Of a stretch of 64,000 nucleotides of DNA, positions 1 through 64,000 are shown one piece after another. The stretch is from Orbicella franksi (lineage: Eukaryota). The DNA lies in contig OZ116711.1 in the NCBI GenBank assembly GCA_964199315.1, positions 19,778,001 through 19,842,000 of the forward strand. The letters run 5' to 3'. A program made the translations under genes and the position numbers. Positions within the stretch are counted from its first letter, which is position 1. Each line of letters opens with the position of its first letter. The notes under the pieces are model-generated. The model had not been told where the DNA came from. It ran no database searches and saw only the letters and a program-made list of their open reading frames with translations.

Positions 1-352
1 GAGTCGAGCGCGCTAACCATGAGGCCACCGTACCTCCCTTTGCTTCATGTAACTAATCAATCACTGGCGATGTCAGTACTATTAGTTTGAGAACAATGTC
101 ATGTTTTGAAACAGCTAGGAACCTCTGATGCAGCAAACACGAAAATATTTTTGTGACAACACTGGATGTTGGTCAAGCTTATAATCAAGATGTCAAATAA
201 CAATAATTGAAATATTTTCCTGAACTTTGCGAGTTTGTTAAGGCGAAGTTAAGTAACGATGTAGATTAAATAGTTTTTTAAGTCACGAATTGTGAATGGT
301 GTAACAGTATCAAGGTAACAGAATAATATGTTCATTTGTGGTCTTACTCTAG

Positions 353-2742
353 GACATAGGAAAGCGGAAAAAGAAAAGGAAAATCAAAACCTCAAGGAGT
401 TGGGGGATAGTCAGTCTGGGTGAGTATTGTTTGACGTACAACGTTTGTATACATGGCACCCTAAAAGACTTGAATTCGTTATTAAAGACTAAACAGATTT
501 TTTAAAAGTGAATATTTGTTGTCATTATTGATTCGCAACCTCTCAAATGGTAAATAGTTCCAAAAAACTTAGATGTACCTTTCAAGTTTGCCATTAAGGT
601 GTAAGATGGATAGCAGCTCTGTGCTGTTTGAGTAATATGTCTTCTAGAGGTTGTGTTAGGTCCTTGAAGGTCCTTAAGGGCCTTGCTTATGTAAGAAAAA
701 TAAACGTTATAAGCACGTTGTTTCCTTAACAGAACTTTGAAGTTGATTGTGTGTATGGTTTCCTTTCCACAGTACAACTAGTGCAGTGATGCAAGTGTAT
801 CTCAAGAGTGTGCTGGAGAGCTTTTTACACCCCCAGCCTTCAGTGCGAATGGCTGCCCTTCACGTTGTGAATTTGATTCTGAGACAAGGTCTTGTTCATC
901 CCGTACAGGTCGGTAGCATTGCCTATCAATTGAAACAACAACTTTGGCACGTACGAAATTGCATAGGTGTAGGTCTGCATTCACAAACCCATTTACACAC
1001 GCGCGTGTGTGTCTAACCCAGTCTTGTTGGTCACAGTAGAAGACATCATTATATCTTAGGCCTCGTCCACTCTACGCCGGAGGAATTAGAAAACGGAGGA
1101 TTCAAGAGTCATCAAATATTCTCCGTCCACACTACGCCGGAGGAATTTAAGAACGCGACAATCACCGGTCATTTTGGATTTGTGTTTGACGAAAACTCGG
1201 TATATTACGTGGTGATCGTGACTACATCGTTGTCGAAAAGCTTCGTTTTCAAAATGTTTTCCGTCCTCAGGAAAACGCAAAGCCGGCGTTTTCAAATTCC
1301 TCTGGTTTGAAGAGCGTTTTCGAAAAGCTCCGTTTTCGTGACGGATCAGTGTGGACGTGAGGCCTAACTGTAGAAATAAAGCTGCGTTTTGAAATTTCTC
1401 CCGCGTAGTGTGGACGCTGTCTTAGAAGAGCTCTACACTGTTCTTGCACTGTTATTGAATTCAATACTGGTTTATAGCTTTGACAGATTTTCTATTTGCT
1501 ATGTTTTCTACAGTGTGTTCCATATCTGATCGCCATTGGAACTGATGAAGAACAACAAATGAGAGTAAAATCAGACCAACAGTTGTCAGAGATTGACAGC
1601 AAATATTCCATGTTTGTTCAGGTTGGTACTAGTCAACCTTGTTTCCGTGGTCTTTCATATTCCCACCCTCCATTTCCTCTCTCGCTCCGCGAGGGCGGAA
1701 AGGTGAGACTCTTGGAACGAGGTTGGGTGATAGTTTGGCTTAAAAGCCAAAGCTTAGTCAGATTTCCTTGTGTTTCGCATGCATCTTTGTGCTCGATGTA
1801 GAGTCCAGCATGGTAACCAAAACCCCAGAAACCTATTATACGATTATACTTGAAAAAGGATACTTTCATTGGCAAACTGTTTGATATCTTTTCAATTTTA
1901 GATGAAAGCCCTGGCTGGAATAAAGATGTCGTTTGAACTTCAACGCCTAGTTCACAAGGTTTGTGATTTCGGTTTAAGGCACCCTTTTGATCATTGATGT
2001 CTCACAGAAGGGGGGATGGATAGATTGTTTTACTTGTTGTTTCGTTACTGCCATCAGCTAACTTTCATTCAGAGGTTAGCTCGGACGTTAAAGGAATTAC
2101 ATATATGTCTCGACATTTAAATTTATTTTTCTGATTAAAGGAAACCTCAAAGTAAGTCTAATGTTGTAATCATGATAATGGGCCGAAAGTAAACAAGATT
2201 GCCTTCCAATGAAGAAGATTAATACGGAGTACGATGTCGAAAGGCAAACTTGAAAAAAAAGTGGTTAAGATGTGCCATTGGTGAGTGAGCCCTTTAACGA
2301 GTTTGGTCACCTATTTGTTTGTTCATTCCACAGGATAAAACAACACCGATCCGAGGATTCAGAAAAGATACAAACCAGTGTCTGTTAAGTCATTTATATT
2401 CCATCATAAGAACTGGTAGACAGCCAAGGCGGTCCCTTTTACAGTCTATGTTGAGAATATTTGATGATCACAAGGTACGCCAGGGTTTTTTTTTTTTCCC
2501 CTTGAATTCGAAATCAAAGTTCTTTTTCCTCTTCATCCATGTTGCCTACTAGTTATGCTACGCTCTCTCGTTGTATACCAGGGAATATCCCACGAATCAC
2601 TTGTATTTTCTGGTATACACACGAACCTTTTGGATATAAGTGACCAGTGGGATCCTTGGTATACCAGCCGAAAGCGTTGTATAACTACATTTGCTAACTT
2701 TATTATTGCCTTTTCTGTCCGACTAGTTGGGTGATACTAAAT

Positions 2743-2773
<31 letters not shown>

Positions 2774-5700
2774 GTCTAATTGTTAAGTATTTTATACCAT
2801 GCCATGGTAAATACAGTGCCCAACATAATCAGTGCAGTGCATGGGAAGGCTGGATCTAATACCGTCCAGTAGACAACGGCTTCCAGTATTCTGAAAGACT
2901 GTTTATTATATGGCTAGCTCCGTGAGCGGGTAAGATGAATCAAATCCTGCGCTGTGATTGGCTACCCGAGCGGGCCCGATGGAGCTATCTTGCCCGCTCG
3001 GGACTACCCGCCATTTTCCGCAAGAAAATTTTCCGCGAAGGCCATATAATAAATCCTTTATTGACCAAGCTTGTTCGCTCAAAATGGCTTGATATTGGCC
3101 CCGTTCTTTTTTTGCGAGTTTATAGCCCTTGACTCCGTCTCGGTCCATAAACACGCAAAAAAAGAACTTGGCCAATATCCAGCTATCTTGACCTCACACT
3201 TGGTCAGTAACCCATACATCTTTTATGGTACAGTATATTCGGTTTATCGCATTTGGTGGTACAGCATGGACAGTGAAGTGACCTCACCTGGGCGTAGCGA
3301 CCACAGAGAGTCTCGGGGCGCTTTCCATTCAACCAAAAATTACAAAGCGGCGACGAAGGGTACGGAAATTTCCTGGGAAAGGTTCCGGAAAATCCCGAAA
3401 TTTTTAAATAATCAGAAAACGAATCATTCAACCGAAAATTTCGGAAGTGCTGGGGGAGAAATCAAATGAAATGAAATGGACATTCTCCCGATAAAAAAAT
3501 TTCCGAATATTTGGGTATACCTCGTAAGGTTGTCTTCTTTACCTGATATTCCGGAAAATGCTGTTCCATTCGCCGCTGGAAATTTCCGGAAATGCAAACC
3601 TGAGTTTATGGTCGAATGGAAAGCGCTCTCTGAATAGAAGAAGCGTCTCTATACACGGTCTTTTATTATTATTATTTTTTTTTTGATAAGAGGAAGTGTA
3701 TGAGCTCGGGACCAAAGCCATTGTAACAGCGCGATTGTTCACACACCGTGTTCTTAACTCTCATGTAGGGTGCCAAATTAGACCTTCTGCTGTACGTGGC
3801 CGATAACATGGCGCACTTTCCTTACTCTGTTCAAGAAGAGCCACTCTTTGTCATTTACCACATTGACAACATCCTATCCGTGACAGGTGCAAATATGCTC
3901 CACTCCTTCAAAGAGGTAAGTTAGTTTCAAGCCCAGTCAAACAGTTTCAGTTTCAGCGTCACATTAAAGGAGCTCAGTCACGGTATTTTAGGGAAAAAAA
4001 TGGCGACTTAAAAAATTCAGTGCGCAAGGCTGCCCTTCACGTTGTGAATTTGATTCCGAGACAAGGTCTTGTTCATCATTTAAATTGAAGGAATCCTGAA
4101 AATAGTAGCTTACAAAGATAGAAAAACTCCAAAGAGATATTAATAAACGATAGAGGAACAAGGATGGTTAAGGATGGCGAAGATTAATTCGGATTGCAAA
4201 CGAACAATTTGAAAAATTTAGGCTAAACTTTTCAAGATGCACAAGCCGTGACGTAGCTCGTTTAAGACGATAGTCAAAGCAAACGGTTTCATCTTCATTG
4301 CGAGTGCGATTAGGAAATGGTTTCACAAGCCTTTGTCAGAATTCGATCCTTAAGACAATGAAATTAAAAAAAGAATTGAGAAAACTCAAATGTTAATTCC
4401 ACGAGAACTCATTTGATCCAATGAAAGGGGAATTTCGTAATTTTAAGAACTTTTCACATCTTTTTAATTTTGGGTCTTCTCGAGTCTTCAGACACTGTTT
4501 TCTAGCCCATGTCAACACAATTTTCTCATAAGGTCTTTCATGTGTTTTACCAGTTTCTTGTTATTTATCGTTCGGAACGGAAACTGAATAGGCCATTTCC
4601 GAGTTGGCTTCTACCTCTGTGTGAAAACGAGTTTTCGTGCGAAACGATTCATACAAAAATGTGTTCCGCCTAGAGGTTCATTTGCACAGTGTAAATCAAA
4701 CTCATTTTCCTATGAAAGGTTTTGCACAAGGACTTGTTTTGAAACAGAGACACAAGGTAACTCAGAAATGGCTTGTTGAAACATTAAAGGGGCTCAGTCA
4801 CGGCATTTTGAGTTATTTTGGCCACATACAAAATTACCTTTAAATGGTAGCAAACCTGAAAATAACAGCTTAATAAGATAGAAAAACACCAAAGAGATAG
4901 TGTTAAACCATAAAGGAACAAGGATGGCTAAGGATGGAGAAGATTAACACGGATTACAAACGACGAATTTGAAAAATTGAGGCAAAACTCTTCAATATGC
5001 GCAAACTGTGACTGAGCTCCTTTAAGTTGTGCAATTAATGTTACATGTAAAAGGCAGGTTGCCTCTTAACATGACGAGTTGTATTGTTGTTGTAAGTTAC
5101 CTATAATGTTTTTTTAACAGGCTATGACGTCCAAAGTAACGCCAACAGTTGAAGGAGTTGACAATGTTCCTCCACCTTTAGAGAACGAGTTTGAAGAAGA
5201 AGAAACCTTCGAGTCTGTTTTAGGTAGGTGAAATAAGGTTCAAAAAAGACATTTGTGAGGAAGTGGATATCAGCAATTAACAAACCTAGCCGACCGTCTA
5301 TTTGGAATCAGTGCATTTAGTTGGCTGTTACACAGTTAATTGTTTCACCGATAGAAAATGTGTCCGAGGGTGTTGTCATATTCCAAGGGTTATCAGATTT
5401 AATTGGAGCATCAGTCCATGCTAATCTGAATTTAAAACGCAATGTCTCTTTTCATGTATGATATAACCAAACTGTTTTTGTTTTCTGTTACATTCAGCTC
5501 GGATTCCCCCAGACCCAACAATCTTCGAGCAGTGTTGCGTTTCTTCACAAGGTTGCCTACTGCTTCTGTATTTGAAACAGCACCTAAAGGAATTGTATGC
5601 ATTTTCAGACAGGTAAGAAGCCAAGAACGAACCACCGTATACAAATTTTGCGTTAGCCACCTACTTACGCCAATCCAGTACACAGGTCCCAGAGGTTTTC

Positions 5701-7822
5701 TTCCTCTTAAGTCCTGGCCAAACGCAATCGCAAGTAGCCGCAAGTTGAACTTGCGTGGAGACTTGCGATGGGTGGCCAAGCGGACTCGCAGTTGTACATG
5801 CAAGACCCCAAAAATCTCATTTCAAGGCTGTATTTGATTGGCTAATTGGTTGATATAACGACGAATGGATTTCACTCAACTTGCCTCGACTTGCGAGCAA
5901 ATTTGATCTCGACCAAAGTGAATACAGGTCATCGCAAGTCAACGGAAGTGCACGCAAGGCCTCGCCAAACGGAGTCGCAAGTAGAGCCAAGTTTTTAACC
6001 TTTCAACTTGCGTCTACTTGCGAGTCCGTTTGGCCAGGGCTTTACTTCTGACATGAGGTAGCGTGTACTTAAATTTGATGGACAAAATTTTGTTACAGAA
6101 AAGAAAACGTCTGTTATCAGGATACCAACAAGTTTTTCACAACGATTCTTTGTCTTAGGAGAGTGTTGTGTGACTCACGTCACGCTTGCATATAAAGGCA
6201 ATAGCCGGGCAAGAACGGGTGACAACTTTGTACTTGCTTCAGTAACTGATAAATTTGACTATCTTTGTTCCTAGTAAATGTCACAAATATTCTCCGTCCG
6301 AGCCCACCAAGACGTATGACAAGACTGTGTCAAGAAAAGTCGGAGTTGTCTTTAATCCTGAGCAAGTCTTACGATATGTTGAAGAACCAGAGGCTGTGAG
6401 AAGTCATGAACAGTTAGTCCGCGACTACTTAGAGGTAAGAATTTAAATATTTTCGAAGCAATTCATCTATATTGAGGTTATGAGAAACGATGCTTGCTCT
6501 CCAAAGTGGACGATATAAAAATTTAAAGGAACGACAGTCTGTTTTAATGTACGGTCTTATCTTCCTTTTCGTGGTCATCTCAATTTTCTTTATCATTGCT
6601 TGGAGTGATTTTTAGGCCATTAGGTAAAGTCTTCATACGAACCAAGTGGCCGGGTTTCTGTAGCATGAAGAGACTAGGAATATTTTTACTCCCCTCTGGA
6701 TGGGATTCTAGTCCATCGCAGGGCTGCCCGAGTATTAAATTCGCCGGTACTCATTTGTACACCTGGTTAGAGAGAGGCACTGTGAGAGTAAAGTGTCTTG
6801 CCCAAGAACACACCTCAATGTTCTCGGCCAGGGCTCGAACCCGGACTGCTCTATCCGGTGGCGAGCGCGCTAACCATGAGGCCACCGCGCCTTTAGGCCT
6901 TTAGTAGTCGTGACTAAAAGTGTGTAGCTATTTTGAGAGGAGCGCATTTTCATCGACATTCTTTTCATAAATCCAGTCATTAATACATGGTCTCATTTGT
7001 GGCTGTGCATTTGTAAGTATTAATGAAACGTAATTGTGTCTTCGTCAGTTCAAATTTCTGATGATGAAGCTTGATCCATCGGAAGAAGACAGTGATGATT
7101 CTGGTAATGGTGGAAGAGATAGTCCTGTGGGAGAGGCGGGACAGATGACTGACCTTGAGGTATGCTATTCAACCGTCAATTTTTGGCCCCTTCCAAGTTA
7201 CGCTGGAGAAATTTTAAAACGCAGCAATCCCCGGTCATTTTGGATTTGTGTTGGAGGAAAACTCGGCCAGGGAAATCACGTGATTATTTTTATGTCATCG
7301 ATTTCGAAAGCTCCGTTTTCAAAACATATTCCGTCGACGCTAAAACGCAAAGCCGGCTTTTTCAAATTCCTGCAGTTTAAAGAACGTTTTCGAAAAGTTC
7401 CGTTTTCGTGACGGATTAGTGTGAACGGTAGGCCTAACCATAGAAATGAAGCTGCGTTTTAAAATTTCTCCCGCATTGTGTGGACGGGACCGTTGCTATG
7501 GTTCCTTACCTTTGTCTTGTTTTGTTTTCCTAGTCACAAGGTTTTATTAACTAAAAATTTTGTACCTCTCTTCTGGACTCCGTCGCTTTTCAACAAGTTC
7601 ACAGTGCAAATACGTGACAGGTTTTGATTTTGCTTTTTGTTTCAGGGCAACGTTAAAACTCCTGGTGGCAAACCACGAGACAAACGCGCGCCTAAACCAA
7701 GAAAGGTCGTCAAGGGTCGAAAAACGCCGCCAGCTGGACAGACAAAGGCAAAGACGAAACCCAAGGGAAAGAGACCTAAGAAGAAAATAATATCCTTTGA
7801 TTTATGTCATGTCAGTCCTTAG
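353..7822 (+). CDS. NIPBL: Nipped-B-like cohesin loader, 3' part (gene starts upstream of the window)
   Basis: Exons 353-419, 773-908, 1514-1621, 1902-1958, 2334-2474, 3769-3915, 5121-5223, 5498-5612, 6275-6434, 7049-7159, 7646-7822, all AG/GT-bounded and in phase. Translation includes KELGDSQSGTTSAVMQVYLKSVLESFLHPQPSVRMAALHVVNLILRQGLVHPVQCVPYLIAIGTD, LLYVADNMAHFPYSVQEEPLFVIYHID and SQGCLLLLYLKQHLKELYAFSDSKCHKYSPSE, matching the NIPBL/Scc2 C-terminal HEAT region as I recall it. The last exon is ambiguous (see findings). Confidence 0.96.
1056..1424. mobile_element. Palindromic MITE (gtccacactacgccggaggaatt family)
   Basis: Termini gtccac(a/t)ctacgc...gcgtagtgtggacg. Homologous copies at about 7165-7492 and 52111-52489. 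Confidence 0.75.
2906..3216. repeat. Dispersed repeat (atatggctagctccgtgagcggg family)
   Basis: Related motifs (atcttgccc, ccaatc) recur near 12350-12395. Intronic, and its ORFs have no homology signal. Confidence 0.5.
3315..3628. mobile_element. MITE with terminal inverted repeats ggggcgctttccattc...gaatggaaagcgc; relatives at 32558-32809 and 56210-56464
   Basis: Inverted termini visible directly in each copy, with internal ttccggaaa motifs. Confidence 0.7.
3964..4265. mobile_element. TTAA-flanked MITE (Kolobok-like termini AGG..CCT) carrying a NIPBL exon fragment; family also at 4784-5025, 31715-31900 (truncated), 35006-35247
   Basis: TTAA|AGGAGCTCAGTCACGG ... CCGTGAC(T)GAGCTCCT|TTAA termini. 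Four homologous copies in the window. The superfamily assignment is inferred from the TTAA flank plus purine-purine ends. Confidence 0.75.
4586..4778. mobile_element. MITE with TIR aataggccatttccgagtt...aactcagaaatggcttgtt
   Basis: Inverted termini seen directly. Confidence 0.6.
5711..6040. mobile_element. MITE with TIR (g)tcctggccaaacg...cgtttggccagggc
   Basis: Inverted termini and internal cgcaagt/acttgcg repeats. Confidence 0.65.
6626..6891 (-). mobile_element. tRNA-derived SINE, full head; family also at 1-36, about 24380-24950 (degenerate), about 46900-47110 (opposite orientation), about 58955-59170 and about 61880-62090
   Basis: On the minus strand: Pol III A box tggcctcatgg and B box ggttcgagccc, followed by the body gggcaagacactttactctcacagtgcctctct that recurs in the other copies. 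Confidence 0.8.
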
Positions 7823-8239
7823 CACTGTAAGATGTAGTTTGGACATTTACAGAGTTGCTGACCGTATTAGTCACAGTCGTTCGGTTGGTCACAGTCGGTC
7901 GGTTGCTCGTAGCAGCGCAACCTACAGATTATTCACTAATCTGCCTAGCAGATCATTAAATCTGTAGGTTGCGCTGTTTCCCAGAATTAGCTGTAATCTG
8001 TAGGTTGCGCGCGCAATGCATGATTTCGAAGAGCAATGTCAAGTTCACGGACAGCGAAGTAAGAACATAGCTTGTCGAAAATAAACTGTGTTCGGTGCGA
8101 TAATGCTTTTGTCGTTATTTTCTTTAAAACCATGTATAATATAGAAAAAGAAGATTAGGTTAGTGTTATCACAAAAACCTCATCCAATAGTTGTTTAATA
8201 TACATGTATGATAAATGAACTGTTTATGGTCTTTAACAG

Positions 8240-8315
8240 TGGAAACGCGTCCATAGATTTGGATCCGAGTCTGTTGGAAGAGAGTGATGAAGATGTTGAC
8301 TTCCTGTGTCAATGA
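8240..8315 (+). other. Possible alternative terminal exon or 3' UTR exon of NIPBL
   Basis: Acceptor ctttaacag at 8231-8239. One frame reads GNASIDLDPSLLEESDEDVDFLCQ*, an acidic tail, but the upstream exon has no in-frame phase-2 GT donor before its stop. Confidence 0.35.
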
Positions 8316-9679
8316 AGCGGTGGCCATATGAATTATTGAAGGAATTGCATACTTGCTGAATTCTAAGACTTTTAAAATTAACGTAGAAAGATCAATTAAG
8401 TTTAATGGGGAATTTTTAAATCGCGAACATTATTGACCAAAAGTTATTGTTATAAGATTGCAATTGGTTACAGTACAGGCATTTTTATAGATCTGTTGTA
8501 TTTTATATCAGCTCTTTATTTCATTGTACATAGGTTCTTTTTACCGCGTAAAAGATCATACATTATTAAGGTAGTTACGGTTATTTATTGTGCAAGCTCC
8601 GTCAACTTAGTACATCCTGCTAACCATGTATTAATTCGTTATGTTCATGTTTAACTTTGCCTTCAGTCGTAAAGTACTGTCGACTTTGCAGCGCTGGAAA
8701 GACTATCTTTCACTACAGTCAAATCCCAAAATTTGAGTGCATTTTGCAGGAGGCAGTTATATCCCCTTTGCTCTCCAGTTGCAGTTTGACTTATTTTAGG
8801 GTGCTTTTTTTCAGTAGAATCTACCGGTTCCTCAATGGAAGTCAAGTGATATGCTAACAACAGTTTCAAAATTATGATCAAGTGAGAGGGAACTTTTAGC
8901 AGAGATCCACGTGTAAATTTAAAAAAATCAATCCAGTTCGTGTTTGTTTTTTATAAAACAACCGCCATAGCTCAAAGAACAGCTCTCTTTATTAAAGTAG
9001 AGTAGGTGTAAAAAGCTTTGTATGTATTTTATCAGTGTTAATTTTTTTTTAGTTTATTTTTTGTTGTTGTGATGTACATAAAAGCTAAGGTTAACAAGAT
9101 AGTTTTATTTTATTTTAGTGGATAGGTAACAAGGTCAGTTACTTTACTGGAGTAACCGTAAAGCCTTTTCTTTTCATTTGTTACTGTTCCTCTGTCAACA
9201 TGCAAAGTCTCCTCGCTGGTTTACGTACATTTCTTTTTATACTGGCTGGGAGAATTTGACTGTTCATCGTACATCATCATACATCATTTATCACATCGTT
9301 CGTTCACACGACCCACAGTGTATAATGCTCTTAGGCTGAAAGTATTAAATGACTTATAACGAGCGTTTTAAGAAGTCACTGCTGAAATACCCTCAACAAT
9401 AAACTCGGATAAATTAAGAACAAAACAACTGCAATTGTAACCATTTTCTATTACGCTGTACGTAACTTTGGGTTTTTGGCAGATTGCGCGACGTGTAAGA
9501 AGAAGTATTAAAACGGGAACCCTTGCCATTGTAAAAACAAAATAGCCAGTGAACATGAAATAACTGACTATTTCAATCGTATGACAATCTTGGCATTACT
9601 TGTACGAAGGATGCAGCAGAGCTGTACTTATTAAAAACATTTGAACACTTGTCTGTTCAGTGGTGGAAATAGATTCACA

Positions 9680-10530
9680 ACTAGCCTAGCCTGTGTAGCA
9701 AGCGCTCCCTTCCGCATTCTAGGCCGCGCGTAAATTGGAGCGAGAGCAAAAATTCGACGAGGAAGGGAGTGGTGGGGCGAGAGAGGGGTCCCTCTCTCGC
9801 TCCACCTCTCCCTTCTTCGTCGAGTTTTTGCTCCCGCTCCAATTTACGCGCTGCCTAGAATGCGGGAAAGCTCTTCGTACGGAAACGCTTGCTACGCAGG
9901 CTACAGCTAGCCTGCCCCACTTACCCGCTTTAGCCTGTAGACATGTTCCCTGGTGGTAGATAGGGTTGAAAGAACTGGGAACAAGCGATAGGTTGCGAGA
10001 GATGAGAGCCGGTAGGTAGGAGACAGTGAAGGTTGGGAAAAGAATTGGAAGGGAACCCTTTCCTTAAACTCGCTCGGTTTTCTTCCTTCCCTCTGTCCTA
10101 ATTTTGAAAGTCTTCGCAGGCTTTATTCACTTAGCGGAGGAGCGCGAGGGGTGCTGCCTGTGTGTCGGTAGGTATGCCTAGCAAAGGCAACGAAGAGCTT
10201 TTTACGCATTCTGGCCGCGCGAAAATTGGAGCGAGAACGAAAAAATAAAAAACCGACGAGGCAATTTACAATTTGCACGCGGCCAGAATGCGGAAAAAGC
10301 TCTTCACAAGACAGCATTTCCGTCATATCTCATTCTCGTCCCCAGAGGCCGCGCTACTTTTGGTCAGCACCAAGAATCGCGACCTCTGGCCGGACCTGAT
10401 TTTCTTTGCATGAGAGTTCGTTTCGTATTCTCAGCCAATCAGAATCGCGGACTTCCGGTGTTGGACCAGCCCAGAGGTCGCGATTCTTCGTGCCGACCAA
10501 AAGGAGCGCGGCCTCTGGGGACGAGAATGG
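9680..10530. mobile_element. Cluster of adjacent or nested small palindromic MITEs
   Basis: tagcctgtgtagcaagcg...cgcttgctacgcaggcta at about 9687-9903; gaagagctttttacgcattctggccgcg...cgcggccagaatgcggaaaaagctcttc at about 10190-10305; cattctcgtccccagaggccgcgc...gcgcggcctctggggacgagaatg at about 10331-10529. Confidence 0.7.
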
Positions 10531-10679
10531 TCTTATCTTCTCTCCTTCGGTAAGATTTGGAGAAAAAGAGCGTGAAGACTTCATACGAAATGCGTGCAAA
10601 ATACTCTACGCAGCCCTCCAAAACTTGGAGATATGCCGTATAAATGCAACGCATAACTGTCTTACGCTTTATCCTTCAA

Positions 10680-11800
10680 TTCAAATCACACATGCTGGAG
10701 AAAATAAGCGTTATAGCCATCATAGAAAACACAGTGTCAAGCTGTGCACAATAGGATCGAAGACTTTATGCCCACCATTCGCTAGTGGCAAAACTACCAA
10801 TCACAATCAAGAATTCTCGATCCGCCGAACGAGTATATAATACCAAAAAAATATGCCAGGTGCGGAGTGTTACCGAGTATTGGTCTCTACCACTCCATTT
10901 TATCGGCAACTGATGAGATCCAGAAGGATCGAAACCGCGGTCTTGCCTGATCTACAAGGCTACGAGCCTCCTAACAAAAGAGGGACTATTAACAGTCTCC
11001 AGAAAACCTGACAACATCGCAAATAAAAGCAATGACAACCACAACGTGGAGCTGGATGAACAATCATAGGAAGAACTCCTAAATTCAGAGCTTTTGCCTG
11101 AACAAAACCACACAATATCATAAGCAACACGCAAAACGGTCCACAGACTTGCGCGTGAACACCTACTTTTGCAGCTCCAGAACGAACAAACTGGAAGGAC
11201 AAAAAGCTCGATGAAATTGATGCAAGAAGCATAAGAACGTCTCTCTAAGACAGACTCATAGCTTTCAACAAGAAAAGCTACAGCTATCTCTGGCGAAGCC
11301 GGACAAAGATAAATATGACACCCGTGATAACAAGCAGCATAACTTGCAACAGTAAATCAAACAGCCGGGCCCGGCGAAATAATACAAAATGCAAGTAACC
11401 AACATGCTCACGGAATATTTCAAACTTTGTCCCTCCAGAGCTAATATTTAGAGAGCTTAAAACATATCTTGCAATCAAATGAGCTAAAAAAATAGCACGT
11501 GGCCAAAAACAGAGGTGTCAAACTCAACAAATTACACGCGGATAGCAGCGGAAACCACGCAGACCTATGACCTCTAACGGCTCTACTCTGGTGAAATGTC
11601 CTCCTAAAAACAGGATTATTGCTTAGCGAAATATTCAAAGATCCCCCTATCGTACAATACAAAAGGGGCAGATCCTCAAAGATATACTAGTTCGAGCAAA
11701 ACTCTCAAAGCGGCTATGACACGTGGATAGGAGTTGTGTAGGCCTGTCAACCCATTGTTATCACATGTGAATAAAAGTTAAGGAGAGTGAATCAATGTGA
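10680..11800 (+). mobile_element. Degenerate Penelope-like retroelement relic
   Basis: 11614-11706 reads LLLSEIFKDPPIVQYKRGRS-(L)KDILVRAKL with one frameshift, resembling the linker between RT and GIY-YIG in Penelope-like elements. Upstream sequence is A-rich and interrupted by stops. Boundaries are uncertain. Confidence 0.45.
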
Positions 11801-12663
11801 AGGCGAATGCGTAAAGGTGAGGGTCAATGAATACAAATGTATGGAAGTGTATGTGAGTTGATCTTTCTGCCATATTACGATATACCATATATGGTATAAA
11901 CATAAAGTGCTCTATATGCATGCTAGCATGAAGTATATACCCAACCATGATTTACGGCATACATATTTGATATTGGACATTCATGTTATGGTCAATTGTT
12001 ATGTATCACGTGATCATATCGCGCGCTCAGGTTTAGAATTAATTGAGGTCACGTGGTTTTCTTGAAGTTGACCGCTGACCAGGAACTAATTTTTTGATTG
12101 AATCGCGGGCTCAAGCCAGTTTAATTTATCGTTATTGGAGCTCCACTTTTAGGCTTGGCTAAATCTATATATTATTGCTTGAGTTTCAAAACTTAATATG
12201 TCGATCTTGAATAAAAACACGGCAAACACAAAACAGCTTTTCCAGACCAGGGTGGTCAAGGTCCATAAATGTGTGACAAAAATATGGTAGACATCCAGCC
12301 AACTTTGTGGATTTGTTATTACAGGACAACATTTTCTTGTAACAAAATGTGGGAAATCAATGGCCCCATCTTGCCCACTCACGTGGCCAATCGCAACAAA
12401 CGTCTTTAGCTGCCTTTCAAAATGATACAAAACTGTACACAGGTCATGCCAGAAGGTTTTTATTTTACCTTCAATCCGTTAATGTTATACTCTATACACT
12501 GATCATCTTAATATCCAAATTACGCACTTTGCAGGTATTTCAAATGAACAGCAAATACTTACAAAAATCATTGCTATAAAAAGAGAAATCAAATTGCCCC
12601 TGACTGTTTGGGACTAATAGTATACTAGTGAACTGGAATTCTCTTATAAATACTGTTTAATAT

Positions 12664-24800: not shown

Positions 24801-27800
24801 TTTGTGGCCAACCAGGTTTCCTTTACAGATTGACAGTAACCATTTATTAAACTCCTGGGTGGAAAAAGGCACTGTGAAAATAAACTGCCCTATTCAAATA
24901 CTCTAGACTGTGATGCCTGAATCCAGACCACTTGATTTTGTGTCTAATGCACTAACTCCTGAGTCACTGCAGCTGCCAACAGTGATGCCAAACTTAGGAT
25001 TACATATAATATTATTATTAAATCTCTGACCCCTACATCCATTTCAATCTTCAGATCCTGGTGGATTTCCGACATGGCTTGGACCAGAGATAGTCTTCTG
25101 GTGTTGTGCATCACTCGGCGTGGCTCTGTGGCTATTTTAACCAAGCTTGGTGAACCGTTGGAGATTTGCACAGAAGGTTGTTCTTTACACACTGGTCCTG
25201 CACTGTTCCTGCCACTCCATCCCAAGATAACATTTCAGTGAGTACCTACAGTCAGGACAAACCTGCCAAAAATGTACCAGTTTTGAGCAGTTTTTGGCCC
25301 TTTTTTAAACCCAAGACACAAAATGTTTCTATTAAGAAGACCATTGGCAAAAAAATTTAGGAAACAATGGAATTTATTAATAGGAAACAAGGGAGAAAAT
25401 TTTTAAGAGATCAAGGAAACATGCTACCCACAACCCACCCCCTGTGAGGCCCTTGCTGAAGCTTTGCATTATTTCGTGGTTTGCTTGTTACATACAAGAA
25501 GCGTCTGTTTAACCACAATCTTGTGAGTAAAAAGGTTTATGTTTTTTTTCTTTGCAGGAGCTCCACAAATGCCTTCCATTCAGACTCATCAGAATCATGC
25601 GCATCAGAAAAGGACCCCCTCTCCCAGAGGTTCTCTGTGGCCGTGCATCCTCACCTGCCAGTCATTCTGAGCTCTGATGGTTACCTAGTAACAGTAATGC
25701 AGCTACCGCCTGTCGCCAGTTACCATGGTATCATGACAGGCTTCATGAGAGACATCACGAGGTGTGCACTGCATTTTAAAAGCGATTTTATTTGACTCTG
25801 AGGATGACTTTCTCCCAGTTTGTGAGAACGTTAGCCACATACAACAGTCCTTTTCAGGGTTATCTTCACCTCAACAATCAAACCAGACATGCCAAACTTA
25901 TAATATTCCTGAGGAAATTGTCAGTTTTAGCAAACTAGAGCGGTTTTCAACTGAGTATCGAAAGTAATCAGGCAATTACTTTGGTTTTGGTTTTGGTTTT
26001 GGGTTTACTACAGGTCAAGATTGGTTGAGTAGTCTAATTGGTAAGTAATTGGTTTTGGTTTTGGTTTTGCGACACTCAATTGAAAACCGCTCTATCCAGA
26101 TGTAAAACTAATCACCACCTATATTCTGTGGGGTTGGGGATTGGGGGGTGCGTAAATGTGCAGACTGAACCCCTCAGTGTTAACATGTAATAGACTGGCA
26201 TTTGGCGCGGCACAAAAATACCTCCAAAATTATTACTGTAATTATTTTTTTCAGATTAGTCCCGGATGTGGATGTAGAGATTCAATCTGGGAACTTGTCT
26301 CGAGTGTCCTCTGTCAGCAGAATTAACATCATGCAGTCGGAAGCTAACGTGTCACGCGGCGTGACTTCCACAGAGTTCTTGTCAGACGCTCCAAGTGAAA
26401 ACAACTCCACAGGGTCATCTGTTGTTCCAGGTCAGTAAATAGAAAGCTCTACATTAGAACCGAGTTAGAATTTTAATATATCAAAAATGGCCTATTGTTT
26501 ATGTGTTTCTACGCTACACGATTGGCTTGAAAATCTCACGCCACTTTTTCATCCAGTCAGAGGTAAAACCAAAACCAATCGTGACTCACTCGCATACATT
26601 TTCCCGCGCTTTGCGTCAGCCACACTTATTTAGTTCGAGTTTTGATTGGTTCATTGTGATTGGCCAGCGTGATTACTTTGGTTTTGGTTTTACGACACTC
26701 AGTTAAAAACCGCTTTATGTAAATTCTAGTACGACTAGCATTGAACCAAAGTCATTCTGGCGAAAGAAATGCGGTGCAGTTGTAGCTTTTGTCATTTTAC
26801 TGAGAAAGTGGTATAACGCTGACAACAAGAATTCGAAACAAATTTTTGTAAGTTTAAGCTCAAACCTTTACGGCATAGCATCCTCGGTCAAGGTAACCAC
26901 ATCGATTATTTTGTTCACAAGGAGAAGAACGTTTTATGGATTCATCCTTCATCACCCTGCGAGCAGAGCCTCTCTTATCTCTTTTTGCTTTATCTTCTCG
27001 GTACAATGCATATGTACCGTAAGAAGGGGCTCTGCTTGCAGGGTGATCCTTCATTAGACTTTGCTGGAAAGTTGCGGTTAAATTTGGCGTTCGCTTTTAA
27101 AATGTCTAATAACCGTAAACAGGTAGCGTTTCATCCTTTTTAAAGGACTTAAAGGGATTGTCTATGTCTTTACACAAGGCAACGTTTCATGTGCTTGTAT
27201 CACAACAAAATCATCTGGAGACAATTGGCACCACATTTTGCAGTGTTGTGCACTCTGATGTACAACTCTTTGAAAACGTCCTGATATACCGCCAAATTCT
27301 CACAACCAAAATTGAAAGAAACATATGGCAGTCAGTTGGGAGAGTTAACTTTTCATTTTTTGGTTTTTGTTTAGGTTACGGCCTGGCAAGTGGAGATCAA
27401 GGCATGAGTTTCTTTGGACTGAATGACCCGGAACTCGAGAGCTCCCTTCACGAGTACGAACCTGGGAGCCTGGACGCCATTTCTCACGCCCAGAACCTTT
27501 CCATCGTGGCTTTGGCTCTGGGAACCGCGTGTGGTGTGAACTGGAAACAAGACGTTGGTCCTGCTATGGACCTCACTGTAAACGTGGTGAAAAAATTCTT
27601 TCAGTTCCTTCTTGGAAGTGCTGAGAGCATTCCACAGTTACACAGTTCAGCAAGAGGTTTTTCTTCATCCGTTGGCGATTTATCAACAAGGCGAAGTTCT
27701 AGTCCAGTTGTCGACTTGCAACTTTCCAGGGCTTTAGCATATTTTCGAATGGTGTTAGAAGTTTTCCAGTGGGACTCTACTCACAGAAACGCATTCGCTT

Positions 27801-30800
27801 GGGCGTTTCATCTCACGCATGGTATCGTAAGAGAAGTTCTGCTCCTAAGAGATACCAGCGCTGTCTACAAAATTGTCGGCAGTATACGAGTACTAAAACT
27901 AGCAGAACGAGTCCTTGGTCTTGTCTACTCGTCAAGCAGTGAAAAACTGTCACATCTACCCGGCCATGAACCTCCTTCACAACAGAGACAGGATCAACAA
28001 GAATGTACCACGAAAGAGAGAGAAGAGAATTTCGAAGGAGCTACTGTTGTCAATAGCCCTTCAGTTAAAGCTAGAGGTTCGCTAGACAGTGACACAAGTA
28101 GTTTAAATCTGCACGCGCAACAGTTATCTTTGTGTCAAACGCATCTCGGTGGATCATGGCTTTTGTTGTATAATTTCACCTCAGAGTGTTGTAAGAAGAT
28201 GCAAAGACGACGAAGTTCTTTGTTCTCGGCTCAAGACGGAGAAAGTAAAGGAACAGTTGAGAAGAAAATGGTTGAATTACTTTGTGAAATTCAAGAGAAA
28301 TTACAGATGCTTGGTGTGAAGATTCCAAGTAATACAGTTGCAAAACGGGAGAATGTCGAGGGTGAGTTTTAGGTGTAAAGGGCATTTTCTTTTTCCAGAG
28401 GGCTGAAAATGAGTCTTTTCACATTTGTTTCTAGACTACGAGTTGTTCCTCTTTCGCTTTGTCTGTCGAGCGTGACCGCGGTTTTCTTTCGCGTCTTCAC
28501 GACGGGCAAAGCGAAAGAGGGACTACTCGTAGTCTAACTTTTTACGGGCCAAGGAATCCACTTTTCTGCATGTTTTACAGACAGTATATGTTAGTTAGCC
28601 CAAGACCTGCGTTTTATTTCATCCTGAATCGTCAGAGCAATGCACAGCACTTTGCTCTCACGAAGGGGTAACCCTCGAAACGTCAGCTAGCCAGCAATGC
28701 AGGCGTATTTTGGCGAGCGAGCGCAATTTAATTAATCTTGGATTCAACCTCACAAGAAGCTTGGGGAAAGATGAAAAGACGTCATAGGGAGTAGGAGTGA
28801 GGCTAAAAGAGGAGTTTTCCTAAGACAATTAGATGGCGGCGAATCTACTCGATCGCGAGCTGAAACCCATAACTCGTGGGCACAAGGAAAGCGCCTGCAC
28901 TGCCGGCTAAACGTCAGCTACAAATACTCTTTAAGTCGGTTAATTTACCATTATTAATTTCAAGTTGATAAATAGCTAAGTTTTTCACTTGCCTGCCCAC
29001 GCAGCCCAACAGTTTTTTTAGAAACTAATGCCTTTGTTCAATCTGTCTTTTTACTGTCTGCTGTTTCGTTTTTACAACGTAGGGAAAACACAAAATTTCA
29101 TGTAATTATCATAAGCATTAAGGAGAATTTTTATTTCTAATGCGCTGAGTCAAGCTAATGGTGCTTGAAGTAATTATTATATCAAACACGAAGAGCGTAT
29201 TTGGCCGCATTTCCAATCACCAAGAAGAGAGTTGAAAATACGACGCGTGGCGAAGTATTTTTGACGAATTTCGACGAGGTGTTTGGAAATGAGGTCAAGT
29301 ACTGTCTTGAGTGTTTGATATATCTCCTCAATCGAAACTAAAACTAAGGAGAAAACGGAGAATTAAAATCGTAAAAAACTATGCTAATGAAGATCAGATA
29401 TCCAAGCACCGTCACGGTCATGATTTCCTTTGTTTAAACTTGATGAGTGTATACTAAACTTGAAAAGCCCTGTTGAAAGTCTTTTTCTTCCTTTGGTTCC
29501 TGTCGTTATGTTATGCCTAAAAAATATTTAACCTTATTGCTTATTGATCTTGTAAAATTTTGTCTTTCCAGGCGTCAGCGCCTACTTGGAAGGCAGCTTC
29601 CACAACCTACCGCCTGACGGATCCCAAGACTCTTTGTTCGCCAGAAGACGATCTAGTCTACAGGAGACTGGGGTCCAAGGGCAAATTCCCGTACCGTCGA
29701 GGAGATACGGGTCGCCATCTCGGGACAACATGGGAAGTCAACAATCCCAACATTCCCCAGGGGAGCTGTCTATTATGGGAAGCCCGAACAGTCATGTAAC
29801 CGAACAGGACTCCAAAACCCTTTTGTCGATTCTTTATATGCAGCTTCAGCAGTACGACCTCAGATCTGCCTTGGATCTCGTTTACTCATTGATCGAGCCG
29901 GCGTTTTCGTGTGAACAATTTCAAAGCAATACCAACTTTTCACTACTTCCATATACCCAAGGTTCTTTTCAAGCGCATAGCCATCACACAAATTCAAATC
30001 ATCGCATGGATATCTTGCTTCAGAACTACCCCATCGCTAGGGTCACGGATAACAGAGGTCTCAAAGTGGTGCAGACTCTTGCCAGGTTCATGTCGGCGTA
30101 TTTTTCTAACCTTTCCCTTTATGTGTACCCTCCATATCAACCTACTGCTCTTCCGCCATTTCACGAAAAGGCTCGAAAGAACATTGGTGCCAGGCTTGAG
30201 GAGGGTCCTCAAGCAGTGGAACATATTGGACTCGATAGGGCCAAGGTGTCTCAAGCTGTCCGGGACCAGGGTCTTTATGAGCTCTGGAGTGCCAACAACA
30301 CATTAGAATTACTGCTTGTATCTGGGCTGGTCTCGGAAGGGGCGTGGTTAGCTAGGAACTTGGGGGATTGGAAAAACGCCATGTTGCTTTCTTTCGCAAG
30401 TGATGCGCTGAGCTCTAGATTTTCACAAACCGCTTCAGATCCACAGATTCAGCTGGCGTTCCCAGCACCACTAGAAGACATTAAACTTCAAGCAATAGCT
30501 ATGTCAAGACTTGACCCTTCCTTCAAGCAAACCACCTCTTCAGGAGAAGAACAACCAGACAGTTCTGCTGAAGACAAGTCAGCTGCTCATTCCACAACAG
30601 CACGGAAGAGCCAAAGGTCCAAACAAAGTGCTGTGGACTTTGGGATTGAAGTGGATGACAAGATTGTGAAAGAGGTGTCCAGGATCCTGGAGGCTGGAGT
30701 AGTGGCTGGTCTTGACTTAGCGCCGTCGATTTTAACTGGTTTAGTAAGCCAGTTAAAGCAAGTGACGTCGTTGTTCGAGTGGATAGTTCCAGAGGAGTTC

Positions 30801-33800
30801 TACTTGCCTTACCCTCCGTCATTCTGCCCACAACCAATGAATCTGAGGAAGGTAATTACTTTCGTTATTCCGTTAAGGTCCCAGGTTTCTGTTAAATGTT
30901 CAGGGGGGGTGGGTCCTCGAGGGGGAAGGTTTTTTTTTTAAATTTAAACAATAGTTTTGACCCGGCGTTTGTTCTAAGAGCACAAACTGCTCATCGAGTG
31001 AGCTTATGCCTAAGGGGATTAGCCACGAAAGGGGGGGCGGAGAGGGGGTGTTGAGGACACACATAGAACACATATGGGGCTGGGAGCTAGGTCGTTAAAC
31101 AAAATTATAAGTTTTCAGAAAAAGAATGGCACGTCCCAACTCATTTATCACCTTTCGAAAAAACATTTTATGATTCCTTTAGTATTGGTACAAAGTGTGT
31201 TTAATAAATCTCTTTGAACTGAATTATCACATCAGCAAAATGAACTACGTTTCTGTTGTAAAGGATATACGTTAAAATATTATTTGTTAATTTAAGGTTA
31301 AACGTTTCTTTTTTTCTGTTTAGGAGATAGTATCGCCTGCTGCCGAGAAAGAGGAGAAACTCCGTAATGAAGTTGCCAGCATTGTTCAGAAAATCTTTCT
31401 TTTGCTGAATGCTTCTAACTGCCTGGTACCCTGTGTGAGGTGGTACACAGAACAGCTTATCGTCACTACAGAGAGCTGGTACAATGTGAGCAGAACAGAT
31501 TCAGAGTTTCCTTTGCCTTCTTCATTGGCTGGGTACGCTAATCGAGGATTCAGCTTCCATGAGAGAAGAGCTGGTAGAGGAAGTCACGTGTCACCCAAAG
31601 GAAAAGGTAACTTGCCGAGTCCTTTGTTTTGATTGGTCAATTCGGAATTGTTGAGTCAATAGAGTGGTAAATGCTCCTTCAAGAAGATTTGAGATTTTTA
31701 CTGTGCTTAGAACATTAAAGGAGTTCGGTCACGGTATTTTGAGGTTTTTTTTGGCAGCGTACAGAATTACCTTTAAATTGAAGGAAACCTGAAAATAGCA
31801 GTTTGTTAAGATGGAAAAACACCAAAGAGATAATAATAAACAAAAAAGGAACAAGGTACAAACGACGAACTTGACAAATTGAGGCTAAACTTCTCAGGAA
31901 AACGTAGAACAATAACCAGGGCCAGGGTTCGAATAACTAGACCCTTCAGCTACGTTTCGTCTAGTTTGATGGTGCAGTAAGGTATAATTAGTTTGAAATT
32001 ATTGTATTTCAGGCAAAAAAAGTTCTGGCCATCAAGAAGATAAAGTTGATGAAAAGCTGTCATCTTCGATTGGGAGTGTCCTGTGCAGTTTTCGTGAATT
32101 CTGTTCGATCATGTGGTTATTGCATGCACGCGATAAGATGAGTAAATCATCCAGGAAATACAGACAGCTGCGGAGCCAATCAACGGGCAGTGAGGAGGTA
32201 TGTACACGTTAATAGTAATTTCGTGTAGTGCTGATTATTAGGCTCTACAATGTAAAACCCCTAGTGTGTGACTATTCAAATGAAAGCTATTGAGCAGTAC
32301 TTTCATGTGGTACTGTTTATTACGCTGTACAAGTTGGTTCCAATCTTTAAGTCTGTGGATGAAACCCTAGTGTGTGACATTCAAATGAAAGCTATTGGGC
32401 AGCACTTTCATGTGGTACTGTTTATTATGCTGTACACGGTTATTCTATCTTTCTGTAGATATAACCCTAATGTGGGACCATTCAATTGAAAACTGATAAG
32501 CAGTTCTTTCATGTGGTTCTGTTTATTAGGGCTAAACAAGGTGACTCGGATTCTCTAGGGGTGCTTACCATTTACAAAAACCATCCGGTTGGAAATTTCA
32601 GGCATAAACATTAAACAATTAAATTGAACATTGCGGGAGAGGGAATCGCTATAAAGTATATCCACATCAGCTAGAGAGACTAAAAAGAGCAGAAAAATAG
32701 CATCAACCCAAATCACAGCCCATATTTTCTGAAGCCTCCCAAACGGAATGGCGCGAACCATTTGATTTTCCAACTGGAATTTTCGGTTTTCCCATGTAAA
32801 TGGTAAATATATTTTGTAACGTTTCGCTAATTACACTGGAGTATGTTCACTATGTATGGTTCGTGTTAACCGTAGAAGTATTTTAGGCGTGAATCCCTAA
32901 GGGGCTAGTAGGCTATTTAAGAATTTGTAAGTTATGCAAGAGCCACTCGAAGGCATCTCTTTCAACTTTGCTTTTTAATTTTCTGTTTATTCACTGCTGT
33001 ATTTTCTTTATGATGATGTAACGCTCGCTGTATCCTGCATCAATAAACGAGATGCCCGCCCCTGATGCTGTGTTTGTGTTTATTAAGATTAGTTACAAAA
33101 TATTTTATAATCGTTTCAGGGTGATTAGAGTATAAGTACCCTAGGTCTGTGTTTGATACCGCTCTGTTTTTTTTTTTTGTTTTTTGTTTTATTTCAACTC
33201 TGCGAATTGTTTCCCATTTTCATACGCCCAACACGTCAGAAAGAGATTTCGTGTGAATCTGGAGAAAGAGATAAGAGCATCTATCTGTGTGTTCGCTTGT
33301 AGGCTAATGTATTCACTTTTTTCGCTAGGAGGCCTCAACAATCCACTCCATCTGTTGGGAGACCCTCCTGTGGACCACAAGACTGAGTCCTTTCAGTTCA
33401 TTGCTTGGAGCCACAGACAAGATCAATGACACCTTACTAACGCTGTTATCCGAATTGCCACCCAGCTATGCAACAGCAGAACTGACCGCTCAGTTCTTTA
33501 ACGACCCTGACGTGGTACAAACAACGAGTGGACGAGCTAAGTTCAAGAGGCTCATGGCTCAATTCCGAGGCGTTAGTTTGCGAGAAGATAGCGAGTTAAA
33601 TGAAGACCAGGCAGATGAACCACTCTCAGTGTATTATCGCAAGAAGTGCATGGATTGGGAAGAGGAGCTTATGGATAGAGAAAAACTCTTTGGCAGAGTT
33701 TGCGAGCAGTTTTTCGAGGTGGACGATGCGTCTGAGAAGGCTACAGCTGATGATGAAGGTGTTGTAGCAAGACATGGAGATCAGGCTGTAGCAGTGGGAA

Positions 33801-36800
33801 CAGCTCTGTTTGAGACACAGCCGTCGTATTTCCAGTTTTTAGACACGTTCTTCATGATCACTGTCTCCAAAACTGTGCTGACACAACACAACAAAGCTCC
33901 TTATCCTGTACCGTTACTCTCTTCGTACAGCAAGCATCTCTTAGCTTCAGACACAAAGTCTCTGGCCGCGCTACAACAGAAAGCTCACAGCGATACTGCA
34001 GCTAAGCCCATCAAGGGTCCTTCCAGCCTTTTCAGGAGCCAGAGCTTCACAGATGTGCGATCGTCCAGGTCTAAACCGGAGCTCCCTCCTTCGAGTTTGG
34101 GCTCAGAGGCGGAGATAAAGAGGAGCAGTAGCCTCAATGATGTCGCAGGATTAGACTCCCTTCCTGGGATAAGGACCCTTGGAAGTTTGATGCTTGAATT
34201 ACTTCCGAGTCTCACTTGGCTCAGTAGATGGTCCTTAGAGGGTTCGTCATTGCCTTCAAGTAATTTTGATGTTAGTATTCCTGGTGCAAACGAGTCGCAT
34301 CCAGTAATGCGCGTTCATGTAGCTCTTCCACTACTGATCAACGGTCTGTGGTTGCTCCCGAATGTCTACTGGCCTTGGGTATCAGAGACAGAAGTTCTGG
34401 TTGATATCAAGGTCATCCGACCGAAGATTTCTCCACAAAAGAAGATCTCTGATGTCGCAACAGAGCGTCCTTCCGTTTTGAAAGATGCCACGACGCCTCC
34501 AAAAGGTTTGCGAAAAGTCTTGAGCGATTCCAACATTCAAAGGTCTGCAAACAGAGCAACGAAACGAAATAGCATAGCGGGTGAAGATCAAAGGTTACAA
34601 GACAGCCATCATCACCAATCAACTCCAGATATACTTCGAAAATCTCAAGGTGACGCGAGGAGTCTGGCAGGTGAGACAACAGAACCAACCAGGTCTGTAC
34701 CAACAAAGGCTCACGAAGAGGAACGGCCGTTCGCAAGACCATTACGTAAGGATCTACGAGTCACTCAGCGTCTGGATCGTATTCCCAAATCAAACAGTGA
34801 ACCAAATATCCCGAACATCGTAGTACAGAGTCCTACAACGGACGAGGAAAAGGACTTCAGTGGTGCGTTAAAAAAGCGACATTTTCTGCAAGACAATGGG
34901 AGACCTGTTGTTGTTCCTGGCAGCCAAACAACATATTACTCTGATACAGGTACAAATGTAATTATAAGGTCTCGTTACTGACACATACTAGAGCATGACC
35001 GAGCTTTAAAGGAGCTATGTCACGGTATTTTGAGTTATTTTGGCCACGTACAAAATTACCTTTAAATTGAAGGAAACCTGAAAATAGTATTCTACTGAGA
35101 TAGACAAACACCAAAGAGATTATAATAAACCATAAAGGAACAAGGATGGTTAAGGATGGAGAAGATTGAGTTGGATTACAAACGACGAACTTGAAAAGTG
35201 TAGGCTAAACTTTTCAAGGTGCGCAAACCGTGGCATAGCTCCTTTAAGGTCGGCGCGCACTCCTGAAGAGTGGGCATGTTGTAGCGACAGTTTTCCTTGT
35301 GTGTCATGTCCATTTTTGCGAAAAATGACTGCTACGGGGACAACATTTTGTCCACGAAAGATGTTGCGTGAAATTCGGCTGTTTTGGATTCGTGCGTCAT
35401 GAAACAGGGACAAATTGAACTCATTTTTCGATGTCGCATTGTGTGTACTGCTCCTGCAAACTGACCTCGCTGCAATATAGAAATGAATCAATATCCACTT
35501 TGTGCGCATCAGCGTGCATACTGTCCATGCAAGGTGCGTCCCATGGGTACACACGAAGAGGCTTGTCCCTGCTTCACGACCCCACAACGTGGTGTATGCC
35601 GAACTTTATTTTCAGGGTCATTGCTATTTATCTACTGCCAATGTTCTTCTTTCTCGCTATAGAGTTAAGATCCTCGGTCAAAACAATTGTAACTTCTACT
35701 CCCGCAAAAACGAAACGCTCACGGAAAGGCAAAAAGAAAGAACGTAAAAAGGAGGTAATCTCAGGTGAAGAGAAAGAACAGGCAGAGAAAAGATCTGAAG
35801 AAGATGCACCTAACTGGGAGAAACAACCCTTTCAAGGTAATACGTTCGATATAATCCATCAAACACGAAAGACCATGTTTGAGCAAATTTCCCACCCAAG
35901 AGAGTTGGAAATACAACGCGTAGCGGAGTATTTTTTACGAACTCCGAGGTCTTTGGAAATGCGGTTAAACACTGTCGTGAGCGTTTGATATATCTTCTCA
36001 ATCGAAACTAAAACAAAGGAGAAAACGGAGAAATAAAATCGAAGACCTATTCTGGAGCAAGAGAAGAATTTAAAGAGCGCTTGAAAAAATAGTAGATACA
36101 GTGCCTAATATGCCCATAAGAAACTTGGTTGTTCTTGATATACTCAACTTGTCACAGTTGGTTCACAAATTTCACCTTAACTAAATTTCGTCCTCGAATT
36201 TTGTCTCGCATTTTAGTCATTTCTACAAGAGCCCTTTATTTCGTCAAATACTCGTGATTAAAAAACTCAGACTCGCTTTTTAATCCTTCGTGTTATCACA
36301 GACCAAATTGGAGTCCTGTGTACTCTTGTCTATCCGCGTCTCTCTCGTTAGCAAAACTATGAATCGCGATACGTTCCGCGCGGCATTTTGCGTGTAACCC
36401 TACAGCAGAAGATAAACAAACTATTTAGTGTGCTAAACCTACGTTATTTTCTAAATTATGTTAACAGAATTCGAGAAGACCACTAACAAGACATCATTTG
36501 CAGCACAACTCCCTGCAGGCCCAACACAACCCATAAGAAGGACGTCTCCATCACGCCAAGCGAAAAAGAAAAAGAAATCTTCAGTAGCACAACAAGAGCA
36601 AGAGGATATTGGTACAGTGGCCAGTCACGATTCAAAGCAGAGGAACACAGTGGAACCTGCAGAGTGGAGTCAGTCTTCAGCCACAGAAGCGCTAGTGTCT
36701 CAAGGACAAATGGAGTTACTTCTTGTCGTAAGGTGAGGTTACTGTTTTGATCAAAACTACATCAGAAATCATTAATCTGGTTGCAGATTCGTCGTTATTG

Positions 36801-39800
36801 AAAATGGCAAATAGGGCTTCTGCTTAGTGGTGGTTCGATCTCGTTTGTCATTCGTATGACTACATACCAAATTGGTCTCCTCTCAGTCCTGCTCCAAAAG
36901 ACAAACGACTAAAAAGCGAAGCGGCGAGGCAAATATCCTTCACTATTCACCGACACAAAGATAAATAATGGTTTTACTGTTTACCACAAAAGCTGAATAA
37001 CAAGCGGACCAAAATAATTACCTCACTTTCGACAATAAACCGACAAACGGTCGGACACTTCTCTTCGGCTGCTTGGGGGTGAATAGTACTTTGATAATCA
37101 CCTCCGAGTTAGCCAATGAGAACGCGTGGAAAACAGTATTCACTTGTGGTGGTGTATAGTGCGATAGAGTATTGTTGATGAAAATTAGCGACGGCGAACT
37201 CTCACTGCGGACAAAGGCACTGACCTGTTGAGTCAGTAGACATGGATATCGTAGGCAAAGGGTATGAACGGACTTTACACATATACATTGCATTACTCTT
37301 GCAGACCAGGCGATGGTAGTCAGGCATCCACCACGCAGACAGGCATTCCTCTTGTCCGAATACCAACGCTTGTGGACAGTCAGAGCTCGGGGTTTATCCC
37401 ATCTAGCGACAAAAGAAAACAAACGACCCGTGCGGAAACAGCCTCACAAACTGATCCTCACAGGGTAACGTCAGCTGCCTCGCAGACACTGCAGCATTCT
37501 GGGATTCCATCTGACCAAGGTCATGTGACTCATCGATCTGATCAAATGACTAACACCCGTGGTGACGGGAACGTTGATGAGAGAACGGCCTGGGTTCAAA
37601 CGGAACCCAGCATGGAACCAAAGCTAGACGTTCCTCGTCCTTTCTTTCCTTTATTGCAACACCAACAAGCTTCCTTACTTCAACAGCAAGATCCTTACAC
37701 TGTTGGCAATCCACCACCTCCAACAACACAATATCAAAATCAAAGGAGAGTTCTGCCCTTGCTTCATATTCCAGTTGTCGACGCGTCAACTAAACTTGAC
37801 TTGAGCAAGATGAAGCTTCTTCAAGTCCCCAAGCGAAGCGAAGACTCCCCGTTGTTACATCTTCCCGAATCAAACCCGACACCGCAACCGGCAGTCCCGG
37901 ATTTGAGTAAAATAAAGTTCTTACAAATCCAACCCAAGAAAGAAATTTGGCAAAACGCTGCCGGACCAAAAGGGCCTGCTACCGTGCCAGTGCCGGCGTT
38001 ACTGCGCATGACCGGAACTCCGGCTCGCCCAAATGGAGTCGCCTTGAGTAAAATGAAACTTTACGAGAATCCGCCGACAGTTCGTGAAGCATGGCCGCTC
38101 CTAGAAACTCCAAGACAAGCAGAGGCCCCAAGGCTTATTCCTTTGGAGAAAATACTAGCTTTTGAGAGAGGACTGAGGGACAAGCTGGCACCTTTTAGTG
38201 AGCCTGCGCGCTACCCCCATGAGAAAGAGAACATACGACCCTCCGGGGAAAATAAAATGAAGTTAGTGAAGGCACATGCTGAACCTCAGGAGAATTTGGT
38301 AGAGGAAGACAAGAGAAACACAGCTTCCAGGTAAGCCAATCAGAATGACAAAATAGAGAACGTTTGTAGACTAGCCACAAAACACCACGACCCGGTTTTT
38401 CAAACACTGACCAAAACTGACTTGACTGGGAGATAGAAAGCATTATACTCGTTGAAACTACAGGTATTGTGTTGGAGTTTTTGTCATCCATGTTTGACAT
38501 TGCTTTGTAGCAAGGTTGCGTTTAGCAGGGTACGGTTGCTAGGCCCCCTCCTTTATCCTGACTTGTTACCGGCTAACTGCTCCCTAGGGAAACAAATAGT
38601 TGGGGTTTACGCTAAAAAATAGTGGTGGAGAGGCTTTTCTTTCATTTAAAAGAGATTTATTGTTTTGTTTAAATTCATTATTGACCAAACAATCCTATAA
38701 AGCAACTATCTTTAGGGTGAGAAGAAAGAGGGGTACGCAAGGCCCAAGAATAAAGGGGACGATATAACAAAAACGATTTTATGAGGGGGATGGGGGTCTC
38801 GAGTAATTATGATTTGGGGAGGATAAATTTGGGTGTTATTTTTGTTCTCTTAGAAATATCTTATAGCCTTATTGTAGGCCTTCTTTCCATTTACTGTCCA
38901 GAAAACTACACCAAGTAGATGATTATTCCTAATCGCTTTCCTTACCCATTTTCAGGCAAAGAAGAAGGCAGGCTTTGGAAAAGCAGGCTCGACCTCGCTC
39001 TACGTCACCCTTGTTCAAGAGCAGGCGAGGACGGGCACCTTCTCGCAGCAAATCTTCACAGGGAAAGATCATTACTGTACAACCTGCAAAGAAAGCGAGA
39101 AAAACTGAGAAAGTTTTGCCCGTAAAACAACAGAAGGAGAAAGGTCCAATTCCTAAGAAAACCATACATACCAAGCAGCGTACGCAACAGAAAGAGGTTT
39201 CAAAGAAAGGTTTGAAGAAAAGCGTTACGTTGAGCGAAAGTGAATTAGAACTTTCGGAAATTTCCGATCAAGCTTCTGATGGTTCCGAAGAAGAGAAATA
39301 TTTTCGTGTTGAGCGAAGTCCAGAGCCGATTGCTGTGCCTGATCGTGGCACTAAAGGGCCTGGGGCGATGAAAAGACGCAAAGATAGGGAGGAAGAATTG
39401 AACTCCGGGGAATTTGAGGAGATTATGCCGGGGCCGCCTTCCATGCGGTATATCAAGGAAAGAATCGGACGGAAACTACATGAAGTCGACCAGCAAGTGG
39501 CCGCGTATCGCAGGGGAAGTCCCGATTGGAGAACTTCTGTAGATGGCATACGAAAGCCTTCGGAAACCCGCCGAGAGCAGAGTACCGTGGGAATTCAAGT
39601 TGACGAAGGGAAACAACCATCGCAAGTAAAATCCGTGGGATTTTTTCAGTCGTGTTTGGTGGACCGTATCGGAGATAATGTTTTGAAAGTTAATTCCAGT
39701 TCTCAAACTGACCAGGTTTCTGCGCGGCCAGCTCCAGTGAGAAGAGACCTGGTAACGTCGGGCGTTCAAACGGAGAAAGAATCTTTTGATTCTGATCACG

Positions 39801-42800
39801 TGACGTCTCACGCGCCAGTTCTGCCACCGGACATTTTCCTTAACCTTCAAATGCCCAAACGTGATCAAGACACGCAGGTTGGTGTTGATATGATAGAGAT
39901 CTCCGAAGGGCTCCCCCCTGAAGCTGCTGTGGATTATGACCAAGCTACTACTGATCGCCCTGTTTCTATCCGAGGGAAGCAACTTGGAGTCAATGTAGGA
40001 AGTGAGCGTGACGGTGCCCCTCCTGGTGCACCGAAAATTCCTGAAACGACCCGGGGGAGGCAGTTTCTAAGTGTGGCTGATATAGATCATGAACAGTGGT
40101 TAGAGGTTCAAAGTACACCTATGACTCCTGCAGATGGAGTGGATGAAGAAAAACGAGAAACCGAAAGGACGGAGAGCGTTGATGCAGAAACAGCGCTTAC
40201 ATCAAGGACAGGTAGAAACCGTTTGTATTTTGGTTTATCTCTCTCCACAAACCCAGACTAAATTAATCGTCTTCACAGTCGTTTGGTTCATCCGTAAATC
40301 GCGCAACTCTCCAACTTTGAAAATGGCTGCGACGAAAACTAGGCTACAGTGGTCGCGTAAAGAAACAAGTCAATTGAGTACATTTGCTATACAGTGGAAT
40401 TTCGATTTCTCAAACCCTCGTATTTTCGAACCTTCCGGTAACTCGAACCAAAAGTCCCTTCTCTCCCCTCAATCAAACACTGTAATTTTACCCCAGATTT
40501 CTCGAGCTACCCGATTTTCAAACTAATTTTCATTTCCCTTAGAGGTTCGAAAAATCGGGACTCCAGTATAACAAACACAAGAGGGCACATTTTCTCACAT
40601 TTCTAGACACTGGGAAGAGGGTTGAAAATACGACATGAAGCGGGGTATTTTTGATAAAATTCGAGGTGTTTCGAAATGTGATGAAACAGTCCTCGTGCGT
40701 TTCGTATAGTTCTCAATCGAAACTAAAATTACGGAGTAAACGGAAAAATTGATCTCTTTTCCCTCAAGCATCAGAAGATAGCCAAAACTACGAGCCAGAG
40801 ATGCAACAAGAGAGAGCCAAACAAGAATACGAGAGACATCTGGAAGGACCTGATAGAGTCACAGTAGACATGATGGACTCCATGGACGTCCCTATACAAA
40901 GGTAAACGATACGCCAGCAGTACAAAAGTGCGAACTTTGTTAGAACCACAGCACAGTATACTGTAAAGTATATTAAACGGTACCACATGGAAGTACTGCT
41001 TAATAGCGTTCATTTCAATGGTCACACACTAAGGTTTCATCTACAGACTTAACAGTTAAAACCGCCTTGTACAGCATAATAAACGGTATCAGGTGAAAGT
41101 ACTGCTCAATAGCTTTCATTTGAATGGTCACACACTAAGGTTTTATCCACAGAATTAAAAGTTAGAACCACCTTGAACAGCATAATAAACAGTACCACAT
41201 GAAAGTACTGCTCAATAGCTTTCATTTGAATGGTCACACACTAGGGTTTTATCCACGGACTTAAAAGTTAGAACCACCTTGAACAGCATAATAAACAATT
41301 AGAAGTAACTTCGATTCTTTTCCAGGCTTTACCCGCTTCTCTTCCCGACAGCTCCCCAGTCCAGTGCACGAGCTGTATCAACACAATTCCTGAATGAGAG
41401 AATGAAAGAAATGAGTGAAAGGATTGAAGCCATGGATCAAATCACGCACAATATGGACAGAGAGTTCAAAAGTTCTCGCGTGGTAAGCTTATCAAACAAT
41501 CCCAGGGCTGTGGGGCTTTAGTGTTTCAAGTCAATATAAACCCTGCCTGTTTGATCTATTTTTATATTCCAGCTTCTATCTGCTATTCAGAGTATTGACG
41601 AAGTGTTAAACCCCTCATCAAGAGCTTCGTCCTCAAGGGGATCCGCAGAGTCCCGTCGGGGAATGCCTCGGAGATGGGGGGACCCCGCGCCATGGAGAAG
41701 AGGGGGGAAAACTTCGGCTGAAAGGCAAGCGGCCACGAGGCTGCCGAAAACAGAAGGTATACTCTATATCGAATTGCTGAAGACATACGCTTGCTAGATA
41801 ACGTTATGATTTTTTTTTAATTTTTATTACTAACAGACGTAGAAGACAGTATTGATGTTGATGTGGATCGCGCAGAAAAAGACGAGGCAATCGCCGCAAC
41901 TGATGTTGAAGAGAACAAAGAAGGTGAACCTGATAATGAAGACATCGAAGAACAGATTGACGGCGAAAAAGATAAACATGACGGAGACAGAAGCTTCGAA
42001 CAGAACCAGGAGGACGAAGAAGTGAAAGTCGCCTCAAGCGAGGGGGAAGAAAAATATTCTGATCAAGAACAGCCTCATAAACGGAAGCAGGATTCTTCAG
42101 AAACTGAAGTGAAAACATCCGCTGACAAGGAAAAGGCGCCCTCGTTCACACAAGATCGTGAAAGGTAAATGCTTTTCTAGTGAGGTAAACCTTTGCAGGT
42201 AACCCTGACAATCCACTAGTATCCATGTTCATTTTAATTCTCGGTTACTACGGTCGCTGTGATTGGTCAATTTAGCGGGCTAGGTTCTACTGTACGTCCC
42301 GCTAAAATTTGAAGCTGTTTTCGTCGCGTAATTGATCGTTTTGCTTTTGACGTACGTCAGTCATTTGAAGACGTTCCGCGTGACTTGAACCGTCCGACAC
42401 ATGGGAGAGATATTCGTATTTCTTACTAACTTCGTTTTCTCGGTCTCTACTGTAAGACACGGATCCTAATTTTTTATCCCCTTCGATTCATGGCTCACGC
42501 GCTTTGTGCTTCGGTCATAAGTCGAAGGGGGAAAATCTCCGTCTGTAACTTACAGTACGGACCTAGAGCTCGGTTAGTAAGCGGTCTAAACTTCTGGTTG
42601 GAGAGAAGCACTGAAACGTAAGTGTCTACCCCTAGTAACACAATATGAAGACATTGATATGACACTCATACATTTGTTTGTGTTTTTCCTTATCGTTAGG
42701 TGTGAAAAACCTCAAGCTTCTCAATTGGAATCTTTAACATTATCGCAAGACAAGCTGAAAGAAATATTTCAAGACAAAGAAGTGCGAAGAACTCGGTAGG

Positions 42801-45800
42801 TTGGTTGGTTGATAACTCGATTCTTCCATGACTAAACTCTCTTTAGGCAGGGAACAAATGCCACTATAAAACCTACTATTTATTTTTGAAGTGCAGTAGC
42901 TTGTGAGAAGTTGTAATGGTAGTCCAAGGTCTTAATATTAAGGGGATACTCGAAGCGTTGAAATTGTGCGGCTTATCAGGTCAGATAATTACCCTAACAT
43001 GTGTAGAAATGACCACATCTCACATAGGTACTTTGCACGCGTTGCGTATCTATGATTACTAATAAGTCCATTGTTTCCCTGCGTGCAGCAGGGACCCCAG
43101 CCCTGAAGCCCGGCAGTACTTAAAAGAGTGGATGAACAAGAAACGTTCAGAAAGGCAAGCAGAATGGAGAGGCCAACAGGAAGAAATGCGAGCACAGGAA
43201 CACCAACCCTTCATGTCTCCCACACAGGTAGTTACGAACCTCCTCTGTTATTTAACAAATAATTAAAGGTTGTCTTTCAAAATCGCAGGAGATTTCTCTT
43301 GTGATATACCGAAAAACCGACTCGGCTAAAAACAGTCAAAGTACAGAAGAAATGTAAGGGAGAATTATGAATCGTCATTTATTTTAACTACCTCTGCTAA
43401 GGTATGTAAGATTTAACCCTGACAAAATATGGACCTAAACAGTTTCTAACCTCATAAACTGTACGAAGAGTTTTTAAGTGAAAAATTGTAAAGTCCTTCT
43501 TAGCTTTTAAAAGAGTTTAACCCGTGTGTTAGGGCGTTAGGTTATTAGGGTATTAGGTTAATAGGCCATTAGGGTATTAGGGTATTGGGGTATTCATGTA
43601 TTGGGATATAAAAGTATAAAAAAAATTCCCGAATACCCCAATAACCCAAACACCCCAAACCCTAATAACCCTATTCCCTAATACCCTAATAACCCAACAC
43701 CCCGGGGCCGGGTTTTTCGAAAGCCAGTTAACGCTAACCCAGGTTTAAAAGTTAACCGAAATATTAATTTCTCTTGTATAAAAATGTTTTTTACTACTTA
43801 GGCTTTGTGTAGTTTGAGCTTAATCAAGCTTAAAACTGAAAGACAAATATTATAAACAGAAAACCTCACCGATAAGTTACATAACTGAAATCAAAATTCT
43901 TGGTAATCCTTGGTAATCCTTAGTTCTTGGGCCCCTTCTATTTCTATTATGTATAAATAATCTTCCTAATTGCGTCCAGCATTCTCAACCAAGGATGTAC
44001 GCCGATGATACTAGTGTTACGTTTGCTGGTAGTGATGTTGATGAAATGAATAATTGTATTAATCTTGATTTGGAGAGAATTCGTGTGTGACTTGCAGCCA
44101 ACAAACTAACTTTAAATATGATAAAGTGAGAATTCCTACTGATTGGTTCTAAGCAAAGGTTGTAGTGGTGGGAAGGGTTGGGGAGGAAATCAAGCAAATT
44201 TGTCGCTTCATTAGTTGTGTGCTTCGAGTATGCCCATTTCTAGACTTCACTTCGTTTCTTTCTAACTACCGCTTATTTCCAGGGCTCCACAAATTTTAAA
44301 AAGATGAAGCTTATGGAAAAAGAGAGAAGCGTCAAACGCAGGTATGGGGTTAAATGACTATTTTGTGTAACGTACCTTTTGTGGCACAATCACGCAGAGG
44401 TCACGCTATAGATGTAACGCAATTAGACTTTATTGTGTTTCGTTACCCTTATATTTGTGATCAGCGGACTCCCTCTGATATCCGATTTTTTTTATTGTTG
44501 AATTACCAAGGAAAACAGAAGACCAGCATAAGCAGAAAAGGCTCGAGTCCGCGTCCAATCTCCTCTCCGAGATGCTGGCCGAGCCGGTTCCCAAGCCCAC
44601 CGAGCCCAAACCAAATCTTCGTTACGGAGAGAACGTAAACTCGCGTTACTCAACATCGCTTACAGGAAAAAAGAAAAGAACCAATGAACGAAATAAAAAG
44701 TTACCTAAGGCTCCGCTTAAAGGCAAACGGGACCGGCAAGTAGAAAAATCTGCTCACACAAAAGAAAATGCTTTACCCGAGAAACGGGATCGTGTTGATT
44801 TGCTATTTTCCGATGATATCGCGAGACACGGACGTGAAAATATAGGATTTAGATCTCAAAATACTCCTCGGCACGAAATTATAAGAACCAGCAGTCCAGT
44901 CTCTACAACTGAGTATGCTTCAGGGAGACTACAAGGGAAAAATGTCGATGAAGACAAGGGTGAATTTATTAAAGAAAAACAGTTACCCGACGACGACTTT
45001 TGGCGCTCGAAGTCTCCGACCGGTGCCGAGTTTGTAACGACACAGACATATCGGAAGTTCACGAAGGAGCAACCTAAACGATTTAGAGCTAGAGAGGCTG
45101 CCATGAGGAAAACTCCGCCCATGGCTCTAGGTGCGTATGGTTTATCCCGGCAACCCCAAGGCGCATCCGCTATGGGGAGAACTTTCCAAAGGACACGGCC
45201 TACTGACTCTTTCCTCCCGGGAGGGGAGAGTTTAACGGAAATAGATCGCCTGCTGGAGGATATTCCTGACGATGGTTCTACCTTTGATCAAGCAAACCTT
45301 GAAGGAATAGAAAGCTTGTTAGAAGGAGATGATGAACTAAGAGATTTGTTATCAGATGTGGACTGGCGCGCCATCAGTAAGGTAAGAGATTGTGTTATCA
45401 TTGTGTCACGCCTCTTGTCACGCGTGGTAGCAACAAATAGGGGAGGTCACGCAGGTTACATCTCGTATCATGGCACACGTCTAACTATGTCATTGACACA
45501 CTCGTATTGCACCTTATGTAACGTCTCTTGTCACGACTAGTGTCGCGTCTCATGTCACATCTTGTCACGTGTCTCGTTATGAAGTCACATTGCTTGTCAT
45601 GCTTGATGCCACGAATCTTGTCACGTGTCATTCCATATTTCATTTCTGTCACGTCAGATGGTATACTCTGTTTAATTTTGTCATTTTGTCATTTTGTTTG
45701 TCACTCCCCTGTCACGTCGAGTTTCACCAAGCTAAATACTAAATTTTGTGGCCTTTTCCGTTCCTGTTAAAAGAAGTGTTAAATCTTCCTTCACCGTAGT

Positions 45801-47369
45801 GGTCAAGTAATATTAGTCAATCATTGCTATGGTAAACACATAAGAGTTCTACAATCCTAAACAAGAGTCTTGGGAGAAATTTGCACTTTTGGTGCTTTTG
45901 GGCACACGCCAGATGCGAATACAACTTCACCTGCCTAACCTCGCCCCCCACCCCCCATACAATGTTGAAAACTACTACCTGCAATTTTTCCTGATTTTCA
46001 ACATTGTGTTGGGTGGGGAGGGGGAAGAGCAACGCGTTTTTAAAAGGATAGCAGCGCTCTTTTCAAACTTCAGTTGTAAACACAGATAATTCGTTACATT
46101 ACGTAAGTGTCCCAAGGACTTTTGTCCACGATCGTAGCTTGTTTACGTTATGCAAACATTTCCTGTTGAATAACAACGTGGTCGCTGGGTGAACACCCAA
46201 TTCTTAACGTCAGAGTAAGGGTGTTATTCTTTTAGCCTCAAAGGGACAGTTCTGCCAGACCAACCAGAGAACGATCCAGTCCGTTTAACGCAAGACGAAA
46301 AGGTAAATATTTCATTCTTGTGAATAGCAGAGTAGTCCACAAAGTCCCCCAATTTGGAATTTAGTTTTGCAACACGGTTAGTAATTAGACGCTCGTGAAT
46401 CCAAATCTGTAAGGATGTCCGTATCTACGATTTCTATTTGCGTGATGATTCCGAACTCTTAACGAACGTGTCCCAAAGATGGTATTGGTCCCAGACTTCG
46501 TGGTTTCTTGCCGTATAGGAATCATTCAAAATGGTGGTGTTTACTAAAAATGTCGAGTCGCGTATATTTCCCGTGTATTTTACGATCATTCCTCTCCTTA
46601 ACCGTAATGGTCATACCTCGTTTGACCAGCTTTTTATCAATGTGCCTTATGTATTTCTGATTTTTCAGATGATTGGCAACCAAGAGGTAGTCAGGACCAT
46701 AGGCATCGCCATCCTGAACCTGCGGTGCCTTCTAGCAACAGTCTGTTGCCGGAGTTTAATGATGAGGTCAGCCCGTGGAATACAAGACAGAGCATGCGCA
46801 CGTCTGACGATGTTGCACAGCTCTTGGTGAGTGATAGAATAGTTGTTGTATCGATGCACAGTCGGGCAGTCTAGTCTGTTCTCAAGGATTAAGAAGTTTT
46901 GTGCTAGTTTTGTTTTCCTTTTTCGGACAAGAAACTTCTTTACATTGCTTCTCTGCGGCCAGGTCTATGCATAAATACTGGCAAATTAAATGCCGGGAGA
47001 AGGGAGGACCTTGCGACGGACTAGCATTCCATCAAGAGGTGGGAGAATTACTCGTACTCGCGGTTTCATCCTATTGAAACCGGAGATAAGCACTGGCCGG
47101 ATGGGTCACTATGCTAAAAGTTAAACTTTACCTTAATTATTCACTTGTGTGACGATACTTTTACGAGAATTCTCACATAGCTAGTCACGCAATCTTTCGA
47201 TAGGATTACATAACGGAATAGGATGGTGTTTTCTTATAAGATAAGGTGTTTTCCTGTTGCGTTACAGGCTGAAGTTGACGAGGCTGTAGGAAACATGTCG
47301 GAGAGTACTGGCAGTACCAGAAGTCAAATTGATTGGGAAGAAGTCGACAAAATCATGGGCGAGACGTAG
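18812..47369 (+). CDS. CPLANE1: Ciliogenesis and planar polarity effector 1 (C5orf42/JBTS17) orthologue, about 3636 aa, 30 coding exons, complete
   Basis: Exons 18812-18892, 20075-20210, 20374-20490, 21165-21287, 21403-21515, 22325-22460, 23630-23900, 25055-25237, 25558-25761, 26255-26430, 27375-28361, 29572-30851, 31324-31606, 32013-32197, 33329-34949, 35663-35836, 36468-36732, 37305-38330, 38956-40211, 40769-40901, 41326-41482, 41573-41756, 41837-42164, 42700-42795, 43089-43227, 44283-44341, 44511-45381, 46236-46302, 46669-46826, 47268-47369 (10911 nt, phases all consistent). Recognised motifs: N-terminal MLLKLDVLASTTIKRKKPWPTFAWLGK, SGKTKKKIPLLQ, SWWISDMAWTRDSL, QRFSVAVHPHLPVILSSDGYLVT, RLIPLEKILAF, LKEWMNKKRSER and C-terminal SESTGSTRSQIDWEEV. 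Confidence 0.93.
23066..23487. mobile_element. MITE ggatcatgtttactaaaggcatcc...ggatgcctttaatgcacatgatcc; partial relative at about 17230-17385
   Basis: Inverted termini and internal tcgatc/gtcgac-rich repeats. Confidence 0.7.
25950..26720. repeat. Two copies of the ttttggttttgg / gattgg repeat family flanking CPLANE1 exon 10; related tract at about 60350-60590
   Basis: tttggttttggtttt...cgacactca...aaaaccgct occurs at about 25975-26095 and about 26665-26715. Confidence 0.55.
29165..29460. repeat. Dispersed repeat (gttgaaaatacgacgc...tttgatatatc..ctcaatcgaaactaaaac); copies at about 35855-36050, about 40590-40745 and inverted at about 56060-56185
   Basis: Four recognisably homologous copies. 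Confidence 0.7.
32220..32545 (+). repeat. Tandem repeat of about 105 bp, array 2 (CPLANE1 intron 14)
   Basis: gctatt at 32286 and 32391, giving a period of 105. Confidence 0.8.
40960..41300 (-). repeat. Tandem repeat of about 106 bp, array 3, inverted orientation (CPLANE1 intron 20)
   Basis: actgctcaat at 41101 and 41207, giving a period of 106. Reverse complement of arrays 1 and 2. Confidence 0.8.
43524..43703. repeat. Inverted pair of telomere-like arrays (TATTAGGG)n ... (CCCTAATA)n
   Basis: G-rich arm at 43524-43605, A-rich spacer, C-rich arm at 43626-43703. Confidence 0.7.
43923..44160 (+). mobile_element. CR1/L2-type LINE reverse transcriptase fragment (pseudogenised)
   Basis: VLGPLLFLLCINNLPNCVQHSQPRMYADDTSVTFAG...LAANKLTLN...EFLLIGSKQR, containing the YADD catalytic motif and in-frame stops. 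Confidence 0.85.
45400..45720. repeat. (tgtcacg)-rich degenerate repeat; inverted relative at about 57970-58090
   Basis: Many ttgtcacg(t/c) units right after CPLANE1 exon 27. Confidence 0.55.
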
Positions 47370-48140
47370 ATCTGGAGAACAACATGTTTATTATGTTTAA
47401 AAGCAAAGAATTTGGTAATACCTTCAAAGTCGTCGAAACAATAGCTAGAAATTTACCATAGATTTTGGTCAATTATCCAATGTGAAAGATTTTAAGCGCA
47501 ATATTACTCTCCTGGCAGGTGAGTAACTAACTTATTATTGATCAAAGGACTATTTATAAGAAATTTAACGTCTGCAGTAATTTGTTTTGTAAATTTTTAA
47601 GGCAATGCGACTCGAATTTGTTCAAAGTATCCTCTTCACGCTCAAACAAGCTCATGAAAATGGCTGTAATGAGATTAAGGTAATATTTTCAAAGAAAAGT
47701 AAACAAAAATGTACATTGGACCAGAATTGAGATATGAGTATTTATTAAAGTGGTGGTGCTTTCATGCAAACATTGCCTGCCTCTTTCTTGGCCATTTCCG
47801 TAGTTTCGTTCCCAGAACCCGCGCGTTTTCGAATTTTGGTGATAAAGGGATCGCGGTCCCTGGGAAGGAGATTTCTGTTTCCATGTTATTGCAACTGACC
47901 CTACACTGCATGCAACGAGATGCGTCTGATCGACTCTACCTTCTCTTAATATTTTCTCAAATTCTCCCAACTACTTTTTTAGCTCCTACTTTGATGTGCT
48001 AATTTAATTTGTGGTTTTAATCCTCGGAATGGGAGTTGGACTAACTATGATTTTGGCAAAATGCGGGTTGGGAAATCCCCACGGTTACAAAGTTACAAAA
48101 ATTACAAAATCGTGCTGCCCGTGTTATAACTTTTTCAAAT

Positions 48141-48640
48141 TACGATCGTAGTACCAATGAATTGTTGCGAATGGTGAACTGGGTTAAACTGGACCGTGAA
48201 CGCCTTGAAGATAAATCAGTAATGATGTATAAGATTGTAAATAATATGCTTCCGGACTATCTTAGTTCGCACTTCATCTTCCTTTCCGATACCTTAACCT
48301 ATAACTTAAGAGATAGTGACAGTTCGCTTGCCATTCCACGGCCCCGCACTAATTATTGTAAAAGAAGTCTGTCCTACAGCGGAGCTGTACTGTGGAATAG
48401 TTTACCCTTGGATATTCGTCAGTCACCCTCTCTCGATGAATTTAAATCTAAGTTGAGGAATTATGATTTTGATGGTAATCTTATGTAAGTTTTCTTTTGA
48501 TTTTATGCACGGCTTCCTTGTAAAGCAGGTTTCCTATCATTTCTTTTATTGTAGTAGTTATTAGTGATTTATTAGTTAAGTAGTTAGTTTAATTAAATTT
48601 AATATTGTTAAGTCCTGAAGGAAATACCGTGTCTAAATAC
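48141..48640 (+). mobile_element. 5'-truncated CR1/L2-type LINE 3' end (ORF2 C-terminus plus 3' UTR)
   Basis: MMYKIVNNMLPDYL...YNLRDS...LAIPRPRTNYCKRSLSYSGAVLWNSLPLDIRQSPSLDEFKSKL is the typical ORF2 tail of this LINE group. Confidence 0.85.
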
Positions 48641-48905
48641 CGTGTTTACCTTACGGCTAGCCCCACGCCCCCCCCCCCCCCCGCCCTTTTTTACCAACTC
48701 CTTTCAGGACCCAGATATTTAATGATTTTCTATTTTTTAAGTGCAGCGATTGTGTGACTAACCGTAATTAATTGGTCGGATTATTGCAATCCACTTACTT
48801 TTAATTTTAATACCGCATTAGGGTTTTGCATATTTTAATTATTTATCAAAACATGTCCTCGCGTGTTCTCGTCACTGTGATGTCCGCGATTGGGATACCT
48901 GTGCT

Positions 48906-50133
48906 TCACTTAGCAGGAAATCGGACACAAATACATGCCACAGGGACCTCAAGTGTCTTGGATACATCCCGATCGCCATCTCGGACAATTAAGTAAAAAT
49001 TGCGAATCAGCTTCTGGCACAAGCCCCGACCACCAAAACAGGTACTTTGAGCAGAACAATCGAAGTCACGTGCCTGCAATGTCGCAACCCCTGCGATGGG
49101 ATAGTCACTTATTGTTGCCCGGCAGCCTCCGCATGGATTGGCTCCGCCAAGTTCAATCCGACCGCATCGTTTGGAGGCATTGGAAGAGGACGAAACGTTT
49201 CTCTTAGCTTTCCGTGACTGGGAGGAATTTAACCCGCGTATTACGCTGAAAAGAAAGAGAGGTTGCTTTTAAAATGTGTTCGTGAAGCTCACCTTTGCTA
49301 CCAAAACAACGCTGACGTTTCCTGTGTTAGGTCCGGGGGGGGGGGCTTCCATGTGAAAAGGTCGGGAATGCTCGCTGGAAAATTTGAATTCAACCACTTA
49401 AGGCGACCAGTCTGGGCGTGATTCGAGGTTTGACTCCTAAAAGATTCCTCCATGAAACGGACAGACAGCGGTATTTCTCTTTTATATAAAAAATACCTTG
49501 ACCGCGAAGAATAGTGGCTAAGTGAGACCAAAATTCGTGATTTACACGGTCCGTAAGCGAGTCGACAAGCATCCCCGACCTTTTCACATGGAGGTTCCGT
49601 TACATACATACATACGTACTTTATTGGAACTCCCTTTAACAGGGCTTTTCAGTCACAATAAACTAACTATTAAAAAATACTAGAAATTAAAAAACTTATT
49701 TACAATAAGTAAGTATCTGCACTCCGCTGAACTGCATTGTGCATGCAAGTGAATATCTGAAAGATCAAATATTTTGTTGCGCACGATTCTCGCGTCATTA
49801 ACGCGCGCGCGTATCAAAGTTTTAAGGGGAAACAGACTTTGTGTACTATCATTCTTACCTTACATTCGGCAGGTCGAGAATTCCAATTTCTTTAAGCTGT
49901 AAAACAACGTCTTCAAAGGAAGGTGAATTACTGCTATTTAATGCCACGTAGTTTCTAGACGCTCCCGGAAGATAATGTGTGTGAGTTTCTGCGTCACGTA
50001 ACTGAAGGGTTCTTTCGAGCTTCTTAAGATTGCGTGACTTCCATTTATGCCGCGTCTTGCGTGACCGGTGAGGTCTATTCCCGGTAGTTAAAGCGTATAG
50101 TATGATTAAGAAGTAAATAGTTGTTATCCGCAT
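48906..50133 (-). CDS. Secreted cystine-knot prepro-protein (neurotrophin/Spaetzle/IL-17-like cysteine pattern), 204 aa
   Basis: Exon 1 is 50133-49859 (donor AG|GTAAGA) and exon 2 is 49245-48906 (acceptor ctctctttcttttcag), joined in phase 2. The product has a hydrophobic signal peptide MRITTIYFLIILYALTTG, a basic prodomain, a furin-type RKAKR, and then a 97-aa region with 8 Cys ending in EVPVACICVRFPAK*. An acceptor just before the ATG (atctttgcag) and a donor near 51209 suggest a 5' UTR exon. Confidence 0.8.
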
Positions 50134-52110
50134 GGCTTTCAAGCTGCAAAGATAGTCAAATATAAAAGTAACTGGAAATAACTGGTAGCTAAGGGTTGAA
50201 TAAGGTAAAGTTTCGTACAAGTCTCGCCCATGTTTCCCATAACATAGAGCGAGAGCACGTATTTGCTACCCCCTCTCCCCCCTCGGGTGAAGACGGGTGA
50301 TTGACGATGTTTACACAGGGTAACCTGTATTGAACAGACATCCCCGAGACCCTCTCTTTTATCCGCTCTATTATAGAAGTGTCCCCTTAATACGGCTTCG
50401 TTTTATAGGAAATAAAGGAACGAAAACGTTTGGGACCTACTAAAAGTAGTGACCGCTTATATACAGGGTGTCCACTAAATACGGTTTCTGCTTAATACAG
50501 GTTTCCACTCTATTATATTTATTGTCGATATGAGATGTTGATTTACACAATTGAAAATATCATCCGCTTAACACGCTAAATCTTTTAAGCTAATGGACAT
50601 TACTTAACAGACTGTCTGAACAGCATTCGCGGCGTTAGTCAATACAGTGATAAAAACTGCGTGAACGGGAAAGAGTGTTAAATGTTTCGACTTTAAAATG
50701 GGCTATACTTGAACTTCAGAAGGTTTTAAACTTGTGTTTTTCTAATAGTTTTGTATTGTTTTGTAAACGTTTATGTTGTGTGACGTGTCTAAGGAACGAA
50801 TCGGTTGACTTTTTGACTCAAAATCTCGTAAGCTCGTGGGTTAAGAAAGTATTCCTTAGGGACGTGATGTTAACTTTTGAAAACCAACTTGCATTGAAAA
50901 TATCTTGCCGTAAGCCACGCGAATGCAAGGAACCGTGTCAATCGATAAAATTCTGTTATCCTTTCATTGAGTTATCGGCTTTCCAAGCTTGTGTCAAATT
51001 TTAAAGACGGCCCAATTGTTGTGTGTTTTTGCTGTTGTAGTAAAAGATTTGGCGTACAGCCACTCACGGTGCATATAAAATGAAATATAAAGGATAATTT
51101 TTTTCGGTCTCTTGCCTTCTTTCTCTATATCACAGCACGACACAATTGATATCTTTACCCAGGTCTCAAAATAGTGTAAACGGCAAAGTAAAGTCAACAA
51201 AACAATTACCTTAGAACAGTCTCTTGCTCTTTGTTATCGCGAAAAACTGTCACATTCCCTTGAGCATTTCTCTGCTAATTTGTAGTTTAAAAAACTCTTG
51301 ACAATTATTCATCAATCAAAAGCCCAAGAAGGAATTCCACCCGTTAGTTGGCTGGTAACGTTTGGAAAAATAAAAACAACAAGCTAACTCTTTCATTTTC
51401 AGTTGAAATACTGAGGTACTTGTTATGAAAGAAATATACAAAACAGTTGTTAACGATGATTGATAGAAACTTGTGTGGGTAACTGTCGGGTAACTGCCAG
51501 ATTCGTTGGGGTGATTACAGAAAAAGGAGCGCGCCAGGGAGAGACTGGTGCCAGAGGGAGTGAGTTCCTCCGCCCTAGTCCTTTGCGGCATCGCGCGCCA
51601 TTTCTAGTCGCTTTTCAAAATGGCTTGCGTTCTGTCGAGAGCATTAAGGTATACCTGCCAACCCGCTTTCGTTATGCGTGTGCCAGCAGGTCTAAAACGT
51701 CGCTTGACCAGTCTCTTGTGGACAAGCCTGACTCACAAAATTGAGCTAGTAAAACCCAAATGAACCATCGACTCACTCTGGGAAAGTGTAATATACTTAA
51801 CCAGCACATGATAGCCATTTTGTGAGTATGGAAGAGCTTAGTTAACAAGGACCTGAACCAGATTACACACTTACTTATTTCATTCCACGTTTAGTTTTTG
51901 TATTGCAGATAAAGGAAAAAACAATTTTTTTGCAGACACAGGGAATCGAACCAGGGAAACCCCCACTCAACGATCTACAACTTCATACCCTGATTTCCTT
52001 AAATCTATTTAATTCCCAAATCTGTTCTGTGTTTAATAATTGGTGCAATAAAATTGTTTTCTTCTACATACACGTTTAATTTTTTCTTCTTTTTTTTTTT
52101 TTTCAATTTA

Positions 52111-52489
52111 GGCCTCATCCACAATACGCCGGAAGAATTTGAAAACGCAGCTTTATTTCTTCGGTTAGGCCTACCGTCTTCACTAATCCGTCACGAAAAC
52201 GGAGCTTTTCGAAAACGCTTGTCAAACCGGAGGAATTTGAAAACACCGGCTTTGCGTTTTCGTGTGGACGGAAAACATTTTGAAAACGGAGCTTTTTCAA
52301 ATTGACGGCGTCACGATAATCACGTGATTTCCCTGACCGAGTTTTCCTCAAACACAAATCCGTCCAGAAAGACCAGTGATTGTTGCGTTTTAAAATTCCT
52401 CCGGCATAGTGTGGGCGGAAAACATTTGATGCGTTTTCAGCATGAAATTTCCGTTTTCAAATTCCTTGGACGTAGTGGTGGACAGGGCC
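52111..52489. mobile_element. MITE with TTA target-site duplication (PIF/Harbinger, Tourist-like)
   Basis: tta|ggcctcatccaca ... gtggacagggcc|tta. Same family as the 1056-1424 copy. Confidence 0.75.
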
Positions 52490-54239
52490 TTACATTCAAA
52501 TCTTTCCAAATAAGTTACAATCACCTTGTAATGTTATTTTCATGGATCGTGTTGTGATTTGCTGGCTGAAAACGCGTGCAAACAAATTCTGCCCCAAATA
52601 TGTCGCGAAGTTGTCAGCGATTGTTTTTAATTTGTAACCATATCCATGGCAAATCGTAGAATTTCCACAGCAAAGCTGTCCGTAAATGTGGAAATACTGT
52701 CTTGAATTCTTGAGAGATGAAGAGGTTTACACGTTCTCCGCTGCGTTCCAGCTAAAGGTGAGGTTTCCAGTTTTCTTTTCGAAAAGAAATCCTCTAGAAA
52801 GCTCAGAAAGCTCAAATTTATTAACCACGTGCGTTCCGCTTCGTCTCGAAATCGGAAGAGAAATTTCGCAAGAGCTTTATTTTGCCTTTCTTATGACTGA
52901 AACGAACGCTGATTTCGAGATTCTAACTATTGCACATCTAGAAAATCAAACAAATGACTTTCCAGAAAAAGTTTTACTCGCGCAAACACTGATTTATTTG
53001 CCAGGTTGCAGAAAGGATCGGCTGTTTGCAGGCTTGAGCAGTTTCAATTTCTCCTCATATAATTTGAAATATAAATCTTCAGGAAAGCTGACTTGCAGAG
53101 ATGGAAAGGACATTTAAGTATGCTGCAAAGAGGGCATTTGAAGTCACTTGATGAGGATCGAACAATCAAAGATAAGAATTTTGAATTTGCAAATAATTTT
53201 AGTAAAAATGGTAGCTGAGTTAAAGGGAGCGGTTTGCTAGCGGTTAAGATGGCAGATTTGTTGCTGAATTTGCTTCCTCGGGCGTGAAGAGGACATAAAA
53301 CAGTTACCGTAAATTTGTTAATATAAAGTAATAGTCGAAAGGTTCTGATTCTGATTGCAAGCAAACCTTGAGCGATCATGCAATTTTCGCCAGGTAGTAC
53401 TAATATTTTTATTTTCTCGCGACAACTTTGTTATCTCATATGTCAGAGCCGTAGTAGGGGAGGTTTAAGTCCCCCAACAAATTTTTCGGCTCCAATTAAA
53501 TTTTGCTACAAAAATGGTATTTTGTCACTAAAATGGACTGCAGTCAACAGAAGCTACAGCTTCAAAGCTCACACCGTCGATCATATACTGTGGTTCCTAT
53601 TTGCAACAATGGCTTTCTTCGCGAGGCCAAAATTAACATAACCTTTCCGAGTTTAATCTATTTCAACAATTCCTCGCATTCGACAACTCGAAAAAAATAC
53701 TTTGCCTGCTATAATCTTCCTCTTCATTTCGCGTTCTTTCATAGCCGGTTTGTCGACTTCCTCAAAATGGTATTTTCAAAAAATACTGTAGCCATATTAA
53801 TTCGCATTCAAAAGCCGCACGAAAGCGCGTCGAACACCCGGGTTAACAAGAATCAGCTCGCCAGGCAGTGATCATCTGGTAGCGAAAAACATCAACTACA
53901 CTTCCGCGTACCGAACACTTCATAATCTTAATTAATGGAGAGGTTTTCAGGGTGTGGTGGAAGACAGAAACATCCTTCTTTCCTCTAATCCTTTTTGAGA
54001 GCAAAAGTGCCATCCTTAGTAATCTCATTCCATGTTCAGCTTAGATTTAGCCCAGACAAGATGGTGCTTTTGTTGTGTGAAGCAAATCTCGAAAGAATTA
54101 AGGGGATCAGATCGCGTTAGATTCAACATGCCAGGAACCAGCATCATTTTAGGACTATGCTTGGAAAAAAACAGTAGTGAACAAAAAATATCTTTAAGTA
54201 AACACAAATTATGATAAACTTCAAGATTCTTAGAAACAG

Positions 54240-54960
54240 AATGGCACTGACGTCATTCAGTCAGTGACGCAAGCTCTCAGATGTGGTGGAACCCATGACC
54301 CTGCGTACGCGGCGCGGTCGATGTTCTACTACTTTCGGGAGCTTGACTTACTGACAAGAAGTACAAAATAGGTCGCCTTGGGGTAGCTCTTTGAATCGAT
54401 ATTTCCCATTCTACAAACTGCTCTTACATGTCTGATCTAGACTTTTAGCCACCAAGGAAAAAGGGAATTAAGGAAGAAAGTAAATAGATGTTAATTATGT
54501 GGCGTCGTTCCTGACTTAGACTATTGCGAACTAGCCGCCAAGGACACGCTAATTAAGAATTAACGTCACTTGTCGTTCAATCTTGTCGATGGCGAAAATG
54601 AATCAATTAAAACCGAAAGGGATTAATTAATGCTAATTATGATGTGACGTTGCAACTCATCTTGACTATTGCGAAACTGGCCGGAAGGAAACATTCTGGA
54701 AGTCCGTGATTGGCTACGAGCCAATGAGAAAACAAAATGTGTTTGGTCTTTATTATTACCACACGCACTATAATGGCTTCTTGACGTCATCTATCAAAAG
54801 AACGCAAGAGGGATTGGCTATCGGCAATGCTTTTGAGATGATTAATTTTCTAATGTAATTAGTAAGAAGCCAAAGGATAATTTTCATTGACGTACGAATG
54901 CTTTGATGAACTTCACTGTGTTTGGTTTATAAGCAAATGATGTGCTCTGGGTCATTAGGC
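54240..54960. promoter_or_regulatory. Promoter-like region upstream of the 310-aa ORF
   Basis: TGACGTCA at 54248-54255 and 54782-54789; opposed CCAAT boxes (gattgg 54708-54713, ccaat 54721-54725) and gattgg at 54812-54817; a duplicated module of about 60 bp at 54488-54547 and 54630-54692. Confidence 0.45.
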
Positions 54961-55005
54961 TTTGAGATCGTTCCTAGTTAGGAAAAACACCACAAACGAT
55001 ACGGC

Positions 55006-55938
55006 ATGTCGAAAGACAACGAATGGGTTCTCATAGACGAGAAGATTTACCGCTTACAAGGAGCCAAGCCAAAAGCGACGGGAAAACAGGGTCTGCCTGC
55101 TATCGGACCAAATTCAACTGGAGGAAAACAGCAAACCCCACCTTCCTCGGGCGCCGACAAACTTTTCCAAGAAAACGAATCTCGCATGGCCAAAGCAAAA
55201 CATACCCGGAGACGTCCTAAAGAATTGATCTCAATCGACAACGTGTCACTGGTTACTGCCCAACAGGTAAATAAAATTCCGTTTTGTCGCGCCAACTCAG
55301 CTCCTTTGCCAGTATTGTCGCCTAGCAGCATATCCACCTCTCGGATGACCTCCTCCCGGATGTCCCCCTCCTGGATGTCCCCTTTACCCAGAACACCGTA
55401 CTCAGCTCCAGCACAAATGCTGTCTTCTTTTCAATGGCCCTCTATCCCAGAACATCATGGACGTCCTGACTACAACAGCAACTTCGTTGACGTATCAGAC
55501 CCTGAACAGACAGAGTCAAGAATAAACACGGGGAAGCTTAACAGAAATACACGCGAGGAATTCTCGAAGACGGAGAACACAGGCCCTGACGAGTTACATG
55601 AACAACGCAAATGTAATTTTGAATCAAAAGTCGTCGATGAAGTGTTTGAGTTACCACCTATTCCCAGTTCACGGACGCACCAAGCGGTGAGCGGTTCACC
55701 ACAGAAGGTTGCTGGTCAAGACAAAATTCACATTGATAGTTTTAGGACCGAGGAGAGCTGGACCGAAAGCAGGCACGATATGAAAAACGGCATCGGACCC
55801 AGGTCCTTCTCGCCGAACTCGCTGGTGGCTCAGCTAGTTGCCAATAGTAAGAAGTTGACTTTGGACGACTCAATCGAAAGTCCAACATTACAACAACGAA
55901 AGAAACTCGCTCGGACCTCACAGAAAAAGTTCTTTTGA
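55006..55938 (+). CDS. Uncharacterised Ser/Pro-rich, probably disordered 310-aa protein, apparently single-exon
   Basis: 933-nt stop-free ORF in AT-rich surroundings, with no repeat hallmarks. It is preceded by CCAAT boxes, CRE motifs and a TATA-like tttataag at about 54927. No domain recognised. An in-phase acceptor at 54981 means it could instead be a terminal exon. Confidence 0.55.
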   Translation: MSKDNEWVLIDEKIYRLQGAKPKATGKQGLPAIGPNSTGGKQQTPPSSGADKLFQENESRMAKAKHTRRRPKELISIDNVSLVTAQQVNKIPFCRANSAPLPVLSPSSISTSRMTSSRMSPSWMSPLPRTPYSAPAQMLSSFQWPSIPEHHGRPDYNSNFVDVSDPEQTESRINTGKLNRNTREEFSKTENTGPDELHEQRKCNFESKVVDEVFELPPIPSSRTHQAVSGSPQKVAGQDKIHIDSFRTEESWTESRHDMKNGIGPRSFSPNSLVAQLVANSKKLTLDDSIESPTLQQRKKLARTSQKKFF

Positions 55939-58312
55939 ATAGAACCTCTCAAACTCATTAATAATTCCTTAAGTAGAAACAAAGGAAATCACTACCGTAA
56001 GATAACTGATCTTAATTAATTAGCAGATTTTTACGATTTTGTCTCTCTATTTTCTCCTTAGTTTTAGTTTCGATTGAAAAGATATATCAGACACGAAAGA
56101 CCGTGTTTGACTACAATTCCAAACACCTTCAAGTTAGTCGAAAAATGCTCCGCTTCTCGGAAATGTAGTCTTGTTTGATATATTAGTTCGAAAATGATGA
56201 CTACTACAAGGGTACTTTCCATTCAACCAAGAATTTTAGGGCTCTCGAAACGTCGGTAAATGGTAGGAAAATTTCCTTAATTAAAACGTTTTCCCAAAAT
56301 CCGAAAATTGTAAAATTTCCGAAAAGCGACTCATTTAACCGAAACTTCCGGAAAGGAAATCAAATAGAAAGAAAGTTCCCGGCGAGAAGATTTTCTCGAA
56401 TTCGTCACCGGGAATTTCCGATAAATTCAAAACGGAGTCTTTTCGAGTAGAGTGGAAAGCACCCATGCGTGCAGGTATATATTTCAAAGCAACGGATAGA
56501 CGAAGAATTCGTAACCAGGCTCTTTCAGTCTCCGTCATCCTGGATATAACCTGGTGATGAGATTCTAGAGTTGCTGAAGTTTAGGAGACTGGGGAGCAGT
56601 AACGTTCTCTAGTTGAGTAACGCTGCTGATTTTTTTTTAGCGAAGTGAGTTTTTTTTCTTCTTTTTAAATTGCACATGCATAGCTATCATGCGCCATTAC
56701 GGTCAACAGTCCTTTTTCAAATTTAAAAGTAGATTCGTTTGAAAGTGGACGAGGAGTGGTCATAGCTGTAAAATATGCGCACAAACGACGCAAAAAACAA
56801 CTTTTAAGATTAAAATAACGCCTCAAAGGAAAACAACTGTAAGAGTTGCGAGCTTTGAATTTTGCAGCCATATTGTATCAGTGTTTGGTTAATTGCGTTA
56901 AATCTGTTTCATTGCTTGCATCATAATAGTCCAGTGCTGGCCTCCTCTCTGTCACGCAACGCTACCCTCCCGAAGTCGTAGCGCTGCGTGACAGAGAGAG
57001 GGCCAGAATAGGGCTAGCATCATAATTGAAAAAAAAGTAAATAATTGTGTTCAAAGGGACAGCACCACTGAAGATTCATTATATATATGCACAACCCTAT
57101 GGAATCATGCCCCCTTATGTTTTGGACAATTACGACACTAAAAATACGGAGTAAAGAAACTGCCAGCGTATTTCTCTAGGTGTCCATATTTATTTTATTT
57201 TATCTTAAATAACACTCTCTCTTAACTTACAATCTTGTTCTTATCAAGGTCACGCTGTCACACATATTACAAATTCTACAATCAATTTAAAAACAATACA
57301 AAACGCAGGTAGCATAAGTTATAGAGCATTCGTAATGAATACACATCATTCGCAAACTTTGAAAAATGACCTTTCCGTCTTGATACTGAAGTAAATAGTT
57401 AAATGGATTATTCAAACTGTCACGGTATGCTAGTAACAGGATGGGCGGTTCCAGTCCCTCTCGAAATTATCTTGAGGCATGGGGAGAGGGTTTGGAACGG
57501 GTAAAGATTGGGGCGAGACAAAGAGCCTCTCGCTCCAGTCTCAGGCTCGCTCTCGCGGGGTTAAATTTCCCGGTTTTACCAAAACTGGGTAAATAACAGG
57601 ACAGCAGCCTATCCAAGAGAGACCGAGCTTCATGTGACAAGCTTCAGAAGACGAAAGAAACACTTTTCCTATTGTAATTATTCTCAACTGGACAAAAAAA
57701 GGCTAAACCATCGTTTAGTATTAGTATTAGGGTTATATTGCAATCAAAAACTAAAAAGGTTCGCAAACTCATTTCTCGGTTTTGCCGACTGATTTAAATT
57801 AAGTTTACATGTAAGAAAACGCTGTGCATAATTATACGAAGTTCCTTGTTATGTAGTTTAAATTTCGTGATTTAGCAAATATTTTACTGTTGCATTAATC
57901 TTAAATTAGAAAATCGTAATTAAAAAAGCAGACAAGAATCACCAAAACAAGCCTGGCCTAACCTCTTTGATAAGGCGTGACACTAGCGTAACACTTGTTT
58001 GGCTTCACACGACGTGACACTGGCGTGATCCAGCACGTTAACATGGTTTGACACTAATTTGATTAGAACATTACCTAGGTGTGACCTTAAGTGTGGCCTG
58101 GAACACTACTACAATGTAACAATTCAATAAATACAATTCTACATTCGCCTACTGTTCATCGCACGGAGCACCGCTCCTTGCCTTATTAAATCCTCAGTAT
58201 AAGAGAAAGAATGCCATCTCGGTCATGCGCACTCAACATTATTTCTTTGAGCCCGCACGCAGCAAAGGTGTTTTGAACAGTTTTCTGAGCATGCTCACAC
58301 GTGGCCCACTGG

Positions 58313-61300
58313 TTAACTGGCATAAACCGTTCCGTAAAGTCCTCGACACTGCAAGGAAAACTCTTTCACGGAGTCTTTGACTCGTCTGCGATGAGCCCTC
58401 GCCCTGTTCAATGAAACATCATTGTCAATGATTTCATCTCCTTAAACCACGCTCTTACTAGTAATTCCTTACTTGCAAAAAATTTCGGACGTTTACTAAA
58501 TTTTTTGCAAGTAATGTGCAACATCTCTAGCAAATAAGCCACTTCAAAGGAAGACTTTAAGATCCTTTTCGAAACTCTTATCTTTTCGTTTTCTCATTTA
58601 TTTAACCCATTTCTACCAAAATCTATAAGTTCCTTCTCCTTTGTTAATGCAATTTATAAAACATACTTGTGAACAATTTCATTACTAGAAAAGCATATCA
58701 TAAATGGGGGTCGGTTTTTTATTTAAAAGTTTTGCTAATGGACAACCCTGGCCCTAAGGGAGGTCTCTGCTTATGGGATATTCGTAGAATTTCAGGGTTT
58801 TCTGGTTAAATGCAAAAAAAGGAACTTCATACAAAACAATAATTTCATAGATCAGTTTTACTCTCACCTAAGCACAGCACTGGTGAATTGTTGTTTATGA
58901 GATAAGGTGACAAGGCTGGATGGAAACCCTTCTACTTGCATGACGTCCTGTCAACAGAAACACGCTTGTAAGAGGATGATATTATTACACAAAAAGCTAC
59001 TAGCTACTCCCCCTGTAAATCCGTCACAGGCTACTCTCCCCCACCCCCAGCATTTCGTTAGCTTGGCCAGACATTTGGCTAGTACCCATTTTAACACCTG
59101 GGTGGAGAGGGGCACTGTGAGGGTGAAGTGTCTTGCCCAACAACACAACACAATGACCCCAGTCAGACCCAGGCCTTTCTACACTTGGCCATTATTTCCC
59201 GTCACGCACCCAGAGGAGAAACGTTTGCGTGACGAGCCCAAGTCTTTCCACTCGTACGCGTACCTGCATCCAGCGTGACAATAGCGTCACGTTGTGTCTG
59301 TTTAACGCGAACAGAATCTCCGCCATGTAATCTGTACATTGACGAGGTACTCCACCGGCTATTCCCTGAACAAAAACATAAAGAATGTGATCAAAAAAAG
59401 AAATGAGAGAAAATGGAAAAAAAATGACTGAGAACAGATTATGGATCTCGGCTACCTCAATACCAAAACAAATACTTCGGGTGATTTTCGGTGTACAGAT
59501 CATACTCGGATTTCTTCGGGTCAACTTCGGAAATCTCTGATAGTCATCGGGTCGTTTCTGATGATCTTCTGAAGACCCCGAATTATCTTCGGCAACCATT
59601 TACTTTCTGGCAAAGCAACAACAATCATTGGAATCTACTTACCTTGACAACTTGACTAACAAGGTAAGGACCATACTCTGACAAGGTATTCTTCGCTGCT
59701 TCTTGGCTGTCACAAGCAGTAATGAACGTGGACTGGAAAAAAAAGTTGTAGTTTGCCATTTCAATTGCTGGTGAATATTTTGGGTCTTTATTTTCACAAC
59801 TATTGAGTTTAAAAAATAGATGTAGCTTTCTACTTTGCCGCAAGCTTGTGCTATTTCACGGACGTTTTTCATGTACAAAAAGTTACATTTACGAATGTAT
59901 TTATTTACGTAAAAAAGGTGAAAAAAAAAAATAAATACAGTTGTTTGCTTGTTTCTTTGCTTTTTCGTTCGCTCGTTTGTCCGTCCGTCCGTCCGCTCGT
60001 TCATTCGTTCGTTCGCTCTTTTCACGGACATTTGATGGCCTTTTGGTGACTTTTGGAAGGGATGGAATAAAGGAACTTTAAATGTTCAAATCATAAACAG
60101 TTGTAACGTTTAACCCTCGCTGTTTCTTTTTCTGCTACGTTACTTACAAAGAAAGTGCAGGCAGCTCTAACAGTGTGACTTTCTTGTACGTCAAGGACTG
60201 CTAGACCTGCCAAAACAAGTCAATTAGTTTAACCACCCATCAAACAATCAACTATAAGAAAAACGAACAAAAATAAGCAGTATGAATTTGATTTATTCCC
60301 TCCCTATCCTCGCTCCCACACCAAATTAGAGAGAATATTAAGGAAAAAGCAGTATTTCTCAAGGCAGGAAAGAGTTATTTGGGCTTTTCACAGAAAGTCA
60401 AGCGTGTGCAAATAAGCAAAAGAACACAAGTGCCAGGTGTGGAACAAATACATGTAACAAATGCCAAGCGCTGGAACACACTCAACGGGCGCGGGAAAAC
60501 ACACAACGAGTGCCAAGCGCGGGAAAATATGACAAATCTCAAGCGCGGGAAAAATTCAACGCTTTTGACTGACCGATTAGTCAGCATTTATTCAACACGA
60601 GAAAACAACAAATGCAGTTCACAGAGTAGGTTGTGGTGGTGACTAGAAATGTTCTCTGATAGTTCCTTACCGCATTGAAATATGCTGACGTGATGGCTTT
60701 CTCCATCAAATAACAGTTTAGGGTTACTTTTTAGGCCCTGTAAAACAAATGTTGCTGTTACTAAATAGCTCCGCAAAAAGAGCAATCTCAGGAAACTGTT
60801 GTTTTGAGGCTTTTGTCGATTCAACGGAAATTTAGCATCAAGAATGTAAGCCAGAGAAGCGGCCATCCCGATCTCTACTCTTCTTCCAAATCTTCTGAGA
60901 AATATTTAATGGCAAGAACTGTTCAAAATCAAGGTGGCGGGAGTAGTGGGGGAGAGCTGGAAGGATAAGTTAAGCGAGCTAAAGTGGAGGTTCCCGCGAG
61001 TGATTCCTCGAGCATGAAAGCTTTACACGCGTGATAACGTCATTGGGTGCGTGCGTGCGTGTGTACGTGTCAGTCCCAAGGTTCCTCTAGAGTTAGGCAC
61101 TAACCAGAAAGCCTATTGTAGTCGTATTTACATTTTAGTTTCTTGACGCTTACCCTACTAACAAACTGCATGAACGACTGAAGAATGTCTGGATAATCAC
61201 GCAAGTCTGTTGGACAAAAATAAAAATAAACAAAAATTAGTAAAGAACGAGTATCTGATCAGCAAAGGAACTGGTTTGAAATGCCGCACATCTCATATAA

Positions 61301-64000: not shown

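What the first reader, a model, noticed from the sequence alone, without database searches (positions are those of the whole stretch)
48906..50133. Hidden two-exon gene for a furin-processed, neurotrophin/Spaetzle-like cystine-knot ligand
Seen in sequence: the spliced product is MRITTIYFLIILYALTTG (signal peptide), a basic prodomain, RKAKR, then NVSSSSNASKRCGRIELGGANPCGGCRATISDYPIAGVATLQARDFDCSAQSTCFGGRGLCQKLIRNFYLIVRDGDRDVSKTLEVPVACICVRFPAK*. Six of the eight Cys are spaced C-x35-C-x5-C-x6-C-x27-C-x-C; the other two form an extra CxxC (PCGGC). The second exon is not in the ORF track. Established knowledge: mature NGF has C-x42-C-x9-C-x11-C-x27-C-x-C, follows an RxKR site and ends in ACVCV. 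Drosophila Spaetzle C106 has a similar layout with a terminal IPSCCKC. IL-17 ends in VxVGCTCV. TGF-beta and glycoprotein-hormone knots have CxGxC, which is absent here. Inference: this is a secreted growth factor or cytokine of the NGF/Spz/IL-17 structural group. Canonical neurotrophin and Spaetzle ligands are usually treated as bilaterian, so a copy in a probable cnidarian could be a missing ligand for Trk-like, p75/TNFR, Toll or IL-17R-type receptors.
Basis: partly seen in the sequence, partly recalled or inferred. Interest (0 to 1): 0.88.

Follow-up and report, generated by a model that had tools for sequence, protein, structure and literature searches.

The report
Unannotated coral cystine-knot cytokine-like gene
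A real, conserved but apparently unannotated stony-coral gene encodes a secreted precursor whose tail is predicted to fold like the interleukin-17 / nerve-growth-factor group of signalling proteins; such proteins are already known from corals, so it adds a new family, not a new principle.

Summary
On the minus strand, ATG 50133 to donor AG|GTAAGA at 49859, a 613-nt intron and acceptor ttttcag| at 49245 give a 204-aa reading frame ending at 48906. Nine other coral-type contigs keep the same phase-2 intron and open frame, and four of them share the neighbouring gene. dN/dS is 0.26-0.51 and below 1 in at least 99.4% of bootstraps. All eight Cys are invariant.

Two AlphaFold models (pLDDT 79 and 80) show four long strands. 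In unbiased scans of 48,161 PDB chains, 32 of 39 and 37 of 40 hits at Z>=2 are cystine-knot growth factors. IL-17A, Spaetzle, IL-25, NGF, Gremlin and PTTH lead, with best Z 4.7-5.8. Foldseek and protein-language-model features put IL-17 first.

No sequence method links it to IL17, NGF, Spaetzle or Noggin, and HMMER against 1.84 billion proteins found only unnamed coral ORF fragments.

- The dibasic site conserved across the family is KR directly before Cys1; RKAKR occurs only in the window's clade.
- A conserved acceptor 10 nt before the ATG implies an upstream non-coding exon.
- IL-17 and Trunk ligands are already published for cnidarians, so the 'bilaterian-only' premise is outdated.

Verdict: a new, sequence-orphan member of a known superfamily. 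Its receptor and function are untested. The scan's unchecked notes report other cystine-knot prepro-ligand genes elsewhere in this genome.

The parts
50144..50160 (-). Pyrimidine tract plus AG (ctatctttgcag) ending 10 nt upstream of the ATG. It is a probable 3' splice site, which implies an upstream non-coding exon that was not located.
   Evidence: A polypyrimidine+AG sits exactly 10 nt before the start codon in all ten orthologues, including distant ones whose flanks are otherwise unalignable. For L011 this counts from an in-frame ATG five codons upstream of the one used to build its 194-aa model.
49859..50143 (-). First coding exon: 10 nt of 5' UTR plus CDS 50133-49859 (91 codons + 2 nt). 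It ends at donor AG|GTAAGA.
   Evidence: Exon and donor are conserved in nine other contigs.
50080..50133 (-). Predicted signal peptide, residues 1-18: MR, a hydrophobic core, then small residues T-T-G at -3 to -1.
   Evidence: Read from the sequence. A hydrophobic N-terminus is kept in all orthologues. No SignalP run was possible, so this is inference.
49861..49920 (-). Near-invariant prodomain motif SFEDVVxQLKEIGILDLPxV (residues 72-91), the best-conserved stretch of the whole protein.
   Evidence: Full-length alignment of ten orthologues. It is the only part that still aligns at DNA level with the distant orthologue L012; the L011 match covers the whole first coding exon.
49246..49858 (-). 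Phase-2 intron, 613 nt, GT...AG.
   Evidence: The position and phase are the same in all orthologues, with intron lengths of 155-745 nt.
48906..49245 (-). Second coding exon, including the stop codon at 48906-48908.
   Evidence: ORF-called homologues P0001-P0009, P0011, P0012 and P0030 cover this exon.
49200..49214 (-). RKAKR basic site (residues 103-107), present only in the window's clade.
   Evidence: Alignments.
49167..49172 (-). KR dibasic site (residues 117-118) directly before Cys1. It is the only processing site conserved across the family.
   Evidence: KR|C, RKKR|C, RMKR|C and EKR|HC.
48909..49166 (-). Mature 86-residue domain with 8 invariant Cys, an invariant NPCGGC motif (SPCGGC in one of 13 sequences, P0030), CFxGxGxC and a terminal CxC. 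It is predicted to be a four-strand cystine-knot cytokine fold.
   Evidence: Alignments A2-A4. AF2 models have pLDDT 78.7 and 80.4.

Best explanation
The locus is a functional, single-copy gene of stony corals with two coding exons, probably preceded by a non-coding exon. It encodes a 204-aa prepro-protein made of a signal peptide, a roughly 100-residue basic, N-glycosylated prodomain carrying a near-invariant motif, a dibasic KR site, and an 86-residue C-terminal domain.

Inferred mechanism: the protein enters the secretory pathway and is cut by a furin or prohormone-convertase-type enzyme at KR|Cys1, and in this clade possibly also at RKAKR. This releases a compact cystine-knot domain.

In that domain, three disulfides would form the knot: one Cys of PCGGC to C76, C63 to C104, and C69 to C106 (exon-B numbering), closing a 10-membered ring. 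The fourth disulfide would tie the N-terminal Cys to the other PCGGC Cys.

Like its nearest structural neighbours (invertebrate-type IL-17, CFSH, Trunk/PTTH, Spaetzle, NGF), it most likely acts as a dimeric extracellular ligand for a single-pass receptor. The candidates in corals are IL-17R-like (double FN3 + SEFIR), Torso-like RTK or TLR.

Shown here: the gene structure, its conservation, purifying selection and the predicted fold class. Inferred: secretion, cleavage, disulfide map, dimerisation and receptor. Within the superfamily, IL-17-like is the single best guess at about 40%.
For: Gene reality:
- Splice sites, phase and open frame are conserved in ten contigs.
- Four loci share the convergent neighbouring gene.
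- Omega is 0.26-0.51, and at most 0.6% of bootstraps reach 1.

Domain: all 8 Cys and the NPCGGC (SPCGGC in one sequence, P0030) and CFxGxGxC motifs are invariant over 13 sequences that fall to about 40% identity.

Fold:
- Two AF2 models have pLDDT 78.7 and 80.4, each with four long strands.
- An unbiased VIA scan of 48,161 PDB representatives gave only 39 and 40 chains with Z>=2. Of these, the top 32 and top 37 are cystine-knot growth factors.
- The leaders for the window model were Spaetzle 4.7, IL-17A 4.5, Gremlin 4.4, NGF 4.4, IL-25 4.3 and PTTH 4.1.
- The leaders for the distant orthologue were IL-17A 5.8, Gremlin 5.2 and IL-25 5.0.
- Foldseek against PDB for the distant orthologue returned IL-17A for all of the top 50 (E 0.04-0.27, prob 0.94-1.0).
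- Against Swiss-Prot models, IL-17A came first at E 0.065, prob 0.99.
- In the ESM Atlas, TM-scores were 0.52-0.61 to IL17, Spaetzle and NGF clusters.
- Language-model features put IL17 first, at 0.90-0.91 with 190-191 of 256 shared features.

Architecture parallel: CFSH is built as signal peptide, precursor peptide, KR, then an 8-Cys IL-17-domain hormone (PMC6056722). Invertebrate IL-17s keep all three knot disulfides (PMC4517768, PMC11087794).
Against: - No sequence-level link to any named family. Pfam gave nothing at E<=10 for 12 members. A PDB profile search gave only a spurious Bet v 1 hit. HMMER over 1.84 billion proteins returned only unnamed coral fragments plus two false positives.
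- All structural scores are modest: Z<6, Foldseek E>0.03, TM about 0.5. They do not separate IL-17 from Spaetzle, NGF, PTTH or DAN.
- The MSA behind the models is shallow (13 sequences).
- Disulfide connectivity could not be inspected.
- No spliced transcript or full-length predicted protein exists in the searched collections. Expression is therefore unproven.
- The prodomain is more conserved than the supposed active domain, which a simple ligand model does not explain.
Confidence: 0.72

Rival explanations
1. It is specifically a divergent Trunk/PTTH-type neurohormone that signals through the coral Torso-like receptor tyrosine kinase, and is not an IL-17-type cytokine.
For: The precursor layout is that of PTTH/Trunk: a long prodomain, a dibasic cut, and a knot at the extreme C-terminus. 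PTTH (5aoq_M) scores Z 4.1-4.3. Trunk models reach TM 0.49-0.55. A 'prothoracicotropic hormone-like' cluster ranks third by features. Trunk and torso exist in corals (PMC6660194) and Trunk is reported as the closest relative of IL-17 (PMC11087794).
Against: IL-17 outranks PTTH/Trunk in every search. The published coral trunk proteins are annotated NCBI entries. Our profile found no named protein among 1.84 billion, so this is not that orthologue.
Confidence: 0.15
2. It is a Spaetzle/neurotrophin-type ligand for a Toll-like or p75/Trk-like receptor.
For: Spaetzle is the top VIA hit for the window's own model (Z 5.0 for 4bv4_L, 4.7 for 3e07_A). NGF and NT-3 score Z 4.4-4.8. Prodomain plus basic cleavage is the Spaetzle/NGF pattern. 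The spacing between the fourth and fifth knot Cys, x27, equals that of NGF.
Against: There are no PF00243 or PF16077 hits. The ring has 10 members against 14 in NGF. For the distant orthologue, Spaetzle drops to Z 3.4 and NGF to 3.8-4.0 while IL-17A rises to 5.8. Features rank NGF/Spaetzle below IL17.
Confidence: 0.12
3. It is a secreted effector and not a signalling ligand. It could be a venom or nematocyst component, an antimicrobial peptide, or a BMP/Wnt antagonist of the DAN/Norrin type. Cnidarian toxins are commonly made as prepro-peptides cut at KR.
For: It is a prepro-peptide with KR directly before a Cys-rich domain. The mature domain evolves fast: about 40% identity between orthologues whose neighbouring gene is 52-58% identical. 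Omega is about 1 or higher between the closest pairs, though on small counts. Gremlin-1, NBL1 and Norrin score Z 4.0-5.2.
Against: The roughly 100-residue, highly conserved prodomain is unlike the short propeptides of nematocyst toxins (my own knowledge). There is no CxGxC 8-membered ring as in DAN/CTCK proteins. No toxin family matched. It is single-copy, not an expanded array, in this window.
Confidence: 0.08
4. The conserved ORF is real, but the cystine-knot fold is a prediction artefact of a small Cys-rich beta-hairpin protein, and the protein belongs to an unrelated new fold.
For: The MSA is shallow, pLDDT is below 90, all Z are below 6, the tool itself warns that Z<8 can reflect a common arrangement, and disulfide geometry was not inspected.
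Against: Two models from sequences only 42% identical give the same topology. In the unbiased scans, every one of the top 32 and top 37 PDB hits belongs to one superfamily, which is not what an arbitrary hairpin protein would give. A structure-independent language-model search names the same clan for ten of the ten best named hits.
Confidence: 0.06

Closest known systems
Invertebrate-type IL-17 (type T1A of Chen et al. 2024, PMC11087794), including crustacean female sex hormone (CFSH)
   Same: The fold is a four-strand cystine knot with all three knot disulfides possible, a terminal C-x-C, and a short gap between the second and third knot Cys (x5 here; x4 in IL-17F, from my own knowledge). It is the best structural and feature-based neighbour. 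CFSH shares the layout of signal peptide, precursor peptide, KR and an 8-Cys mature hormone (PMC6056722). IL-17 ligands, receptors and the CIKS adaptor are present in cnidarians (PMC11087794, PMC8353272).
   Different: There is no PF06083 match at E<=10. It carries an extra N-terminal Cys pair in an invariant NPCGGC motif and a long, strongly conserved prodomain. It is known only from stony-coral-type contigs. Receptor binding is untested.
Trunk / PTTH (Torso ligands)
   Same: Both are prohormones with a C-terminal knot released at basic sites. The fold match is Z 4.1-4.3 to PTTH and TM 0.49-0.55 to Trunk models. Trunk and torso are reported in corals (PMC6660194).
   Different: It was not retrieved as a relative of any annotated coral protein. 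It ranks lower than IL-17. PTTH has 7 Cys with an inter-chain bond (my own knowledge), whereas this protein has 8.
Spaetzle and NGF-family neurotrophins
   Same: The fold matches at Z 4.4-5.0 for the window model. The prodomain is removed at a basic site. The spacing between the fourth and fifth knot Cys is x27, and the protein ends in C-x-C.
   Different: There are no PF16077 or PF00243 hits. The ring has 10 members against 14 in NGF. Scores are weaker for the distant orthologue. The conserved neurotrophin sequence boxes are absent.

Membership tests
Cystine-knot growth factor / cytokine superfamily (fold level) | Two long beta-hairpins (four strands) joined at one end by the Cys cluster | tested here: met
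   AF2 models show strands at 13-24, 28-37, 48-63 and 66-82, and the equivalent in the orthologue. The top 32 of 39 and top 37 of 40 hits in unbiased PDB scans are members of this superfamily.
Cystine-knot growth factor / cytokine superfamily (fold level) | Six Cys forming I-IV, II-V and III-VI, with one disulfide threading the ring | not testable with these tools
   Six invariant Cys sit where expected on the strands: C41 or C38, C63, C69, C76, C104 and C106. Model coordinates are not exposed, so the connectivity is inferred only.
IL-17 (PF06083) | Match to the family sequence profile | tested here: not met
   hmmscan against Pfam at E<=10 gave no IL17 hit for the window protein or for any of 12 members.
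IL-17 (PF06083) | Closest structural similarity to solved IL-17 chains | tested here: inconclusive
   IL-17A and IL-25 come top by Foldseek (E 0.04-0.3, prob up to 1.0) and by VIA for the orthologue (Z 5.8). The margins over Gremlin, Spaetzle and NGF are small and all E-values exceed 0.01.
IL-17 (PF06083) | Binds a double-FN3/SEFIR IL-17 receptor | not testable with these tools
   No complex prediction or assay is available here.
NGF / neurotrophin (PF00243) | Profile match and the NGF Cys framework (C-x9-C ring segment, 14-membered ring) | tested here: not met
   There is no PF00243 hit. The ring segment is C-x5-C. Only the x27 and C-x-C spacings coincide.
Spaetzle (PF16077) | Profile match | tested here: not met
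   There is no PF16077 hit. Fold similarity is Z 4.7-5.0 for one model but 3.4 for the other.
Trunk / PTTH | Sequence relationship to annotated trunk or PTTH proteins, including the published coral trunk entries | tested here: not met
   A profile HMMER search of 1.84 billion proteins returned no named or full-length protein. No dedicated trunk profile was available, so distant homology is not excluded.
TGF-beta / glycoprotein-hormone / DAN type knots | CxGxC in an 8-membered ring | tested here: not met
   No CxGxC is present. The ring segment is C-x5-C.

The most novel reading that the evidence does not exclude
The family is a stony-coral-specific, previously unrecognised branch of the IL-17/Trunk/neurotrophin clan. 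It would have its own Cys framework (NPCGGC plus a fourth disulfide and a 10-membered ring) and a functionally important prodomain, and it would serve as the endogenous ligand of one of the orphan coral receptors (IL-17R-like, Torso-like or TLR). That would give coral immunity or neuroendocrine signalling a testable ligand-receptor pair that annotation pipelines have missed.
Probability: 0.3. Interest if true: 0.65.

Novelty: new member of a known kind. Interest (0 to 1): 0.45.

Why it matters
Coral immune and neuroendocrine signalling is mostly inferred from receptors, while the ligands are poorly catalogued. Small, fast-evolving, multi-exon ligand genes escape both gene prediction and profile searches. 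This locus is a concrete example: it is conserved across stony corals and under purifying selection, yet it is absent from about 15 billion predicted proteins except as ORF fragments.

If it binds a coral IL-17R-like, Torso-like or Toll-like receptor, it would give an experimentally tractable ligand. It would also be a data point for the proposed common origin of IL-17 and Trunk-type ligands (PMC11087794). It does not change the picture of when this superfamily arose, because IL-17 and Trunk are already reported in cnidarians.

Tried and rejected
- **Pfam.** Scans of both exon products and of 12 family members at E<=10 gave no relevant family.
- **PDB sequence search.** A profile search against PDB sequences gave only a spurious Bet v 1 match at E 0.24.
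- **HMMER false positives.** Two large HMMER hits, P0010 and P0013, looked like multi-copy relatives. They are PKD/Big-repeat proteins of bacterial type that lack the cysteines, with hhalign probability 1.4%. Rejected.
- **Spliced-transcript search.** A degenerate 23-mer spanning the exon junction was scanned against metagenome contigs. It gave six hits, none with tblastn similarity beyond the 7-9 junction residues encoded by the pattern, and several with different GC content, so they are chance matches.
- **Prodomain search.** Searching with the prodomain exon to reach annotated full-length relatives returned only unnamed exon-1 ORF fragments.
- **Paralogues.** tblastn of ten orthologues found no paralogue in the window.
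- **Rfam.** A scan of the window found nothing.
- **Supplementary data.** The supplements of the IL-17 evolution papers were either not held or did not contain the NPCGGC motif. I could not check whether those authors already list this family.
- **Neighbouring ORF.** An Atlas look-up of the neighbouring ORF, meant to fix the taxon, was uninformative.
- **Subfamily assignment.** Structure scores could not discriminate between subfamilies.
Full report
**1. What is in the sequence**

On the minus strand, an ATG at 50133 opens a frame of 91 codons plus two bases. It ends at a consensus donor, AATGTAAG|GTAAGAAT, at 49859/49858. A pyrimidine-rich acceptor, tctctttcttttcag|C, at 49246/49245 restores the frame, which runs to TGA at 48908-48906.

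The mechanical ORF list shows only the first exon (as a 121-aa TTG ORF) and a 57-aa tail of the second.

**2. Is it a gene?**

Searching the second exon's translation found seven unnamed ORF-called proteins of 69-81% identity. Fetching their contigs showed exon A upstream of exon B in the same orientation in every contig long enough to hold it.

Six further contigs were first examined: L001, L002, L003, L005, L006 and L008. In all of them the ATG, the AG|GTAxG donor, the YYYYCAG acceptor, the phase-2 position and an uninterrupted 203-205-aa frame are kept.

A profile HMMER search of 1.84 billion representatives added more distant members: P0008, P0009, P0011 and P0012. A later profile search of the clustered collection added P0030. 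Their contigs (L011, L012/L013, L014) again carry exon A, the same intron phase and a 189-199-aa frame.

L001, L002, L011 and L012 also share the convergent roughly 300-aa ORF that lies at window 44572-45540. The distant copies are therefore orthologues, not paralogues.

One locus comes from a Tara coral metagenome scaffold. An ESM Atlas cluster that resembles the protein is cnidarian. The scan's own notes call this a stony-coral genome (unchecked).

Nei-Gojobori dN/dS for divergent pairs is 0.26-0.51. At most 0.6% of 2,000 codon bootstraps reach 1. Very close pairs give omega near or above 1, but on a handful of changes.

tblastn found no second copy in the window.

**3. Refinements of the anatomy**

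(a) All ten orthologues have a pyrimidine tract and AG exactly 10 nt before the start codon, although the distant ones share no other upstream similarity. For L011 the count runs from an in-frame ATG five codons upstream of the one used for its 194-aa model. The most economical reading is a conserved 3' splice site, hence an upstream non-coding exon that I could not locate.

The site present in every member is K/R-R immediately before the first Cys: SKR|C here, and RKKR|C, RMKR|C and EKR|HC in distant orthologues. The mature domain therefore most likely starts at Cys1 and is 86 residues long.

(c) Eight Cys are invariant, together with NPCGGC (SPCGGC in one of 13 sequences, P0030), CFxGxGxC and the terminal CxC. 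Cys1 lies 10 residues before PCGGC in the window's clade but only 3-4 residues before it in distant orthologues. The knot's first Cys is more plausibly one of the PCGGC pair, with Cys1 making the extra disulfide.

(d) The most conserved segment of the protein is in the prodomain, not the mature domain. SFEDVVxQLKEIGILDLPxV, at the end of exon A, is near-invariant, while the mature domain falls to about 40% identity. This stretch is also the only part that still aligns at DNA level with the distant orthologue L012; the L011 match covers the whole first coding exon.

**4. What fold?**

Sequence methods give nothing:
- Pfam had no hit at E<=10 for the two exon products or for any of 12 members.
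- A profile search against PDB sequences gave one spurious hit.
- The HMMER run gave two PKD-repeat false positives of bacterial type.

Structure prediction is informative. The mature domain of the window protein, with a 13-sequence MSA, has pLDDT 78.7. The 42%-identical orthologue P0011 has pLDDT 80.4. Both give four long strands in two hairpins.

VIA-align against 48,161 PDB representatives does not depend on Foldseek.

| Model | Chains with Z>=2 | Cystine-knot hits among them | Leading matches (Z) |
|---|---|---|---|
| Window protein | 39 | top 32 | Spaetzle 4.7, IL-17A 4.5, Gremlin-1 4.4, NGF 4.4, IL-25 4.3, Norrin 4.2, PTTH 4.1 |
| Orthologue P0011 | 40 | top 37 | IL-17A 5.8, Gremlin-1 5.2, IL-17A (second entry, 6wio) 5.1, IL-25 5.0 |

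Other searches agree:
- Foldseek against PDB: for the orthologue, all of the top 50 are IL-17A (E 0.04-0.27, prob 0.94-1.0). For the window protein, the top hits are IL-25 and IL-17A, followed by Spaetzle and NGF.
- Swiss-Prot models: IL-17A first (E 0.065, prob 0.99), with Trunk, Spaetzle-3 and NGF below.
- ESM Atlas shape search: TM 0.52-0.61 to IL17, Spaetzle and NGF clusters.
- A sequence-only language-model search names IL17 first (0.90-0.91, 190-191 of 256 shared features). PTTH-like, Spaetzle, NGF and Noggin follow. All ten best named hits fall in one clan.

Individually these scores are modest, and the tool's own notes warn about Z<8. The fact that one small superfamily supplies every leading match in unbiased searches, for two divergent sequences and by two independent kinds of method, makes the fold assignment solid (about 0.85-0.9).

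The subfamily is not resolved. IL-17 leads narrowly.

I could not inspect the model's Cys-Cys geometry. The I-IV, II-V, III-VI topology is inferred from the positions of the Cys on the strands.

**5. Mechanism**

Shown: a conserved, selected gene encoding a protein with a hydrophobic N-terminus, a basic N-glycosylated pro-region, a conserved dibasic site and a knot-type C-terminal domain.

Inferred:
- ER entry, with signal peptide cleavage after TTG18 by the -3/-1 rule.
- Convertase cleavage at KR|C.
- Release of an 86-residue knot with a 10-membered ring and a fourth N-terminal disulfide.
- Dimerisation and binding to a single-pass receptor.

The invariant prodomain motif suggests a folding, sorting or latency role, as in NGF or Spaetzle prodomains (established knowledge), or a second bioactive product. 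I cannot distinguish between these.

The best architectural parallel with a cited source is CFSH. It consists of a signal peptide, a precursor-related peptide, KR, and an 8-Cys hormone with an IL-17 domain (PMC6056722). It is reported to bind IL-17 receptors (PMC11087794, PMC10604874).

**6. Comparison with what is known, and novelty**

In 2008 no neurotrophin could be found in Nematostella (PMC2586362). Since then:
- IL-17 genes were reported in cnidarians: 11 in Pocillopora damicornis and 3 in Nematostella (PMC8353272).
- Invertebrate IL-17s were shown to retain the third knot disulfide (PMC4517768).
- Trunk was found in Stylophora and Orbicella, and torso in cnidarians (PMC6660194).
- A 2024 study traced IL-17/IL-17R/CIKS to cnidarians, Trunk 'from cnidarians to amphioxus', and cystine-knot neurotrophins to sponges (PMC11087794).

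A coral ligand of this structural group is therefore expected, not surprising.

What is new here is the particular family. It has no profile match, no named or full-length protein among about 15 billion, a distinctive Cys framework and prodomain, and so far it occurs only in stony-coral-type contigs. I could not check whether the curated dataset of PMC11087794 already contains it, because that supplement is not held.

Other unchecked first-reader notes report further cystine-knot prepro-ligand genes elsewhere in this genome. This is probably one of several such families.

I classify it as a new member of a known kind. My confidence is 0.72 in the overall explanation and about 0.4 in IL-17-like as the specific branch. 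Interest is 0.45.

Noticed in passing
window 44572-45540 (+) and 47268-47369 (+): A convergent neighbouring gene. It has a 322-aa ORF with no Pfam match that is conserved at 52-85% identity in L001, L002, L011 and L012. It also has a short terminal coding exon (acceptor ...cgttacag|GCT, 33 codons, stop TAG) that is 85-87% identical at DNA level even in distant corals, with changes at third codon positions. Its function is unknown. Atlas features point weakly to matrin-type or zinc-finger proteins (score 0.6-0.7).
   Followed up: partly
window 49861-49920 (-), and the equivalent in L011, L012 and L014: The prodomain motif SFEDVVxQLKEIGILDLPxV is more conserved than the presumed active cystine-knot domain, and prodomain omega is lower than mature-domain omega in most pairs. 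This is unexplained. It could be a chaperone or latency element, a sorting signal or a second peptide product.
   Followed up: partly
L003, L005 and L008 (closest orthologue trio): Pairwise omega is 0.67-2.55 overall among these three very similar copies and reaches 2.7 in the mature domain, in contrast with 0.26-0.5 for deeper pairs. The counts are small. It could be noise, or recent diversifying selection on the mature domain.
   Followed up: no
L001 9329-10555: A 408-aa reverse-transcriptase (RVT_1) ORF lies about 3 kb downstream of the orthologue in one related genome. tblastn with the flanking ORF of that locus places the window's match at 44494-45402, so the retroelement appears to be a lineage-specific insertion.
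   Followed up: no
P0010 (2010 aa) and P0013 (5178 aa): Giant PKD/Big-repeat proteins of bacterial type reached E 2.5e-13 and 2e-6 against the coral profile, through summed weak matches of a beta-strand motif over 4-5 repeats. They have no cysteines at the knot positions. This is a reminder that repeat proteins can inflate HMMER scores for short beta-rich profiles.
   Followed up: yes
same genome, other pieces (scan notes s1-204046, s1-207790, s1-207884, s1-196325): Unchecked first-reader notes describe further secreted cystine-knot prepro-protein genes, including a tandem array of nine. If they are real, this coral has several such ligand families. I could not read those windows.
   Followed up: no
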